From a virus (taxonomy: Duplodnaviria; Caudoviricetes), in the IMG/VR virus record IMGVR_UViG_3300020477_000025, positions 1 through 58,346 of that record: 58,346 nt of DNA. One strand, written 5' to 3'. Below are positions 1 through 58,346 of the stretch, one piece after another; the first letter of the stretch is position 1, and every line of letters begins with the position of its first letter. Made by a program: the position numbers and the translations under genes. The notes beneath the pieces were generated by a model. It did not search any database. It saw only the letters and a list, made by a program, of their open reading frames with translations, and was not told where the DNA came from.

Positions 1-2
1 GG

Positions 3-3000
3 ATGAGGGTTGGTGACTGGCCCGGTTCACCACACAGTCGAGCAGTTATTTTTGATTTGAGAGATGACGAGGGTCTCGCACAACTGGTCATTGGAACAAA
101 TCAAACATCTGGGGATGATGACATTCGTTATAGCTTGTGGTTAGGTAATGGCGGCGGCTCATGGTCTGCTAAACTTGACAAGGGGTTGACGACGGGCGTA
201 GAGACTTCTGCAGAACAAGACACTGACGATGGCAAGTGGCATCACTATGCAATTGTACAGTCATCAGCATCTTCCGGGTTTAATATTAAGCTTTATGTTG
301 ACGGCCAAAAAACTGATGAGTTTAACACGCAGGCTTTGACAGATTATGCCGGTGCCGTACCATTTCCCTCTCACATAACGGGCACCCTACAGGGAACAAT
401 CGGCGCTCTAGGTGGTGAAGCCGGCACCAATGCCGGCCTAGGCTGGGGTAAGTTTTCTGGTTCAATTGATGAATTTAGATTTTGGAAAGTTGCAAGAACT
501 CATGAAGAAATAGGAAGAAACTACATTGCTCCGGTCGGCGGCGGCTTGGTATCTTCTTCTGTGAATAAAGATTTGGGGGTTTATTTTAAGTTTAACGAAG
601 GCATACTTGGCAATACAACAGATGCGACAGTTTTAGATTATTCCGGAAGAGGTTGTAATGGCACATGGACTGGCTATGATCCCGGCATAACAATTGCATA
701 TAGTGGTTCTACAGGAATGCGCACCACTGAGTCAGCAATGGTCGAAGCCGGCGCAGTGGACAGGGAAGAAGAAGACCCCATTATTTATTCTACCCATTCA
801 GCTATACAAGAATTGTTAACAGAAAAGCAGACTTCCGGCTCTCAATACGATCTCACAAATAACGCTAGTTTATACAATTCTATCCCTAAGTGGATTTTAG
901 AAGAGGATGAAAAGGGCGAAGATTTGAAACAGCTTCTTCAAATTATGGGAAGTTATTTAGATACGTTATATGGTCAAGTTGGCGAACTGGTAAAAATGAG
1001 AGAGCCGTCATACGCGATATCTGGAAGCTCTCCATATCCGTTTACGGGCAAACTTTTGAATTCTATGGGATTTGAGGTACCAGAAGTTTTCGTCGGCGCT
1101 GATGTCTTGGAAGCTGTCTTTTCCAGAGATGAAAAGCGCGTTTACGAGGACAAGCTTTTTAAAGTAAAACATTTAATTTATAGAAACATTTATAACAATC
1201 TTTCTTATATTAATAAATCAAAAGGAACAGAAAAGGCTTTTAGAAATTTATTTAGATGTTTTGGTGTAGACGATGAGTTGGTCAACTTAAACACATATAG
1301 TGATAATCAAACGCTAACCTTCGAAGATAACTATAATATTACTTATACAAAAAGAAAAGCCATAGATTTTTCGGGTATTAGTGGTTCGAACCGATCGGCG
1401 ACTATTTTTCAATATCCGCTCACCGATTCTGACTTTGGGTATTTATCGTCTTCAGATAATCCACATACGCCGTTAACAGTTGAGGCGGAAATCATATTTC
1501 CTAAATTTGACCACCTATCTCACTCTCTCGGCAGTACTTTGTTGACATCATCTCTTTTTGGTTGTCACACTGCAAAAGCAGCACATGCCACCACAACTTA
1601 TGGCAACACCACTACAGACTTTGATGTCGCTGCATATGCAATTCGCGTTTCAGAAAACTCTGACGAGGTTTATTTCAGACTTACCTCTTCAAAGATGGGA
1701 TTTGACTTAACATCTTCAGTGTTTCCGACTTCTGGTAGCTCGCAGGGCCATAAAGTTTATGATAATTCTAAGTGGAATTTTGCTTTCCGTGTAAAACCAG
1801 AAGAGTATCCATGGTCAGAAGATATTACATCATCTCAAAGAAGAACTGTGGGATTTTATGGTGTCCAATCAGTGGGTGGAAGGGTAATAAGCGAGTTTGA
1901 TGTATCGAAATCTATCGACGTTGATAAACCCGATGGTGCCCAAGAGGGCCGCGGCATTGGTCATTGGATTACAGGATCAAATAAGAGATTTTATATTGGA
2001 GCAGAAAGAACCAATTGGAACGGGGCCCTTGTTAACCAATCTGATGTTCGTTTTTTGAATTTTTCTGTGTGGGCAGATTATTTGACTAATAACGAAATTA
2101 AATATCACGCCAGAGATCCAGATAATTATGGTCGAACTAACCCTTTTCAAAATACATTTCTTTTCGAAACTGGTAGTACAAATGCCGCTGTCGGCGGCGC
2201 CGGCTGGGGAGGCCATGGCATACCCGATGTTTATGTTCCACGAATTGATACATTAGCATTTCGTTGGGATTTTGAACATATCACCGGCAGCGAAGGTGTT
2301 AATATTAAGGTTTTTGATGTAGCGTCGGGATCGGCCAGTTTCCAGCGTGGATTGCGCACTGGATCGCCATTTTGGACAGGTTCTCAGGTGGTACCCAAAG
2401 ACGCGTATGGAAACGATAATTATCGTGACTTGGTGAGGGCAAACCATACGGCAACTGGTACATTTTTTGAGGCCGGATCCGAGCCATATTCTTTAGAATT
2501 TGTCCCCACCGCTAGGCAGGGCATACCAGAACAAGTACAAAGTTCTGATATGATTAGTATTTTAACGCGAGACACTGAAGTTTTTGCAAGAGATATTAGG
2601 CCGACCAAAAACTTTTTTGCAGTTGAAATGAGCATGTATCAAATCATTTCGAAAAATATGCTCAATTTCTTTGCTTCGATTGATGATTTCAATAATTTAA
2701 TCGGCGAGCCGGTCAATATCTATAGAGGGAGATATAAGGAACTTGAAAAGCTAAGAAACTTATTTTATGAAAGAGTGCAAAATCAGCCTGATGTAGATAG
2801 GTTTGTAAATTTATATAAGTGGATTGATGCGGCTCTAGATTCTGTTTTGATTAATTTAATCCCCGCTTCTGCTGCAGTTGCGGACAAGGCTCGCTCAATT
2901 GTTGAAAGCCACGTATTAGAACGACACAAGTATAGGCACATATTCCCTGACTTAACTACAGTAGCAAAGCACGGAAATATTACGGCATTAGAAAAACCTA

Positions 3001-6000
3001 AAAAAGGTTCCGGCGCTGACCCGGAAACAAAAAATAGTGTAGCCTCTGCATACCAAGTACAAGGAAGAGAAAACCTTATTGGTGTTTCTATACAGAGTGG
3101 CAAGGGCGCTACCGGCAGCCCGATTGTACCGTTTAATAGAAGATCGCCCTCTGTAATGATCGACGGCGCTGGCGATTTTAATTTTGATGAAGAGAAAAGT
3201 CCATATTGGTGGAAACATCGCGCAGAAAAGGATAGGGAGCCTTTTTATTCTTCTGATGAGGCGGTGGCCGCCGGTACTAGACATCAACTACATCACAACA
3301 TGGAAAGTTCTTCCGTTAATAGAGCATCAAACGTTGCGAATTTCCTCGCAGACTTTAATTCTAATGCCCCTTCGTCTAAAATTACATCAGTTAAAAAACC
3401 ACACAGAGCCAGTTCTTATATAAACACATTTAGAGAGGCGACAGACGCCCAAGATGGCTTATTTGCTGCATTCGCAACTGGAAGTGGGACAAACAAAAAG
3501 GCCGGCCTCTTGCCCTTGCAGGTATTGGATGCCCCCGCTGACGAACTTAAAAATGCTAGAATTAAGCCTATGATAGTTTATGCCCGGGCCAATTCACAAG
3601 ATAGGGGCGGCCAAGAAAGGCTGCCATTTACGGTTGCCAGTTCTGCCGTCGACGATGGGTATGCCTCTCAGTTAAACAAGGGTTCTGCCGCCTCTCAATG
3701 GACCAGAACTTCTATTGAAGATTCACATAAAGATATTTATGGGCCGCATTATGAAGTTCCAATGCAAGGTCCGTTTACTGAAGAAAATGTTGGTGGTCAT
3801 TTATATCGACATAACAATTTGTTTATTACAGCTTCGTCTATCCCCCGGGGCAAATCTAGAACAGAGGGTTATCACATTACGATAACACCAGCAAAAAATT
3901 CTCTTATTGTTACCAATCCTAGAAGTTTTGAAGGAGAATATGATTCAATTTATGCATGGGGTGCAAGGTTTAAGGGGGCAAAGCGACCTGTAAACATTCA
4001 AAATCTCTCTTCTTCTGGTTATGCTGTTAACGACACAAGCGTTGCCGGTACCGGCCCTGCGCGAACAAATTTTGGTTCAGCGATTAATTCGAATTACAAT
4101 AAGGGTTATGAGGTTATTTCAATTAATGATGCGGCCGTTAATAATAGATATTTTGTTAAAAACCTAGGCGCTAGCGCAGTCGAAACATCTTATGGTGGGT
4201 TTGGTCAGTTTTGGTGGATACCAGATACAAAAAGCTTTTCACCTGCCGAGGTCGTAAGAGGAAGAAACAGAATAACTGATTTCACCAAATTAGATAGAAC
4301 TAATACCGGCAGTAATTCTCACGTTTTTGTTTCGAAATTTTCAGCACCGGGTAGCTATGCCGATCAGGGCGCTGGATTTACTGATATTGAATCTGGTCAA
4401 TATTCGCCATATAATGCGTTACCATATAGAAATCTAACGATTAGGAGAGCATTAAATAAACTCTGGGCCCGGACCACCTCTGTCCGTGGCACAGATAGTT
4501 TGTTTGGAGAAGAGTACGCCAATTTCCACAAAATACAAAGAAATGATGGTGTGAGAATTACTGGCTCTGAAACCGATCCATTGAGAAGAAAAATTGACAG
4601 AGACAATTATTGGGTTTCCCGGGCAATACCAAAAAATGATTTAGGCTACTCTTGGATTGAAAAATCTTGGATTGGCCATGTAAATTCAGATTTAACTGTT
4701 TCATCAACGCTGGGTAATGTTTCTCATATAACTTCCAGCGATTATGCAGTGTTACTTGGATTTTCTTCTTCAATAGATACAATTACGTTTGTTTCATGTT
4801 CTGAACTTGGAACCACTTATGATGGGGCCCCCGCGCAGGCCAATCTCAGCGTCGGCGCACAGATAGGTAGAGCCACAACAGTTCCGGATAAGAATGAACT
4901 ATTCACGCCGGTAGATTTTGCTGGAATGAATACAATCATTGTTGATCCAATAACTGCTAGCTTTGCAATGCTGGGTGGCGAATGGGCTTTGCCGTATTTA
5001 CAACAAGCTCATGATTTTTATGCAACCGGCAGCGAAAATATTTTGGGATTCCCGTCATCGTCGTTACTTGGCGAAGACGGCGCTCTTGCTTATCTTAATA
5101 TGACCTTCGGTGGGGCCTTAAGGCTTGGATCCGGAGTGGCCAATACTGTTGATAGTGAAGTTGGTGGTTCACAAGTACATATCCTTAACATGCTGTTGGC
5201 CCACAGAGGTAACATTCATGGTTATCCAACGTGGAAACAACTCAGAGTCGGCCAGCACCCAATCGCACGTTGGCACAAAAAGAACAATATTTACCAGAAT
5301 GTTAAAAGGATTTATAGTAGTCAATACAACAATTATATAAATCTCCCCTATCAGATTGTCCAAAGCCCGGTCACTTCAAAACACAAACCAGTGATACAGG
5401 GGTATGACGATTTTTCTATAAAATATGATTTTGGTAATAATTTTCATTATTTTGGACAAACATACATTTCATCTTCGAACAAAATAGTTTTTAATAGAAA
5501 AGAATGGGATATCTATCCAAATTATGAAAAATCCTTCTTGCAGGCACAGAGTGGCTCTGAGTGGAAAATTATAAAATATGGCGAAACTGTATTTCCTAAA
5601 GATGAAAACGCATATAGTATTCGCGCCCGCCGTCCAGCCGTGTTTGAGTTCGGTTGGCGAGATGATATTATAGAACGAATCGGCAATAACCTAGGCGACC
5701 CATCAACGCTATATGGATGGCTCAATGGCGCTGGTATGAGGAACAGTCAAAAAATGGCAGTTGGCTTAAATAAATCCGGGGCCAGTGTCGTAGAATCGTG
5801 GCTGTCAGCGTGGCCAATGGACGCATATACAGAATCTTTGGGGTCTGATTCGACAAAATACGAGCGATCAGGTGAGTTGATGCGAACAGATACTGTCGAT
5901 TTTGCTGATATACAAAAACACTATGCCATGCCTGACAGCGCCAGTGCTAAATTTGGAAAATTTTATTATCATTGTAAGCCTTCAAATCTAGTTCATTTAC

Positions 6001-8477
6001 AGGCCGGCCGCGGCCCCTTTGATGATAGTTATGCAAAGTATGTGGCTGATTTAAAACTTGTTGGGCAGTCCTACTCTATACTGCCAGATTTTACTATTAC
6101 CCCACACTTGCGAGTGGTAATGAATGATGCCAATTCTGATTTTTATGCAGAGCACTTATATTCTTATGAAATTTCCGGAAGTGGACATATACCCGGCTCA
6201 GATGTTACTGCAGATGAGATCGGCCCCCCGACGCCTTCCAATCTTGGTGTGACATCTTCTATTAGAAAACACTTTTTAGAAACTTATAGCCACAGCGACT
6301 TTATGCAAAATTTAGAGCCAGTACGCAATTTGTATGGAGAACCAACAGAAATATCTATAACATTTTCAGCGGTCAAAAAGTTTTTACCACAAAAAGGATT
6401 TTACCCTGTACAAAGAACTCTACAATTAGCAACAGAATTTTCTAAATCATATGGAGATGTTAATCCGGCAAATGCCATTCCATATCCTACTGAATTCTCT
6501 GATGTTAATGCTAGTAATGCAATTTTTACCTCTAGTAATCCGGGCAAAACGGGCACTTGGAAAACGCTGCTTGAGCCATTTTATGCTCCCGGCATTATGT
6601 ATAACACCATTAAGGCGGGAGTGGCTGTAGATTATCCAATTGTTGATCAGAAAGCAATGGACAGTGGGGAATTTACAAGAACAACTGGCTCGGCCGGCGC
6701 ACCCGCTACAACTCATGGTCCTAATCCGTCAATGCACTGCTCCGCGTCGTATTATTCCAGAATGCCATTTGAAGCAATTATAGAGCCGGCCTTTTATGGC
6801 CGAAAAGTCGCTGGATCATCGAGTTTTGCCGCGAATCCAGCAAATGCTCCGCATTCGGCAGATTATGCGCTCAATGCGAATCTTCGTTTATATGATATGG
6901 ATCCGGAGATTGTTATTGATAGTACAGCATCGCTACAAAACACTGATGGCGTTTATGAGCGCCATGCACACAACTTTTTTGCGGAGGTGCCAAGGTTCTT
7001 TTTAGAAGATGGTGTTACGACGGTAAGATCTAAACCACAGGATGAGTGGCTCTTCAAGGGGCCTTTGACATCATCTACTGGAGGTATCAGGCAATTTTCA
7101 ATGGATATTCGCGTTAAAAAACCTAAAGACTTTTTTACACACCAAGCTTCAAGTTATTTTGGCCACTATCCGTATTTTCATCATACGCCTTCGTGGTACG
7201 GATCATCCCCTATTGCGACTTGCACTAGTGCCGTGCTACCCTGTAGGGGACATGCTCTATCCGGCACTTATGCGCATCGATACAATGAAGCTTTTGTGAG
7301 GATTAAATTTGATCCAACAAAGATAGCGAACGAAGATCCTGTTAAATTTAATAGTGGCAAATTTAGTTTATCGGACATTATAGCTCATAGCACCACCGAA
7401 TTTAATAATCTTGCTTGGTCTCAAGCAGCCGCATCCGGCGACATGATAACTCCGGGCATGCATATGACTGCCAGCATTGATATTTTTAATCAGACTGGCG
7501 ACGGCGCGTGGGTGATTAACACAAAATTTGAAACGCCGATTTTTAATTTCTTTAATGTTTCAACAGGTAGTAATGCTCTCGGCTCGCTCGCGGAAGGCGG
7601 CGTGTACAAGGGCATTTGGCATCAGTACGCCCCTCTTGTGACAGGAAGTGAAGGCTTATTCTTATCAGTCCAAGATGCTCCAACCAAGCTAGATGTTGAT
7701 GCATCGGGCTCCTTGGCTGAAGCTTGTGGCTTCACTACGGGAGAGAAAAGGATAGGGAGAGTTGCCAATGAGAAAGTCATAAACGAAGCAGTCGTTGCCA
7801 TTCCATTTTATACTGATGATAAAACCAAGGAGGAGAAATTCTTTAAAATACCAGTTGCGATGTTTGAAGATAGTTATAAAAGAGTTGTTTCCGGTTCAAG
7901 CAATACATCGATCGATGACATGGTTTATAAACAATACCAGAACAAATACGTATTTCCTCCTAAATATGACTTTGTAAGAATAAGGGCAAAAAAGAATGCT
8001 CCCCTTACCAAACCAGTCGATTTTTCGCCGGCCATGGCTCCATTTACCATGTATGTGTTTGAATTTTCTCAAAAATTTAACAAACAGGACTTGGCAGATA
8101 TTTGGCAGAATGTAATGCCAAAAAGCGGGTTAGATGTCAAAAAAGAGGACGTTTTGCTTAAACACCCAACGACGGAAGGCGAATTCTTCAGCAAGGCAAT
8201 ACTGGGATATAATGATCTTGAAAGAATCCCCTCAGATATGAGGTGGAAATTATTTAAGATTAAACAAAGGGCAAACAATAATTATTACGAGTCTATGAAA
8301 ACTTATATTTCTGGAAGCTCACACACCGGGCATGAACATCATTATGATTTTTCCGCCAATTGGCCATATGATTTTATGACGTTTGTTAATTTGGGCAAAA
8401 TGGATGTTGAGTTTGGGTTTGAAAAACAAGTTCAAACATCTTCACAATTTCAAAATGGATTTACAGGTAGCTATTAA
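3..8477 (+). CDS. Giant virion structural protein (baseplate wedge/fibre-like) with LamG/concanavalin-A-like domains; probably 5'-truncated by the window edge
   Basis: 2824-aa ORF open from the window start. LamG signatures DGKWHHYAIV...LYVDG...FSGSIDEFRFW; baseplate-wedge-like segment NNLSYINKSKGTEKAFRNLFRCFG; a second LamG-like region near aa 490-710; Ser/Gly/Thr-rich. Confidence 0.7.
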   Translation: MRVGDWPGSPHSRAVIFDLRDDEGLAQLVIGTNQTSGDDDIRYSLWLGNGGGSWSAKLDKGLTTGVETSAEQDTDDGKWHHYAIVQSSASSGFNIKLYVDGQKTDEFNTQALTDYAGAVPFPSHITGTLQGTIGALGGEAGTNAGLGWGKFSGSIDEFRFWKVARTHEEIGRNYIAPVGGGLVSSSVNKDLGVYFKFNEGILGNTTDATVLDYSGRGCNGTWTGYDPGITIAYSGSTGMRTTESAMVEAGAVDREEEDPIIYSTHSAIQELLTEKQTSGSQYDLTNNASLYNSIPKWILEEDEKGEDLKQLLQIMGSYLDTLYGQVGELVKMREPSYAISGSSPYPFTGKLLNSMGFEVPEVFVGADVLEAVFSRDEKRVYEDKLFKVKHLIYRNIYNNLSYINKSKGTEKAFRNLFRCFGVDDELVNLNTYSDNQTLTFEDNYNITYTKRKAIDFSGISGSNRSATIFQYPLTDSDFGYLSSSDNPHTPLTVEAEIIFPKFDHLSHSLGSTLLTSSLFGCHTAKAAHATTTYGNTTTDFDVAAYAIRVSENSDEVYFRLTSSKMGFDLTSSVFPTSGSSQGHKVYDNSKWNFAFRVKPEEYPWSEDITSSQRRTVGFYGVQSVGGRVISEFDVSKSIDVDKPDGAQEGRGIGHWITGSNKRFYIGAERTNWNGALVNQSDVRFLNFSVWADYLTNNEIKYHARDPDNYGRTNPFQNTFLFETGSTNAAVGGAGWGGHGIPDVYVPRIDTLAFRWDFEHITGSEGVNIKVFDVASGSASFQRGLRTGSPFWTGSQVVPKDAYGNDNYRDLVRANHTATGTFFEAGSEPYSLEFVPTARQGIPEQVQSSDMISILTRDTEVFARDIRPTKNFFAVEMSMYQIISKNMLNFFASIDDFNNLIGEPVNIYRGRYKELEKLRNLFYERVQNQPDVDRFVNLYKWIDAALDSVLINLIPASAAVADKARSIVESHVLERHKYRHIFPDLTTVAKHGNITALEKPKKGSGADPETKNSVASAYQVQGRENLIGVSIQSGKGATGSPIVPFNRRSPSVMIDGAGDFNFDEEKSPYWWKHRAEKDREPFYSSDEAVAAGTRHQLHHNMESSSVNRASNVANFLADFNSNAPSSKITSVKKPHRASSYINTFREATDAQDGLFAAFATGSGTNKKAGLLPLQVLDAPADELKNARIKPMIVYARANSQDRGGQERLPFTVASSAVDDGYASQLNKGSAASQWTRTSIEDSHKDIYGPHYEVPMQGPFTEENVGGHLYRHNNLFITASSIPRGKSRTEGYHITITPAKNSLIVTNPRSFEGEYDSIYAWGARFKGAKRPVNIQNLSSSGYAVNDTSVAGTGPARTNFGSAINSNYNKGYEVISINDAAVNNRYFVKNLGASAVETSYGGFGQFWWIPDTKSFSPAEVVRGRNRITDFTKLDRTNTGSNSHVFVSKFSAPGSYADQGAGFTDIESGQYSPYNALPYRNLTIRRALNKLWARTTSVRGTDSLFGEEYANFHKIQRNDGVRITGSETDPLRRKIDRDNYWVSRAIPKNDLGYSWIEKSWIGHVNSDLTVSSTLGNVSHITSSDYAVLLGFSSSIDTITFVSCSELGTTYDGAPAQANLSVGAQIGRATTVPDKNELFTPVDFAGMNTIIVDPITASFAMLGGEWALPYLQQAHDFYATGSENILGFPSSSLLGEDGALAYLNMTFGGALRLGSGVANTVDSEVGGSQVHILNMLLAHRGNIHGYPTWKQLRVGQHPIARWHKKNNIYQNVKRIYSSQYNNYINLPYQIVQSPVTSKHKPVIQGYDDFSIKYDFGNNFHYFGQTYISSSNKIVFNRKEWDIYPNYEKSFLQAQSGSEWKIIKYGETVFPKDENAYSIRARRPAVFEFGWRDDIIERIGNNLGDPSTLYGWLNGAGMRNSQKMAVGLNKSGASVVESWLSAWPMDAYTESLGSDSTKYERSGELMRTDTVDFADIQKHYAMPDSASAKFGKFYYHCKPSNLVHLQAGRGPFDDSYAKYVADLKLVGQSYSILPDFTITPHLRVVMNDANSDFYAEHLYSYEISGSGHIPGSDVTADEIGPPTPSNLGVTSSIRKHFLETYSHSDFMQNLEPVRNLYGEPTEISITFSAVKKFLPQKGFYPVQRTLQLATEFSKSYGDVNPANAIPYPTEFSDVNASNAIFTSSNPGKTGTWKTLLEPFYAPGIMYNTIKAGVAVDYPIVDQKAMDSGEFTRTTGSAGAPATTHGPNPSMHCSASYYSRMPFEAIIEPAFYGRKVAGSSSFAANPANAPHSADYALNANLRLYDMDPEIVIDSTASLQNTDGVYERHAHNFFAEVPRFFLEDGVTTVRSKPQDEWLFKGPLTSSTGGIRQFSMDIRVKKPKDFFTHQASSYFGHYPYFHHTPSWYGSSPIATCTSAVLPCRGHALSGTYAHRYNEAFVRIKFDPTKIANEDPVKFNSGKFSLSDIIAHSTTEFNNLAWSQAAASGDMITPGMHMTASIDIFNQTGDGAWVINTKFETPIFNFFNVSTGSNALGSLAEGGVYKGIWHQYAPLVTGSEGLFLSVQDAPTKLDVDASGSLAEACGFTTGEKRIGRVANEKVINEAVVAIPFYTDDKTKEEKFFKIPVAMFEDSYKRVVSGSSNTSIDDMVYKQYQNKYVFPPKYDFVRIRAKKNAPLTKPVDFSPAMAPFTMYVFEFSQKFNKQDLADIWQNVMPKSGLDVKKEDVLLKHPTTEGEFFSKAILGYNDLERIPSDMRWKLFKIKQRANNNYYESMKTYISGSSHTGHEHHYDFSANWPYDFMTFVNLGKMDVEFGFEKQVQTSSQFQNGFTGSY

Positions 8478-9988
8478 TGGAATTTTTTAATAAAAAAGAA
8501 GACGTTATGGATATTGTCTTGACTCGCGAAGGTCGAGAGCATTACGCCTCTGGTACGTTTAATCCGACTTATTATGCTTTTTATGACGACGAAATAATAT
8601 ATGACATACAGTATGTTTCTGGTGCGAGCAATGCTGGCGAACAACAAGAGCCTCAAAATAATATTGGCCGCCGAGCACGAGACAGCATAACTTTAAAAAA
8701 TCAGACCGGCTGGGCTGAAGCAAAAAGGACTAGTATAAAGGAAAGAATTGAAGAACCATTTTTTAAAACATTGGGAAGATCATCACCAATAGACGAAAAT
8801 GCTCCTGCTTGGGAAATTAACGTTGTCGATCGCCGCGGCTATATTTCAGGCTCGGTGGAATATATTCCATTGGAACTTAGTGGCAGCGGCAAATGCAAAC
8901 AGTGCGCCGGCAGTTGCTGCAAGGGTACGAGCAAGTCTCCATATACAGATATAACGTTAACGAATAAAGAGGCAATAAGGAAATATAACAAAGAAAAAAT
9001 TCCACAATTGAATGTCTTTTGTGACTATGATGTTAGAATTATTGACACTATTGATTGGTTGGCCACCGGCGAAGAAAGAACAAAATTATTAAGCTTATAC
9101 GAAAAGTGGCAGAAACAGAGTGACGCCGTTGCTGGCCATGAATACATTCAATATGTACAAGACATGAGACAAAAATATGGTGGAGAAGTTTCCCTATTGT
9201 TGAGGAAATCAACAGAAGATATTCTTTTAGATTTTACTGAACATAATGTAGAAGATACTGATTTTACATTGGAAGTTTATGAATATGTTTATGACGGTCT
9301 AAATAACGTAAGAGAACTAAAACAATTAAACTTTTCAGATGAAGAACATGGTCCAGATTTTGTTGAGTATTATTTCGATTTAACAACAGATAAAGAAACA
9401 GAAATTGATTTAAATATTAAATATGTTCAGGAATCTTTGGAACTAGAAGAGGAGCCACTCCCCTGTCCACCAGCCTCGTCGAAATTTAATATTCCAAAGA
9501 CTGTTACTGCGGGCTCTGCCGCCGGCGCCGATGCACCCGCAGCGCAACCCACTGGCTTTTTTCCTCCCAGTACTGGAAAAAGCCAATTGGGCGATGGTTG
9601 CACTACCAGCGATCAGTGTGAAAGTGGAAAGTGTCAAGATGGATATTGTGTGCCAAATATGCCCGACGACGTTGTACAAGCAACCGGCGGCCCGGGCGCG
9701 AAAAAGGGTGATCAAAACCATGGCACTCCGTGCATTTTTGATCAAGACTGCAAATCAGGTAAGTGCAGAGGCAAAACTTGCCGCGCCCAAGAAGCAGGCG
9801 CCGCCGGCCCGAAACAAGGCCCGGGCGCGAAGAAGGGTGACGTTGGGATTAGTCCTTTCCCCATGGGCGCAAATGAGTGTATTTATGATGAAGATTGTGA
9901 CAAAAGTAAATGTATCGGCCTAGGCATCGAGTGTCGAAAGAAGAGTTCAAATGATCAGAAAGGAACATGCCAGTGTAAGAAGACTTGA
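8477..9988 (+). CDS. Virion structural protein (baseplate-associated N-terminal domain) with C-terminal Cys-rich repeats
   Basis: TAATG overlap with the upstream gene. N-terminus DIVLTREGRE...YAFYDDEIIY parallels ORF 17632. C-terminus has three C-x5-C-x4-C modules. Confidence 0.6.
   Translation: MEFFNKKEDVMDIVLTREGREHYASGTFNPTYYAFYDDEIIYDIQYVSGASNAGEQQEPQNNIGRRARDSITLKNQTGWAEAKRTSIKERIEEPFFKTLGRSSPIDENAPAWEINVVDRRGYISGSVEYIPLELSGSGKCKQCAGSCCKGTSKSPYTDITLTNKEAIRKYNKEKIPQLNVFCDYDVRIIDTIDWLATGEERTKLLSLYEKWQKQSDAVAGHEYIQYVQDMRQKYGGEVSLLLRKSTEDILLDFTEHNVEDTDFTLEVYEYVYDGLNNVRELKQLNFSDEEHGPDFVEYYFDLTTDKETEIDLNIKYVQESLELEEEPLPCPPASSKFNIPKTVTAGSAAGADAPAAQPTGFFPPSTGKSQLGDGCTTSDQCESGKCQDGYCVPNMPDDVVQATGGPGAKKGDQNHGTPCIFDQDCKSGKCRGKTCRAQEAGAAGPKQGPGAKKGDVGISPFPMGANECIYDEDCDKSKCIGLGIECRKKSSNDQKGTCQCKKT
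9689..9840 (+). repeat. Imperfect 23-bp direct repeat (GGCCCGGGCGCGAA[A/G]AAGGGTGA) encoding GPGAKKGD linkers before Cys modules
   Basis: Copies at 9689-9711 and 9818-9840 are identical at 22 of 23 positions. Confidence 0.85.
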
Positions 9989-10009
9989 GATTGAGGAACA
10001 GCAATAAAG

Positions 10010-11842
10010 ATGACAAAAAATATAGGCATAAATATTAACGAACGTCCGCGGCCAAGCAGGAGAACTCTGTTTCCAGAGACATTTAATCCTATTTTAAGAA
10101 ATGTTGCCACGTCAGACTCTTTGATGTATTCATCACAGCTTCACGAACCTTCTAGAATTGCTGCTCTTGAAAAAGTTGAAATCAATGATGATGCCATAAC
10201 GATTTCACTTTATATGGAGGATGAAAAAAACACATCTCTTAGGGTTGTTGCTGTTAATTCACTTATTTTCCACGACTTAAACTATGAAGAATTAGATGAG
10301 TCACAGCAAGCGGTATTTTTTCCGCTAGCTAGAAGGGGCTACAATTTTAATTACAGGGAGTTTCCGGAGGTTGTTCGCTCTACTGACCTAATTGTTGCCA
10401 GCGGCCACACAAAAATTAAATTTGATAATTTTGTAGCAAACGAAGATCTTAGTTTATTTTTTATTTTTTATAATGAAGGGCGATATCAAATTTACAGACA
10501 AGATATAATCATTGGCGGCGAAATATTAAAGCCAGCTTGGGTTGTTGATAAAACATATTTTAAAAAACGAAGAGAGGAATTTCTTTTTCAACCTTCTGTT
10601 TCTAATATGAAATTTTTGCAAGATAAGCAAGATAAAGTTTTGTTTTCTAAGATTCATTATACGCCAGATAGCCTAGGAAATATTAGGTTTGTGTTTGGTT
10701 TTGATATAAAAAGATACTTAGAGAATAACGTGGCATTCCCAGAATTAATTTCTTTTATAGATGACATGGATGCACTAGTTGATTATAAATGTTTAAGGTA
10801 TTGGATAGGTGATGACAAAAGCTTTTCTGTGTTCGATTCTAAATTTCCAAAAACATTAAATCTTCAAGTTGTTGAAGATATTGATCTTTTGGATGATGTG
10901 ATTTTGTTTAGTGGAGTAGATGATAGCGCTGAAAGAGGGAATTATAGTTATCACGTAAACTTGATTATAATGGATCCCACAATAGATGAGGCAGAAGAAA
11001 GAGTTAGATTATTAAAAAAATATCGGTATGAACTTTTGCATTATGAGGATTTAACAGACGCCGCAGATTTAACTTTGGGAAAAATAATATTTCTTTATCC
11101 TCAACGATTTCTTTTTTTAAAGGAAAGGATAGATAGTGCATCGGTTTTATCTAAAGAAATTACAATGAGGGTGGTTGCAACTATAAATGAAATAATCGAC
11201 AATATTCAATTTAGATTGCGAAGTATTAAGGGCTCTTCTGATCTTAATTATAAAACCGGCGGTGGCGAAACTGTTGTTGAACCTAAGCTTAGTTTAAACT
11301 CTGTTGAGCGAGCCCGCAGAGCGACAACGTTATACAAGACATATCTAAACATCGGCCTTCACGACTCAAAAGAGCTTAACATAATGTTTGATCAATTTAC
11401 GCCGAATACGCTTAATTCTCTTAGTTTTGAACAATTAGCACAATATGTTTCAATTGTGGAGGAAAATGTGATAACCTCTAGCATTAATATGTCACCCCCA
11501 GTTTCTGGTATTAAAACTTTCACCGAGAGCAGAAATGAATATGCTGATTATAAAACTGGCAGTTTTTACGTTGGTTCATCAATGGAACAACTGTGGGACA
11601 AAAAAGAGAGTTCTCAATATGTTATAGAAAAACCATACGAGTCCACAGTATATAAATTGAAATATTTAGCTAGTTATTTAAGTAGTGATATTGATGGCAG
11701 TTTAAGTATTCATTGTGAAGATTGGGTCGAAATTAATGGTGCTCAGGAAGCGTTACAGTTGAAATTTTTAGGAAACTTGCTGGTTAAAGTCGAGAGTCAA
11801 GAGAATATAAACAATAAATACTTTTTTGTAAGGGCGGTATAA
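10010..11842 (+). CDS. Hypothetical protein (probably virion-associated)
   Basis: 610-aa ORF with upstream GAGGA, tightly packed in the structural operon; no recognisable motif. Confidence 0.7.
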   Translation: MTKNIGININERPRPSRRTLFPETFNPILRNVATSDSLMYSSQLHEPSRIAALEKVEINDDAITISLYMEDEKNTSLRVVAVNSLIFHDLNYEELDESQQAVFFPLARRGYNFNYREFPEVVRSTDLIVASGHTKIKFDNFVANEDLSLFFIFYNEGRYQIYRQDIIIGGEILKPAWVVDKTYFKKRREEFLFQPSVSNMKFLQDKQDKVLFSKIHYTPDSLGNIRFVFGFDIKRYLENNVAFPELISFIDDMDALVDYKCLRYWIGDDKSFSVFDSKFPKTLNLQVVEDIDLLDDVILFSGVDDSAERGNYSYHVNLIIMDPTIDEAEERVRLLKKYRYELLHYEDLTDAADLTLGKIIFLYPQRFLFLKERIDSASVLSKEITMRVVATINEIIDNIQFRLRSIKGSSDLNYKTGGGETVVEPKLSLNSVERARRATTLYKTYLNIGLHDSKELNIMFDQFTPNTLNSLSFEQLAQYVSIVEENVITSSINMSPPVSGIKTFTESRNEYADYKTGSFYVGSSMEQLWDKKESSQYVIEKPYESTVYKLKYLASYLSSDIDGSLSIHCEDWVEINGAQEALQLKFLGNLLVKVESQENINNKYFFVRAV

Positions 11843-11845
11843 CAA

Positions 11846-14800
11846 ATGGCATTTCCAAGAGAATGGAGTCTTTGGTTTAAAAGAGAGGCGCTTAAAGAAG
11901 ATAAGCTCCGAAAGCCTTTTTATGATTTTAATTATGTAATATATCCTGTTGCCGAAGACACATTAGAGACTGTCGGCACCGCGCCGGTGTTCCCTAGTCA
12001 AAACAAGGGTGCCGAACCGTATAAATATAATACTCCAAAAAAATTAAAAGACTTAGGCTTATCCGGACCAGTGCTTGAAGCAGACAAAACTTACTACATG
12101 GTTATGAGACTTAGGAATCAGGGTACTAAAGTTTGGAAACAGGATAGCACAAGCGATGATCATGTGGCGCTGGGCCCAAATATTTCGACGGATGATGTAC
12201 ACTTGGCCGGCGGCCCACCAACTGGTGATATACTCGGTTGGAAAAATGGTGATGATTTTGTTCCTTTTGTGAACTTCGCGAAAAAAATAGCATGCCGGAA
12301 TGTGATCAAAGACGAAAAGAAGCGCGTTGCGTCTGTGTGCACTGAAGAGGGAGCAACAAACTTTCACAAACTCGGTCAAAAGACTCTCGTGCCGTACACC
12401 CCAGACTCTTTTGGTGCAATAGATATAAATTCATATGCAGGAAAAGACGTTGGCGGTACCGGCATCAGCACCCCAACTGGCGATGCTTTAAAACAAATTT
12501 CGACTATTTGTCGCAACCCAAATATGCCGAGGAAACAACTAGTCACGCTGGCCTCTAGTTTAAATCAATGTAACTACATTTTGAAATTTATGTTAACATT
12601 TTTGGAGCAAAATGATACTTATACGCAAGAAAATGGATTGTGGGATGCCCGTTCCGCCCTTCAACAGGGTTTGGTTGATTATAGTAAATGTCCCGCCGAT
12701 AAGCCCATAAACAAGATGAGTGATTTAAAAGCTGTTTTTTCTGAAGCTGGTCTTGCGACTGTGGTGCGGCAAATATGGATACACTATGAGAAGCTTTTAA
12801 AGGCCGGCTCGTCAAAACCGCTGTGGGCCCCTTCTTTGCACGATCCCTGTACTCATCCCGGTTGGGGCGCCCCTTTGGTTCTTGGAAAAAATTACCCAGA
12901 AGGTATGTTTTATTCTAAGGTTTTAAATGCCCCGTATGCAACTTTGGGACATTGTTTGGATACAAGTGCACCACCGCCGCCAAAGCTTAATAATAAGTGC
13001 GCCCCCGTGCCCGGGAAATCACATTCAAAATGTTCGGGAGACTCTGTGCCCAATTATATTGACCCAGACGACGGAGACGAGTACACCTATAACTTCAAGA
13101 ATTATCCAACTTATGCAACTTGTTTTGATCACAATGATTGTAATTCGGAATGTCATCAAAAGTGCTATTGGGCAAAAGCAGCCGACAAAGGCGGCATGGG
13201 AAATTTCAATGCCGCAGACAAGAAGGCCGTTATGAAGTGTAAGCAGGAATGTTTAGAAAATCCCGCGCAACTTACTTATGGCCGAGCCGCGGATTCAGCG
13301 CCGGCCATTAAACAAGAAATTCGATTTGACATACCAAAACTCCATTGCAAAAAAGAAAATAAGCTCAGCAAAAATGGCACATTCAGGTGGGTGGAGAAAG
13401 ATATTAATGCGGTTGATATAACCGGCGCTAAAATTAAAACCTCCATGGCCTTTGCTGGTTTTTATTTTAGAACTCCGACGCTAGAAAAACTTAAAGATTA
13501 TCAAACAAAAAATGATGATGAAAAAATACCGCCGCTTTTTTCTTTTGCAATGGATATGTTTTGGCCAAAAGGGAATAAAAAATATAAATTTAGTAATCCA
13601 AGCCTTAAAAAATTTAATTACGAAGTTCCAACAAAACAGTTTGTTGAGTGGCAAAACGCTAAAGATGAAGATGAAAAAGTTAATCACCCGGGCGATATAT
13701 TTTCTGAAAATGAAAGAATTTTCTTTCACATAAAGAAAAAGCCACCACCGCCAATAAAGCCTCCAGAACCGAATAGCAAGATTGGCGAAGAAGAATTACA
13801 AGTAGATAAGGATATTGATGAAAAAGACATATTCAATACAACAGATCTTTTTGTGCCTGTGTGGCACCTTATCAATATAGATAAACAAGATTGGCCCCCA
13901 TATGGTGAAACATATTTTATGACAGATCACTATTGTGGCCCAACAGAGGATGGCTTTATGATGGGGAGCATTGATGCCCTTACAATGGAGACCATGAGTG
14001 ATAAGTTTAGAAAATATACAAATTCTATATGGCAGGTTGCAAAAATACAACCCGGCGCCACACCACGCATGGCCTTTGATGTTGATTATCAAATTAGAAA
14101 AGGCATTGTACCCGAAGGTACAAACGCGGAAGAGGTATACAACAAAATCAATAATCGCAATACAGCGAAAACAAGAAAAATTTTAAAAGATTGGATAAAA
14201 ACAGTAACGGATGACAAAACTTTTTCAAAAGATGAAGTGCCATGGCTGGCTGGGAAAACATTCAAAAGCAAAAGATATCCACATTTAACTGATACCGGTG
14301 TAAAGAAATCACAACCCGGATATGTCGAGCCAGCTTCTGATTTCGAAATAGAAGATATATTGAAGGTTGAAGCTATAACGAGAAAAACATTTCCACACGG
14401 CTCGGATTATAAATCTTCGGACACTGATGAGAATCTATATTGCCAGCACCCATACAATACTGGAAAATATTCTCCAAGGAAAAAGTGTAGATCATATGGA
14501 GTTGTGACACCCGCAATAAAACAGCAGTTGACACAAGGGCAAAAAACTAAGTGCAAAAAGACTGGCTGCCCGCCCGGGTATAAATGTCAGTCTTCGGGGT
14601 GCATCTGGCAGCAGGACTCTAATATAGCAAAAATTATTAAATCTTCCGACTACATGGTACAAATATCTGGTATACAGCCCGGATATGATTTTGATGATTA
14701 TAAAATTGATTTGCCCGGATATAGAACATACGATTATAAAGGGGCAACCGGCCTTACGAGCAATGAAAAAGAAACGTGGATTACAAGGGAGATCTTGCCC

Positions 14801-16522
14801 GGGCCCGGTAAATTGAATTTAAAAGTTGGTGATGAGATTGACAGAGTAATCTGGGGACAAAGCAATGAATATCAAAATTGGAAACCGTCTGTCGAAGTAG
14901 TCGAAGCAACGTTACCGTTTATCAAAGGGAGTGTCGATATATACAACGAAGAGGGGATAGATTATTTAATAAAGAACACAAAAGAAGCTCGCTACCCAAT
15001 GCTTAAGAAAAATATTAAATGGAGCAATCCAAATCCCAAGTCAATTGGTTTTCCAGCACGCCCAACATTTAGGCTCTCAGAGCCCCCCATCATTAGCACG
15101 CTTATTGAAATTGTTGATTCTATGGAAAATAATGACAATTGGCATTATGACATGAATTTCACATATAAACCGTGGGATAGAAATAGAAAGCCAATTAACT
15201 CATATTTGCAAGAAATGGATGTTGAGCCACATCTCATTGCAGTAGATAAATGCCAAGAAAATATTCTTAAAATATCAGAGGCTTCGGAACATTTATTGCC
15301 ATATGCTTATGAAAATGAAAAATATAAAGGAAACCCCAGTGATATGGGGAATATTAGTGATTGTAAACCAGTTAAACATGACACATCCGTGATTAGTGTT
15401 TCAAATAATATTATAGATAAAATTAATAAAACGGTTGATTTTAATAAAAATGCAACTTTATATAATGAAGTTACATTTGATATGAAAAATGATAAATATG
15501 ATACGCCTGTGCGTTCATTTTTGTTTTCCAACTTAAGCGAAGCTGAGAGGAAGGCTATATTTTATCACGTCGCCTCCGCAGATCATTCGGAAGAAGAGGT
15601 TGCCACCAAGACCTCTCTTATTTCAGAGCACAAAGGAAGCTTGAATTACGGCAATAGACCATATTTCTATCTTTCCAGAAATTATTCAACCGAAAAGATA
15701 ACGAACACCAATGTTAATAAGGGTATAGTAGAAGAAGATCTAATTTCTGCATGGCAATCGCCTACAAAAATTTCCGCTGCAACACTTTTAGACGACTCAA
15801 TTAAAGAAACAAAAGACGGTTGGGAATTAAATAATATAAAACTTAAAAAAGAATGGTTCCGTGATTATGGGGAACTTTCCGCCGGCAAATTGGCGAATTA
15901 TGAAGTAGTGGCTTATAAGCTTGTTAAATCAGGCACAAAAACAAAATCAAAAGTCAGTCAGGGCACCTTCGGCGCGTATGAACAAACCGGCGATCCAATT
16001 TATATTTACCCCAGCTTTGAAAAAGATGAAAAGAAGAGAATTATAAATTATATTGATACACAGGTAAAGTTGGGCAAAATGTATGAGTACGACTTGTATG
16101 CTGTAATGTTGGTATACGGCACCAAATATAAATATGTAAATCCCCAATTGGGCAGGGAATATAAGACTCACGAAGTTAATGGTGAAGAATTCAATGTCGA
16201 TTTAAAAGATAATTGGCAAGCGTATGTTAACGATATAAATAAAACACCAAGTGAGATACATCCAATTTACAGCAAACAACAGGTACTGCTCGGTGCCGGC
16301 GCAACCGGCGCTGTCGTAACAACTAAAAACAAAAATGATGTAAAATTGCAACAAAGAATAAAGGAGGGTCAAGTCAAAGACTGGAATTCGGGCCCAACTG
16401 CACAAGGTGTGGCTCATAAGTTTGAGTATGTGCATAATTATGCAATATCATCTTATGTGCAATCTAGACCTCATTTGGCTATATATGAAGTGCCACTATT
16501 AAGGAGACCTTTTAAGAAATGA
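11846..16522 (+). CDS. Large hypothetical protein with Cys-rich modules (probably virion-associated)
   Basis: 1558-aa ORF. Cys clusters such as TCFDHNDCNSECHQKC and CKKTGCPPGYKCQSSGC; C-terminal YIDTQVKLGKMYEYDLYAV resembles an FN3-like strand. Confidence 0.65.
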   Translation: MAFPREWSLWFKREALKEDKLRKPFYDFNYVIYPVAEDTLETVGTAPVFPSQNKGAEPYKYNTPKKLKDLGLSGPVLEADKTYYMVMRLRNQGTKVWKQDSTSDDHVALGPNISTDDVHLAGGPPTGDILGWKNGDDFVPFVNFAKKIACRNVIKDEKKRVASVCTEEGATNFHKLGQKTLVPYTPDSFGAIDINSYAGKDVGGTGISTPTGDALKQISTICRNPNMPRKQLVTLASSLNQCNYILKFMLTFLEQNDTYTQENGLWDARSALQQGLVDYSKCPADKPINKMSDLKAVFSEAGLATVVRQIWIHYEKLLKAGSSKPLWAPSLHDPCTHPGWGAPLVLGKNYPEGMFYSKVLNAPYATLGHCLDTSAPPPPKLNNKCAPVPGKSHSKCSGDSVPNYIDPDDGDEYTYNFKNYPTYATCFDHNDCNSECHQKCYWAKAADKGGMGNFNAADKKAVMKCKQECLENPAQLTYGRAADSAPAIKQEIRFDIPKLHCKKENKLSKNGTFRWVEKDINAVDITGAKIKTSMAFAGFYFRTPTLEKLKDYQTKNDDEKIPPLFSFAMDMFWPKGNKKYKFSNPSLKKFNYEVPTKQFVEWQNAKDEDEKVNHPGDIFSENERIFFHIKKKPPPPIKPPEPNSKIGEEELQVDKDIDEKDIFNTTDLFVPVWHLINIDKQDWPPYGETYFMTDHYCGPTEDGFMMGSIDALTMETMSDKFRKYTNSIWQVAKIQPGATPRMAFDVDYQIRKGIVPEGTNAEEVYNKINNRNTAKTRKILKDWIKTVTDDKTFSKDEVPWLAGKTFKSKRYPHLTDTGVKKSQPGYVEPASDFEIEDILKVEAITRKTFPHGSDYKSSDTDENLYCQHPYNTGKYSPRKKCRSYGVVTPAIKQQLTQGQKTKCKKTGCPPGYKCQSSGCIWQQDSNIAKIIKSSDYMVQISGIQPGYDFDDYKIDLPGYRTYDYKGATGLTSNEKETWITREILPGPGKLNLKVGDEIDRVIWGQSNEYQNWKPSVEVVEATLPFIKGSVDIYNEEGIDYLIKNTKEARYPMLKKNIKWSNPNPKSIGFPARPTFRLSEPPIISTLIEIVDSMENNDNWHYDMNFTYKPWDRNRKPINSYLQEMDVEPHLIAVDKCQENILKISEASEHLLPYAYENEKYKGNPSDMGNISDCKPVKHDTSVISVSNNIIDKINKTVDFNKNATLYNEVTFDMKNDKYDTPVRSFLFSNLSEAERKAIFYHVASADHSEEEVATKTSLISEHKGSLNYGNRPYFYLSRNYSTEKITNTNVNKGIVEEDLISAWQSPTKISAATLLDDSIKETKDGWELNNIKLKKEWFRDYGELSAGKLANYEVVAYKLVKSGTKTKSKVSQGTFGAYEQTGDPIYIYPSFEKDEKKRIINYIDTQVKLGKMYEYDLYAVMLVYGTKYKYVNPQLGREYKTHEVNGEEFNVDLKDNWQAYVNDINKTPSEIHPIYSKQQVLLGAGATGAVVTTKNKNDVKLQQRIKEGQVKDWNSGPTAQGVAHKFEYVHNYAISSYVQSRPHLAIYEVPLLRRPFKK

Positions 16523-17568
16523 CAACGAAGTACAAAGAGTGTGGTGCTTGTTATCCGGGTACAGATGGCTACGGCTACGGCGGCGGCCTCACGGCTATTA
16601 GCATCGAAGGTCCGCCCTTGTCGCCGCTTGTTGAAGTTATTCCCTATGCTTACGTAAATAATAAAATATTATTTTTATTTCAAAAGAAAGAGGGTTTACA
16701 AAAAATTAAAATAGCTAAAGAATTTAAAGAAGAGTACAAGGCGTCGTTTGAGGCACAACATTCGACGACGGCTGCTGAGACACTACAAAAAGACGAATTG
16801 TATTTTGGATGTACTACGATATCTGGCCTTAGTGCCGATAGGTGTCCCGTTAAAGAATATGTAATTTATAAAACTTCTGGTCAAAGACCCTTGTCGTTTT
16901 TTGACTTTGGCGCACAATATGATACTGTCGACCGCGACGACGGCGCTTATATTGATGAAATTCAGCCGAATAAAAAATATTTTTACATTTTCAGGGCAAT
17001 AAGTGTTGGAAAAGAACAAAAGTCTTATCCAGATTTAGTTTATTCAGTTGAACTGATTGATGAGGGCGGCGTAATATTTCCGTCGATAGAGATATTAGAT
17101 TTCAGCAAAGGGCGAGAACATAAAAAATCCATTATTTTTAATAAAAGATTAAAAGTAAAGCCGGCATTTTTGCAAGCGGCGCCAAACCCGCAGAAGACCA
17201 TACAGAAATATGCGGGAGGTCAACCTGTTGCTTCTATGCCCGGTGACTTGGGATATGAAGACAAGAGTACATTTATCAATAAAGATGATCCAAGAAGTGA
17301 AAGATATCCCAAATTTAAATTTAGGATAATTTCTAACAGTTCACAGAAAAAAGTTGATATTAATATTTTTATGAGAAAGATGGTTGAATTTAAATCTGTA
17401 AGCGAGGCGTATGATTTTAAATATGTAAAAAATAAAGATGGCTCAAGTAAATTTACATCAAAAAAGCCGACAGAAGAAATGAAAGAGGAGCGCAGAAAAA
17501 AATTACAAGGACAATTGTTGACCGGCCTATGGGAAAAAATAATTTCTTGGGATGATGACGGTTTATAA
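16519..17568 (+). CDS. Hypothetical protein with FN3-like beta segment
   Basis: ATGA overlap; YIDEIQPNKKYFYIFRAIS resembles the end of a fibronectin type III domain. Confidence 0.6.
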   Translation: MTTKYKECGACYPGTDGYGYGGGLTAISIEGPPLSPLVEVIPYAYVNNKILFLFQKKEGLQKIKIAKEFKEEYKASFEAQHSTTAAETLQKDELYFGCTTISGLSADRCPVKEYVIYKTSGQRPLSFFDFGAQYDTVDRDDGAYIDEIQPNKKYFYIFRAISVGKEQKSYPDLVYSVELIDEGGVIFPSIEILDFSKGREHKKSIIFNKRLKVKPAFLQAAPNPQKTIQKYAGGQPVASMPGDLGYEDKSTFINKDDPRSERYPKFKFRIISNSSQKKVDINIFMRKMVEFKSVSEAYDFKYVKNKDGSSKFTSKKPTEEMKEERRKKLQGQLLTGLWEKIISWDDDGL

Positions 17569-17602
17569 TAATACTTATAAAAAAGGGATTTTCTGTTAAA
17601 AT

Positions 17603-17610
17603 ACTATTTA
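17603..17610 (+). promoter_or_regulatory. Putative phage late promoter (ACTATTTA)
   Basis: Exact ACTAWTTA motif in an intergenic gap, ahead of a GGGAG SD and the ATG at 17632; the motif recurs before other structural genes. Confidence 0.65.
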
Positions 17611-17631
17611 TAATAGCTTGGGAGAAAAAAG

Positions 17632-18618
17632 ATGGCATTTTTAGACAATGAAGGAAGTGTTACTATTGACGCAGTGCTAACAGTCGCTGGCCGAAAAAGA
17701 CTAGCTGCAGGCGACGGCACTTTTAATATTTCGGCGTTTGCATTAGGGGATGACGAGATTAACTACACATTATATAATTCTGATCATTCTCAAGGAAGTG
17801 CGTATTATGATTTAAATATTTTAAAAACTCCAGTAATGGAAGCGTTTTCAAACACTGGTGCGTCTTTAAAGCATAAGCTATTAACTATTCCCAGACAAGA
17901 CATTTTATATTTGCCAACTCTAAGAATCAATACAAATGCTTCAAGCAAAGGCGCCGGCGATGCTGGCAAGCCGCTAGCGTCGACGCCCAACACAGACATG
18001 TACGTGGTTTTGTGCACAAAAAATGCATATGATGCGTATACTACTTTACCAGACGGATTTATTGACGGCCGCGATGCAAGCAAGGCGTCGGCAGCTACGC
18101 AATTGATTACGCTTGATCAGGGCATCGATAGTGCCACAATTGATCAGGGCTCTTGGGAAACTAGAGTAGAGGATGATTTAAATGAAAATCAGTTTATCAT
18201 TCAAGCAGATGAGAGGTTCGCGAGGATTTTAACTCCCGGCGCCGGTGGCGCTGGTGGAAACGACGCCGCGTATAGTTTTATTGACGAGGATAATATTGCT
18301 ACTTATTACGCGGTAGATCCATCTTATTATCAAAAGGGGTATCCAAGCTTAGATGAAAATGCCTCTGTTATTGCAGGCCCCAGAGGCACAAGGTTTTCAT
18401 TTGGCTGCCGATGCTCTGCTTTATTAAGAAATAAGAATACGTTATTTACTAAGTTTGGTGGGACTATTGCTGGTTTCTGGTCAGATACTGGCGCAACAAC
18501 TACAACCATACAGGGAAGTACTGCTGCCAAGTACTTAGATTCCACTATTCGTGTTATGGGCAACAAGACTGGGATTGCTTTAGACGTTCCAGTTAGATTT
18601 ATTAGAGAAGATGATTAA
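17632..18618 (+). CDS. Virion structural protein (baseplate/tail-associated)
   Basis: N-terminal IDAVLTVAGRKRLA...FALGDDEINY domain, paralogous to ORF 8477; has its own late promoter and SD. Confidence 0.6.
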   Translation: MAFLDNEGSVTIDAVLTVAGRKRLAAGDGTFNISAFALGDDEINYTLYNSDHSQGSAYYDLNILKTPVMEAFSNTGASLKHKLLTIPRQDILYLPTLRINTNASSKGAGDAGKPLASTPNTDMYVVLCTKNAYDAYTTLPDGFIDGRDASKASAATQLITLDQGIDSATIDQGSWETRVEDDLNENQFIIQADERFARILTPGAGGAGGNDAAYSFIDEDNIATYYAVDPSYYQKGYPSLDENASVIAGPRGTRFSFGCRCSALLRNKNTLFTKFGGTIAGFWSDTGATTTTIQGSTAAKYLDSTIRVMGNKTGIALDVPVRFIREDD

Positions 18619-18631
18619 GCGGAGATAAATA

Positions 18632-19906
18632 ATGGCTACAACATTTAAAGTTTTAACAAAAGAAGATATTACAGCAACAAAAACTCTTTTACACGAGATG
18701 ATTCCTTTAACCGGAAGTATTGTTTCTGGTACGTATAATAAGGGCGGCTTGTCTAGTGCGCTAGCGCTCGGCAGCGAATATAACATTAAGACCTACGGGC
18801 ACGGAATGTTTCAATCGGTTTATGATTATCCACACCTGAGTTCTTCGGCAAATCATCTTTTTGATATGACAATTGGGCTTTGGTCTGGCGGCGATTTTGC
18901 AACAGGTAGTAGCGGCGGCTATGTTATTGGTAAAATGCAACCATTGACGGGCGCAGAAGATAAGCACAATATTTATTCACAAATGGCTCAGCTTTTAGTG
19001 GGTCACGATCATACTGGCAATATTAAACCATTTGATCATTCTGGTGCCATTACAAGCTCGCAGGGTGAGAAGATTCATTCCGCTGTTTTCTTAAACTTTT
19101 CACGACTTTTGACAAAAGATGAGATTAAGAAGGGAAGCTTTACAATGGTGGTGGGAACTTCATCATATTTTACTCCTGCAAAGGGCCCATGGGGCACCGC
19201 TGACGACGCGCTAATTTATATTTCCGATTATGGTGCAGCAACTAATTTTAAAACCAATTCACCAGCGGGCGAATATGGCATTCTTTATAGATCTGATTCT
19301 TCTAATACAGCCGTGAATGCTGATGATGCGATTCAGCACAATAGAGTTGGCTTGATTTACTATCAGGCCGGCGTCGTTGTTTTGGAAGGCTCTTCTTCTA
19401 TGGCAACAGCAAGCATTCCTCTGTGGCAAGGTCGCTTGAATCCCACAACGGCCGTTGTATCTGAGATCAACGGCGCCGGCGCTCCCGTTTTTACAGGGTT
19501 TTTAACAGCTTCAATTTCTGGCGTTAGCTCTAGTGGTATAGGAAATTCTAGCGGCTACTGGGATTGGGAACAAACGATGGTTTCTGCTACGATTGATCAG
19601 GCTTGTAATGGAATAAGACACAGAATTAGAAATATTGAATTTCAAAATACGACAGAGTTAAATTCGACAATATATTTCTGTCGCGCCGGCCACAACGAAT
19701 TTAACTATAGTAGCAATACAACTTACCTTTCCGCTAGTGAAATTAGGGTGAAAGATGGCAAAGCTAAGAATCCGCCCGTTACGTTTCCCACTACAGTTGG
19801 TTTATATTCCAACGACGGTGAGTTAATGGCCGTTAGTAAGCTGTCTGAGCCGCTGAGAAAAGATCCTTCTATTGATTTTACAATTAGAGTACGGCTAGAC
19901 TACTAG
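18632..19906 (+). CDS. Virion structural protein (baseplate/tail-associated)
   Basis: C-terminal EFNYSSN...TTVGLYS..GELMAVSKLSEPLRK...IRVRLDY domain shared with ORF 19918; GGAG SD. Confidence 0.6.
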   Translation: MATTFKVLTKEDITATKTLLHEMIPLTGSIVSGTYNKGGLSSALALGSEYNIKTYGHGMFQSVYDYPHLSSSANHLFDMTIGLWSGGDFATGSSGGYVIGKMQPLTGAEDKHNIYSQMAQLLVGHDHTGNIKPFDHSGAITSSQGEKIHSAVFLNFSRLLTKDEIKKGSFTMVVGTSSYFTPAKGPWGTADDALIYISDYGAATNFKTNSPAGEYGILYRSDSSNTAVNADDAIQHNRVGLIYYQAGVVVLEGSSSMATASIPLWQGRLNPTTAVVSEINGAGAPVFTGFLTASISGVSSSGIGNSSGYWDWEQTMVSATIDQACNGIRHRIRNIEFQNTTELNSTIYFCRAGHNEFNYSSNTTYLSASEIRVKDGKAKNPPVTFPTTVGLYSNDGELMAVSKLSEPLRKDPSIDFTIRVRLDY

Positions 19907-19917
19907 AGGAAGGTGGC

Positions 19918-21495
19918 ATGCCACAATTTAAATTTGGCGAAAATGACATTTTTCGTAATGTTGTTAAGGCACATCCGAAATATACAGTTTCGATGTATCT
20001 TAATCAAATATACATAAATCGAAAAATTGAACAAGGCTTACAAGTTTTATCTGGTACCGTTTCGTTGTACGAAATGAACGTTGATCGTGGTACTGGCTCT
20101 AGTGCCAGCGACCGCGCCGCTGGCCTCTTCAAGTCTTCAATTTCAGCTTCGATTATAAAAGGTGAGAATTATTTACCAGTTGTTTTTAAAGATGTTGTTA
20201 AAACAGTAAAGGAATACAATGAATATAGTGCTGGTGATTCCATTTTACTTAAATATCCGCGCACTGCCTCAATTGATAGATTTTTGTTGATTGGAAGTTC
20301 GGGCAGCAATGCTCATCGCACAACAACCGGCGGCGATGGCAAGGGTGGCATCAACTTTCCATTTGATGGTTTTGAGGGCCACAGGCGGCCGGCAGGCAGT
20401 ACAATTGACCCCGCGGAATGTTTTTTTGCAACCGCCAGTTATGTTAAAAATTTAATAGCGCTGCGCAGTTCTTATAATCAATATAGGATTTTAAGCCCTT
20501 ATTTTGATTTTGATAAATATATACTCGTCTCTGGTGGTATGCCCCCTGTGCGTGGCTATAAAAACCAACAAGGCGAGCCAAAGCTTGAACTTATATATGA
20601 CCCACCCGGCTATAGCTTGGACGATGACTACGATGCAACTAAACCAAATTTTACATCATCAATCCCGAGGAACAAATATACAAATGTAATAGCTATACCG
20701 AAATTATTATACGGCGATGGTATTAAGAAAGGTTCCGTTGATTTAAAATTTTATTTTACTGGGACACTTGCCGCCAGAGCACAAGACGAACAAGAAAATG
20801 GAGTATTAATAGAGACTTATGCAGCAAATCCAAATCGAGATACTGGAAGTGTTGTAGGCACAGTCATGTATAGCGAGGGAATCATAATTCTTACATCTAG
20901 CGTACCTTTCCGGGGGACCAGTCAAGTTGATGGTTATCTGTGTCCTACTGGCTCAAGGGGCGATGACGACGGCGCACCCGGAGGCGGCTATGGCCACGCA
21001 GTTAGCGCAAGCTATATAACGGCTTCTTCGTGGGCCCACTTTGGCGCATATAAATCTTACGTAACGGCTTCAAACTCACATCACCTATCTTCAAGTTACG
21101 GCCCCTGTAGCTCTTCATACGAGATGTCTTTTAGGGGTACGACACATGTGCCAAATCTTACTATGTTGGCGCATGCTCCAAAAAATGAATTAAATTGGAG
21201 CAATAATCCGACTTATATAAGCAGCAGCAATAGAGTAGATGATAGTTGGACTAAAACAGTGGTTAAGCATACGGGGGCGTATGGGTATAAAGAGAGCGAA
21301 GAAATAGAAATTAAAAATACAGTATCAAGCTCACACCACTTTCATTCTGCTTCGAAGTTTAAGCCTCAAACCTTTATTTCTAAGATTGGTGTATACAATG
21401 AAGAGAAAAAACTTATTGCTGTAGTAAAAATGGCGAATCCGACACGAAAAACTAGTGAACAAGATTACACTTTTAAGTTAAAATTAGACTTATGA
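19918..21495 (+). CDS. Virion structural protein, paralog of ORF 18632
   Basis: Shares the IKKGS motif and the C-terminal ELNWSNNP...SKIGVYN..KKLIAVVKMANPTRK...FKLKLDL domain. Confidence 0.6.
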   Translation: MPQFKFGENDIFRNVVKAHPKYTVSMYLNQIYINRKIEQGLQVLSGTVSLYEMNVDRGTGSSASDRAAGLFKSSISASIIKGENYLPVVFKDVVKTVKEYNEYSAGDSILLKYPRTASIDRFLLIGSSGSNAHRTTTGGDGKGGINFPFDGFEGHRRPAGSTIDPAECFFATASYVKNLIALRSSYNQYRILSPYFDFDKYILVSGGMPPVRGYKNQQGEPKLELIYDPPGYSLDDDYDATKPNFTSSIPRNKYTNVIAIPKLLYGDGIKKGSVDLKFYFTGTLAARAQDEQENGVLIETYAANPNRDTGSVVGTVMYSEGIIILTSSVPFRGTSQVDGYLCPTGSRGDDDGAPGGGYGHAVSASYITASSWAHFGAYKSYVTASNSHHLSSSYGPCSSSYEMSFRGTTHVPNLTMLAHAPKNELNWSNNPTYISSSNRVDDSWTKTVVKHTGAYGYKESEEIEIKNTVSSSHHFHSASKFKPQTFISKIGVYNEEKKLIAVVKMANPTRKTSEQDYTFKLKLDL

Positions 21496-21998
21496 TATTA
21501 GGATTAGATGTGTCCACCAGCATTACCGGTGCGACAGTAATAGATAAGAAAGGTAATGTTTTGATGTGCGAGGCGTGGGACACTCGCAAGTTTAAAAATT
21601 TTTTTGATAAAGCTTCTGTTATAAGAAGCCGTCTGATGGATATACGCGTAGAGTTTCCCATTACTCACGTAGTAATTGAGCAGTCCCTTCAAATGTTTCG
21701 TGCCGGCTTTTCATCAGCCAAGACGCTTACGCTTCTTTCAAAATTTAATGGAGTGGTTAGTTGGTTGTGTTACAATACCTTTGGACTAGAACCAGAATAT
21801 GTTTCTGCGACAACAGCAAGAAAAAATGCTGGTATAAGTGTCAAACGAGGACAAAAAGCCAAAGAGATTGTTTTAGAACATGTTAAAAAGACAGTCCCCG
21901 GCTTTCGATATGAAGAGACGAAGGCTGGCAACCCTAGGCCCGGAACATATGATAGGGCAGACAGTATAATATTAGCTCTTTCTGTTTTACAAAACTAA
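21492..21998 (+). CDS. ruvC: RuvC-like Holliday junction resolvase
   Basis: RNase H-fold acidic motifs MILGLDVSTSITG, VVIEQ and C-terminal DRADS; 168 aa. Confidence 0.8.
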   Translation: MILGLDVSTSITGATVIDKKGNVLMCEAWDTRKFKNFFDKASVIRSRLMDIRVEFPITHVVIEQSLQMFRAGFSSAKTLTLLSKFNGVVSWLCYNTFGLEPEYVSATTARKNAGISVKRGQKAKEIVLEHVKKTVPGFRYEETKAGNPRPGTYDRADSIILALSVLQN

Positions 21999-22001
21999 TT
22001 A
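21994..22001 (+). promoter_or_regulatory. Putative late promoter (ACTAATTA)
   Basis: Motif lies 20 nt before the ATG at 22022, with an AAGGA SD in between. Confidence 0.55.
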
Positions 22002-22021
22002 GGGAAAAGGAAAATACACCT

Positions 22022-22666
22022 ATGCATGAAAATTCTGATTTGTTAAAAAATATTATAAAAGAAGAAACACAACGAGAAGTGGGGCTTTTTTTAGTTGAAG
22101 AAAGATTTAAAGAATTAAAAGAGCAGGGCTTAACGAGAGAGCAGACTAATATAATTCTTATTAAAGAATTTGGCGTTGACGATGCATTAAATTGGCTTAA
22201 GAAGATGTGGGGCACCAAAGGCGGGCTCGCAGGCGCCGCCAAAGAGTCTGTAATCGAGGCCATCCTTGAATATCTTATAGGCGCCTTGGGCCTAAATCCA
22301 CGAGGCTGGCTAGCTGGCGTTTTAACAAAGGCAATCGCAAATATGACAATGGACGACTGGGAAGCTGTTATGGACGGCGATTGCAATAAAGTTGTGACGG
22401 TTATAGAGGAGGCGCTAACAGAGGAAATATTAGATAGGTTAATAAGAAGGCTTTCTTCTCGCCTAACCAGAGCACTAACTAAGTCGCTCGGCATCAGACC
22501 AGATAAAATAGATGACCTCCTTGGCAGAAGTTTGCGAAGGGTTGTGCGTAATATGTTAGCAAGATACTTGGTCGAAACTAAGATGCTTTCGGGATTAATT
22601 GAACAAGCTGCTGATTATATTTGTTCAATAGATATAGGCGAAATCGTCAGTGCAGCCCGGGCTTGA
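22022..22666 (+). CDS. Hypothetical helical protein, candidate internal head protein
   Basis: 214 aa; N-terminal LLKNIIKEE motif shared with ORFs 26859 and 35331; own late-promoter motif. Confidence 0.55.
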   Translation: MHENSDLLKNIIKEETQREVGLFLVEERFKELKEQGLTREQTNIILIKEFGVDDALNWLKKMWGTKGGLAGAAKESVIEAILEYLIGALGLNPRGWLAGVLTKAIANMTMDDWEAVMDGDCNKVVTVIEEALTEEILDRLIRRLSSRLTRALTKSLGIRPDKIDDLLGRSLRRVVRNMLARYLVETKMLSGLIEQAADYICSIDIGEIVSAARA

Positions 22667-22691
22667 CACAGTTATTTTTTTCTAGTAAAAT
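22663..22691 (+). promoter_or_regulatory. Sigma70-type early/middle promoter for the primase gene
   Basis: TTGACA (22663-22668), 17-nt spacer, TAAAAT (22686-22691); the predicted +1 falls at about the GTG start, 22698. Confidence 0.75.
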
Positions 22692-22697
22692 ATATAC

Positions 22698-23639
22698 GTG
22701 TCTAAAACAAAACTCTTACAAGATTTGCTGGGTAGTGGATATCGTTCTGGAGAAGAACATCTTTTTGCTTGTCCATTTTGCAAACACTACAAAAAGAAGT
22801 TATCAATAAATCTAAAAAAGAATAAATTTAAATGTTGGGTGTGTGACACATCTGGCAACTCGCTTCTATATCTTTTTAAGAGATATGGGAACGTGCAACA
22901 ACTGACACAGTGGAAAAAGCTTAACAATATCACAGATTTTTCTGAGATTAATGACAAGTTAGAACATCTTTTTGATAAGCCGGAAAGTAAACCGCTTCCG
23001 AAATTAAATTTGCCAAAAGAATTTATTTCGTTAGCAAACAAGGATTTTTCATTAGCTCAAAAAGGCGCCAAATCATACTTGACTAAAAGAAGAATATCCA
23101 AATCAGACATTCTTTATTGGAAGATTGGGTATTGCCCCAAAGGCCAATATGGAGAGCGGTTGATTATCCCTTCTTTTGATTTGCGAGGAAATGTCAATTA
23201 TTTTATTGCGAGAGCATATAACGGCAACTGGAAAAAATATCTAAATCCAGAAGTTTCCAAGAACGAAATTATTTTTAATGAGCTATATGTTGATTTCAAA
23301 AAGCCGATAATTTTGGTTGAGGGTGTTTTCGACGCAGTTGTTGTTGGTGAAAATTCTATTCCAATTTTAGGCTCGACACTAAAAGAAAGTACTAGGTTGT
23401 TTCAGAAGATTATAAAAAACAACTCGACTGTCTATATGGCACTAGATCCAGACGCAACACGCAAAACAAATGCGATTATAGAAAAACTCTTGCGTTATGG
23501 GATAAAAGTGTATACAATAGATATAAGCGGATTTAAAGATGTCGGTGAAATGACAAAGGAAGAATTTAAAACGAGAAAGGAAGATGCCACAGAGGTGGGC
23601 GACACTTTGTCGTTGCTTTTAAACAATATTAATTTTTGA
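22698..23639 (+). CDS. DNA primase (DnaG/T4 gp61-like)
   Basis: N-terminal Zn finger CPFC...CWVC; TOPRIM motifs LVEGVFDA and ALDPDA; KDVGEM; GTG start. Confidence 0.9.
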   Translation: MSKTKLLQDLLGSGYRSGEEHLFACPFCKHYKKKLSINLKKNKFKCWVCDTSGNSLLYLFKRYGNVQQLTQWKKLNNITDFSEINDKLEHLFDKPESKPLPKLNLPKEFISLANKDFSLAQKGAKSYLTKRRISKSDILYWKIGYCPKGQYGERLIIPSFDLRGNVNYFIARAYNGNWKKYLNPEVSKNEIIFNELYVDFKKPIILVEGVFDAVVVGENSIPILGSTLKESTRLFQKIIKNNSTVYMALDPDATRKTNAIIEKLLRYGIKVYTIDISGFKDVGEMTKEEFKTRKEDATEVGDTLSLLLNNINF

Positions 23640-23648
23640 GGTTATTAT

Positions 23649-26600
23649 ATGAAGATAGCGCACATTAGCGATATTCATGTGCGAAACTACAAGTATCACT
23701 ATGAATATAGAAAAGTCTTTCAACAACTATTTGACAAGTTGGAAGAGATTAAACCAGACATTATTGTCAATACGGGAGACACAGCACACACCAAGTGTAA
23801 TCTGAGTCCAGAGTATTTTAACTTGACTTCGTGGCTGTTCACCAGCCTAGCGAAGATTGCCCCACTGCATATGATTTTGGGCAACCATGATTGCAATGTT
23901 AAGAACTCCAGCCGCCTTGATGCGATTACTCCGATTACTGAGGCGTTGGAAGATCCCAACATTCACTTTCACAAGTATACAAAAGAAGTAGATTTAGGAG
24001 AAGGCATTATACTCAATGTTCTTTCTATTCTTGATCAGGACAAGTGGACACCCCCATCAGATCCAGACAAGACCAATATTGCACTTTATCACGGCGCAGT
24101 TGCTGGTTCGAAGACGGACACTGGTTGGGTTATGGAACACGGCGAAATTGATCTAGAGTTTTTGGAGAACTTTGATTACGGCTTCTTGGGCGACATTCAC
24201 AGAACAAATCAGATCGTGGATGATCACGGCAAGGCCAGATACCCCGGTTCTCTCATTCAGCAGAACTTTGGAGAGTCGCTAAACAAGGGGTTTTTACTTT
24301 GGGATGTTAAAGATAAGGAAAATTATACTTGTGATTTTTATGAGCTTAAGAACCCAAAACCTTTCGTTACGATCAACTTAACTCCCAAGGGGAGAATACC
24401 TAAGTCAGCAAAGCCCCCAGAAGGCGCTAGGCTGCGTTTAGTTTCCTCAGACAACCAGAGCATCGAAATCTTCAGAAAAGCCGTGGATATCGCTAAGAAA
24501 CGCTTTAAACCAGAGTCTATTTCTTTCTTGAACCGCGCCCACGGTGGCGAGCGCATAAGTGTTGAAAAAGAGGTGGATTGTGTCATCCATGAAAACTTAC
24601 GCGACCAAAGTGTGCAAGAAAAGTTAATAGCAGAATACTTAAAGGAGTACAATGTTAATGAAGAAACTCTAAATGAAGTATATTCTCTTAATGGAAAATA
24701 TAATACCTTGGCAGAGTCCAATGAGGAAACCACCAGAAATGTGTCATGGAAAATCAAAAATTTCAAGTGGAATAATCTTTTCAACTATGGGGAAAACAAC
24801 GAGTTGGACTTTACTAAACTTTCTGGAACTGTCGGAATATTTGGTAAAAACTATAGTGGTAAATCTAGCGTCATCGATAGTTTACTCTACGCAATTTATA
24901 ATAATACTTCTAAAAATATTCGAAAGAATTACAACATTGTCAATGAGCACAAAGATCAAGGATCTGCAGTGGTGGAGATTGAGGCGGGTAATAAAACTTA
25001 CACGATTTCAAGGGAATCGAATAAGTACGTTAAGAAACTTAAAGGCGTCAGTACGAATGAAGCAAAAACCGATGTAGAATTTGCATGTACTGATAACGTT
25101 ATGAGCAGAACCTACAATCTTAACTCCACCGAAAGACACGGCACAGATAAAAATATTAAAAAGATGTTCGGAACACTAGAGGACTTTTTATTAACATCTA
25201 TGTCTTCTCAGCTTGGCTCTATGCAATTTATTAATGAAGGTTCAACAAGGCGCAAAGAGATCCTTGCTAAGTTTTTGGATTTGGAATTCTTTGAAAAGAA
25301 GTTCAAGTTGGCAAAAGATGAGTCCGCTGGCCTCAAGGGTGCTTTGCGCCGCTTAGAGGGACGAGAATATGATGAGGAAATCTCAACTGCCAAAAAGGAT
25401 TTGTTTTCTAACGAGGCAGACACTCTAAAGAAAAAGAGTGAGTGCGAAAAGATAAAAGAGAGCATTGAGAACACAAAGGGTGAGATCACAGGGCTACAAA
25501 AGAAAATTGAAGCAGTGCCTGCCGAACCAATTGATATTGTTGCCGTGCTTGCCGAACAAGAGGGCTTGAACACATCAAAAACAGACTTGGAGAGTATCAA
25601 TAAAGATTTAAAGCTTCGTATTAGGGATAACTCTAAATTCTTAAAATCAGCTAAAGACTTCTTGACGGAGTTCGATGTCGCCACTCTGCGAGAACGTATG
25701 AACGAAGAGGTAAAAAAACAAAAACAAGTCCAAGAGCTTACAGGCGACATCGCGCTGCAGCAGCAAACACTGCAGTCGTATAAAAAAGAACTAAAGAATT
25801 ACAGCAAACAAACTCTCATTTTACACGAAGTTCCATGTAGTGAACATTGCCCAATAAACAAATATATGGTCAGCGCTATGGCAGCGGAAAAGGAAGTTGA
25901 AGAGCAAGCACAAAAAATTGAAGATACAAAAAAAGAATTAAAAGAGAAAAAAGATATTAGGAACGAAGTCAATAAACAAATAATTTCTCTTGATATTCCA
26001 AAAACTCGCCTTCTCATTCAGAATTATGAAGAGTTGCTAAAGAAAAAAGAAACGGCCGAGAAGGACAATGCTGCGTGCGAGTTGGAGTTTCAAAAGAATA
26101 TTAACAAGATTTCAGAACATAAGACCGCCTTGGGCGAACTTGAGAGTAGGATTGAATTTTATAATAAAAATAAAGAAACAATTGAAAATTATAATGGTTT
26201 GCTAAAACAAAAAGTAAAGAAAGAGGCTACAGCTCAAAAATTGAAAGAAGCTTTAGCCGTGTGCGAAAATCAAATTTATGAATTGGCAGTGAAGCATGGC
26301 TCGCTCACCCAGAAGTTAGAGAATATTGAGAATGAAAAAGAAGAGTTGGCCAAACTACAAATGGAGTTTGCAGCAACAGATTTGTTTCTTCGCTGTATGC
26401 ATAGCAATGGCATTGCTTTTGATATCATCAATAAGGCACTTCCAGTTCTTAATGAGGAAATCTCAAAGGTGCTGGCCAACATTGTAAACTTTGAAGTTTA
26501 CTTTGAGAAGGATGGCAACAAACTTGACATTTTTATTCACCATCCGAAGCATGAGCCACGCCCACTTGAAAACGGCTCGGGGGCAGAAAAAACGCTAGCG

Positions 26601-26846
26601 GCAATTGCCATTAGGATTGCTTTGTTGAACATTAGTAATATGCCGAAGTGTAACCTAATTATATTAGATGAACCGGGTTCGGCTTTGGACGAAGAGCATC
26701 TTGAAAGCTTCACTCGCATTTTGGACATGCTAAAGAGTTATTTTGATATTGTGATACTAATTACTCACATAGAATCTTTAAAAGATACTGTTGATATGAC
26801 AATTGATATTACAAAGAAAGATAGTTTTGCATATGTAAATCAATAG
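23649..26846 (+). CDS. Fused SbcD/Mre11 nuclease and SbcC/Rad50 ATPase (T4 gp47-gp46-like recombination nuclease)
   Basis: Metallophosphoesterase motifs HISDIH, NTGD, GNHD and GDIH, then Walker A GKNYSGKS, a long coiled coil with a central PCSEHC, signature-like GSGAEK, Walker B IILDEP and H-loop ITH. Confidence 0.9.
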   Translation: MKIAHISDIHVRNYKYHYEYRKVFQQLFDKLEEIKPDIIVNTGDTAHTKCNLSPEYFNLTSWLFTSLAKIAPLHMILGNHDCNVKNSSRLDAITPITEALEDPNIHFHKYTKEVDLGEGIILNVLSILDQDKWTPPSDPDKTNIALYHGAVAGSKTDTGWVMEHGEIDLEFLENFDYGFLGDIHRTNQIVDDHGKARYPGSLIQQNFGESLNKGFLLWDVKDKENYTCDFYELKNPKPFVTINLTPKGRIPKSAKPPEGARLRLVSSDNQSIEIFRKAVDIAKKRFKPESISFLNRAHGGERISVEKEVDCVIHENLRDQSVQEKLIAEYLKEYNVNEETLNEVYSLNGKYNTLAESNEETTRNVSWKIKNFKWNNLFNYGENNELDFTKLSGTVGIFGKNYSGKSSVIDSLLYAIYNNTSKNIRKNYNIVNEHKDQGSAVVEIEAGNKTYTISRESNKYVKKLKGVSTNEAKTDVEFACTDNVMSRTYNLNSTERHGTDKNIKKMFGTLEDFLLTSMSSQLGSMQFINEGSTRRKEILAKFLDLEFFEKKFKLAKDESAGLKGALRRLEGREYDEEISTAKKDLFSNEADTLKKKSECEKIKESIENTKGEITGLQKKIEAVPAEPIDIVAVLAEQEGLNTSKTDLESINKDLKLRIRDNSKFLKSAKDFLTEFDVATLRERMNEEVKKQKQVQELTGDIALQQQTLQSYKKELKNYSKQTLILHEVPCSEHCPINKYMVSAMAAEKEVEEQAQKIEDTKKELKEKKDIRNEVNKQIISLDIPKTRLLIQNYEELLKKKETAEKDNAACELEFQKNINKISEHKTALGELESRIEFYNKNKETIENYNGLLKQKVKKEATAQKLKEALAVCENQIYELAVKHGSLTQKLENIENEKEELAKLQMEFAATDLFLRCMHSNGIAFDIINKALPVLNEEISKVLANIVNFEVYFEKDGNKLDIFIHHPKHEPRPLENGSGAEKTLAAIAIRIALLNISNMPKCNLIILDEPGSALDEEHLESFTRILDMLKSYFDIVILITHIESLKDTVDMTIDITKKDSFAYVNQ

Positions 26847-26858
26847 GGGAAAATAGAA

Positions 26859-27593
26859 ATGAAGATTACAGTTGGTCGTCTTAAAACAATTATAAATGAA
26901 GAGTTGGAACTTTTCCAAGAAAAACACTTAGAGCCGGGAGATCCGGGTCATGACAAGGATTATGAAGAAAAATACGGCGATATGGAAACTCATGAAGAGA
27001 TTCTTTCTAAGCTTGAAGATATTTTAAAAACTTGGGAAGAAAAAGAATATGATTCCGACAAGGATCGCTGGGAAGAATATTATAAAGATATCGAAGCGCT
27101 TGCCGGCGAATTCCGAGAAGAGTTGGGGGATGAACCTGAAGCTGATGATGGCGAGTCCGACGAAGAGCCAAAAAAGAACGATAGAGAAGTTATAACAGGC
27201 GAAAAAGCAAAGTCGTTAGAAGAAATAATTAAACAAGAAATTGAAAGCATGTTGGGCGAAGAAGAATCATACGAAGAACGATTTAAGCCTAAGCTAAGCG
27301 AATCAAAAGACCATCCCGGCAAGGTGTGTGAGGAAGCGCACCCCGATGCGTCACACGAGGAATATATAAAGTCTAAAAAGAAAAGCCCATCAGCCAAAGT
27401 TAAGCTTTCACCAAAACAAAAGAAAGAGATGGATACGGATAAAGATGGCGATATCGATAAAAAAGATATGAAAAACTTGAGAGATAAAAAGAAAAGTAAA
27501 GAGAAGCCAAAAGCTGAAGAAAAGAAAAAGCCAGCAGCAGATAAGCCAAAGAAAAAGTCTGGTTCTAAGGTTTCAAAGAACTTTCCATACTAG
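26859..27593 (+). CDS. Highly charged putative internal head protein with EF-hand-like loop
   Basis: N-terminus MKITVGRLKTIINEEL; acidic N-half and Lys-rich C-tail; DTDKDGDIDKKD loop. Confidence 0.6.
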   Translation: MKITVGRLKTIINEELELFQEKHLEPGDPGHDKDYEEKYGDMETHEEILSKLEDILKTWEEKEYDSDKDRWEEYYKDIEALAGEFREELGDEPEADDGESDEEPKKNDREVITGEKAKSLEEIIKQEIESMLGEEESYEERFKPKLSESKDHPGKVCEEAHPDASHEEYIKSKKKSPSAKVKLSPKQKKEMDTDKDGDIDKKDMKNLRDKKKSKEKPKAEEKKKPAADKPKKKSGSKVSKNFPY

Positions 27594-27605
27594 TGAGGAT
27601 AAAAA

Positions 27606-27674
27606 ATGTGTGGGTGTGAAAATTGCAAATGTGAAAAACTCTGCGGCTGCTCTTGCTGCTGCGGAGATAAATAA
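27606..27674 (+). CDS. Unannotated 22-aa Cys-rich metallothionein-like peptide (MCGCENCKCEKLCGCSCCCGDK)
   Basis: My own translation. GAGGA SD at 27595-27599, ATG at 27606, TAA at 27672-27674. It fills the intergenic gap, and 9 of 22 residues are Cys in CxC/CC patterns. Confidence 0.7.
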   Translation: MCGCENCKCEKLCGCSCCCGDK

Positions 27675-27688
27675 CTACGGAGGGTAGA

Positions 27689-27883
27689 ATGGTGGCAGCA
27701 GCAAAAGCATTTATAGATCAAAATTTAGAGAGATTTATGTCAAAGAAACTTCTCGTTTGGCTAACTACAACGGGATTGCTCTTGGCAGAGAAGGTAGATT
27801 CAGAGCAGTGGATGATTATCGCCACAGCCTATGTCGGAACGCAAGGTTTCGTTGATGTAGTGGCTCGCTTCAAGGGCAAGTAA
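27689..27883 (+). CDS. Putative holin (small two-TM membrane protein)
   Basis: 64 aa with two hydrophobic segments, an SKKLLVW motif and a basic C-terminus; GGAGG SD; lies ahead of a spanin-like pair. Confidence 0.55.
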   Translation: MVAAAKAFIDQNLERFMSKKLLVWLTTTGLLLAEKVDSEQWMIIATAYVGTQGFVDVVARFKGK

Positions 27884-28311
27884 TGACTTGGCTAGCCGTT
27901 AAAGCATTTTTCAAAAAAGCTTGGGCGTGGGTTGTCAAGTACTGGCAATACTTCGCCCTTGCTTGTTATACGGTTGTCGTAGTTATTTTGCTGCGAGACA
28001 AGAAAAACGTTGATAACATCAAGTCTGCTTTCAAGGCTTCAAAAGAGTCTCACCAAAAAGAAGTTGAAGCAATCAACAGTGCTCATAAAGAAGAGTTGGT
28101 GAAGAGAGATAAAATTATTGAGGACTACAATAAAACACTAATGCAGCTTGATGAAGAGTATAAAAAACAAAAACTAGATTTAAAAGAGTGGGAAAAGAAA
28201 AAGGTTAAAAAAATTGTTGAAGAAACGCATAATGATCCAGAGGGCAGAACCGCAAAAATCGCTAGCGAGTTTGGTTTTGAATTGGTGACGATAGATGATA
28301 CGACTGATTAG
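27883..28311 (+). CDS. Putative inner-membrane spanin-like protein
   Basis: N-terminal amphipathic/TM segment followed by a long coiled coil; follows the holin-like gene. Confidence 0.45.
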   Translation: MTWLAVKAFFKKAWAWVVKYWQYFALACYTVVVVILLRDKKNVDNIKSAFKASKESHQKEVEAINSAHKEELVKRDKIIEDYNKTLMQLDEEYKKQKLDLKEWEKKKVKKIVEETHNDPEGRTAKIASEFGFELVTIDDTTD

Positions 28312-28738
28312 TGTATTTTTAACATTTTTAATTGTCCTTATCCCTGTCAACTCTTATTCTAATCCAAAGGTGGCAGAGATTAAACAGGGCCAGAAGGCGC
28401 CCTACAATGGCATTCTTTACAATTATGAAGCGAATGCAGTGTTGTTAGCTTCCAAAGAAAAAGGCCAGCTAGAATGTTCTCTTCAACTGAAGCACAGCGC
28501 AGCCAAGGAAAAGGCAAAATGTGATATGCTAACGTCCACCGTCAAGGCATCGCTGGATGCCACTGAAAAGAAGTACGGTGCAATTTTAAAAATCAAAAAT
28601 AATCAAATTAATCATCTTGAGAAGATAACACTTAATCAACCCAACTCACACAATCACTGGTGGTTTGCTGGTGGATTTGTGGGCGGCGTTGCTTTGTCTT
28701 TAGGAATCTTTTATGTGGCGGTACAGACAGCGAAATGA
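28295..28738 (+). CDS. Secreted coiled-coil protein with C-terminal TM helix (spanin-partner-like)
   Basis: Sec-type signal peptide, coiled coil, C-terminal WWFAGGFVGGVALSLGIFYV; overlaps the previous gene by 17 nt. Confidence 0.45.
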   Translation: MIRLISVFLTFLIVLIPVNSYSNPKVAEIKQGQKAPYNGILYNYEANAVLLASKEKGQLECSLQLKHSAAKEKAKCDMLTSTVKASLDATEKKYGAILKIKNNQINHLEKITLNQPNSHNHWWFAGGFVGGVALSLGIFYVAVQTAK

Positions 28739-29127
28739 AAGAAAAAGATTGGGATTATATAGCCAGCCTAGAGAAGGCAATTGCTAAAAAATATGGTGAC
28801 GTTGCGATTAAAAATCCCGCCTCCAATTGGGATCAGGAAAAGGAAGAAGAGTACTTAAAACAGATTAAAGAAATGCGAGAGCAAGAGTCGGTCAAAGAAT
28901 CATCTAAAGAGATGGTTGCTACCGGCGGTTTTTTTACCAGCAAGAAACTAATTAATAGAGAAACGAATAGACAATGCCCTTTGTGTGGAATATATTCTTT
29001 TCGCAGCAGAGATGAACTTTATATGAATAAGTTTAAATGCTGCTACAAATGCTATATAAAGCATTTTGAAGGAATTGAGCATGTGTGGGAAAACAAATGG
29101 AAGAGGATAAAATCAAATGTCAAATGA
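28735..29127 (+). CDS. Hypothetical Zn-finger protein
   Basis: Start reassigned to ATG 28735 (ATGA overlap with the upstream stop); CPLC...CCYKC motif. Confidence 0.65.
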   Translation: MKEKDWDYIASLEKAIAKKYGDVAIKNPASNWDQEKEEEYLKQIKEMREQESVKESSKEMVATGGFFTSKKLINRETNRQCPLCGIYSFRSRDELYMNKFKCCYKCYIKHFEGIEHVWENKWKRIKSNVK

Positions 29128-29752
29128 ACTTTACAGCGTAATACAGGGAATTTCTCAAGCGTTATCAAAAAATTATGATGGCGCTTATGAAGAGGACGGC
29201 ATGATGGATTATCATGACGGCGCCGAAAGAGATTTAGTTAAAATTGGCTTGAATAAAGAAAAGGTCGGCAATATTAATATTGATACTCGCGGTGGCTCCA
29301 TGGACGGTTTTGGGTGCCAATTTCACGGAAATCATTTAATTATTAAATATCATGGTGAAGTTAATATGAAAGACCTTCATCGGAATGGGCCCAAAAATTT
29401 TGAGGATGAAATTGAACAAACATTCGCTGACATTATTAAGTTTATAAAAAAAGAATATAAGAAAAACACAGGAAAGGCGCTTAAGCTAACCTCTGCCGGC
29501 GATGCAAAATCATTAATTCAGCGTATGTCAAATATTAGAAATTGGGTACAGTCGAGCAAACGATATAAAATTGATGGTCTAGAGGCCAACGAAGTGGAAG
29601 ATAACGAAGAAAGAGGCTCGGACTATCGCAAGGCTAATGGCGTTGAGGATGCAATTAAAAAATTCTTATCGCTCTCTTCGAAACAAAATCCGAAAAATAG
29701 ATTTAAAAAGAATCCACCGCGCCCCGGCCCGGGCGAAGTTGATAAGGGGTGA
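29117..29752 (+). CDS. Hypothetical protein immediately upstream of the terminase
   Basis: 211-aa ORF with GAGGA SD; no recognisable motif. Confidence 0.7.
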   Translation: MSNELYSVIQGISQALSKNYDGAYEEDGMMDYHDGAERDLVKIGLNKEKVGNINIDTRGGSMDGFGCQFHGNHLIIKYHGEVNMKDLHRNGPKNFEDEIEQTFADIIKFIKKEYKKNTGKALKLTSAGDAKSLIQRMSNIRNWVQSSKRYKIDGLEANEVEDNEERGSDYRKANGVEDAIKKFLSLSSKQNPKNRFKKNPPRPGPGEVDKG

Positions 29753-29763
29753 TAAAAAGTTGA

Positions 29764-31353
29764 ATGGCAAAAACATATCAATTAACAAAATCCGACATCA
29801 AGAAAGAGCTTATCAAGTGCGGTAAAGATCCAGTTTATTTTATTAATAATTATGTTAGGATAGCCCACCCTATGAGGGGGCTGATTCCCTTTGGTTTATA
29901 CCCTTTTCAAGAAGAAGTGGTAAAAGATTTTACTGATCATCGTTATAATATTATTCTCAAAGCAAGGCAGTTAGGCATATCAACAACAATTTCTGCTTAT
30001 ATTACTTGGCTTATGCTATTTCACAGAAGTAAAAATGTTGTTGTTATGGCGACAAAGTTAAGTACTGCAGCCAATCTTGTTAAAAAAACAAAGTTGGCGA
30101 TGAAATCTTTACCAGATTGGATGATGATTTCTAAGATTATTATTGATAATAGAAATTCTTTTAAGTTGGATAACGAAAGTGAAGTGAAGGCAATTTCAAC
30201 TTCGGGTGACGCTGGTCGTTCTGAGGCACTTTCTTTATTGGTTATCGACGAAGCTGCAATTATTGAAGGGCTAGATACTTTGTGGGCCGGCCTATTACCT
30301 ACGTTGTCTACTGGCGGCGATTGTATTATTGCTTCAACGCCAAAGGGTGTTGGAAACATGTTTCATAAGCTGTACAGCGAGGCAGAACAAGAGTTAAACG
30401 ACTTTAATGATATATGTCTACCATGGGATGTGCATCCCGAAAGGGATCGCGAATGGTTTGAGAAAGAATGTCGTAATATGTCAAAGCGCGAAGTTGCACA
30501 AGAACTGCAGTGCAATTTTAATATGTCGGGCGAAACGCTAATAGCTGGCGAGGATTTAGAAAAAATTAATACTGCGCTCCTTGAGCCAATGTATAAAACA
30601 GGCTTCGATCGAAATTTATGGATATGGGAAAAATTCGACGCGTCCAAGAAATATTTTTTGGTAGCAGACGTTGCCCGGGGCGATGGCCAAGATAGTTCAA
30701 CTTTTCATATTTTTAATACAGAAACAATGGAGCATGTTGCAGAGTATAAAGGCAAACTACCAATTGACATGTTCGCCCCTTTGATTTTTGAAACTAGTAA
30801 AGAATATGGCTTTTGTTTGACAGTTGTAGAAAATAATTCAATAGGGATGTCTGTTTTGGACAAATTAATAGATATGAACCATCCAAACCTTTATTATTCC
30901 AGAAAGGGAAGCCACGAGCACGTTGATCAATATTTAGCAGAACAACAAAAAACAGTTGCACCGGGATTTACTACGACAGTTAAAACGCGACCACTGGTTA
31001 TTGCCAAGCTTGAGGAACTAATTAGAAATGGAGCTATAAAAATAAAGTCAAATAGATTATATAATGAATTTAAGACATTTGTTTGGAACAACGGCAAGGC
31101 GCAGGCCATGCGCGGCTATAATGACGATTTGGTAATGGCTTGCGCAATTGCCTGTTGGATCCGCGACACGGCGTTGACGACTAACAAACAAGAGGTTGCA
31201 TATAAAAGGGCTATGTTAAATTGTTTATTCAAGACGCAGAAATCTATTAAAACAACTGTTGAAGGCATGAATGGACACAATAAAAATAAACATGTTAGGC
31301 CAGATCCAAAAAATGTGGTTCTGAACATTGGAAAGCCCTTTTTTGTAAGGTAA
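29764..31353 (+). CDS. gp17: Terminase large subunit (T4 gp17-like)
   Basis: Adenine-binding LYPFQ, Walker A KARQLGIST, Walker B LLVIDEAA, coupling motif ASTPKG, nuclease motifs ADVARGDG and NDDLVMA. Confidence 0.95.
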   Translation: MAKTYQLTKSDIKKELIKCGKDPVYFINNYVRIAHPMRGLIPFGLYPFQEEVVKDFTDHRYNIILKARQLGISTTISAYITWLMLFHRSKNVVVMATKLSTAANLVKKTKLAMKSLPDWMMISKIIIDNRNSFKLDNESEVKAISTSGDAGRSEALSLLVIDEAAIIEGLDTLWAGLLPTLSTGGDCIIASTPKGVGNMFHKLYSEAEQELNDFNDICLPWDVHPERDREWFEKECRNMSKREVAQELQCNFNMSGETLIAGEDLEKINTALLEPMYKTGFDRNLWIWEKFDASKKYFLVADVARGDGQDSSTFHIFNTETMEHVAEYKGKLPIDMFAPLIFETSKEYGFCLTVVENNSIGMSVLDKLIDMNHPNLYYSRKGSHEHVDQYLAEQQKTVAPGFTTTVKTRPLVIAKLEELIRNGAIKIKSNRLYNEFKTFVWNNGKAQAMRGYNDDLVMACAIACWIRDTALTTNKQEVAYKRAMLNCLFKTQKSIKTTVEGMNGHNKNKHVRPDPKNVVLNIGKPFFVR

Positions 31354-31359
31354 AAAATA

Positions 31360-33468
31360 ATGGCGTACAGAAATTTAAGAAACAATAGAAGAAATCATGG
31401 AAACAATCCTGATAACCCAAACTCAACTTTGTTTAAAAAGTTGACGAGGTTATTTTCGGGACCAATTATTAATTACCGGCAACAGCACGCCAGAAAGCTA
31501 AGAAGGCACAAGCTGGATAAATATGCTTCTACCTTTAAAAGTGCCAGCGGCCAACAGTTTAAGAAAAAAACATATAACCCATATGACCATGTTATGACAG
31601 GGATGATGAAGCAGCAGCATCGTTCTGAGCGATATGGTGATTTCGATCAGATGGAGTTCACCCCGGAGCTAGCCTCTGCTATGGATATATATGCTGATGA
31701 AATTACCACACACACTCAGTTTAGTAAAGTTTTAAAGATCGAGTGCCCCAACGAAGAAATCAAAAATATTTTAGAAACTTTATATTACCAAGTGTTAAAT
31801 ATTGAATTCAATCTTTTTGGTTGGGCTAGAACTTTATGTAAGTATGGGGACTTCTTTCTTTATTTAGATATTGATGATAAAATTGGCATTAAGAGCGCCA
31901 TTGGCTTACCATCTGCCGAAATAGAGAGGATGGAAGGCGAAGACCCAACCAATCCAAACTATGTTCAGTTTCAATGGAATTCTGCTGCAATGACGTTGGA
32001 AAATTGGCAAGTTGCTCACTTTAGGGTACTTGGAAATGATAAATATGCACCATATGGCACCAGCGTACTTGATCCGGCGCGGAGGATTTGGAGGCAAATG
32101 ACTCTATTGGAGGACGCGATGATGGCTTATCGAATCGTTCGCGCTCCTGACCGCCGCGTCTTCTATATTGATGTTGGTGGAATTCCCCCCGAGGAAGTTG
32201 AACAGTTTGTTGAAAAAGCAATGACACAGATGAGAAGGCACAATGTTGTCGACGCTAGCACCGGAAAGGTAGACTTAAGATATAACCCTGCTTCCATAGA
32301 AGAGGACTTTTGGATCCCAGTTCGCGGCGGAACCAGCGGAACAAAGATAGAGAACCTTGGCGGCCAGCAGAGAACTGGTGATATTGATGATGTTAAATAT
32401 TTAAGAGACAAATTGTTTGCAGCAATTAAAATTCCAATGTCTTACCTGATTCGCGGCGAGGGCGGCGAGGAAGACAAGACTTCGCTGGCGCAAAAAGATA
32501 TACGCTTTGCAAGAACTATTCAAAGATTACAACGCTCGATAATATCTGAATTAGAAAAAATTGCGATTGTTCACCTTTATACTCTTGGGTATAAAGGACA
32601 CGATTTAGTTTCTTTTAAGCTACACCTACACAATCCTTCAAAAATTGCTGAACTACAAGAAATCGAACATTGGACACAGAAACTCAATGTTGTTGCCGCG
32701 GCCACAGAACAAATCTTCAGCAGAAGGTGGGTAGCACAAAATATTTTAAATATTTCAGACGAAGAGTTTGTACGCTGCCAAAGAGAGCGATTCTATGACA
32801 AAAAAGTTGATCAAATGATTGAAAAAGCAGCAGAAGCTGTAGCTGGTTCTGCCGGGGCACTGAGTGCAGCATCTGAGATGGGTGGAGTCCAAGCGGCCAC
32901 TGGCATAACTGCAAAAGATGACGCTGAAGCCGAAGAGGGCCTTGAGGGTGGAGAAGCCGACTTAGGCGGCGAAGCTGGCCTCGCCGGCCTAGGCGCTGAA
33001 GCACCCGGTGAAACCCCCGGTGCTGCCCCGGCTGAAGTTACACCACCCGCCGGCGGCGAAGAGGAGGGCGTACTTATGGCAGCACCCGCTGCTGCCGCGG
33101 CAACGCCACCACCCGGTAAAAGAGATGATGGTGATTCATGGATTAGAGTTTCTAAAAAAGATATAATGGGTCAAAAGCACACAACAACACCCAGAGCCAA
33201 AGGCAAGTGGCATAAACCGGTGTCCGTAGATCAAAGGCGATCAGCCGCAAGAAGAAAAAATATGATGGCTCAGGCCGGCCCTGCGCAGTTTGGAAGGCGC
33301 GGCATTGGTGTGGATGTTTTTGATCGACTAGCTCGCGGTATTGTTTCAGAAAACGAGTCTAATTACATTGATGATAAAGTTGAAGAAGAGCTTTTTCAAA
33401 CCAATGCAGAAGTAAAAATGTTAATAGAAAGTCTGGAGAAGAAAGCTAATGAAACTCAAACACAATAA
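31360..33468 (+). CDS. gp20: Portal vertex protein (T4 gp20-like) with long C-terminal extension
   Basis: LLEDAMMAYRIVRAPDRRVFYIDVG, EDFWIPVRGG and DIDDVKYLRDKLFAAIKIP are gp20-family motifs; follows the terminase. Confidence 0.93.
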   Translation: MAYRNLRNNRRNHGNNPDNPNSTLFKKLTRLFSGPIINYRQQHARKLRRHKLDKYASTFKSASGQQFKKKTYNPYDHVMTGMMKQQHRSERYGDFDQMEFTPELASAMDIYADEITTHTQFSKVLKIECPNEEIKNILETLYYQVLNIEFNLFGWARTLCKYGDFFLYLDIDDKIGIKSAIGLPSAEIERMEGEDPTNPNYVQFQWNSAAMTLENWQVAHFRVLGNDKYAPYGTSVLDPARRIWRQMTLLEDAMMAYRIVRAPDRRVFYIDVGGIPPEEVEQFVEKAMTQMRRHNVVDASTGKVDLRYNPASIEEDFWIPVRGGTSGTKIENLGGQQRTGDIDDVKYLRDKLFAAIKIPMSYLIRGEGGEEDKTSLAQKDIRFARTIQRLQRSIISELEKIAIVHLYTLGYKGHDLVSFKLHLHNPSKIAELQEIEHWTQKLNVVAAATEQIFSRRWVAQNILNISDEEFVRCQRERFYDKKVDQMIEKAAEAVAGSAGALSAASEMGGVQAATGITAKDDAEAEEGLEGGEADLGGEAGLAGLGAEAPGETPGAAPAEVTPPAGGEEEGVLMAAPAAAAATPPPGKRDDGDSWIRVSKKDIMGQKHTTTPRAKGKWHKPVSVDQRRSAARRKNMMAQAGPAQFGRRGIGVDVFDRLARGIVSENESNYIDDKVEEELFQTNAEVKMLIESLEKKANETQTQ

Positions 33469-34279
33469 AAGAAGAAATACAGCGTTTTTGTACGAAGTGC
33501 TTGTTAAGGAATTGACGAGAGCAACAATACAAAGTGACAAAAAGAAAAAGCAAATTATTGTACAGACTCTTAAAGAATTTTTTAATAAAAATTCTATTTT
33601 AGGCAAAGAACTTGAAATTTATAAAGTGCTAAACGAGACTTTTTCACTTAGAGAAAGAGACGCAGAAAAACTATTATCTGAAGTGAAGAGGATGTATAAG
33701 AGCACACTTAATCCCGAAGGGATTTATTCTGCGCAGTCCAAACTCATTTCTAAAATTAATAAAGATATTTCAATAAATGCTTTTTCAAATTTTGTACCAA
33801 ACTATAAAAGCTTGGCGAGCATATTTCAAATTTTTAATGAAAACACACCAGTTAAAAGCAAAATTTTGATGGAGAGGCGAATAATAAAAAGGATGTCGTC
33901 AAGAAAGCACGAGGTAGAAAGGGAAAATAGACAAGTATCAAACACAACTGTGAAAATTTTTGCCAAAAAATTCAATGATGTATATGGTGATTTGTTGAGC
34001 GAACAAAAAGAATTGTTATCTAAGTTTGTTTCTTCCGTTGGTGATAATGGTTTAGAATTAAAAATGTTTTTAAATGAAGAAATAGCTAGACTTAAAAAAG
34101 AAATAGCAGAATCACTTGGAACAGAAGAAATAAAAAAAGATTCAGAAATGCTAGCGAAAACAAAAAATGTATTAAAGCTTTTAAACAATTTTAAGGGACA
34201 ACATATAACGGAGAGCGTTCTTGCAAGGGTGCTAAAAATACAGAAACTAGCCAACGAGTTTAAATTAAATGAAAAATAA
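33449..34279 (+). CDS. Hypothetical head-module protein
   Basis: 276-aa helical ORF overlapping the portal end; GGAG SD. Confidence 0.7.
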   Translation: MKLKHNKRRNTAFLYEVLVKELTRATIQSDKKKKQIIVQTLKEFFNKNSILGKELEIYKVLNETFSLRERDAEKLLSEVKRMYKSTLNPEGIYSAQSKLISKINKDISINAFSNFVPNYKSLASIFQIFNENTPVKSKILMERRIIKRMSSRKHEVERENRQVSNTTVKIFAKKFNDVYGDLLSEQKELLSKFVSSVGDNGLELKMFLNEEIARLKKEIAESLGTEEIKKDSEMLAKTKNVLKLLNNFKGQHITESVLARVLKIQKLANEFKLNEK

Positions 34280-34931
34280 ACAAAAAGTAAAACAACTTGT
34301 AGACGAGCAAATAAGAGTTGTCGTTAGTAGTTTAGAACCCGAAAGGGGGCCAATACGTGTTCGTGTTGCCAGCCCACCACCACCGGACCCGCCGCTTAAA
34401 TTGAAGGTCGGATTAGATCCGGATGCTGAAATTAAATTAAAAATTAGAGAACCAATCAAGGTATACCTTAAAATTCGCAGCACGCTCGGTGGCGATTACA
34501 TGATTTTCGATCACCCACTTTATGATATCGCAATCATGCCGGGTAAAAATAAAATTGTTACTTTCGTTCGCGACGATGCGCATTTTAATCCCTATCCGTC
34601 ACAAAATAAGTTTTTTAATTTTTTGCGGTTTAAGGGTATAATAATGCCAGACACTGTACAGGCTGGAAATGTATACGGTTCGCTAGAGGCGATGTATCCC
34701 GTTAATGATAAAGTAGATACTGTTGAGGTTATTTTGTTGGCAATTCATGATTTTCTAAAGAAAGAAACCCCAGAAATAATGGCTGCACTTGATTATGAAA
34801 TAAATGTGGAAGATACATATACAGACCCAGATGAGGAAGACGCAACTGAGCTTGGCGAAGTACCTCACGAAGACAAAAAGGGAAGTATTGACCCCAACTA
34901 CAAGAATTATCAGATAATTTATAGGATTTAG
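34269..34931 (+). CDS. Hypothetical protein
   Basis: 220-aa ORF in the head cluster with an acidic C-terminus. Confidence 0.7.
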   Translation: MKNKQKVKQLVDEQIRVVVSSLEPERGPIRVRVASPPPPDPPLKLKVGLDPDAEIKLKIREPIKVYLKIRSTLGGDYMIFDHPLYDIAIMPGKNKIVTFVRDDAHFNPYPSQNKFFNFLRFKGIIMPDTVQAGNVYGSLEAMYPVNDKVDTVEVILLAIHDFLKKETPEIMAALDYEINVEDTYTDPDEEDATELGEVPHEDKKGSIDPNYKNYQIIYRI

Positions 34932-34939
34932 GAGATTTT

Positions 34940-35236
34940 ATGGATATACTTTGGTTCATTTTATCCGCCTACGGCTTAACACAAATTTTAGTTTATGGTT
35001 CGATTTTTAAAAAAATAAGACCAGAAAAGGGTTTTTTTGGGGAACTGTTCCATTGCCCAATGTGTTTGGGCTTTTGGGTGGGCGTATTTCTTTACGGAAT
35101 TTCTTTTTACACAGAACTATTTACATTTGAGCTTAATTTGACAAACCCACTTATTTTGGGTAGTTTAAGTTCTGGTACATCATACGCTTTAAGTATGTTA
35201 TTTGGAGATGAGGGAATCAATGTTAAAAGGAATTAA
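34940..35236 (+). CDS. Small membrane protein with CxxC (DUF1360-like)
   Basis: Three hydrophobic segments; ELFHCPMCLGFWVG matches my recollection of the DUF1360 CxxC-x2-[FV]W pattern; AGGAG SD. Confidence 0.6.
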   Translation: MDILWFILSAYGLTQILVYGSIFKKIRPEKGFFGELFHCPMCLGFWVGVFLYGISFYTELFTFELNLTNPLILGSLSSGTSYALSMLFGDEGINVKRN

Positions 35237-35330
35237 TATTTTTGTTGATAATCATTGGATGCTACAACCACCTCGGCTTTGTAAAGGCGGATGCTGTATC
35301 ATGCGGGTAACGCCCGCAGGAATTAAATAA
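35220..35330 (+). CDS. Unannotated 36-aa Cys-containing micro-ORF (MLKGINIFVDNHWMLQPPRLCKGGCCIMRVTPAGIK)
   Basis: My own translation. GAGGG SD before ATG 35220; its TAA abuts the next ATG at 35331; it fills the gap exactly. Confidence 0.55.
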   Translation: MLKGINIFVDNHWMLQPPRLCKGGCCIMRVTPAGIK

Positions 35331-35540
35331 ATGAAGATAACTGTTAAAAAATTAAAACAAATTATTAAAGAAGAGATGGTCGCAGTGGGGGATCTTAACG
35401 TTACTATCGATTCCGCCACTGCCAGAAAATCTGTTGAAGATATTGATGCAGAGACTATAAAAGCAGCTATTTTGAAAATGGCTGACGACGACCTGATTTC
35501 TCAACTGGCCATTAAGTTACAAGGTATTAAATCACAATGA
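35331..35540 (+). CDS. Small putative internal head protein
   Basis: N-terminal MKITVKKLKQIIKEEM motif; directly upstream of the prohead protease. Confidence 0.6.
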   Translation: MKITVKKLKQIIKEEMVAVGDLNVTIDSATARKSVEDIDAETIKAAILKMADDDLISQLAIKLQGIKSQ

Positions 35541-36160
35541 ATAAACAAGTGCTCTTACAGGAATATTATGCTTTATGCGAAGGCGGCGTTTGCCAAGATC
35601 TTCTCACTGAGCGTGAAAAGCAGGAAATGCGTGATGGTACCGCCCTTTATTTGACTGGTATTATGCAAAGGGCTGATGCAAAAAATGGCAATGGTAGAGT
35701 TTACTCTTTAGATATCTTAAAACGAGAAGCAAAAAATTATATGAAACTCATTAGGGAAAATAGAGCCTTGGGAGAGTTGGATCATCCAGAAAGCTCTATT
35801 GTAAATTTGCAAAACTGTTCTCATCTTGTAACTGAGCTTTGGTTTAACGGCGACGACATGATGGGTAAAATTAAAGCCTTGAGCACACCATCTGGTGAAA
35901 TTTTGAAATCTTTGGTAAAGAGCGGGGTACAAGTTGGAATATCATCAAGAGGGCTGGGGTCTGTAGAGGAAAGAGGCGGCCATACATACGTTCAAGATGA
36001 TTTTCAGCTTATTTGTTTTGATATTGTTGCCGACCCTTCAACCAAGGGTGCGTTTATGAAGCCGACTGCAACTATGAAAGAAAGTAAAGAATTTATGAAA
36101 CGTATTTTTACAAAAGCAGACCGTGTTAATCGTATTTTAAATGATATTTTAGAGGATTGA
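35537..36160 (+). CDS. gp21: Prohead core protein protease (T4 gp21-like)
   Basis: Family motifs NGNGRVYS, ALGELDHP, SHLV, GISSRGLGS and FDIVADPST. Confidence 0.95.
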   Translation: MNKQVLLQEYYALCEGGVCQDLLTEREKQEMRDGTALYLTGIMQRADAKNGNGRVYSLDILKREAKNYMKLIRENRALGELDHPESSIVNLQNCSHLVTELWFNGDDMMGKIKALSTPSGEILKSLVKSGVQVGISSRGLGSVEERGGHTYVQDDFQLICFDIVADPSTKGAFMKPTATMKESKEFMKRIFTKADRVNRILNDILED

Positions 36161-36591
36161 TGATGAAGCGCAGCGAATTTAAAAATAAAATAAAACCCAT
36201 TATAGAAGAGTGTATTAAAGAAATACTTTTTGAGGAAGGCATCCTTTCTGGTATAATTGCTGAAGTGATAAGGGGCACAAAAAGTAACGTTGTTTACGAA
36301 TCTAGACATAATGAGGCAGAAATAAACAAAGAAAAAGAAAAAGTGACCGAAGAAAGAAAAGAAATTAAAAGAAAATCTAGCGAGTCAAGAAAAAAATTAT
36401 TGGATGCGATAGGAAAAGATGCTTTTAATGGTGTTAATCTTTTTGAGGGAACAGAACCAATGCGAGGCGGTGCTGCTAAGGACGGCGCTGCCCCGCAGTC
36501 GCCCTTGGCTAATATGGCCCCTAACGACCCGGGCATTGACATTTCAAATATTCCCGGCGTAAACGTCTGGAAACACCTAATTAAAGAGTAG
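36157..36591 (+). CDS. Hypothetical head-module protein
   Basis: 144 aa; N-terminal IKPIIEECIKEILFEE; lies between the protease and bS21. Confidence 0.65.
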   Translation: MMMKRSEFKNKIKPIIEECIKEILFEEGILSGIIAEVIRGTKSNVVYESRHNEAEINKEKEKVTEERKEIKRKSSESRKKLLDAIGKDAFNGVNLFEGTEPMRGGAAKDGAAPQSPLANMAPNDPGIDISNIPGVNVWKHLIKE

Positions 36592-36597
36592 TACGTT

Positions 36598-36795
36598 ATG
36601 AAAAGAGGACATGTAAAAGTAGAAGCTAGGCGAAACGAACCATTTGAAAAAATGTTAAAAAGATTTGTAAAAATAGTCAGGAAGGAAAGAATAATTGAAG
36701 AGGCCAGAGAGAGAATGTATTATGAAAAGCCCTCTGATAAAAAAAGACGCCTTAGAAAAAGAAGAAGAACACAAACTAAAGCACAAACTAAATAA
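36598..36795 (+). CDS. rpsU: Phage-encoded 30S ribosomal protein bS21
   Basis: 65-aa basic protein with V..R.NEPFEKMLKRF.K.V...I..E.R.R.YYEKPS.KKR, the bS21 pattern. Confidence 0.88.
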   Translation: MKRGHVKVEARRNEPFEKMLKRFVKIVRKERIIEEARERMYYEKPSDKKRRLRKRRRTQTKAQTK

Positions 36796-36799
36796 ATTA

Positions 36800-36807
36800 A
36801 CTATTTA
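36800..36807 (+). promoter_or_regulatory. Putative late promoter (ACTATTTA)
   Basis: Exact motif 21 nt before ATG 36829. Confidence 0.6.
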
Positions 36808-36828
36808 TAAGAGCAAGGAAAAGCAACT

Positions 36829-37320
36829 ATGACATTACCATCAGCATTATACGACCAAAGATTAAAAGCGTCTCACACTCGCACACGTCGGCCGCTCTCA
36901 CTGTATTATACTGAGGCTGTGCCATCAGGTAGTCAAGATATTCCTAGTGAAACATGCGTCGTTACGACATGTGCTTCCGGCGATCTTGAAGATGCTTTAA
37001 ATGCCCCTGAAGCCGGCGCAAATGGGTACGCCACTGGCAACGCTTCGCATCTTCATATACAAATTAATAATAATGATACAAATGAAAATTTGACTTTGTA
37101 CGCTTATAATTATGTTTTTAAATCATGGGCGCCGATATATCTTCCTATGGGTCAAAATCAAGCAACAACAGATGCATCTTTTGTTGCTGCCACTTGGGCC
37201 ACAATTGACGGGGCAAAACATGTGACTGTTCCAATTTATGGAATTGATAGAATTGCATTTGTACATGGCAGCAGCGTCGACGCACATTATATGATCAAGG
37301 CAGCAGTTAGCACATTCTAG
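36829..37320 (+). CDS. Hypothetical virion protein (beta-rich)
   Basis: 163 aa with its own late promoter and AAGGA SD, in the head cluster. Confidence 0.6.
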   Translation: MTLPSALYDQRLKASHTRTRRPLSLYYTEAVPSGSQDIPSETCVVTTCASGDLEDALNAPEAGANGYATGNASHLHIQINNNDTNENLTLYAYNYVFKSWAPIYLPMGQNQATTDASFVAATWATIDGAKHVTVPIYGIDRIAFVHGSSVDAHYMIKAAVSTF

Positions 37321-37359
37321 ATATCGCACTGCGTTCTGTGTCGTTTTAGTTTTTATAAT

Positions 37360-37367
37360 ACTATTTA
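37360..37367 (+). promoter_or_regulatory. Putative late promoter for scaffold and capsid genes (ACTATTTA)
   Basis: Exact motif preceded by CGTTTT and followed by an AGGAG SD and ATG 37399. Confidence 0.65.
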
Positions 37368-37398
37368 TTGATAGCTATAGTTATCAGGAGAGTATTCT

Positions 37399-38559
37399 AT
37401 GTCATCAATGTTAGAGCAGGCAATAGTTGACGCTGCAGCCTTGCGAGAAGCAGCAATCCAAAGTGCGGAACAAGCAGTAGTCGAACAATATTCCGGACAA
37501 ATAAAGGAAACAGTAGAGAAACTTTTAGAACAAGAAGAGTTGGGCGGCGATTTAGACATGGGCATGGATATGGCCCTACCCGGCGAAGAAGAGACACCAG
37601 CCGATGCCCCGCAAGCCAAGAATATTACACAAGACGCCGATGTTAAACAAGCGAAATCTATTGGTGGTATCGCCGGTCAGACATTAGAAGCATTTTATGA
37701 GGGTTTGGCTGAAGACATTGACGAAAACACTGTTTTAGAGATTGAGTTAGACAATTTAGATTATGATGCTGCTCGCGGTACCGGCAAAGACAAGATTACT
37801 CCGATGCGAGAAGGTAAAGAAATAAGCGAAGATGCTGAAACACAAGATCCTCCTACACCAAAATGTAAAAATGATTTAGATTGCGAAAGCATTCACAGGC
37901 CGCAGTGTGATACTGCAACCGGCGAGTGTGTAGAGGCGACGAACGAAGAGGTCTCGCTTGATGAAGATCTTTTGGGAGAACTGGCAGAAACGTTGGCAAT
38001 GGATTATAAAGCCCAGCCTGATGGCGGCTTTGGTAATGGTCAAATGAAACCAACAAACGCTTTTCACGACACTCAAATGGTAAAAGAAATTGCAGCAGAA
38101 ATTGAAGAGTACGCTGCGGAACAAAATAAAAAGAACGACAAGTTACAAAAAGAAAATTTACAACTTAAAGAAAAACTTAAAGAGTCGACCAAGATTAGAA
38201 ATAAACTAATTGAGGCGGTCGACCAAATTAAACAAAAATTTGAAAGTATGCATTTAATGAATGCAAAGCTTTTTTATATCAACAAGGCATTGATAGACGC
38301 CTCCTTGAATGAGCGACAAAAACAACATATTGTCGAGTCCGTTAACGATGTTGATTCTATAGAGAGTGCGAAAATCGTATTTGAAACTCTTCAAAACACA
38401 GCGGGTGCTTCTAAAAACAGTAGACCAGAATCGTTGAGTGAAGCAGTAAATAAGCGAAATTCGTCTTCAATTATTCTCCACTCTCGTAAGAAAGAGGAGA
38501 AAACAAATAATACTGATGATTTCACCGTGCGTATGAGACGCTTGGCTGGAATCGAATAG
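37399..38559 (+). CDS. gp22: Prohead core scaffold protein (T4 gp22-like) with inserted Cys module
   Basis: Acidic coiled-coil protein directly upstream of the MCP, with many (I/L)-x-E sites and a C-terminal MRRLAGI. Confidence 0.8.
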   Translation: MSSMLEQAIVDAAALREAAIQSAEQAVVEQYSGQIKETVEKLLEQEELGGDLDMGMDMALPGEEETPADAPQAKNITQDADVKQAKSIGGIAGQTLEAFYEGLAEDIDENTVLEIELDNLDYDAARGTGKDKITPMREGKEISEDAETQDPPTPKCKNDLDCESIHRPQCDTATGECVEATNEEVSLDEDLLGELAETLAMDYKAQPDGGFGNGQMKPTNAFHDTQMVKEIAAEIEEYAAEQNKKNDKLQKENLQLKEKLKESTKIRNKLIEAVDQIKQKFESMHLMNAKLFYINKALIDASLNERQKQHIVESVNDVDSIESAKIVFETLQNTAGASKNSRPESLSEAVNKRNSSSIILHSRKKEEKTNNTDDFTVRMRRLAGIE

Positions 38560-38587
38560 ATCTAACAAAACAAGGAGGAAAAAGATT

Positions 38588-40546
38588 ATGTCAGGTATTG
38601 TAGAAAGATTAACTGAAAATATCGTTTCCCGGGATCTTGCAAAGGAAGGCGCTGCTCTGCTTACTAAGTGGGAGAAGACCGGCCTTTTGGAAGGGATTGA
38701 GAATGATAGAAAGAAAAACAGCATGGCTGTTTTGCTAGAAAACCAAGCCAAGGAGCTTCTTCGCGAAGTTTCCGCCATGGCTAATGCGGATGTTGAGGGC
38801 TTTGCGGCCGTCGCATTTCCGATCGTTCGCCGTGTATTCGGTGGACTAATTGCTAACGAACTCGTTAGTGTACAACCGATGAGCTTGCCCTCGGGCCTCA
38901 TCTTCTTCTTGGATTTCCAAGTTGCAACTCAAAAACTGGGCTATAACACTGGCGCACCGGCTGATTCACTCTATGGTGGTCAAGTTGTAGGCCAGCAGAT
39001 TACTGGCGGTGTTGATTTAAGCGGGTTCAAGAACGCGGCTCAGGGCGCTTCTGGTTCTTGGGGTCAAGAGACAAGCTTTTACAGCTTGAATCAGGGTTAC
39101 TCATCGGCAACTGGTAGTGTGAAAGGTACAGACGGCCTTGAGGTGGTTATTGTCGCTTCAGGCACTGTTGGCGGTACATGGGAAGGTGCATCCGGTCACG
39201 GGCATACTTTAATTAAAGCTGGTACCGTAAAGGCCAGTGAATATTCAGACTTGGGCGATAGACTCGTTCAATACGATCCGGATCTGGTAGGCAAAATTGC
39301 TATTGTTTGCACTGTTTCAGGTAGTTCTGCGTTCAGTCAGCTTGATACCAATAACCTAACGGCGATTGAAGCTGTTTCAGGTTCTGGTGCAACGCTCGGT
39401 GCAGCGGTCAATACCGATCCGCGTAGTGATACTGGCGCTGGATATTTCCACACTGCTGGTAGATTAGTTCGGCGTCTTACTCGGCCAGATCCAATCATGA
39501 CTGCCAAGCAGCTTGCTGGTTCGACCGGCGGTGAAAGAGAGCAGAGATACCTCATGGTATTCGCTGCGACTGGTTCTGAAACCGCAGCCCAGATGTCAGC
39601 GTCTTGGTGCTACCAAGGATACAAGAACGCGTCGGGCACTAAGGTGTGGTTTGAGTATCCGATTAAGGATAACTTTGCCAATGTCGGCAGCCGTGCCCTC
39701 GGTGGTGTTGCTGGTAGTGACCTCTGGGGCTTGGAAGAGGCGACCAATGCTGTCGGCGATACGCAGGGTGTCATCCCTGAGATCGACATCAAGGTTGATT
39801 CTGTAAGTGTTACGGCACAGACCAAGAAGCTCAAGGCTAAGTGGACTCCGGAATTGGGACAGGATCTCAATGCCTACCACAACCTCGACGCTGAAGTTGA
39901 GTTGACCTCGATTCTTTCAGAGCAGATTGCTTTGGAAATCGATCGTGAGATTCTCGTTGACCTCGTTAAGGGTGCCACTGCTGGTACGCTCTACTGGTCA
40001 CGCTCACCCGGTTTATTCGTTAACAAGGAGACTGGTGCAGAGGTTGGTGCGTTGTCCGCAGCGCCTGATTTCACCGGTACGGTTAGCGAGTGGTATGAGA
40101 CGTTGCTAGAAACCGTCAATGACGTTTCGGCTCGTATTCACCGCAAGACCATCCGTGGTGGTGCGAACTTCCTCGTTTGCAGCCCAGAAGTTGCTTCGAT
40201 TCTAGAGTTCACCTCTGGTTTCCGCGCTTCGATTGCTGTTGACGAAAACGGTACCGCCGGCGGACAGAAGACTGGTACTATTTCGAAGAAGTGGGATGTC
40301 TATGTTGACCCCTACTTCCCAAGAAATATTATTCTTGTTGGTCGTAAGGGCAGTAGCTTCCTTGAGAGTGGCTATGTATACGCTCCTTACGTTCCGCTGC
40401 AGGTCACGCCTACTATCTTTGGGCCGGAAGACTTCGTGCCCCGTAAGGGTGTCATGACGCGCTACGCGAAGAAGATGGTACGTCCCGATATGTACGGCCT
40501 AGTTGTTGTACGCGGTCTGATTGGTGAGGCTGGTGCAACTAGCTAA
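38588..40546 (+). CDS. gp23: Major capsid protein (T4 gp23-like) with large insertion
   Basis: VQPMSLPSGLIFFL, TKKLKAKWTPELGQDLNAYHNLDAEVELTSILSEQIALEIDREI, GYVYAPYVPL and GVMTRY; strong AGGAGG SD; codon usage suggests high expression. Confidence 0.96.
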   Translation: MSGIVERLTENIVSRDLAKEGAALLTKWEKTGLLEGIENDRKKNSMAVLLENQAKELLREVSAMANADVEGFAAVAFPIVRRVFGGLIANELVSVQPMSLPSGLIFFLDFQVATQKLGYNTGAPADSLYGGQVVGQQITGGVDLSGFKNAAQGASGSWGQETSFYSLNQGYSSATGSVKGTDGLEVVIVASGTVGGTWEGASGHGHTLIKAGTVKASEYSDLGDRLVQYDPDLVGKIAIVCTVSGSSAFSQLDTNNLTAIEAVSGSGATLGAAVNTDPRSDTGAGYFHTAGRLVRRLTRPDPIMTAKQLAGSTGGEREQRYLMVFAATGSETAAQMSASWCYQGYKNASGTKVWFEYPIKDNFANVGSRALGGVAGSDLWGLEEATNAVGDTQGVIPEIDIKVDSVSVTAQTKKLKAKWTPELGQDLNAYHNLDAEVELTSILSEQIALEIDREILVDLVKGATAGTLYWSRSPGLFVNKETGAEVGALSAAPDFTGTVSEWYETLLETVNDVSARIHRKTIRGGANFLVCSPEVASILEFTSGFRASIAVDENGTAGGQKTGTISKKWDVYVDPYFPRNIILVGRKGSSFLESGYVYAPYVPLQVTPTIFGPEDFVPRKGVMTRYAKKMVRPDMYGLVVVRGLIGEAGATS

Positions 40547-40572
40547 GTCAGTTTGACTAGGAATTAATTTCC

Positions 40573-40607
40573 GGCCCCCCGCTCTTCGGAGCGGGGGGTT
40601 TTCTTTT
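40573..40607 (+). terminator. Rho-independent terminator after the MCP gene
   Basis: CCCCCCGCTC-TTCG-GAGCGGGGGG, a 10-bp stem with a cUUCGg tetraloop, followed by TTTTCTTTT. Confidence 0.92.
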
Positions 40608-40615
40608 ATTGTGAA

Positions 40616-40623
40616 ACTATTTA
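40616..40623 (+). promoter_or_regulatory. Putative late promoter (ACTATTTA)
   Basis: Exact motif just after the terminator, ~125 nt upstream of ATG 40750. Confidence 0.6.
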
Positions 40624-40624
40624 T

Positions 40625-40721
40625 AATAACTTGAGATTATTCTCCGGGGTTGGGGCCACTTACCCTTAAAGAAGCATAGTCGAAGTGGCTGGGTATGTTT
40701 CGTGATTAAAATCAAGTTATT
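40625..40721 (+). ncRNA. Candidate structured RNA / 5' leader: three-way junction with kissing loops
   Basis: P1 AATAACTTGA(40625-34)/TCAAGTTATT(40712-21); P2 GGGGT/ACCCT; P3 GAAGCATA/TATGTTTC; the loop sequences GGCCACTT (40654-61) and AAGTGGCT (40683-90) are complementary. Confidence 0.6.
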
Positions 40722-40749
40722 GCAATAACATAATAAGGAGGAAAAAATT

Positions 40750-41250
40750 ATGGGCAAAAGAACAGGATTAGGGCATGTTGAAACCCTAATGGAAAATTTA
40801 AATAGAGACTTACAGATGTCCGGATCAACGTTACATTATAAGAAAGCCAACTCGGCACCAACCGGAACCAGCACGCAACTGACCGCGGCTGATACGGGAA
40901 AAGTTATTTTCATGGATGCGTCGTCTGCTAATACGGTCACGTTGCCGGCAGTCGCCGACACCTCTGCTGGGTGGCACATAAAAGTTATTTTGATGGAGAC
41001 TGGCGCAGCCGGGATCGTCCAGACTTCTGGCACCGAGGATAAACTCATGGGGCAAGTTAATGTTGTTGATGCAGATGGCTCAACGCAGACTGTGACAAAT
41101 GATGCCGATGGCGATACAATCACATTTGTTAATGGATGTTTAGCTGGTGCTTGGGTTGAGATTATATCCAACGGCAATATGTTTTTTGTGCATGGGTTTG
41201 GAACCCACGCGACCGATTCCAACAAGCTTACGTTAACCAAGGCAGACTAA
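40750..41250 (+). CDS. Putative head fibre/decoration protein
   Basis: LTAADTGKVIFMD...TVTLPA...GW motif typical of phage fibre/decoration beta domains; very strong SD (TAAGGAGG); follows the MCP. Confidence 0.55.
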   Translation: MGKRTGLGHVETLMENLNRDLQMSGSTLHYKKANSAPTGTSTQLTAADTGKVIFMDASSANTVTLPAVADTSAGWHIKVILMETGAAGIVQTSGTEDKLMGQVNVVDADGSTQTVTNDADGDTITFVNGCLAGAWVEIISNGNMFFVHGFGTHATDSNKLTLTKAD

Positions 41251-41293
41251 GGAAGCCTAATAATAATTACATATAATTATTGTTAACAAAATT

Positions 41294-41330
41294 AAGCCCT
41301 CATGGTAATATTACCATGAGGGCTTTTTTT
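41294..41330 (+). terminator. Rho-independent terminator formed by a perfect 32-bp palindrome
   Basis: AAGCCCTCATGGTAAT|ATTACCATGAGGGCTT (41294-41325), continuing into a T-tract. Confidence 0.8.
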
Positions 41331-41972
41331 GTGATTAATCAAAAATACAAATATAAATTAATGAATCAGTTTGGACCAAAAATTGGTTATTTTTCATTAA
41401 ACAATGAAGAACTTTCTAAACTTGTTAAACTAACTGACAGTGCTATCAGTCAAAAAAGCTTAGAAAAAAAAAGCAATAGATTAGCAGGACAACTTGAAAA
41501 AGAAATAACATTGCCCACGCAGCTTCTTGAAGGCGAGCATTTCGGATGCTTGTTCACAGATATTATGAAGGAATATGTAATATTATCTATGGATGAGATC
41601 GGAGAACAGGTACCAGATGAAAAAATCACCGCTGTTATGACAGAAGCATGGATTAACTCTCAATATGAAAACGAATATAATCCAGTTCATTATCATCCGG
41701 GCTGTACTTTGTCTGCCGTAATCTACCTTAAAGTGCCTAAATTTAACGATAGAGAGATACACAAAAACACAAAAAAAGAAAACATAGATGGCTGTATTTG
41801 CTTTATTAATAAAACAGTAGAGCATACAGCGTTGGAACGTTCGACTATAACAGTAATGCCAAAAGAAGGCGACTTGTATATCTGGCCTTCAAAGCTACTG
41901 CATTGTGTATATCCTTTTCAGGGCCCGGGCGAAAGAAGGAGTATTGCATTTAACGGATGGTTCTCTTTATGA
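41331..41972 (+). CDS. Putative 2OG-Fe(II) oxygenase (TIGR02466-like)
   Basis: WIN...YNPVHYH...LSAVIYLKVP...PKEGDLYIWPS.LLHCV...RRSIAFN. The start is probably GTG 41331 or ATG 41361 rather than TTG 41280. Confidence 0.8.
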   Translation: MINQKYKYKLMNQFGPKIGYFSLNNEELSKLVKLTDSAISQKSLEKKSNRLAGQLEKEITLPTQLLEGEHFGCLFTDIMKEYVILSMDEIGEQVPDEKITAVMTEAWINSQYENEYNPVHYHPGCTLSAVIYLKVPKFNDREIHKNTKKENIDGCICFINKTVEHTALERSTITVMPKEGDLYIWPSKLLHCVYPFQGPGERRSIAFNGWFSL

Positions 41973-42514
41973 ACAAAGATAAGAAGTTAGACATTGAAAT
42001 TTATGATAACTTGTTTTCTTACAATTATATGAGTAAGTTGTATGATATGGTGATTAATAGTAATTACCACATTGGGTGGGCCGATACAAAAATCATCGAG
42101 AATAGAGATAAGGTGTTTATGTTTTCTTTGTGGGAACTTACAGATTTCATGAAATCTGAGTTTTTATCAAACATTAAAGATGAAAGTTTATTAGAGAGAA
42201 TTGGCAATCGTCTTCCTTCACGATGTGTGATTAATTGTGGAAATTTTAGTGATACGTATTTGCCTCACACCCACAACAACAAAGAAGTGCTTTTATACTA
42301 TGTAAACTTAGACTGGAAGTTGGAATGGAATGGTGAGACTGCGTTTTACTCAGATGATTTGAAAGAAATAATTCTAACCAACCCTTATGTTCCGGGTCGA
42401 ATGGTGTGGTTTGATGGTGAAATTCCACACTCAATTAAGCCACAAACACATTTAGGGCCCAAATTTAGATTTACAATATCTCTTTTCTTTGATACTAACT
42501 ATATATTTGCCTAA
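41969..42514 (+). CDS. Putative 2OG-Fe(II) oxygenase (prolyl-hydroxylase-like)
   Basis: PHTH...LLYYVN.DW..EWNGET.F...PGRMVWFDG.IPH...RFTIS; start placed at ATG 41969 (ATGA overlap). Confidence 0.8.
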   Translation: MNKDKKLDIEIYDNLFSYNYMSKLYDMVINSNYHIGWADTKIIENRDKVFMFSLWELTDFMKSEFLSNIKDESLLERIGNRLPSRCVINCGNFSDTYLPHTHNNKEVLLYYVNLDWKLEWNGETAFYSDDLKEIILTNPYVPGRMVWFDGEIPHSIKPQTHLGPKFRFTISLFFDTNYIFA

Positions 42515-42547
42515 ATCTGATCCGCTTTATAAATTAAAATATTTTAT

Positions 42548-42597
42548 GGACCCCCTTTCGCGACTGGTGGGTTTTCTTTTTGCTACTCAACTAATTA
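42548..42597 (+). promoter_or_regulatory. Degenerate terminator-like stem plus late promoter ACTAATTA (42590-42597) for the neck genes
   Basis: GGACCCCC...GGTGGGTTTTCTTTTT, then the exact motif, a GAGGAG SD and ATG 42622. Confidence 0.55.
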
Positions 42598-42621
42598 CTA
42601 TGATACGAGGAGCATACTATA

Positions 42622-43899
42622 ATGGCTAAGCCTACCCTTACACCTTCTAGTACTTTGAGCAAGGTTATTCTGCCTGTCGGCGGAAACGCCGACAATGTTA
42701 TCTCTACATTGCCATATGGTATTTATAAAGGCGAATCAACATTTGTTGATGCGGCAAAAGATCAGGTTGCATATGTTTATAAGAAGCTCGGCGGGGATGT
42801 GCTTGACATCGAATTGACCGAAGGCAACGTTTATGCTGCGTATGAAGAGGCGGTATTAGAATATTCTTATATTGTTAATATCCATCAGGCTAAAAACTCA
42901 TTGGGCGACTTGCTTGGTTCGACAACCGCTTCATTTGACGAAGATGGCGAGATTAAAGTAGATGATGGCCTAAAGAATGAAAATGTTGAACTTAAATATC
43001 CAAGATTTACTTTTAAATATTCGCAGCGTGCTGCAGATGGCGTTGCAGCAGAGGCAACGTTGGGTGATGCCAATGTTTACTCTGCTTCTTTTGATATTAC
43101 AAAAAACGTACAAGACTATGATTTGCAAGACATTGTATATTCAGCATCGGTAGATAGTGATAACTCTGCGTTTCCTTATTATAATAAAGTCGGAAAAAAT
43201 AAAATTACTATTAGGAAGGTCTTTCACAGAACTCCAAGATCAATGTGGAGATTCTTTGCATATTATGGTGGATTAAATGTTCTTGGCAATTTGTCAACTT
43301 ATGGAATGTATGCCGATGAATCAACTTTTGAAGTTATTCCTACATGGCAAAATAAACTACAGGCTATGCAATATGAAGACAGCATCACAACAAGAACGTC
43401 GAATTACAGTTATGAGTTATTTAATAGCAAACTAAGAATATTTCCAACGCCGGTAATTTCAAGCCCTTCAAAGTTTTGGTTTAAATTTACTATTGAAAAT
43501 GAAAGAGAGCCATGGCAAGAATACATGGCTGATAGAAAAAAAGGAGTGGATGGCGTTAATAATATGAATACGCTGCCCTATGCAAATATTCCATATACGA
43601 GTATTAACAGCATTGGCAAGCAGTGGATTAGGAGATTTGCGCTAGCGCTCTCCAAGGAGATGCTGGGGCAGATTAGAGGCAAGTTTGGTGGTTCAATACC
43701 GATTCCGGGTGACACTGTTACCCTTAATTCGGGCGATTTGCTGTCGCAGGCAAAAACAGAGCAAGATGCGCTCAGAGAAGAACTGAAAACAGTCCTTGAT
43801 GAGTTAACATATGCCAAGTTAGCCGAAAGGGATGCTGCAATAATGGACAGCGCTACCAAAACACAACAACATATTCCACTTCCATTTTTTGTGGGGTAA
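42622..43899 (+). CDS. gp13: Neck protein (T4 gp13-like head-tail adaptor)
   Basis: KLGGDVLDIELT...; C-terminal QWIRRFALALSKEMLGQIRGKF..IPIPG..VTLN; position after the head genes. Confidence 0.8.
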   Translation: MAKPTLTPSSTLSKVILPVGGNADNVISTLPYGIYKGESTFVDAAKDQVAYVYKKLGGDVLDIELTEGNVYAAYEEAVLEYSYIVNIHQAKNSLGDLLGSTTASFDEDGEIKVDDGLKNENVELKYPRFTFKYSQRAADGVAAEATLGDANVYSASFDITKNVQDYDLQDIVYSASVDSDNSAFPYYNKVGKNKITIRKVFHRTPRSMWRFFAYYGGLNVLGNLSTYGMYADESTFEVIPTWQNKLQAMQYEDSITTRTSNYSYELFNSKLRIFPTPVISSPSKFWFKFTIENEREPWQEYMADRKKGVDGVNNMNTLPYANIPYTSINSIGKQWIRRFALALSKEMLGQIRGKFGGSIPIPGDTVTLNSGDLLSQAKTEQDALREELKTVLDELTYAKLAERDAAIMDSATKTQQHIPLPFFVG

Positions 43900-43903
43900 C
43901 TAG

Positions 43904-44392
43904 ATGGCAGAAAACGAATGGTCACAACCAGACGCTCCACCACCACCTTTGTTCACAGGTGAAAAGGAGAAGGCCCTTGTCAAACAAATTAATGACGAGG
44001 TAATCGAGCGCGTTGTCGGACAACAAATTTTATATTATTCAGTTAGTGTAGAACATTCAGAATTTCACGATGTTTATGGCGAAGCAATAAAAAAGACAAC
44101 ATTGCCCCCAGTTAGAGTATACGCTTTGGTCGAATGGGAAGGGTTAACTACAGAAACGGGAAAATTTGGCGTAGATAGGAGTTCATCAATAACTATTCAC
44201 TTTCATAAGCGTCGATTAACAGAAGACCAAGATATATTTGTTAGAGAGGGAGATTTTGTCTTATATGGCGAAATATTTTATGAAATCGTATCTTTGGATG
44301 AGCCAAGTCAACTTTATGGGCAGCCAGATACACGCTATCAAATTGTCGCTAAGTGCGTAAGAGCTAGAGAGGGAAAGTTTAATGCCAAGTAA
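43904..44392 (+). CDS. gp14: Neck / head-closure protein (T4 gp14-like)
   Basis: Follows the gp13-like gene; VYGEA...EGDFVLY..IFYEI pattern. Confidence 0.65.
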   Translation: MAENEWSQPDAPPPPLFTGEKEKALVKQINDEVIERVVGQQILYYSVSVEHSEFHDVYGEAIKKTTLPPVRVYALVEWEGLTTETGKFGVDRSSSITIHFHKRRLTEDQDIFVREGDFVLYGEIFYEIVSLDEPSQLYGQPDTRYQIVAKCVRAREGKFNAK

Positions 44393-45245
44393 AACACAAA
44401 CAACTGGCAAAGTTTTGAATTTAAAGCCTTCAACTTTCGAAACAATTGATAAGGCTGTATTAAAGTGGGTCGATAACATTTTAAACATTCATTCTTCTAC
44501 AAATGATGGCTGGAGAAAAACTCCGGTTGTGTGGATTACTGCCGAAAGAGCATTTCAAATTAAAAATAAAAAAGAAATGAGAAGTGTCGATTCTGAGTCT
44601 CTTATCTTTCCTTTGATGACCATTGAAAGAGAGGGTGTGACAAAAACACCTGTTAATGCCAGACCGATCCCCGCTCATTTATTTCCAGACAACAAGGGTT
44701 CCCGCGGCTATCGCGGCGGCGCATTTACTTTAACAAAAATAATGAATCAGAATAAAACAAGAAATTTTGCCGCGGCCGACAATAATAAGTTATATGGTCA
44801 ATATTATACCCGCAGGAGGGGAAGTAAAAATAAAAAAGTTGTTTATCAAACAATTTCTATTCCATTCCCAGTATATTATGATCTAACGTACAATATTAAT
44901 TTGCGTGCAGATTATCAGCAACAAATGAATGAAATGATGGCGCCATTTGCAACATATACTGGCGGAATAAATCAATTTAGAATTGAGCAAGACAATCATT
45001 TTTATGACACTTTCATAGAAGATGGTTATGCGCTTGATAATAATATTTCTTCGTTAGCGGAAGAAGAAAAAAGATATGAGGCAGTTGTTAAAATAAAAGT
45101 TCTTGGATATTTAATAGGGTCAGAAAAAAATCAAGAGACTCCTAAGATTGCTATAAGAGAGAACCGCGTTGATTTAAAGTTTAGTAGAGAGCGTGTTTGG
45201 GTTGGTGACATAAATGAGATAGGTTCCGAAGACTTTAGGTCTTAA
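44382..45245 (+). CDS. gp15: Tail completion / sheath terminator protein (T4 gp15-like)
   Basis: Lies between neck and sheath; PVVW..AER, PLMTIER and PVYYDLTYNINL motifs. Confidence 0.6.
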   Translation: MPSKTQTTGKVLNLKPSTFETIDKAVLKWVDNILNIHSSTNDGWRKTPVVWITAERAFQIKNKKEMRSVDSESLIFPLMTIEREGVTKTPVNARPIPAHLFPDNKGSRGYRGGAFTLTKIMNQNKTRNFAAADNNKLYGQYYTRRRGSKNKKVVYQTISIPFPVYYDLTYNINLRADYQQQMNEMMAPFATYTGGINQFRIEQDNHFYDTFIEDGYALDNNISSLAEEEKRYEAVVKIKVLGYLIGSEKNQETPKIAIRENRVDLKFSRERVWVGDINEIGSEDFRS

Positions 45246-45271
45246 ATACAAAGCGTTTTGTATTTTAAATA

Positions 45272-45279
45272 ACTATTTA
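45272..45279 (+). promoter_or_regulatory. Putative late promoter for the sheath gene (ACTATTTA)
   Basis: Exact motif; preceded by the AT-rich hairpin AAATACAAA/TTTGTATTT (45244-45265); AGGAG SD follows. Confidence 0.65.
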
Positions 45280-45319
45280 TTGGTAGCATACTTACGAAAT
45301 ATTCAGGAGACCAAACAAT

Positions 45320-48300
45320 ATGGCTAGCAGAAACTTTAAATTTATTTCGCCCGGAGTTTTTCTAAATGAAATTGACAATACTCAACTACCGAGCGAACCC
45401 GCCGCTGTTGGGCCGCTAATTGTTGGCACCACGCGCAAAGGCCCTGCAATGCGTCCGATTCGTGTTGATTCATTTTCAGAGTTTGTTGATGTTTTTGGCG
45501 AACCAACCCCCGGCACTGATGGTACGGATGTTTGGAGAAGCGGCGAGCCACAAGCTCCAACTTATGCTGCTTATGCGGCGCAGGCGTGGCTTAGAAATTC
45601 GCCAACAGTTAATGTTGTACGCCTACTGGGTACGGAGCATAGAAGCAGAACGGCCGCGACTGTAGGTAACGAAGGTATGGCCGGCTGGAAAACCAGTTCG
45701 TCATTTACAAATGAAGCCGCCCGCGCCCCCAACAACTTTCAAGATGGCAACGCCACCGGCGGCGCATATGGCCTTTGGGTATTCCCGCCCTCGATTTCTT
45801 CTTCGACTGGGTATGCTGCCAAAGCCGCCGGCGCCCGAACTCACTCGACAGGATCGCTGGCAGCAATATGGTATATGAATGGCGGCTCGATCGGCTTATC
45901 AGGAAGTAATGCCTGTGGAACAGGATCAATTGACCATGCAATCGGCGTGTTAATGCAATCCGACGCCGGCGGCGTATTTCAAGCTTCCATCGTTAACGAT
46001 GACGCGGCCTTTATGAAACAAATCCGATTTTCGATTAACGAGGGCGATAAAAATTATATTCGAAAAGTTTTTAATACAAATCCAACATTAGTTAATACTA
46101 ATATTGTTGACGGTACCGCAACTTCCTCATTTTGGCTTGGTGAGTCATTCACAAACACGTTTGACATTGAAGCTACCAGAAACACTTCACAAGATGGTGT
46201 GGCGATTCACGGTTCACCAAAATATTTAGGAGTAATTTATCCGATTCATGCAACTGATAATACCGGTGCGACCTATGACCATGGTAATCGCTTGGTAGCT
46301 TTTACAGATAGCTCTGGTAACCGCAGAAATAGTAGAACTGGCTGGTTCATTTCACAAAATTTCGGCGCGACTGGAAGTTATGATGCAGGAAACATGCAAA
46401 AGCTTTTCCGTCTTCATGGGCGAGATAACGGAACTTGGTGTCAAAACAATCTTAAAGTTTCTATTTCACAAATTAGAAGCTCCACAAATGGCATTGACAA
46501 ATATGGCACATTTAGCGTTGAAATCCGCGATATTAGAGACCGCGACGGTGCAAAGAACGTTTTAGAGAGATTTGAGTTTTGCAATTTAAATCCAGACTCT
46601 GAAAACTATGTTGCTCGTAAAATCGGCGATGTGCATACAATTTTTGATACGACAAAAAGAATTGTTCGCGAAAGAGGTACTTGGCCAAATCGCTCAAAAT
46701 ATGTTCGTATTGAAATGAATACTGAAGTCGACGCCGGCGCAACCAATCCGGAAAATCTTCCATGGGGCGCTTGGGGTCCACCAAGATATAATAACTTGGC
46801 TTGGTTCAACCATCCGGCCGGGTCGCATATTGATGGGCCGGCCACGACGGGGTTACAGACCGGCAGTGTATGGTGGCAGCCGGGTTGGCACTTTGATACT
46901 GTCGGAGGAGATTACCTAGACGGCGAAAGAGCACAAGAAAGCGCGTTTATTGTCGGCGGCACCTCGCGCCACACTATAATAGACCTCTCCGCGTCATCGC
47001 CGGCCCATGGTGGCGGGTTCGCCGGCTCAGCCGGCACGCATGCTAATGATTATTTTCAATTGATTAGTGGTTGTTTCGGCCCAACAGCCGGCAACGATGT
47101 TCGCCACGGATTAGCAATTTCAAGCTCTCTTACTTTTAAATTTCCAGAGTTGCCAATGAGAACTTCCGGATCCATAGGTGGAACAAATTTCAAGACCGCA
47201 TATTATGGAGTATACACTGGCAAAGCAAGAGACAAAGATTTTGCAACTTATCACAACGATGATATCGTTGATCATCTTAGAGTCGGCGCATCGGCACTGG
47301 TTGATGCTTGGGACGGCGACAGTGGAAATGCTTACCTAGCGCCGCAGTATATTTTCACGTTGGACGATATTTCAGCATCTTCGCACGGGTCTGATCCCGG
47401 CGTTGATACTACTCTCGCGGACGACTATGTTTATGTTTCTGGTACACATCAGGCAGCCGGTGCAGGCGTGGGCAGCGGTTCGTCGGTCACTTGTCAGCTT
47501 AATTCATCCACTTACCAGACTCTTCTTGACAAAGGGGTTAATAAATTCACAACCGTTTTCCACGGTGGTGTAGATGGCTTAAATATTACAGAACAACAGC
47601 CGCTAAGAAGTGGTTTATTACATAACGCATCGACAACCCCAACAGAAAAAAATAGCTACGTTTTTAATACTTATAATGAAGCTATTGATACGATTAAAGA
47701 TACAGAATCTGTTGAGTGCAATCTGGTATCCATCCCCGGCTTAGCCCATGAGCCGCTTACCGGTAAGTTAATCGATGTTGCTGAGACACGCGGCGATACT
47801 TTGGCAGTTATCGACCTCAAGGGTGATTTTGAGCCATCGTTTGAAGGCGCTGACAGCGACAACTTAGGAAAGGCAGTGTTTAGAACTTCCCCCGATACCG
47901 CGATTAATAACTTAAAAGATAGACAACTTAACTCAAGTTATGGTTGTGCATACTATCCATGGGTTAAGATTAGAGATACTCTGCGCGGAAGCTTCTTGTT
48001 CGCACCGCCTTCTGTCGTCGCTATTGGGGCGATGTCTTACACAGACAGAGTAAAAGCTCCGTGGTTTGCCCCTGCTGGCTTTAATCGCGGCGGCCTTTCA
48101 AGCGGCATCGCCGGTCTACCCGTTGTTGCTGTAACACAGCGACTTACATCGGGAGATAGAGATGATCTTTATGATGCCAACATTAACCCAATTGCAACTT
48201 TCCCGAATGAGGGTATCGTGATTTTCGGTCAGAAGACTTTGCAGGTTACAAGAAGTGCGCTAGATAGAATTAATGTTCGTAGATTGCTTATCTTTGTTAA

Positions 48301-48580
48301 GAAGGGAATTTCTGCGATTTCAAACGATCTTCTATTTGAACAAAATGTTAGAGAAACTTGGGAGCGTTTTATTAACCGTGCGAATCCATTCCTCAACGAC
48401 GTTAAGGCAAGATTTGGCTTAACTGATTATAAGTTGATTCTGGATGAAACCACCACAACACCTGATTTGGCCGATCGGAATATTATGTATGCTAAGATTT
48501 TCTTGAAGCCTGCAAGAGCAATAGAATTTATCGCTGTTGATTTCATTATTACGAATACCGGTGCAGCTTTTGAGGATTAA
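45320..48580 (+). CDS. gp18: Contractile tail sheath protein (T4 gp18-like) with large insertions
   Basis: N-terminal FISPGVFLNEID; C-terminal PWFAPAGFNRG, NINPIATFP, GQKTLQ...SALDRINVRRLL and KPARAIEFI. Confidence 0.95.
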   Translation: MASRNFKFISPGVFLNEIDNTQLPSEPAAVGPLIVGTTRKGPAMRPIRVDSFSEFVDVFGEPTPGTDGTDVWRSGEPQAPTYAAYAAQAWLRNSPTVNVVRLLGTEHRSRTAATVGNEGMAGWKTSSSFTNEAARAPNNFQDGNATGGAYGLWVFPPSISSSTGYAAKAAGARTHSTGSLAAIWYMNGGSIGLSGSNACGTGSIDHAIGVLMQSDAGGVFQASIVNDDAAFMKQIRFSINEGDKNYIRKVFNTNPTLVNTNIVDGTATSSFWLGESFTNTFDIEATRNTSQDGVAIHGSPKYLGVIYPIHATDNTGATYDHGNRLVAFTDSSGNRRNSRTGWFISQNFGATGSYDAGNMQKLFRLHGRDNGTWCQNNLKVSISQIRSSTNGIDKYGTFSVEIRDIRDRDGAKNVLERFEFCNLNPDSENYVARKIGDVHTIFDTTKRIVRERGTWPNRSKYVRIEMNTEVDAGATNPENLPWGAWGPPRYNNLAWFNHPAGSHIDGPATTGLQTGSVWWQPGWHFDTVGGDYLDGERAQESAFIVGGTSRHTIIDLSASSPAHGGGFAGSAGTHANDYFQLISGCFGPTAGNDVRHGLAISSSLTFKFPELPMRTSGSIGGTNFKTAYYGVYTGKARDKDFATYHNDDIVDHLRVGASALVDAWDGDSGNAYLAPQYIFTLDDISASSHGSDPGVDTTLADDYVYVSGTHQAAGAGVGSGSSVTCQLNSSTYQTLLDKGVNKFTTVFHGGVDGLNITEQQPLRSGLLHNASTTPTEKNSYVFNTYNEAIDTIKDTESVECNLVSIPGLAHEPLTGKLIDVAETRGDTLAVIDLKGDFEPSFEGADSDNLGKAVFRTSPDTAINNLKDRQLNSSYGCAYYPWVKIRDTLRGSFLFAPPSVVAIGAMSYTDRVKAPWFAPAGFNRGGLSSGIAGLPVVAVTQRLTSGDRDDLYDANINPIATFPNEGIVIFGQKTLQVTRSALDRINVRRLLIFVKKGISAISNDLLFEQNVRETWERFINRANPFLNDVKARFGLTDYKLILDETTTTPDLADRNIMYAKIFLKPARAIEFIAVDFIITNTGAAFED

Positions 48581-48581
48581 T

Positions 48582-48589
48582 ACTAATTA
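48582..48589 (+). promoter_or_regulatory. Putative late promoter for the tube gene (ACTAATTA)
   Basis: Exact motif followed by an AGGAG SD and ATG 48614. Confidence 0.6.
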
Positions 48590-48613
48590 TAGTAAACTAG
48601 GAGAATAAATTGT

Positions 48614-49165
48614 ATGCCCAATAAAATACCCGACAACATTCCAAAGTGGCAATCGATGAATATCGAGCCTAAAAGGAAATTTAAATTTATACTCCGCATT
48701 GGAGACATTCCTGCGTGGGTAGTTAAAAGTGCCGGAAGACCACAGGTGACTATTTCAGATGGCGCAAAACATCAGTTTTTAGCACATGAATTTAAATTTC
48801 CCGGCAGAGTTACTTGGAATGATATTGAAGTTACACTAGTTGATCCAATTAACCCCGATGTTGCAGCAACGGTCTTTAGAGTTATTGAAGAGTCTGGATA
48901 TGCTACTCCGGGCGATTGGAACGGCAATAATGAATTATGGCGTCTAAGTATCTCAAAAAGAAGGGCTGCATCGGCAGCTTTAAGCGATGTAACGATTCAA
49001 ACAATCGACTCTGATGGTAAAAAAGTGGAAGAGTGGCGATTATATAACGCTTGGATTAAAAATATTAACTATGATGATGTTTCATACGAGAGCGAAGATT
49101 TAATGACCGTTACAGTTGGCTTGGCTTATGATTGGGCCAAATTAGAATCATTTGTGACAGAATAA
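48614..49165 (+). CDS. gp19: Tail tube protein (T4 gp19-like)
   Basis: EPKRKFKF...PGRVTWNDIEVTLVD...EEWRLYNAW...YDWA; follows the sheath. Confidence 0.88.
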   Translation: MPNKIPDNIPKWQSMNIEPKRKFKFILRIGDIPAWVVKSAGRPQVTISDGAKHQFLAHEFKFPGRVTWNDIEVTLVDPINPDVAATVFRVIEESGYATPGDWNGNNELWRLSISKRRAASAALSDVTIQTIDSDGKKVEEWRLYNAWIKNINYDDVSYESEDLMTVTVGLAYDWAKLESFVTE

Positions 49166-49168
49166 AGA

Positions 49169-49798
49169 ATGGCTGCCTCTATAATAGGTGAATTAACTCA
49201 AAGAATCCTTCCACAGTGCGGGATTAGGGATGAAAAAGCTCCATCGTGGCGTAAAATGCAGATGGATGCTCAGCAATCCCATCGTTTTATTCTTAAGGTT
49301 AATGGTATTCACCCCATATACATAAGTCAGGTTTCAAGACCCGGGTATACAGTTGAGACTGAAAATTACAGGCTTTTAAACTGGCACTTTAAGTACCCCA
49401 CCAATATTAAATGGGGCGAAATGACTTTTACAGTTAGAGAAGTTTTTAGTGATTCTGTTGCTAGAATTTTTATTAATAAGTTGCGCGCATGTGGTTACTC
49501 ATACCCCTCCGAAGAAGAAGTAGACTTGACTTCAAAAGATTTAAGCAAAGCGGGCCTTGTTAACTCTTTAGGAAATATATCAATTCAAAACTTAAGACCA
49601 GATATGTCAGTGCATGAAGAGTGGTTTTTAAAGAATGCCTTCATAACTGGCGTAAAATTTAGTGAAATGAATTATTCAAATGCTGACTTAACTTCTGTTC
49701 AAATTACGTTATCATATGATTGGGCAGAATTGGAAGTTTATGATTCTCCAGAGGATAGAGAAGCAAAAGTAACGGCCCGAGAAGAAAGATTTATATAA
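49169..49798 (+). CDS. Second tail-tube-fold protein (paralog)
   Basis: Collinear similarity to ORF 48614: RFIL...RP...WGEMTFT...EEWFLKNAFI...LSYDWAEL. Confidence 0.75.
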   Translation: MAASIIGELTQRILPQCGIRDEKAPSWRKMQMDAQQSHRFILKVNGIHPIYISQVSRPGYTVETENYRLLNWHFKYPTNIKWGEMTFTVREVFSDSVARIFINKLRACGYSYPSEEEVDLTSKDLSKAGLVNSLGNISIQNLRPDMSVHEEWFLKNAFITGVKFSEMNYSNADLTSVQITLSYDWAELEVYDSPEDREAKVTAREERFI

Positions 49799-49816
49799 TC
49801 TCTAATAAGAGGGAAA

Positions 49817-50629
49817 ATGAAAGACAGAAATGCAGAAAGATTAAATTTTCAACCACCATCACCCAATCAACAAAGTTATACACCGCCCGCTGACATAGTG
49901 TCGCTTCCTTCCGGAGGTAAATTTTATCCAGAAGGGCACCCTCTTCATAATGTTGAAAGTGTCGAAGTATATTATATGACAACAAAAGAAGAGGATATAC
50001 TTGTTAACGCCTCTTATAATAAAGAGGGCGTTGTTTATGACAAGCTGATTGAAAGTTTATTGGTTAACAAAAGTATCAATGTTAGTTCTTTGTTAACCGG
50101 TGACAAAAATGTAATATTGGTTAACGCACGTAAAAACGCTTATGGCCCAGAATACGGACTTAGGGTTGCATGTCAAGAATGTTTTGCAGAAAACACAATA
50201 AGTGTTAATATTGCAGAAGTTAAAAATAAAGAAAATGATTATTCAAGTGTTGAATTTACCCCCAGAGGCACTTTCCTTTTAAGACTCCCGGCGTCGAATG
50301 CCGAATTGGAATTAAAATTATTAACAGGGCAAGATGAAAAGGAAATTGAAGTGCATGCCGCCCAACGAGCTAAGCATAATCTTCCGGAAGAGCGCATAAC
50401 TGGCAGATATAAACAAATGATTGTTTCTATTAACGGCGAATCAGACCCAGTTTATGTTAAGGGCTTTATTGATAATATGCCCATTGCCGATTCAAGATTT
50501 TTACGAAAGATTTATACAAATTTAATGCCAGACATTGATTTAAGATTTGAGTTTGTTTGTCAAGCATGCGCATCAGCAAACGCTGGAGGTGTGCCATTTA
50601 CTGGCGACTTTTTTTGGCCTGACGAGTGA
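49817..50629 (+). CDS. gp26: Baseplate hub / tail assembly chaperone (T4 gp26-like)
   Basis: VSLPSGGKFYP...MTTKEEDIL...ARKNAYG; two CxxC pairs; ends DFFWPDE. Confidence 0.75.
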   Translation: MKDRNAERLNFQPPSPNQQSYTPPADIVSLPSGGKFYPEGHPLHNVESVEVYYMTTKEEDILVNASYNKEGVVYDKLIESLLVNKSINVSSLLTGDKNVILVNARKNAYGPEYGLRVACQECFAENTISVNIAEVKNKENDYSSVEFTPRGTFLLRLPASNAELELKLLTGQDEKEIEVHAAQRAKHNLPEERITGRYKQMIVSINGESDPVYVKGFIDNMPIADSRFLRKIYTNLMPDIDLRFEFVCQACASANAGGVPFTGDFFWPDE

Positions 50630-50792
50630 TTATATGGATAACGTATATGATACGTTTTTTATATTAAAACAACACGGCAACTGGAGCTTCTTCGAACTTT
50701 ATGCATTACCTATAAGACTTAGAGACTGGTTTGCCGAACGTCTATCGCGACACCTTCAAGAAATAAACGAAACTAAAAAAAGAAATAGCTAA
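50610..50792 (+). CDS. Small gp51-like tail assembly ORF; likely the +1 frameshift extension of ORF 49817, or an independent start at ATG 50634
   Basis: FFILKQHGNWSFFELYALPIRLRDWF resembles the small ORF found after gp26 in T4-like phages; a T7 run at 50609-50615 links the two frames. Confidence 0.6.
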   Translation, partial: FFGLTSDYMDNVYDTFFILKQHGNWSFFELYALPIRLRDWFAERLSRHLQEINETKKRNS

Positions 50793-50796
50793 CCCT

Positions 50797-50804
50797 ACTA
50801 ATTA
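50797..50804 (+). promoter_or_regulatory. Putative late promoter (ACTAATTA)
   Basis: Exact motif followed by a TAAGGAG SD and ATG 50826. Confidence 0.6.
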
Positions 50805-50825
50805 TTAGTAAGGAGAACCTAGGTT

Positions 50826-52262
50826 ATGGCCGAATATGATATTTTTTCTGCTATTAACAGATATGCCGATACCGGCAAGGCTGCAGATTATAGAGCGGCA
50901 GAGAGCGCAATTAAAAATAAGGCCAGTTCAGACGCGACTAAGCGAGAAGCGCTTGAACTTCTAAAGCGCCATAAAAAGAAGAAAGAAGCCTCATATAAGA
51001 GGGGCGATTTCGGCGACATGATCCCCGGTCTAGTATCGGAGCGCGGCCTAGAAGCATTCGAAAAAAGGGCGCCCAAACTCCTTAAAACGATGAAGAACTT
51101 CGTCAGGTTTGAGAGTGATATAATAAAATTTGGTGCTCAAACCGGCGCCCAAGCGGCAAATATAACCAGAACTTTAACTGCGTTACAAAGGAGTAATCAA
51201 CATTTAGGCATCACCACCAAATCGACGATGGGCGCGATGACCGTCGCCCTTAAACAATATGCCGGCACGGTGACGCCGGCGTGGCAAAAGGATAATTTAG
51301 CTATAACAAAACAAATTGCAGTCTTTGATAAGCTCGGTATCTCCACCGGCACTACAATAACTACGATGAATACCTTTAGCGCAGTATTGGGCAGATCCAG
51401 AGGTGAAGTTACAAGAACGGCCGGCGTTTTAAATAAATTTGCACAGGAGACAGGACAGGGTTATAATAGGGTTTGGCAAGACTTTAATAAAAATGTTGGC
51501 AGCTTTATGGATATCTTGAACACAGAAGAGATGACGCGTCAAACTTTGCTTTTTAATGTCCGCGCCCGCCGAATGGGTATTGATGTCGGCGCCGTTATGA
51601 GCAATTTAGAACGATTTGAGACTCTCGACTCCGCACAAGCTGCTGCTGGCAAAATTAATGCAGTTATGTCGTCTCTGGGCGGCAGCTTTGATGCTGTAAA
51701 GGCTGCTTCTATGGACTACCCAGAGAGAATGGAATATATAGCTCAATCGATCCAAAGTGTAATGGGCAGAGTCGAAGCTTCCGGCCCCAGAGCTAGTCGC
51801 GCCTATATGAAGGCCATGAAAAGTGCTTTTGGCTTGGACTCTAGAACGTTTAGAGCCTTGATATCTTATAAGCCCGGGCAAGCATTGCCGGCTGAGTTGG
51901 CCATGGGTCAGGGTTTGATTGGCGGCCTTACAACCGCTGCAACAGAGAGGGTTGCGGCCGAAGCGGCAACAATTGAAGAGCGCACCATGGCCATGGCCGA
52001 CGCAAGAGAGTCATTTGCCTATCATGTTATCCCCACATCTCTTGGCCTCGCAGCGCAAGAAATAATAAGCAAGATTAAAGTTCGCTCTGGAGAGCTTGAC
52101 ACGACTCTTATTAAGATAGGCGAAGGCGCCGCCGATCAAGTGGGTAAAAAGATAAGCGAAACTTTAACCGCGGTGATGGCGGCCATGACGCCGATGGTAG
52201 AGCAGAACTCGCGAGCTACCTTAAGGAACCAAGAGAGGTTCAAGCGAAACGACAAACTATGA
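50826..52262 (+). CDS. Putative tape measure protein
   Basis: Ala/Met/Thr-rich helical 478-aa protein directly after the chaperone genes and before the baseplate genes. Confidence 0.65.
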   Translation: MAEYDIFSAINRYADTGKAADYRAAESAIKNKASSDATKREALELLKRHKKKKEASYKRGDFGDMIPGLVSERGLEAFEKRAPKLLKTMKNFVRFESDIIKFGAQTGAQAANITRTLTALQRSNQHLGITTKSTMGAMTVALKQYAGTVTPAWQKDNLAITKQIAVFDKLGISTGTTITTMNTFSAVLGRSRGEVTRTAGVLNKFAQETGQGYNRVWQDFNKNVGSFMDILNTEEMTRQTLLFNVRARRMGIDVGAVMSNLERFETLDSAQAAAGKINAVMSSLGGSFDAVKAASMDYPERMEYIAQSIQSVMGRVEASGPRASRAYMKAMKSAFGLDSRTFRALISYKPGQALPAELAMGQGLIGGLTTAATERVAAEAATIEERTMAMADARESFAYHVIPTSLGLAAQEIISKIKVRSGELDTTLIKIGEGAADQVGKKISETLTAVMAAMTPMVEQNSRATLRNQERFKRNDKL

Positions 52263-52280
52263 TAAAAAAGGAGCAAAAAT

Positions 52281-53123
52281 ATGGGATTTTTTAATACACT
52301 TGGAAGTGGGTTGGCAGCAGAGTCTCTTGCTGCTGGCTCTTCTTTTTTAGAGGATTTTCTTGACACAGACCCAACTCTAGGTACATGCGCCCCTTCAGAG
52401 GCAAATATTAGGAATCAGGTGACTTTTGCAACATTGCGCTTGAGTTTTCCAACCACTGCGACGGGGGCAAAGTTGTCGCTGCCGGCATATTTAACGGCAT
52501 TTAGTGAGAACTTCACGCCGCAATGGACTTCAACACCAGTCTTTGGTCGAGCAGACCCTATTCCAGTTTACAAAAATACTAGTCGCTCTACTAGTTTGGG
52601 CTTTTTAATACCTTGTTATAATAGCAATGATGCAAATGAAAATTTGAAAAAATTAAATATGTTAATCAAGTCTTTATACCCGGGCTATACAAAACTTAAA
52701 AAAACAGGCGCAGTTGTTTTATCTAGCCCACCGCTGATTAGAGTTAAGTTCGCAAATTTGCTGGTTAATCATAAAAATCCTTATAAAGGCTTGCTTGGCT
52801 ATATTACATCTTTTTCAACAGATTTTGGAATTAATAATCGCGGCGTTTTTATGGATAGAAGTTCCATCCCCGGCCGCGGCGCATTGTTCCCTAGGGCTTT
52901 TCAATTTAATTTTAGCTTTTCGCCTTTGCACGAAAGCATAGTTGGCTGGGATAATGATGAGTCGGGCGGCAAATTCTTTGGGAGCAGAGATTACCCCTAT
53001 AGAACAAAGATGTCGCCCGGTGATATTATACAGGCCGGCGCGTCTACAGTGACTAACGCCATCGGCGCTGGCGGCTTGGGTGAAAAGGTTCAATTTAGTG
53101 AAATATTGGGATGGGCAGGATAA
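52281..53123 (+). CDS. Baseplate / tail-tube initiator protein
   Basis: AYLTAFSENFTPQW....FGRADPIPVYKNT.R...SPPLIRVKF..L pattern typical of tube-initiator proteins that follow the tape measure. Confidence 0.6.
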   Translation: MGFFNTLGSGLAAESLAAGSSFLEDFLDTDPTLGTCAPSEANIRNQVTFATLRLSFPTTATGAKLSLPAYLTAFSENFTPQWTSTPVFGRADPIPVYKNTSRSTSLGFLIPCYNSNDANENLKKLNMLIKSLYPGYTKLKKTGAVVLSSPPLIRVKFANLLVNHKNPYKGLLGYITSFSTDFGINNRGVFMDRSSIPGRGALFPRAFQFNFSFSPLHESIVGWDNDESGGKFFGSRDYPYRTKMSPGDIIQAGASTVTNAIGAGGLGEKVQFSEILGWAG

Positions 53124-53494
53124 TGGCATTTTCAAGATATAAAGATACTGGTGTTATTTTGAATGATGACTTGGACTATAAGAAGGTTTTTGTAAAAAGA
53201 TTCGGCAGAGATGGTTTAGACAACATTCAAAGAGTTTCATATCTTAAACATTTAGAAACTTTGGAATTAAAATATCCAACTCTTGCTGACATTGTTAACT
53301 TATCTTTTACTAACTACATATGGTCGCAAGGGGATCGATTTTATAAGCTGTCTCATGAGTTTTATGGTGATGCAAGATATTGGTGGGTCATCGCTTGGTT
53401 TAATAAAAAGCCGACCGATCATCACGTTAGCGTGGGAGATCTAATAAAAGTACCAACACCTTTAGAAGAAATTTTAAATGCAATTGGTTTATAA
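53123..53494 (+). CDS. LysM-like baseplate wedge protein (T4 gp53 / P2 gpX-like)
   Basis: GDRFYKLSHEFYGDARYWWVIAWFN...GDLIKVP; start at ATG 53123 (TAATG overlap). Confidence 0.8.
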   Translation: MAFSRYKDTGVILNDDLDYKKVFVKRFGRDGLDNIQRVSYLKHLETLELKYPTLADIVNLSFTNYIWSQGDRFYKLSHEFYGDARYWWVIAWFNKKPTDHHVSVGDLIKVPTPLEEILNAIGL

Positions 53495-53497
53495 AAT

Positions 53498-56482
53498 ATG
53501 GAAATATATTTACCTACAAAATTAAACCCTCAAGGGTGGCTCAGCGACGTGCTGCTGTCACAACTTTATAATGATGTATCTTCTGATGTTGATTTAGGAA
53601 GACTACATACAGCACTTTATAATAAGGATTACGCTGGGATTAAGAAAAAAATCATCAGCCTTCACCCTTCATACAGAAACAAGCTTTTGCCAAGTTTACA
53701 AAAAGTATCTAACAATGCAGGTAAAAACCCCACTAGTGTCCCCATAGATGAAAGATACGTTAAGTTTATGAGGGATTTAAAGCCTCATCACGTTGCTGCT
53801 ATGCAGCCGTACATACAAATATTTTTAAAAACTAAAAAAAATAGAAATAAAAAAGGAAGCTGGGCCGACGCTGATACCAAAGCCATTGTATTTAGACCTT
53901 TTGCAGATATTGGCCAATTGGCAGCACAAAATAAAGAAGGTGTATTAAAGAATAAATTTATGCGCGGCGAAGGGGCTGGCATTGAAAACATGTCCGTAAA
54001 AAGAGATTTTCCCGTTTGGGGCCTAGGCGCTTCATTTGAGGTAGATATAAGTTTCTTTTTTAGCAGTTTTCAAATATTTTCTGCAGGCCATCCGGTACAG
54101 GAACCAAAATCTGGCGCAACTGATGGCAATAGCCTTAAGGCAGACGACTATCTTAAGCTTATAACACCAGATTTAGATAATGAAATTGAAACTCTAAACC
54201 TTGAATATGGGTGGAAGATTAATAACAAAGGAGACTCTAGTTTTTGGGGTGTCAGTAAGGATGTTTTGCAGCTTGTTGAAAATGAAGAAAAAAAATCTTT
54301 TAGAATTAACTGGAATAAACATGATATAACATTCTCTGAGACGGGAGAAGTACAGATTAGGGTTAAATATTACGGTCTACCAGAAAATCAGGCATATACG
54401 ACACCAAAAAAGAAAAAAGAAAGCAATATTCTCAAGCCTTTAAACTTTGATATGTTAAAGGCTGTTACAAGTGAAGAAAATTTAACTGAAACTTTGAAAT
54501 CTTTAGAGTCGGCGAAAAAGGAAGTGAAAAAATTGACTGATTTGTGTTTAAACAAATTTGACAAAGACGGAAAACCACGAGATCCCAAAGAAATCGCAGA
54601 TTTGAAAGCAAAAATACCCGGCAGAAAAGAGGAAATACGAAGGCAAAGTATAGCCATAGAGAAGATGAAAAGAGATCTTGCACACAAAGCTAGCTCTTTA
54701 TTTTTAAAGAGAATTAAACAAAATAATAAATTGTTTCAAGTAAGATTTAGATCTTATCGAAAAGACGGAGAGACCGCCTTTGATGGTAAAGGCAAACACA
54801 CAATTGAGGCTCACTTTTTTAGAGTTGATCCGGATACAAAACTTGTTGGTAATTCTTCGATCGAAAAAGCAAAAGATTATGTTAAAAAAGGCGCCATAGC
54901 AAAATTTAAATCAACTTATAGTGTGCAGAAGAGCTTGTCAAAAAGTTTGGAAAAGCTTACTTGGCATAAAACTGCCGCAACCGCGAAAGAAAAGACTCGC
55001 AAACAATTAGACAAAATATTAGGTGCATTAACTTATAGTAATTTTGGCGCCGGCGAGTTTAAAACAACAGAAAAGATTATTGACTCTAAAGACTTGCCAT
55101 GCCCCAGCGGGATGAAGACTGCAATAAAACAAGACGCAAGCTTACCCGCGGGAAAACTAAAATGTGTGCCGAAAACCGTTCCTCAAAAAGGAGAATCACG
55201 ACCAGAATATAGGTTTTATGGAAATTTTATGTTTTTTCCTCTTAGGGATTTAATTTCTGTAATGCACGAGTTTTCAAATACTGGCAACAAAGAGGATAAC
55301 CCATACGACAGATATCCGATTGTTAGTTTAGGTAATATTATTTATAGACCAATGGGCAAGGATGTGACTGTTAATATTGGCGATATATTGATTGAAGTTG
55401 GAGTTTTCCAGCGCTGGTTTTATAATTCTGTAGTTGCGAAAGAGGCAAAAAACTGGACTTTTGGGCAGTTTATTCAATCTGTCATGGAAGAGCTAGTGCC
55501 GGCTGCTCTTGGTAGCTTTTCTTTGGCCAACAGCAGCGGCCCTACAAGCGCTATTGTCCATTCACCATTTCAGATATCAGAAAAGTATTTTAGAGCTTCA
55601 AAAAAGGGAAAGTCGGGAAAACACCCCGCAGATGAAATATATTTTATGCCTGAAGCCGGCTCTCTGGGGAGTGCCGACAATTTTAATCGCTACTTAGCAG
55701 AGCTAAAATCCAACAGTGAGTTGAAGAATGACCGCTCTGTTATACATTTTCATCAAAGATTTACTCCTCAAATCGCGGATACTGGCTTTAATACTCCAAT
55801 GCTTAAGCGCGTGCACGGTAGGAAATTTGATCGTGAAAAAGATGAAGTGGACGGCCTGTTTCACTTGTTTATTGGGAACTCAACTGGGCTTTTGGAAACC
55901 ATTTCTTTTTCCTATACAGATAATCCGGATTTAAGAACTGCTTTGGTGTTTGATAAATTTAAAGACATTGCGTTTCCGTATTTAAAGTTTGCATATTCGG
56001 CAAATTCAACTTTAACAGGAAATAATTTATTTTATAAAGGCGGGTTTTTTGTGCTTCCCGTTAGCCCGCTTGGAATCCCGGTAGAGCAGGATCCGGGCAT
56101 AACTGGTTATTATTGGATTCAGAATCTTGTTGATCAGTTCTCTATGGGTACTTACAAGACTGTCGTAAATGGAATAAACGCATATTCACCAGCCCTTTTT
56201 GCAAAAGAACAAAAATTTAGGAAGAAAGAAGAGCAATGTGGAATAAAGGAAATCAAAGAAAGGGCGCCGAAAGAAATTCCGATTGCTATAACTTACGGCA
56301 TAGATGAATACATACATAAAGATTTTATACTTGATCCAAAGATAGTTAAAATGTATAAATTAAGACCAAAAACCAAAGCTGAGAAAGATACCGCACCGGA
56401 ACCACCGGCAACAACGGCTGATCCATCGACGAATGTTTTAGCCGGCCCAGATAGCGGCATCGCCGGCCAGCCAATGATGTAA
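53498..56482 (+). CDS. Large baseplate hub-like protein
   Basis: 994 aa following the LysM wedge gene; LNLEYGW and the C-terminal GNNLF..G...GYYWI....F..G.YKT pattern recall gp27/late-control-D hubs. Confidence 0.5.
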   Translation: MEIYLPTKLNPQGWLSDVLLSQLYNDVSSDVDLGRLHTALYNKDYAGIKKKIISLHPSYRNKLLPSLQKVSNNAGKNPTSVPIDERYVKFMRDLKPHHVAAMQPYIQIFLKTKKNRNKKGSWADADTKAIVFRPFADIGQLAAQNKEGVLKNKFMRGEGAGIENMSVKRDFPVWGLGASFEVDISFFFSSFQIFSAGHPVQEPKSGATDGNSLKADDYLKLITPDLDNEIETLNLEYGWKINNKGDSSFWGVSKDVLQLVENEEKKSFRINWNKHDITFSETGEVQIRVKYYGLPENQAYTTPKKKKESNILKPLNFDMLKAVTSEENLTETLKSLESAKKEVKKLTDLCLNKFDKDGKPRDPKEIADLKAKIPGRKEEIRRQSIAIEKMKRDLAHKASSLFLKRIKQNNKLFQVRFRSYRKDGETAFDGKGKHTIEAHFFRVDPDTKLVGNSSIEKAKDYVKKGAIAKFKSTYSVQKSLSKSLEKLTWHKTAATAKEKTRKQLDKILGALTYSNFGAGEFKTTEKIIDSKDLPCPSGMKTAIKQDASLPAGKLKCVPKTVPQKGESRPEYRFYGNFMFFPLRDLISVMHEFSNTGNKEDNPYDRYPIVSLGNIIYRPMGKDVTVNIGDILIEVGVFQRWFYNSVVAKEAKNWTFGQFIQSVMEELVPAALGSFSLANSSGPTSAIVHSPFQISEKYFRASKKGKSGKHPADEIYFMPEAGSLGSADNFNRYLAELKSNSELKNDRSVIHFHQRFTPQIADTGFNTPMLKRVHGRKFDREKDEVDGLFHLFIGNSTGLLETISFSYTDNPDLRTALVFDKFKDIAFPYLKFAYSANSTLTGNNLFYKGGFFVLPVSPLGIPVEQDPGITGYYWIQNLVDQFSMGTYKTVVNGINAYSPALFAKEQKFRKKEEQCGIKEIKERAPKEIPIAITYGIDEYIHKDFILDPKIVKMYKLRPKTKAEKDTAPEPPATTADPSTNVLAGPDSGIAGQPMM

Positions 56483-56496
56483 CGTGAGATAATATT

Positions 56497-58119
56497 ATGG
56501 CAACTAGTGAATATATAAAAAGAGTACATAATAGAATTAAAAAGCTCCGGTCAAAGGGACAGCCCGTAATTGTTAACCTTGTTCCGTTTACACAAAAAGA
56601 TTATGCTGGGGTTGTAGAAAAGCCGCCGAGCATTGCTGTTGAAAAACAAGAAATTGTTGATAAATATGGTTTTATCTCAAATGCGGATAATAATGATGGC
56701 ACCGCTGAACAACACACTGGCAGAAAAAATTATAAAACTGTTTATAACGATGTTCGTAGAGGCGCTATTGATACATGGTATGATATGCCGTTTTTTGGTA
56801 GAATGGATTTAAATGGTTTTATTTCTCAATTTATTTTTGATAAAAATGTTGATCTAATTGACGTTGATACTGCAAAGATGCTTTCTTATGTTGCGGAAGC
56901 ATTTTTGCGAATGGCAGAAGAATATAATGCTAGGGCTGATTCAAAAATATGCTGCCGCGGCCTCAGTGAAGATACAATAATACCGAAAATGAAGGCAATA
57001 AGAAGCTATGAAGATCCCCACACTCTTCGTGACGCATATTTGGATAGAGTATATTTAGAATTTTTTGCAACAACTCTACAACAATACGTGCATAGCGAGA
57101 AAATTAAGAGTATTGATGATTTTTATTTATTGTTAAAAAATTATTTACGTGGAAGCGGACAAACGCTTACAACTCCGGGTTTTATGGAAAGCCAAGAAAG
57201 TACAGTGTTGGCCTCTGGCTTAGCAGTAGACATACATGATGCCGATCCAGACGATGACGCAGTTAAAATCAGGTTTTTAGAAGATCCTAACTTTGAAATA
57301 ATAGCCAATTTGGCTCTTAAATATGGTTTTAAGGTTGATATTAATATTCCATGGAGATTAATTTTTGATTATAGAACTCCGGAGTTTAAAAAGTACCTTA
57401 AGATGCACTCTTTGTGGGAACAAGAATCGGTTAGCAGTTTTTCTATGCGCTATCATGATGGCCTTGCTCCGTTAGCTGGTTACTCTATCTTTTCTTCAAA
57501 TTATAATGGGTTTGTGTCGACATTAAATAAATTTTATAAACGATTTATTGATGAATTTCCGGAGTACATTACACATTTTTCCCCAGCCCGAGCAGGGCGC
57601 CTCAAGGCTGCATTTTTGCAAAAAGAAACAATTGTTTTTTCCGGCCCAAAAGTCGAAAAGCTATATAGAAAGCCGGAAAATTCAAATAAGCTTCAAACGT
57701 TTGGAAATTTAAAAGTAGTATCAGAGAAGTACATAGATTGGTATGCTGACATAAGAAATATAGAAAGAAATGTCCCGTTCTCGCCGGCTCTTATGAGGTC
57801 TATAAAAAGAGAAAGTAGGAAAATTTATATGTTTGCTGTGGGAAAGCTTGAATCCGGAAAGAACGCTGATTTTATTTACCATTCAAATATGGCGATTAAT
57901 TATATTGAGTATTTATTAGGCACATCTGCTGCTTTTATTAAAAAATCCTTGACACGCTTGGAGTCAGATGCGACAATGGTTATAGATAAGGCAGTATTGT
58001 CTGAAAGTGTTTTAGTCGCCCCGGATAAACTCGTGGCAACTGATTTGGATCTTTCTGGGCCGGCTGCCTCTTCAACTGGCATGCCCTCTGGTGCGCCGAC
58101 TGCCACTACTGGCTATTGA
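56497..58119 (+). CDS. Hypothetical protein
   Basis: 540-aa ORF continuing the operon; no confident motif. Confidence 0.7.
   Translation: MATSEYIKRVHNRIKKLRSKGQPVIVNLVPFTQKDYAGVVEKPPSIAVEKQEIVDKYGFISNADNNDGTAEQHTGRKNYKTVYNDVRRGAIDTWYDMPFFGRMDLNGFISQFIFDKNVDLIDVDTAKMLSYVAEAFLRMAEEYNARADSKICCRGLSEDTIIPKMKAIRSYEDPHTLRDAYLDRVYLEFFATTLQQYVHSEKIKSIDDFYLLLKNYLRGSGQTLTTPGFMESQESTVLASGLAVDIHDADPDDDAVKIRFLEDPNFEIIANLALKYGFKVDINIPWRLIFDYRTPEFKKYLKMHSLWEQESVSSFSMRYHDGLAPLAGYSIFSSNYNGFVSTLNKFYKRFIDEFPEYITHFSPARAGRLKAAFLQKETIVFSGPKVEKLYRKPENSNKLQTFGNLKVVSEKYIDWYADIRNIERNVPFSPALMRSIKRESRKIYMFAVGKLESGKNADFIYHSNMAINYIEYLLGTSAAFIKKSLTRLESDATMVIDKAVLSESVLVAPDKLVATDLDLSGPAASSTGMPSGAPTATTGY
57949..57977 (+). promoter_or_regulatory. 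Possible sigma70-type promoter for the next gene block
   Basis: TTGACA, 17-nt spacer, GACAAT, with a TG extended -10 and an upstream A/T tract; intragenic, and the -10 is imperfect. Confidence 0.35.
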
Positions 58120-58346
58120 TGATTTTTCAAGTCTTAGACAACAAAAACAAGTGCACGAAGATTTATGCGGATGGCGCCATTTGTAGTGAACTCCCTTTAG
58201 GTCTACAGGGAACTTGGGAATATAAAGACAATTTGCCCCCCGAGGTCGATTTTGCAAAATTGTATTGCAGCGGCGCGAACATAAATGATGTCTGCCCAGA
58301 ATATTTAAAGGTACAGTGGGAAAATGTAAGCGATAAACTCAAAGCA
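58119..58346 (+). CDS. Hypothetical protein, 3'-truncated (MIFQVLDNKNKCTKIYADG...)
   Basis: TGATG overlap with the previous stop; the frame stays open for 76 codons to the window end; absent from the supplied ORF track. Confidence 0.7.
   Translation, partial: MIFQVLDNKNKCTKIYADGAICSELPLGLQGTWEYKDNLPPEVDFAKLYCSGANINDVCPEYLKVQWENVSDKLKA

Follow-up and report, generated by a model that had tools for sequence, protein, structure and literature searches.

Nine-cysteine micro-genes of marine phages and their putative metal-thiolate peptides

In the beta-domain of vertebrate metallothioneins (PF00131 family), nine Cys ligands hold an M(II)3Cys9 cluster, and Cu(I)-thiolate clusters contain four to six ions. 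The Cu(I)-thionein of Neurospora crassa has 25 residues, seven of them Cys, binds Cu(I) and is associated with a copper-sensing activator. In bacteria, SmtA/BmtA (PF02069) and mycobacterial MymT are small Cys-rich metal buffers of the cytoplasm. As for phages, 'metallothionein' auxiliary genes have been recorded in temperate phages from chromium-polluted soil (Huang et al. 2021, cited in PMC12917443) and, to the extent that the citing article describes them, these are conventional annotated homologues, whereas the marine family that we describe here is unannotated, has 20–22 codons and shows no homology to annotated families.

The member of this family on which the present analysis is centred is a micro-gene of 22 codons followed by TAA (27606–27674, + strand, with the stop at 27672–27674). 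It lies in what we call the window, that is, the whole stretch of 58,346 bases of an IMG/VR virus record with an estimated completeness of 32%. The encoded peptide, MCGCENCKCEKLCGCSCCCGDK, has Cys at 9 of its 22 residues (positions 2, 4, 7, 9, 13, 15, 17, 18 and 19), which gives the skeleton C-x-C-xx-C-x-C-xxx-C-x-C-x-C-C-C. Like the vertebrate beta-domain, it has nine Cys, CxC runs and spacers rich in K, G, S, T, D, E and N, it has no His and its family almost no aromatics, and it is too small for a hydrophobic core, so that its fold would be metal-dependent. The two differ in length (around 30 residues in the beta-domain against 18–19 in the phage core), in spacing and in the CCC or CCxC end, which the beta-domain lacks; moreover, the beta-domain comes from eukaryotes, where it belongs to a protein of two domains, and the phage peptide is the product of a stand-alone micro-gene; no similarity between them is detectable. 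The Neurospora crassa metallothionein is, like the phage peptide, a tiny stand-alone CxC peptide and shows that 20–25 residues are physically viable, but it has seven Cys instead of nine and a copper-sensing activator, whereas no metal regulator lies near the phage copies; no sequence match of the phage peptide to fungal Cu(I)-thioneins was obtained. SmtA shares the number of nine Cys and adds two His. In general, SmtA/BmtA and MymT have 50–56 residues, His ligands, a zinc-finger-like fold and metal-regulated operons, in contrast to the phage peptides, which contain no His.

By composition, these peptides have what is operationally expected of metallothioneins, as the first-pass annotation of this DNA had proposed. 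Their molecular weight is low (20–27 residues in the 95 ORFs listed, 22 in the window), their Cys content is very high (41–45%) and arranged in CxC, CxxC and CC arrays, and aromatics and His are few or absent, since the 749 non-Cys core codons include no His and no Phe, and only one Arg and one Pro, while Tyr occurs once and Trp is confined to the C-terminal tail WEE of one subfamily. Searches for known relatives were negative: the window peptide matched no Pfam or NCBIfam family at E up to 0.1, seven diverse members matched none at E up to 10 with composition filters in HMMER that disfavour such queries, and a profile search against PDB sequences gave nothing at E up to 10. On sequence grounds, the family resembles metallothioneins yet belongs to none of the described families. 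A hydrophobic core is impossible in a peptide so short and so rich in thiolates, and its most likely working form would therefore be a metal-thiolate cluster. Its spacers are small or charged residues, and across the variants, at least 70, only the Cys register is invariant, which such a cluster explains best. We thus favour, with moderate confidence, the reading that the micro-gene is a mobile accessory gene for a metallothionein-like peptide. The sequence itself, its conservation, pattern of selection, distribution and composition are observed directly; we infer that the gene is translated and that the product binds metals, with the stoichiometry and physiological role proposed below.

The micro-gene and its setting in the window

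The source of the window is an uncultured marine T4-like myophage. All its long ORFs lie on the + strand and include a T4-like structural module with a large terminase (29764–31353), a gp20-type portal, an S77 prohead protease and a gp23 capsid protein, together with sheath, gp19 tube and baseplate proteins, a primase and a fused SbcD-SbcC nuclease (23649–26846); no tRNA genes were found in it. The sequencing runs listed for this stretch are DNA runs of marine metagenomes, with no RNA run among them. Among cultured phages, Flavobacterium phage vB_FspM_immuto has the closest terminase (45% TerL identity), and its annotation around that gene gave no clue on the neighbours of the micro-gene. Neither blastn with the 2.4-kb region nor tblastn with the peptide or with the 64-aa protein encoded next to it found a match in 50,697 phage records, the low-complexity filter of BLAST being able to mask a peptide of this kind.

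The first-pass annotation had described an aromatic-free ORF of 22 residues with nine Cys, opened by GAGGA-N6-ATG, written with a mixture of TGT and TGC and fitted into a gap, and every one of these particulars is accurate. The Shine-Dalgarno-like GAGGA, read directly from the DNA (27595–27599, + strand), is separated from the ATG by six bases, three Cys codons are TGT and six are TGC, aromatic residues number zero, and the ORF fills the gap of 95 bases that separates a 244-aa ORF (stop at 27591–27593) from a 64-aa ORF (ATG at 27689). Five bases past the stop of the micro-gene comes GGAGGG (27679–27684, + strand), the Shine-Dalgarno sequence of the 64-aa gene, which also marks the 3′ limit of an approximately 83-base cassette missing from two relatives (L082 and L110). 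The T4 late-promoter motif TATAAATA was not found near the micro-gene and occurs eight times in the whole window, where 5.3 occurrences are expected. The late timing put forward in the first-pass annotation is unsupported.

How easily could such an ORF arise in this DNA? Cys accounts for 0.91% of the 13,308 codons of the main ORFs of the window, and a six-frame scan found the micro-gene to be the sole stretch with nine Cys in 25 residues. In the same way, the skeleton of nine TGY codons, even at a tolerance of three mismatches, has a single occurrence in the window and is absent from all 100 dinucleotide-preserving shuffles.

Upstream lies the gene of the 244-aa protein (26859–27593, + strand), which had been called a charged head protein; it is highly charged indeed, while its assignment to the head finds no family match behind it. 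This gene is missing from many relatives, in which the SbcC-like gene directly precedes the micro-gene, and loose ends at 27592 in the marine DNA runs correspond to strains where the end of SbcC is joined directly. We also considered that the peptide could be a Cys tail fused by frameshifting to the upstream SbcC-like protein, and rejected it on account of the stop directly before the ATG and of the intervening gene in the window.

Downstream, the 64-aa protein (27689–27883, + strand) is a conserved phage protein of unassigned function that stands outside the peptide family and belongs to its context. It had been taken for a holin, with the micro-gene at the head of a lysis cassette, and neither idea was borne out. 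The protein matched no holin and no other family, none of its 17-residue stretches reaches a Kyte-Doolittle value of 1.5, and its look-alikes are viral hypothetical clusters only, DUF2644 at 0.80 being just a lead. The two proteins that follow it carry membrane segments, and the vicinity offers a single hint of lysis, the weak similarity of a 147-aa protein to Rz-like spanins (E 0.0048), no endolysin having been found next to the micro-gene. Because there is no holin match and no strongly hydrophobic stretch, and the Rz-like match is weak, a lysis cassette is a possibility here and not a finding. In addition, the micro-gene is not co-conserved beside recognisable lysis genes, and the peptide family occurs in at least five other neighbourhoods that do not have the 64-aa protein, so that the micro-gene as an integral part of a lysis cassette is not supported.

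Relatives of the window, comprising 80 loci fetched by the terminase and 10 by the 142-aa protein, share the block SbcC / 64-aa / 142-aa / 147-aa / 130-aa / 211-aa / terminase, and the junction between SbcC and the 64-aa gene is its variable spot. A complete micro-ORF is present in 2 of the 30 distinct terminase-anchored junctions, with one more cut by the contig end. In one relative (L003) the peptide is unchanged and the coding sequence differs by two synonymous substitutions; in another (L085) the 244-aa gene is missing and the micro-gene, here for MCGCENCNCQELCSCSCCCGTK, follows SbcC directly. GAGGA is kept in both despite the different upstream gene. Between the window and L085, 13 of the 66 coding bases differ and five residues are replaced, with no difference at the 18 positions that determine Cys and three at Cys wobble positions (hypergeometric P = 0.009), and since L085 was found through the neighbouring 142-aa protein this comparison is unbiased. 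In L082 the 64-aa protein is 95% identical and there is no micro-ORF, the stop of SbcC being followed by one Shine-Dalgarno sequence and then by the 64-aa gene. This clean absence means that the micro-gene together with its own Shine-Dalgarno sequence behaves as a cassette. The conserved 5′ end of the 64-aa gene served to retrieve 20 loci, of which 12 had complete nine-Cys peptides, 6 had no peptide, 1 was cut by the contig end and 1 was uninformative, hence the peptide is absent from 6 of the 19 informative close relatives; in most of the distant relatives, too, the 64-aa protein occurs without it. No decayed copies were seen among loci anchored by the 64-aa gene or by thioredoxin, where copies are either intact or absent. 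Strain variants in contigs of four marine DNA runs fall in the Cys wobble position or in spacer codons and, among those listed, none falls in positions 1 and 2 of a Cys codon. The proposal that relatives should keep the Cys residues and the Shine-Dalgarno sequence while varying synonymously thus held in L003, L085 and the loci anchored by the 64-aa gene.

A family on one cysteine skeleton

How widespread is the peptide? The skeleton of nine TGY codons was found at 17 loci of IMG/VR (16 true members and one TGC repeat) and at 70 loci of metagenome contigs (53 members, the remainder being repeats of Cys codons). A scan of IMG/VR with the first five Cys only gave 51 loci, which include 15 complete and 2 cut members of the CCC type seen in the window and 14 of a sister type that ends in CCxC, such as MCDCKECNCTTKCECTCCNC; the rest are one variant with 8 Cys, five shorter Cys-rich ORFs, one module inside a larger protein and 13 chance or repeat hits. 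When the ATG was no longer required, many CCxC-type members starting MK-, MN- or MNK- appeared among the IMG/VR matches listed. Pooled and de-duplicated, the census comprises at least 98 distinct contexts of 140 bases with at least 95 complete ORFs of 20–27 codons (at least 52 CCC-type and at least 43 CCxC-type) and at least 70 distinct peptides. Among the matches listed, 66 of 70 distinct peptides are encoded by 20–22 codons, and 95 of 98 contexts keep the ATG and a stop at 20–27 codons. All 95 ORFs listed share the skeleton C-x-C-xx-C-x-C-xxx-C-x-C-x-C-C-(x)-C, in part by construction of the search patterns. A literature search found no description of a family of phage peptides with nine Cys and 20–27 residues; this is a previously unannotated and apparently undescribed family carried by many uncultured marine phages, and the expectation that gene callers would miss the micro-gene was correct.

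The two types do not begin in the same manner, a Shine-Dalgarno-like 4-mer standing upstream of 33 of 38 distinct CCC-type ORFs compared with 1 of 11 of the CCxC type, which suggests hosts with different initiation signals. Outside phages, the exact pattern of nine TGY codons has no match in 185,579 species genomes, while a pattern one Cys shorter found two copies in the same set, both as stand-alone ORFs in Cytophagales MAGs with a TAnnTTTG motif 21–26 bases upstream, which would correspond to the Bacteroidota −7 promoter element.

Because most members were found with patterns that demand Cys codons, the breadth of Cys conservation is partly built in, and the samples independent of Cys codons are smaller and consist mostly of close relatives. 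There are nevertheless several signs of selection that go beyond the search design. In the scan with the first five Cys, 30 complete ORFs of 20–27 residues have 8 Cys or more, and in 29 of them the four Cys beyond the requirement are all present, a count made partly circular by the filter on 8 Cys. All four loci fetched by thioredoxin have an intact nine-Cys peptide, two of which start MKE- and are unreachable by ATG-TGY patterns. Hydrophobic residues make up 7.3% of the 749 non-Cys codons, whereas 1000 base shuffles give 18.1% and never less than 15.1%; the hydrophilicity of the non-Cys residues is under selection. About half of the positions are variable, the spacer residues varying freely yet staying hydrophilic, and at non-Cys codons the entropy of the third position exceeds that of positions 1 and 2 (12.4 against 10.0 and 9.5; 13.1 against 9.3 and 7.6). 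The 22-codon ORF of the window is a real gene and not a chance ORF.

The opposite view, that there is no gene here at all and that the ORF is accidental or the element acts purely at the RNA level, takes its arguments from the very small length, from the fact that other frames of the 60-base core are also free of stops, so that an open frame proves nothing by itself, and from a local RNA hairpin (27639–27666, + strand) in the 3′ half of the ORF, codons 12–21. In the window the local fold gives −29.6 kcal/mol (z −1.94), and close relatives of the window have the same hairpin (MFE of the ORF about −15 to −21), but the hairpin is specific to this clade: other subfamilies with the same Cys skeleton reach only −0.9 to −5 kcal/mol, and averaged over the family the z-score relative to codon shuffles is −0.58. 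Conservation concerns the ATG, a stop at codon 21–28, the pattern of substitutions and the chemistry of the residues. Given the shuffles without a single occurrence, the ATG and stop retained nearly throughout the listed contexts, substitutions that avoid positions 1 and 2 of the Cys codons, subfamilies that retain the ORF with no structure, and the lack of any Rfam match, we regard this view as scarcely credible. The micro-gene is not an RNA element, and RNA structure is not conserved across subfamilies.

A related idea gives the ORF a function and the peptide none: as a regulatory leader, its nine Cys codons would sense the supply of Cys-tRNA and tune the downstream gene. In the majority of contexts the downstream start indeed follows at a short distance or overlaps (gaps of −11 to +35 bases) and, in the clade of the window, the stable hairpin precedes the Shine-Dalgarno sequence of the next gene. 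On the other hand, terminator-like sites between 26500 and 29500 number zero, the hairpin is missing from most subfamilies, the downstream genes are mutually unrelated and one copy (L373) has no downstream gene on the same strand, while the exact Cys spacing, the ORF length and the hydrophilic spacers are conserved, all of them needless for counting codons. The micro-gene does not have the make-up of a leader-peptide attenuator, and we find such a role quite improbable.

Some members of the family exceed a single module. Searches for fused or longer forms with DNA patterns returned two tandem double modules of 42 residues (L458 and L489) and a 204-aa protein that contains the Cys module and is encoded beside a terminase gene (L378). 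Such arrangements recall protein-interaction modules and, with the fact that the smallest stable folds are metal-stabilised, they bear on another explanation, in which the cluster would serve the fold only and the metal-locked mini-domain would act by binding and modulating a specific host or phage protein, possibly the 64-aa protein, in line with the regulator of lysis proposed in the first-pass annotation; the clade of the window always keeps the micro-gene 14–21 bases upstream of the 64-aa gene. It is difficult to reconcile with the free variation of the non-Cys residues, which is unlike a specific binding surface, with neighbours that differ between lineages and with the frequent occurrence of the 64-aa protein alone, both in the informative close relatives mentioned above and in most of the distant ones. 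We consider this effector role unlikely.

Neighbourhoods and possible roles

At least six gene neighbourhoods, unrelated to one another, harbour the peptide family in contigs of marine phages, and these together with the stand-alone copies of Cytophagales indicate that the conserved unit is the peptide and not a local regulatory arrangement. In one lineage, at 10 loci, the gene lies behind a tail fibre gene and a gene for a tail-fibre assembly chaperone (PF16778) and before a thioredoxin gene (PF00085, E 5e-28; TIGR01068, 108.7 bits with a cutoff of 96.8); eight of these loci were found by pattern and two more were among the four fetched by thioredoxin. In other settings it follows a gene that resembles HNH/NUMOD1 homing endonucleases or stands between genes of small membrane or secreted proteins. 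In another lineage, a 433-aa protein similar to FAD/pyridine-nucleotide-disulphide oxidoreductases is encoded downstream in three loci by Pfam (L383, L420 and L443) and in a fourth by eye (L481), and it has no redox-active CxxxxC or CxxC motif and no confident family assignment. For a 466-aa flanking protein of a CCxC-type contig, tblastn found no cultured relative.

Two kinds of neighbour that might have been informative were looked for. No metal transporter, sensor or resistance gene was found beside the copies in the phage and MAG neighbourhoods scanned, both bacterial copies included, nor any metal-regulated locus of the SmtB/SmtA or RicR/MymT type among those neighbours. The second kind concerns the possibility that the ORF encodes a RiPP precursor, for instance of a Cys-derived chalkophore or a thioether peptide. 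Short Cys-rich ORFs are typical of such precursors, but here the first Cys comes at residue 2–5 across the family, with no architecture of leader and core, and no RiPP maturase lies beside any copy examined; radical-SAM, YcaO, lanthipeptide and MNIO-type enzymes were absent both beside the copies and from the 58-kb window, which covers about 32% of the genome. The peptides do not class as RiPP precursors, and an origin of this type seems very unlikely.

The neighbours that recur and tell something of function are redox proteins, which suit a role in thiol redox no less than one with metals. These thioredoxin and flavoprotein neighbours bring in a different reading of the thiols, according to which the peptide would be a redox buffer, a substrate of disulfide exchange or an electron sink that works with thioredoxin-type systems of phage or host, for instance by maintaining phage enzymes in the reduced state or by disturbing the thiol homeostasis of the host, and metal binding would be incidental. 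The thioredoxin gene directly downstream in the 10 loci of one lineage, and the oxidoreductase-like neighbour in the four loci just mentioned, are what speaks for it. Yet nine Cys at set intervals, with CxC and CCC motifs, are typically seen in metal clusters, disulfides between vicinal CC are strained, the flavoprotein has neither a redox-active Cys motif nor a confident family, and most copies, including that of the window, have no redox neighbour. Besides, metallothioneins also need reduced thiols, and for this reason the thioredoxin neighbour does not separate the two readings. On balance, a role in thiol redox with no functional part for metals appears improbable to us, though it deserves to be kept in mind.

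According to the metal-thiolate reading that we prefer, what could a peptide of about 20 residues do in an infected cell? Its nine Cys would bind about three divalent ions, Zn or Cd, as in the beta-domain of metallothioneins, or else, and equally possible, four to six Cu(I). Loaded in this way, the peptide might bind trace metals or hand them over, or the metal-locked mini-fold might act on a partner, so that its role could be buffering, delivery to zinc proteins of the phage, detoxification or that of a metal-locked effector. The gene itself acts like a small mobile cassette: one phage has it while another, otherwise nearly identical, lacks it, and its neighbourhoods are unrelated.

A broader proposal, which we offer tentatively, is that marine phages and a few Cytophagales exchange the smallest known genetically encoded metal-cluster proteins, of 20 residues and 45% Cys, with a putative role in metal handling or in coupling the state of metals to that of thiol redox. 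If this were true, trace metals that are in short supply or toxic (Zn, Cd, Co and Cu) might be captured or redistributed during infection, natural metallothionein-like proteins would have a new lower size limit, and a hidden viral lever on the trace-metal economy of the ocean would have been missed by every gene caller. Should the peptides bind metals, phages of seawater limited in trace metals would own a dedicated metal-handling gene of about 63 bases, a new class of auxiliary gene in the biology of marine viruses and their hosts, and the variants in our census, at least 70 on one nine-Cys scaffold, would amount to a natural library for minimal metal clusters. The family also shows the extent of the conserved coding capacity that lies under the 30-codon cutoff of gene callers.

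With regard to the remaining neighbours, a zinc-dependent dCMP deaminase is encoded once downstream of the peptide gene, and proteins that start with MK..I.E.EL...IEK are frequent beside it.

The junction downstream of the SbcD-SbcC gene

The window encodes an SbcD-like metallophosphatase N-terminus and an SbcC/Rad50-like ATPase fused in one 1065-aa protein (23649-26846, + strand). Among relatives, the distance between the stop of this fused gene and the 64-aa gene ranges from 10 to 1650 bases, and accessory genes have been inserted at this junction so often that it forms a hot spot. Many of the accessory proteins that adjoin the nine-Cys micro-gene have a common N-terminal motif, in forms such as MKITVGRLKTIINEELE, MKLTKQALKRIIKEE and MKKIRISESELISLIEK. 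This motif is carried by the protein encoded just upstream of the micro-gene in the window (26859-27593, + strand), by three proteins of locus L107 (239-853, 915-1253 and 1566-2054, all on the - strand) and at loci L393, L397, L422, L436, L451 and L460. Given that an S77 prohead protease is also present, we take the motif to resemble the leader by which internal proteins of T4 are targeted to the capsid; a putative leader of this kind would lend plausibility to the label 'charged head protein', which the first-pass annotation had given to the product of 26859-27593.

The nine-Cys module in other contexts

Stand-alone 20-codon copies of the CCxC type were found in two bacterial MAGs (L372, 1501-1563, + strand; L373, 1492-1554, - strand), both Cytophagales and one of them Marinoscillum. 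Both copies lie among ordinary chromosomal genes, one beside a serine hydrolase-like gene and a PhoD-like phosphatase and the other beside an MFS transporter, and each is preceded by TAnnTTTG 21-26 bases upstream. On another phage contig, a CxC-rich module (MCECKPCNCQGECKCGNKCECK) lies within a 204-aa protein (L378, 1171-1785, - strand) whose gene is immediately 5' of a large-terminase gene; this protein is possibly a fused form of the module. Two further contigs, L458 and L489, encode 42-residue peptides (MRDCECNGCQCEYACECGCCCECECEACACVVICECECCKDTE) that look like tandem duplications of the nine-Cys module.

Within the micro-gene ORF itself there is a hairpin (27639-27666, + strand), which the window's own subfamily shares with the CGCDCCCG subfamily (L091-L100). 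Comparison of their sequences revealed paired changes at its base that preserve it, CUC...GAG in the former versus AAC...GUU in the latter. In the window's clade, the hairpin could adjust how efficiently the 64-aa gene is translated.

Other genes of the window

Two genes 5' of the terminase, a 130-aa protein (28735-29127, + strand) kept in nearly all relatives carries a CxxC...CCxxC motif (CPLCG...KCCYKC) and gives a weak PD-(D/E)XK match (E 0.002). A ribosomal protein S21 homologue (36598-36795, + strand; PF01165, E 6e-14) is flanked by the prohead protease and capsid genes, and two adjoining 2OG-Fe(II) oxygenase-family genes (41280-41972 and 41957-42514, + strand; PF13759, 8e-22; PF13640, 3e-4) are located within the structural module. 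Finally, a 2824-aa ORF extending from the window's first bases (3-8477, + strand) contains a Laminin_G_3/concanavalin-like domain near its start and probably encodes a giant fibre or adhesin.

Follow-up and report, generated by a model that had tools for sequence, protein, structure and literature searches.

A structured leader RNA with two covarying complementary loops that may limit translation of the gene behind the capsid gene in marine T4-like phages

Paired hairpin loops are found in several structured RNAs. In purine riboswitches the loop-loop helix comprises two Watson-Crick pairs, against six to seven in the leader described here, and helices of about six pairs are formed within one molecule by L2 and L3 of the lysine riboswitch and by the kissing loops of the cobalamin riboswitch, regulatory leaders that have different folds and need bends such as a K-turn. 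The prohead RNA (pRNA) of phi29 is a separate small RNA, copies of which pair with one another through their loops on the portal of the phi29-type motor. In the MS2 maturation gene, the Shine-Dalgarno (SD) sequence of the leader is paired, around three arms, with a complementary sequence upstream of it, and a metastable fold provides a brief window for translation (PMC4615214). Intergenic regions of IMG/VR have yielded 8,495 candidate structured RNAs, named 'DNAVirus_N' (PMC10690425). Here, we describe a leader RNA from the IMG/VR virus record IMGVR_UViG_3300020477_000025, which was analysed over its whole length of 58,346 nt (the window). A first-pass annotation had proposed that a three-way-junction RNA with complementary loops lies there behind its own late promoter.

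The element directly follows the gene of the major capsid protein (Table 1), which matched PHROG phrog_138 (E = 6.6e-73) and gave its best tblastn matches with Flavobacterium phage immuto (50%), Microcystis phage Mel-JY01 (44%) and Rhodothermus phage RM378 (43%). The phage had been called T4-like, and it is a distant relative of T4: the window encodes a large terminase, portal, sheath and baseplate in addition to the gp23-like capsid protein. The proposed location behind the capsid gene was also found across the family, with the 3′ end of that gene upstream in 77 of the 78 members that had at least 250 nt of upstream DNA. One copy of the element was present in each of five long records, among which were three complete genomes (185-195 kb). 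Hairpins equivalent to the terminator of the capsid gene were present in related loci, and it was the terminator hairpin that drove the z score of the whole intergenic region (-4.18). The element was not, as first thought, the sole long non-coding stretch: at the level of 70-aa open reading frames (ORFs), gaps of 237-300 nt were also found at 27593-27883, 35236-35537 and 36591-36829.

Table 1. Positions of the leader, its parts and the flanking genes in the window
Feature	Position	Strand	Description and basis
Major capsid protein gene	38588..40546	+	652 aa, gp23-like, far-T4 type; directly upstream of the leader element
Intrinsic terminator of the capsid gene	40573..40607	+	G+C-rich hairpin followed by a T run; sequence and folding
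Late-promoter-like motif	40617..40628	+	CTATTTA (40617-23) and downstream TAATA; start site probably near 40629
P1 5′ strand	40629..40634	+	ACUUGA; pairs with 40712-17; probably the extreme 5′ terminus of the transcript
J1/2	40635..40645	+	contains the pyrimidine tract UUCUCC (40640-45), a candidate anti-SD; its 5′ part can pair with J3/1, extending P1
P2 hairpin with 11-nt loop L2	40646..40666	+	GGGGU (40646-50) with ACCCU (40662-66); pairing word GGCCACU(U) (40654-61)
Loop-loop helix L2:L3 (kissing or pseudoknot)	40654..40690	+	six invariantly paired positions and a U-A/U-G seventh
J2/3	40667..40670	+	UAAA here; UAGAAA, UUGAA and similar in relatives (alignments)
P3 hairpin with 9-nt loop L3	40671..40701	+	11 positions, 40671-81 with 40691-701; pairing word (A)AGUGGCU (40683-90)
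J3/1	40702..40711	+	GUGAUUAAAA; variable length, GA conserved; may pair with the 5′ part of J1/2
P1 3′ strand	40712..40717	+	UCAAGU; partner of 40629-34
P4 palindromic hairpin	40716..40729	+	GUUAU-UGCA-AUAAC; overlaps P1 by two bases
Shine-Dalgarno sequence	40735..40741	+	AAGGAGG; sequence; 13 nt before the start codon
Downstream gene, presumably regulated	40750..41250	+	ORF of 166 aa; conserved basic N-terminal helix, hypervariable beta-rich remainder

The helices drawn in the first-pass annotation were all present, and the minimum free energy (MFE) structure of 40616-40749 in RNAfold was the same P1/P2/P3 three-way junction. A check of the sequence gave AATAACTTGA (40625-34) complementary to TCAAGTTATT (40712-21) for P1 as first drawn, GGGGT (40646-50) and ACCCT (40662-66) for P2, and GAAGCATA (40671-78) and TATGTTTC (40694-701) for P3 as first drawn. 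The L2 word GGCCACTT (40654-61) and the L3 word AAGTGGCT (40683-90) matched in seven Watson-Crick pairs plus one G-U, and the palindrome GTTATTGCAATAAC (40716-29) was followed by AAGGAGG (40735-41) and the ATG (40750). The stability of this single fold was not beyond chance (-29.9 kcal/mol, z = -1.73, with 11 of 200 shuffles as stable), and the minus strand of the same stretch gave z = -1.60.

The structure was examined further in homologues, of which 180 distinct versions were gathered from viral and metagenome contigs. On a plain MAFFT alignment RNAalifold recovered only P2 and a spurious helix, P3 being missed because MAFFT had misplaced gaps in it, and this alignment was replaced by one built with a covariance model. 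Among 100 distinct homologues aligned in this way, 89.7% of the cells were paired, compared to 77.9% for shuffles and 35-48% for slid partners, and 23 of 33 pairs had changed on both sides. Such changes affected four of the five pairs of P2, where the alignment pair 34-46 was GC in 68, UA in 20 and AU in 8 sequences, and nine of the 11 pairs of P3, with up to six pair types per position. P1 was less variable: its 5-bp core ACUUG/CAAGU was kept in nearly all 180 sequences, and the variation was mostly A to G on the 3′ strand, giving U-G and thus compatible with wobble pairing. One divergent member was fully compensated and eight distinct sequences had an uncompensated single mismatch in the core; P1 is supported mainly by wobble-compatible changes and the one fully compensated sequence. 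A pairing of J1/2 with J3/1 (UAUUC:GRRUA) was complete (5/5) in 55 and 4/5 in 31 of 101 sequences; as a general extension of P1 it was rejected because it holds in only about half of the members. The comparison of loci behind the capsid gene that had been suggested with the first-pass annotation came out in its favour, with strong covariation in P2 and P3 and a loop-loop helix kept across homologues. Judged by these alignments, the three-way junction including the loop-loop helix is real and conserved.

The strand on which the element acts could also be read from the pairs, because frequent G-U pairs would be C-A on the other strand. UG was found in 26 and 18 sequences at pairs of P1, and one loop pair was G-U in 100 of 100 sequences. 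Three palindromic forms of P4, centred on UGCA, CG and ACGU, occurred in 62 sequences that had been found without fixing P4, and its closing pair was G-C in 49 and G-U in 13 of them. Such a closing pair suits a hairpin in RNA more than an operator in DNA. At the DNA level, too, GGCCAC...GTGGCT and the P4 palindrome form inverted repeats, which could in principle be operator half-sites for a DNA-binding regulator, but P2 and P3 covary as RNA stems, the G-U pairs are strand-specific, and the spacing of the P4 half-sites shifts between 4 and 2 bp with a closing G-T in 13 of 62 sequences, which makes a DNA-level element extremely improbable. A loop-free scan for the class with a CG-centred hairpin proved too unspecific: of 119 stretches, 3 were true members, all of them already in the collection.

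The loop-loop helix was strictly kept. Its seven pairs were formed in 100 of 100 homologues, with compensatory changes in two of the pairs. The six invariant pairs were all retained in 114 of 114 distinct sequences from viral contigs, including 81 recovered by a scan in which neither loop was constrained, and in 104 of 104 distinct sequences from metagenomes. Three L2/L3 haplotypes were found (GGCCAC/GUGGCU, GGCGGC/GCCGCU and GGCCGC/GCGGCU), and no crossed combination was seen among the 114 viral-contig and 104 metagenome sequences. Predicted duplex energies were -11.8 and -12.5 kcal/mol for cognate loops versus -8.9 and -7.9 kcal/mol for crossed loops. From the sequences, the two hairpin loops have co-evolved to pair, with a covariation that would be the same for pairing in cis or in trans.

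As covariation cannot separate the two, L2 of one RNA might pair with L3 of another, perhaps together with self-pairing of P4, to form dimers or rings that would couple translation to the concentration of the message or build an RNA scaffold. The loops have the layout of classical kissing hairpins (2-3 unpaired nucleotides on the 5′ side, 6-7 pairing and 0-1 unpaired on the 3′ side), and P4 is a perfect palindrome of 12-14 nt, centre included, in all three variants. Prohead RNA of phi29 and the ROOL and GOLLD assemblies are precedents for RNA multimers, and RNA-only complexes are the subject of a preprint (10.1101/2024.12.08.627333). By geometric reasoning, a continuous stack of P2, the loop helix and P3 would span about 23 bp, a distance that the 4-7 nt of J2/3 could not bridge; the same reasoning, however, permits a single molecule to fold back, since P2 with the loop helix (12 bp) is about as long as P3 (11 positions). 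The RNA is moreover an mRNA leader located 5-30 nt from a strong SD and not a separate small RNA, the closing G-U of P4 in 13 of 62 sequences weakens the strict palindrome, and the phage has a terminase-portal packaging set, so that a pRNA-like role is unneeded. We therefore regard pairing between molecules as very unlikely, and the suggestion of a prohead-like RNA made in the first-pass annotation found no support.

The leader matched no family of Rfam 15. At gathering score the whole window gave no match, either to the purine riboswitch (RF00167) or phi29 pRNA (RF00044) or otherwise, and no riboswitch, pRNA or ribozyme family was matched by 40540-40800 at E up to 10 or by six divergent family members at E up to 1; all but three of the weak matches in 40540-40800 lay wholly within the terminator of the capsid gene. 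This agreed with the earlier judgement that the RNA is undescribed and carries no purine-riboswitch consensus. A self-cleaving ribozyme or another processing signal is highly improbable: a three-way junction with a tertiary loop-loop contact has the general shape of a hammerhead, but no ribozyme family was matched even at E up to 10, and the junction strands lack CUGANGA and GAAA, the motif of the hammerhead core, in hammerhead order on either strand. A GenBank blastn search with 40200-41300 gave a single match, to an uncultured record, and this was confined to the capsid gene. In a search for host or prophage copies, the loop pattern was found in at least 120 stretches of genome contigs, and an nhmmer profile of the family gave no credible member among the matches listed, the best of which were two weak partial ones (E = 4e-5 and 0.009). 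In literature outside subscription journals, we found no description of the motif. In the available part of PMC10690425, the text does not describe it and two tables, one of them a BLASTX table of RNA-virus candidates that was covered in part, gave no match. Given its many variants, the motif may well be among the unnamed candidates there.

The promoter-like motif is part of a wider set. In T4-type late transcription units, a short A+T-rich promoter box lies at a fixed distance upstream of late genes; that of T4 is TATAAATA, and the CTAWTTA box of the window differs from it. C1, T2, A3, T5, T6 and A7 of the motif were invariant in 62 family members, and CTANTTA was found 19 times on the plus strand of the window versus five times on the minus strand. 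For nine copies of CTAWTTA, another gene starts 27-47 nt further downstream, and these copies are likewise followed by a TARTAR(C) sequence; the motif precedes at least nine other structural genes, in line with the late promoter assigned earlier. Transcription probably starts at about 40629, the A of ACUUGA, a position set by analogy with T4 late promoters. It had been remarked that part of the 5′ strand of P1 may lie upstream of the start site, and the outer part of P1 (40625-28 with 40718-21) does coincide with the downstream consensus of the other late promoters. The outer four pairs of P1 as first drawn are thus probably untranscribed from the proximal promoter and part of its consensus. 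The proposal that the palindrome competes for the 3′ strand of P1 is doubtful for the same reason, because the competing P1 bases probably lie upstream of the start. Transcripts were looked for in one DNA run and in three runs that were, or were presumed to be, of RNA, all of which consisted of contigs; contigs from the RNA libraries were relatives that span the end of the capsid gene, but the depth over the leader (0 to 2.2) was uninformative about expression, ends or processing.

The best-supported reading of the element is control of the downstream gene, as the first-pass annotation had offered, although by another route, via the anti-SD tract UUCUCC (40640-45) that it had not noted. In a scan that did not fix the tract, it was TTCTCC or the all-pyrimidine TTCTTC, TCCTCC, CTCTCC, TTCTCT or TTCTTT. 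Folding was predicted thermodynamically with a nearest-neighbour model that omits the loop-loop helix and pseudoknots and assumes the start site. Under this model, the probability that the GGAG of the SD is unpaired had a median of 0.06 and a mean of 0.18 among 110 family members; shuffling J1/2 alone raised the predicted mean to 0.69, and 104 of the 110 sequences were below their own control. The J1/2:SD duplex had a mean of -9.7 kcal/mol compared to -6.35 kcal/mol with J1/2 reversed. When the transcript ended before the SD, P1 was part of the MFE structure in 86 of 109 sequences, whereas in the full leader P1 was part of it in 16 of 109 and the J1/2:SD helix in 87 of 109. The states with P1 and with a paired SD differed by a median of 1.2 kcal/mol (-26.8 vs -28.8 kcal/mol in the window). 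A partner-swap test gave no support for covariation between J1/2 and the SD, as own partners paired only marginally better than swapped ones (-9.72 vs -9.54 kcal/mol, with 21 of 2000 permutations as low when relatedness was ignored). The conservation of CUCC may have another cause, such as the tertiary structure of the junction or an effector site, because the SD must also match 16S rRNA.

On balance, and with modest confidence, we favour a model in which the leader is a cis-acting translational limiter of the post-capsid gene, similar to the leader of the MS2 maturation gene. The element would be the 5′ leader of a late phage mRNA that is transcribed from the CTAWTTA promoter and starts at the A of ACUUGA. 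In the nascent RNA, P2 and P3 would form and be locked together by their loops, and P1 would then close the junction at a time when the ribosome-binding site has yet to be transcribed or is still accessible, which would be the permissive fold. Once the SD has been transcribed, UUCUCC of J1/2 would pair with it and displace P1, and this long-distance helix would enclose P2, P3 and P4 as a cloverleaf in which the ribosome-binding site is hidden. As the closed fold would follow a brief open one, translation would be limited to a burst per message, which would suit an accessory protein of the virion whose copy number is far below that of the capsid protein encoded just upstream. Like the start site, the sequence of folding steps, the consequence for translation and the independence from an effector are inferred. 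The strictly conserved loop-loop helix would be present in both folds and has no necessary role in the limiter model.

A passive leader, in which the 5′-terminal fold only shields the message from decay that depends on the 5′ end or serves as a standby platform for the ribosome without any switching, would be compatible with P1 probably beginning at the first transcribed base, an arrangement known from protective 5′ stem-loops such as that of the ompA leader. A simple hairpin would suffice for this, however, and 180 variants that keep the junction, a loop-loop helix of 6-7 bp and an anti-SD tract whose predicted masking of the SD depends on its base order would be left unexplained. We thus consider it distinctly unlikely that the leader is passive.

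The gene behind the leader had been labelled as a head-fibre gene, a label that found no confirmation; its 166-aa protein is without a recognisable family. It matched no Pfam family, the protein Atlas gave only unnamed viral clusters, and Foldseek found no match in the PDB reaching E 0.001; a weak match to a PHROG tail-fibre family was obtained (E = 7.5e-4). The AF2 model (pLDDT 61) has a helix at residues 6-24 followed by strands. Relatives of 139-299 aa have only the N terminus in common (MGxRRxGLxRxExLxENLKR), which also reads as a coiled-coil anchor. This conserved N terminus is also found behind a different type of leader and behind short leaders. In related phages a different structured leader precedes the same gene family, which suggests that this gene in particular needs control at the RNA level.

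The sole conserved part of the protein being an Arg/Lys-rich helix, it is also conceivable that the leader responds to an effector. The junction locked by the loop-loop helix would then be an aptamer, and binding would stabilise P1 and free the SD. The effector could be a small molecule or a phage or host protein, such as the basic N-terminal helix of the encoded protein or an unassembled virion component or assembly intermediate; some phage morphogenetic proteins, such as the P22 scaffolding protein and T4 gp32, are known to control their own synthesis according to the state of assembly. The architecture is that of a purine-type aptamer, with a junction closed by P1, conserved J1/2, J2/3 and J3/1 and an L2-L3 pairing that fixes P2 and P3; the two folds are nearly isoenergetic, with the median difference given above; and invariant junction and loop bases beside freely covarying stems are typical of RNAs that bind a ligand or a protein. 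On the other hand, relaxing the threshold to E up to 10 brought no match to a riboswitch family of Rfam 15, the gene behind the leader is without a link to metabolism, J3/1 differs between members in both length and sequence, and the N-terminal helix also occurs behind other leaders and may simply be an anchor. An effector-responsive switch is thus unlikely, if worth keeping in mind. By this tentative reading, the junction and its loop-loop helix would be the sensor of a new class of riboregulator in which an effector sets the translation of a hypervariable virion protein and, if this is true, phage structural genes would have their first known example of control by a switch built in this way. 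In a bolder version of the sensor reading, the leaders would assemble into dimers or rings through the complementary loops and the palindromic hairpin.

To our knowledge, far-T4-type myoviruses abound in the sea and lack close relatives in culture, and almost nothing is known of how their gene expression is controlled. The leader represents a large family absent from Rfam. It covaries clearly, also in the loop-loop helix, which is rare, and it plausibly carries its own mask of the SD; in many uncultured marine T4-like phages it is fixed at one place in the virion gene module. As a translational limiter, which is the reading that we prefer, it would be a compact model for the dosing of a virion accessory protein at the RNA level in DNA phages, and the different leader before the same gene family suggests a general need for translational control of that gene. 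If the loops pair within one molecule, RNA structural biology and design would also gain a new natural kissing-loop junction to work with.

A comparison with the known systems showed partial likenesses. Like phi29 pRNA (RF00044), the leader comes from a phage, folds into a three-way junction and carries two loops that are complementary and covary, but it is flanked by a promoter and an SD, and the large terminase and portal of its phage are of T4 type. No K-turn-like motif was conserved in P2 or P3, in contrast to the bends of the lysine and cobalamin riboswitches. With the purine riboswitch (RF00167), especially translational adenine switches, it shares a three-way junction closed by P1, L2-L3 pairing and a platform that would act on the SD; this likeness is one of architecture only, as P2 (5 bp) and P3 (11 positions) are unequal, J1/2 has 11 nt and is itself the candidate anti-SD, and the gene encodes a presumed virion protein. 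MS2 has a replicating single-stranded RNA genome whereas the leader belongs to an ordinary late mRNA of a DNA phage, and there was no similarity in sequence or model and no homology. The covarying loop-loop helix between two arms is present here and absent from the MS2 leader, and the long-distance helix covaries in Levivirus, as reported in PMC4615214, whereas the partner swap showed no covariation for it here. The likeness to the Levivirus maturation leader (PMC4615214) is one of design: in both, a long structured leader precedes the gene of a virion protein needed in few copies, presumably so for the protein encoded here, and the folding predicted in silico for the leader described here would match that of Levivirus in that a helix of a 5′-proximal tract with the SD encloses three arms and an alternative fold of the 5′ end leaves the SD open first.

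The major capsid gene and a 166-aa ORF were separated by a 203-nt gap. Every pairing drawn there by the first-pass annotation was found at its coordinates, and its hand-drawn three-way junction of helices P1, P2 and P3 was also the RNAfold minimum-energy structure of 40616-40749. Taken alone, this sequence gave -29.9 kcal/mol and a z score of -1.73, with 11 of 200 shuffles equal; the opposite strand gave -1.60, and the value for the whole gap (-4.18) was driven by the terminator. The single-sequence fold was thus unremarkable, and the case for the element depends on comparison.

Coordinates of features in the window and in related loci (prefix L)
Feature	Position	Remark
ORF, 2824 aa	3-8477	reaches the window's first bases; true start may be beyond
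ORF, 1558 aa	11846-16522	
CTAWTTA + TARTAR(C)	17604, 21995, 36801, 37361, 42591, 45273, 48583, 50798 and others	candidate late promoters
Other gaps without an ORF of at least 70 aa	27593-27883, 35236-35537, 36591-36829	237-300 nt
Major capsid gene	38588-40546	
G+C-rich terminator hairpin + T run	about 40573-40607	first item in gap
Box CTATTTA	40617-23	after terminator, before the helices
All-pyrimidine tract UUCUCC	40640-45	in J1/2, the strand joining P1 and P2
Complementary loop words	40654-61 and 40683-90	
Palindrome, 14 nt (P4)	40716-29	3' of the helices
AAGGAGG, then ATG	40735-41	last items in gap
166-aa ORF	40750-41250	
Second leader	L004:4887-5013, L009:1391-1502, L014:4882-4993, L026, L040, L045, L067, L072, L080	
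Second leader, short form	L012:1374-1457, L029, L030, L061, L069	
Single-hairpin leader	L013:4776-4894	
Closest capsid relative	L001:4959-5065	without the element
Element displaced from capsid gene	L058:4846-6196	same contig as L111

A capsid-protein search of viral contigs gave 80 related loci from at least 603 matches. From 17 gap-free sequences a covariance model was built, with the first-pass P1, P2 and P3 as its structure; it matched 12 of 81 sources, the window counted among them. In other relatives the leader was different or lacking. Three pattern scans were then used. The first, with both loops fixed, gave 85 stretches; 6 of these matched by chance, and the set yielded 62 distinct sequences from promoter to ATG. 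The second required just TTCTCC and the palindrome, with no constraint on either loop. In the third, run on metagenome contigs, L2 (the P2 loop) and the two central bases of L3 (the P3 loop) were free; its 120 loci included 116 complete members, of which 104 were distinct and 70 were new. Pooling all scans gave 180 distinct cores. Of the 78 members whose flank was long enough, 77 had the 3' end of the capsid gene upstream, at a median distance of 95 nt; in the sole exception an extra gene was inserted, and the element followed the capsid gene at a distance of about 1.2 kb. One copy was present in the window's own record (58 kb, estimated 32% complete) and in each of five long records, three of which are complete genomes of 185-195 kb. 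In the closest relative by capsid protein (89% identity) the promoter stood directly before a different gene (MAKRQPRH...) and this RNA was absent, so leader and gene seem to be exchanged as a single cassette.

Related phages have a second, different conserved leader in front of the gene family found behind the element. Besides the promoter box it has between one and three hairpins that covary, possibly with a closing helix UAGUUAU...AUGAUUA, and an invariant AUGAUUAWAAAUGG, downstream of which come a small hairpin and AAGGGAGG. The AUG in this block, which resembles the window's P3-P1 joining strand J3/1 (GUGAUUAAAAUC), starts a short upstream frame (MI[KI]NG...) that stops near the main start or, in L004, continues into it in frame. 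One further homologue, its ORF cut to 23 aa, follows a short leader with a single hairpin that carries CUCC in its loop just before AAAGGAG; this hairpin may be a minimal device against the Shine-Dalgarno sequence (SD).

Covariation was assessed in 100 distinct sequences (105 chosen minus five near-duplicates), aligned to the model. Standard pairs filled 89.7% of cells compared to 77.9% in column shuffles, none of 500 reaching the observed value, although fitting the alignment to the model structure favours that structure; the loop-loop helix lies outside the model. Sliding the partners by 1-3 columns left only 35-48% paired. Both-sided changes occurred in 23 of 33 pairs, including 9 of 11 in P3, the most variable helix, and 4 of 5 in P2. 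Support was weaker for P1, where most variation in the 5-bp core ACUUG/CAAGU was A-to-G in the 3' strand, producing U-G pairs; compensation was complete in one divergent member, and eight distinct sequences each had one uncompensated mismatch. The frequent G-U pairs would be C-A on the other strand, so it is the + strand from which the RNA is read. A DNA operator is extremely improbable, and a ribozyme very unlikely.

The loops formed three haplotypes, GGCCAC/GUGGCU, GGCGGC/GCCGCU and GGCCGC/GCGGCU. The six loop pairs were all intact in every one of the 114 distinct sequences from viral contigs (81 from the loop-free scan) and of the 104 distinct ones from metagenomes (83 of the first haplotype, 21 of the second), with no crossed combination in either set. 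A seventh pair alternated between U-A and U-G. Cognate loop duplexes were predicted at -11.8 and -12.5 kcal/mol, compared to -8.9 and -7.9 for crossed ones. By their other common features the GGCGGC sequences look like one lineage, so independent events are few: two pair replacements in that lineage and one in the divergent member L198. This covariation fits pairing within one molecule as well as between two; the intermolecular form is improbable.

The first-pass annotation had made novelty depend on Rfam, and Rfam 15 held no match to the element in three tests. At the gathering score no family was found anywhere in the window. With E up to 10, the only rows of 40540-40800 that touched the leader were weak (RefA9 on the minus strand, 19.4 bits; Clostridium-PBP, 19 bits; Fibrobacter-1, 11.8 bits), and at E up to 1 every row from six divergent members fell on terminators. 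Our literature search found no description of the motif, which may be among the 8,495 candidates, all unnamed, that PMC10690425 catalogues from intergenic regions of IMG/VR.

The sequence CTANTTA occurred 19 times on the + strand of the window and 5 times on the - strand. For nine copies, the start codon of another gene in the structural module came 27-47 nt later, with a similar TARTAR(C) after the box. The motif is a candidate consensus for late promoters in this phage group; its box differs from that of T4 late promoters, TATAAATA. The outermost P1 bases of the first-pass drawing (40625-28) belong to the downstream consensus. With T4 late promoters as the model, transcription would start at the A of ACUUGA, about 40629. 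This would agree with the earlier suspicion that part of the P1 5' strand lies upstream of the start, and would leave P1 in the late transcript as 5-6 bp from the first base. The palindrome, proposed as a competitor of P1, would then be a neighbouring hairpin, P4. Among the 62 sequences found without fixing it, P4 had three palindromic forms, with a closing pair of G-C in 49 and G-U in 13, as would fit an RNA hairpin.

All that the downstream proteins (139-299 aa) have in common is a basic N-terminal helix, MGxRRxGLxRxExLxENLKR; the rest is hypervariable in sequence and length, the pattern of an anchor that carries an exchangeable outer domain. About 20 N-terminal residues were kept between the window's protein and homologues in L002, L003, L022, L058, L063, L070 and L071. 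No Pfam family or PDB match was found for these proteins, Atlas gave only unnamed viral clusters, and a low-confidence model had a helix followed by beta strands, so the first-pass label of head fibre is a guess. The window holds a myovirus structural module (large terminase, portal, prohead protease, capsid protein, head-tail adaptor, sheath, tube, baseplate and others). Its very long ORFs of 2824 and 1558 aa matched no PHROG family at E 1e-5. The nearest cultured capsid relatives, at 43-50% identity, are Flavobacterium phage immuto, Microcystis phage Mel-JY01 and Rhodothermus phage RM378, which is the Far-T4 neighbourhood of PMC4360716; that paper is silent on promoters and intergenic RNAs.

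The UUCUCC tract is conserved and complementary to the SD. We folded 110 distinct leaders from the presumed start to ATG+12, with a model that assumes the start site and leaves out the loop-loop helix and pseudoknots. The SD was predicted to be mostly paired (P(unpaired) median 0.06, mean 0.18); shuffling only J1/2 raised the mean to 0.69, and 104 of 110 natural sequences lay below their own controls. P1 was part of the minimum-energy fold in 86 of 109 prefixes stopping just before the SD, but in only 16 of 109 full leaders; a J1/2:SD helix around P2, P3 and P4 was part of it in 87 of those 109. Between the best P1 fold that leaves the SD free and the best SD-paired fold the median difference was 1.2 kcal/mol (-26.8 and -28.8 kcal/mol in the window). 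The J1/2:SD helix showed no real covariation: own partners scored -9.72 and swapped ones -9.54 kcal/mol, and 21 of 2000 permutations reached as low a value, with no correction for relatedness. J1/2 could also pair with J3/1, an interaction that would lengthen P1 and mask some of the anti-SD tract; it was complete (5/5) in 55 and 4/5 in 31 of 101 sequences.

As the most likely mechanism we lean slightly towards a cis-acting translation limiter for a protein encoded beside the very highly expressed capsid gene. Its weak point is that the invariant junction and the loop-loop helix receive no necessary role, which leaves room for other readings. A switch that senses an effector through these parts is unlikely, and a merely protective fold or loops pairing between molecules are more unlikely still. 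As a translation limiter, the element would first fold with P1 and a free SD, allowing a brief window of translation, and the upstream tract would then pair with the SD around P2, P3 and P4. This anatomy, here predicted by in-silico folding, is like that of the MS2 maturation-gene leader, for which the account in PMC4615214 describes an upstream complementary sequence that encloses three arms by pairing with the SD, and an earlier, metastable fold that gives a short translation window.
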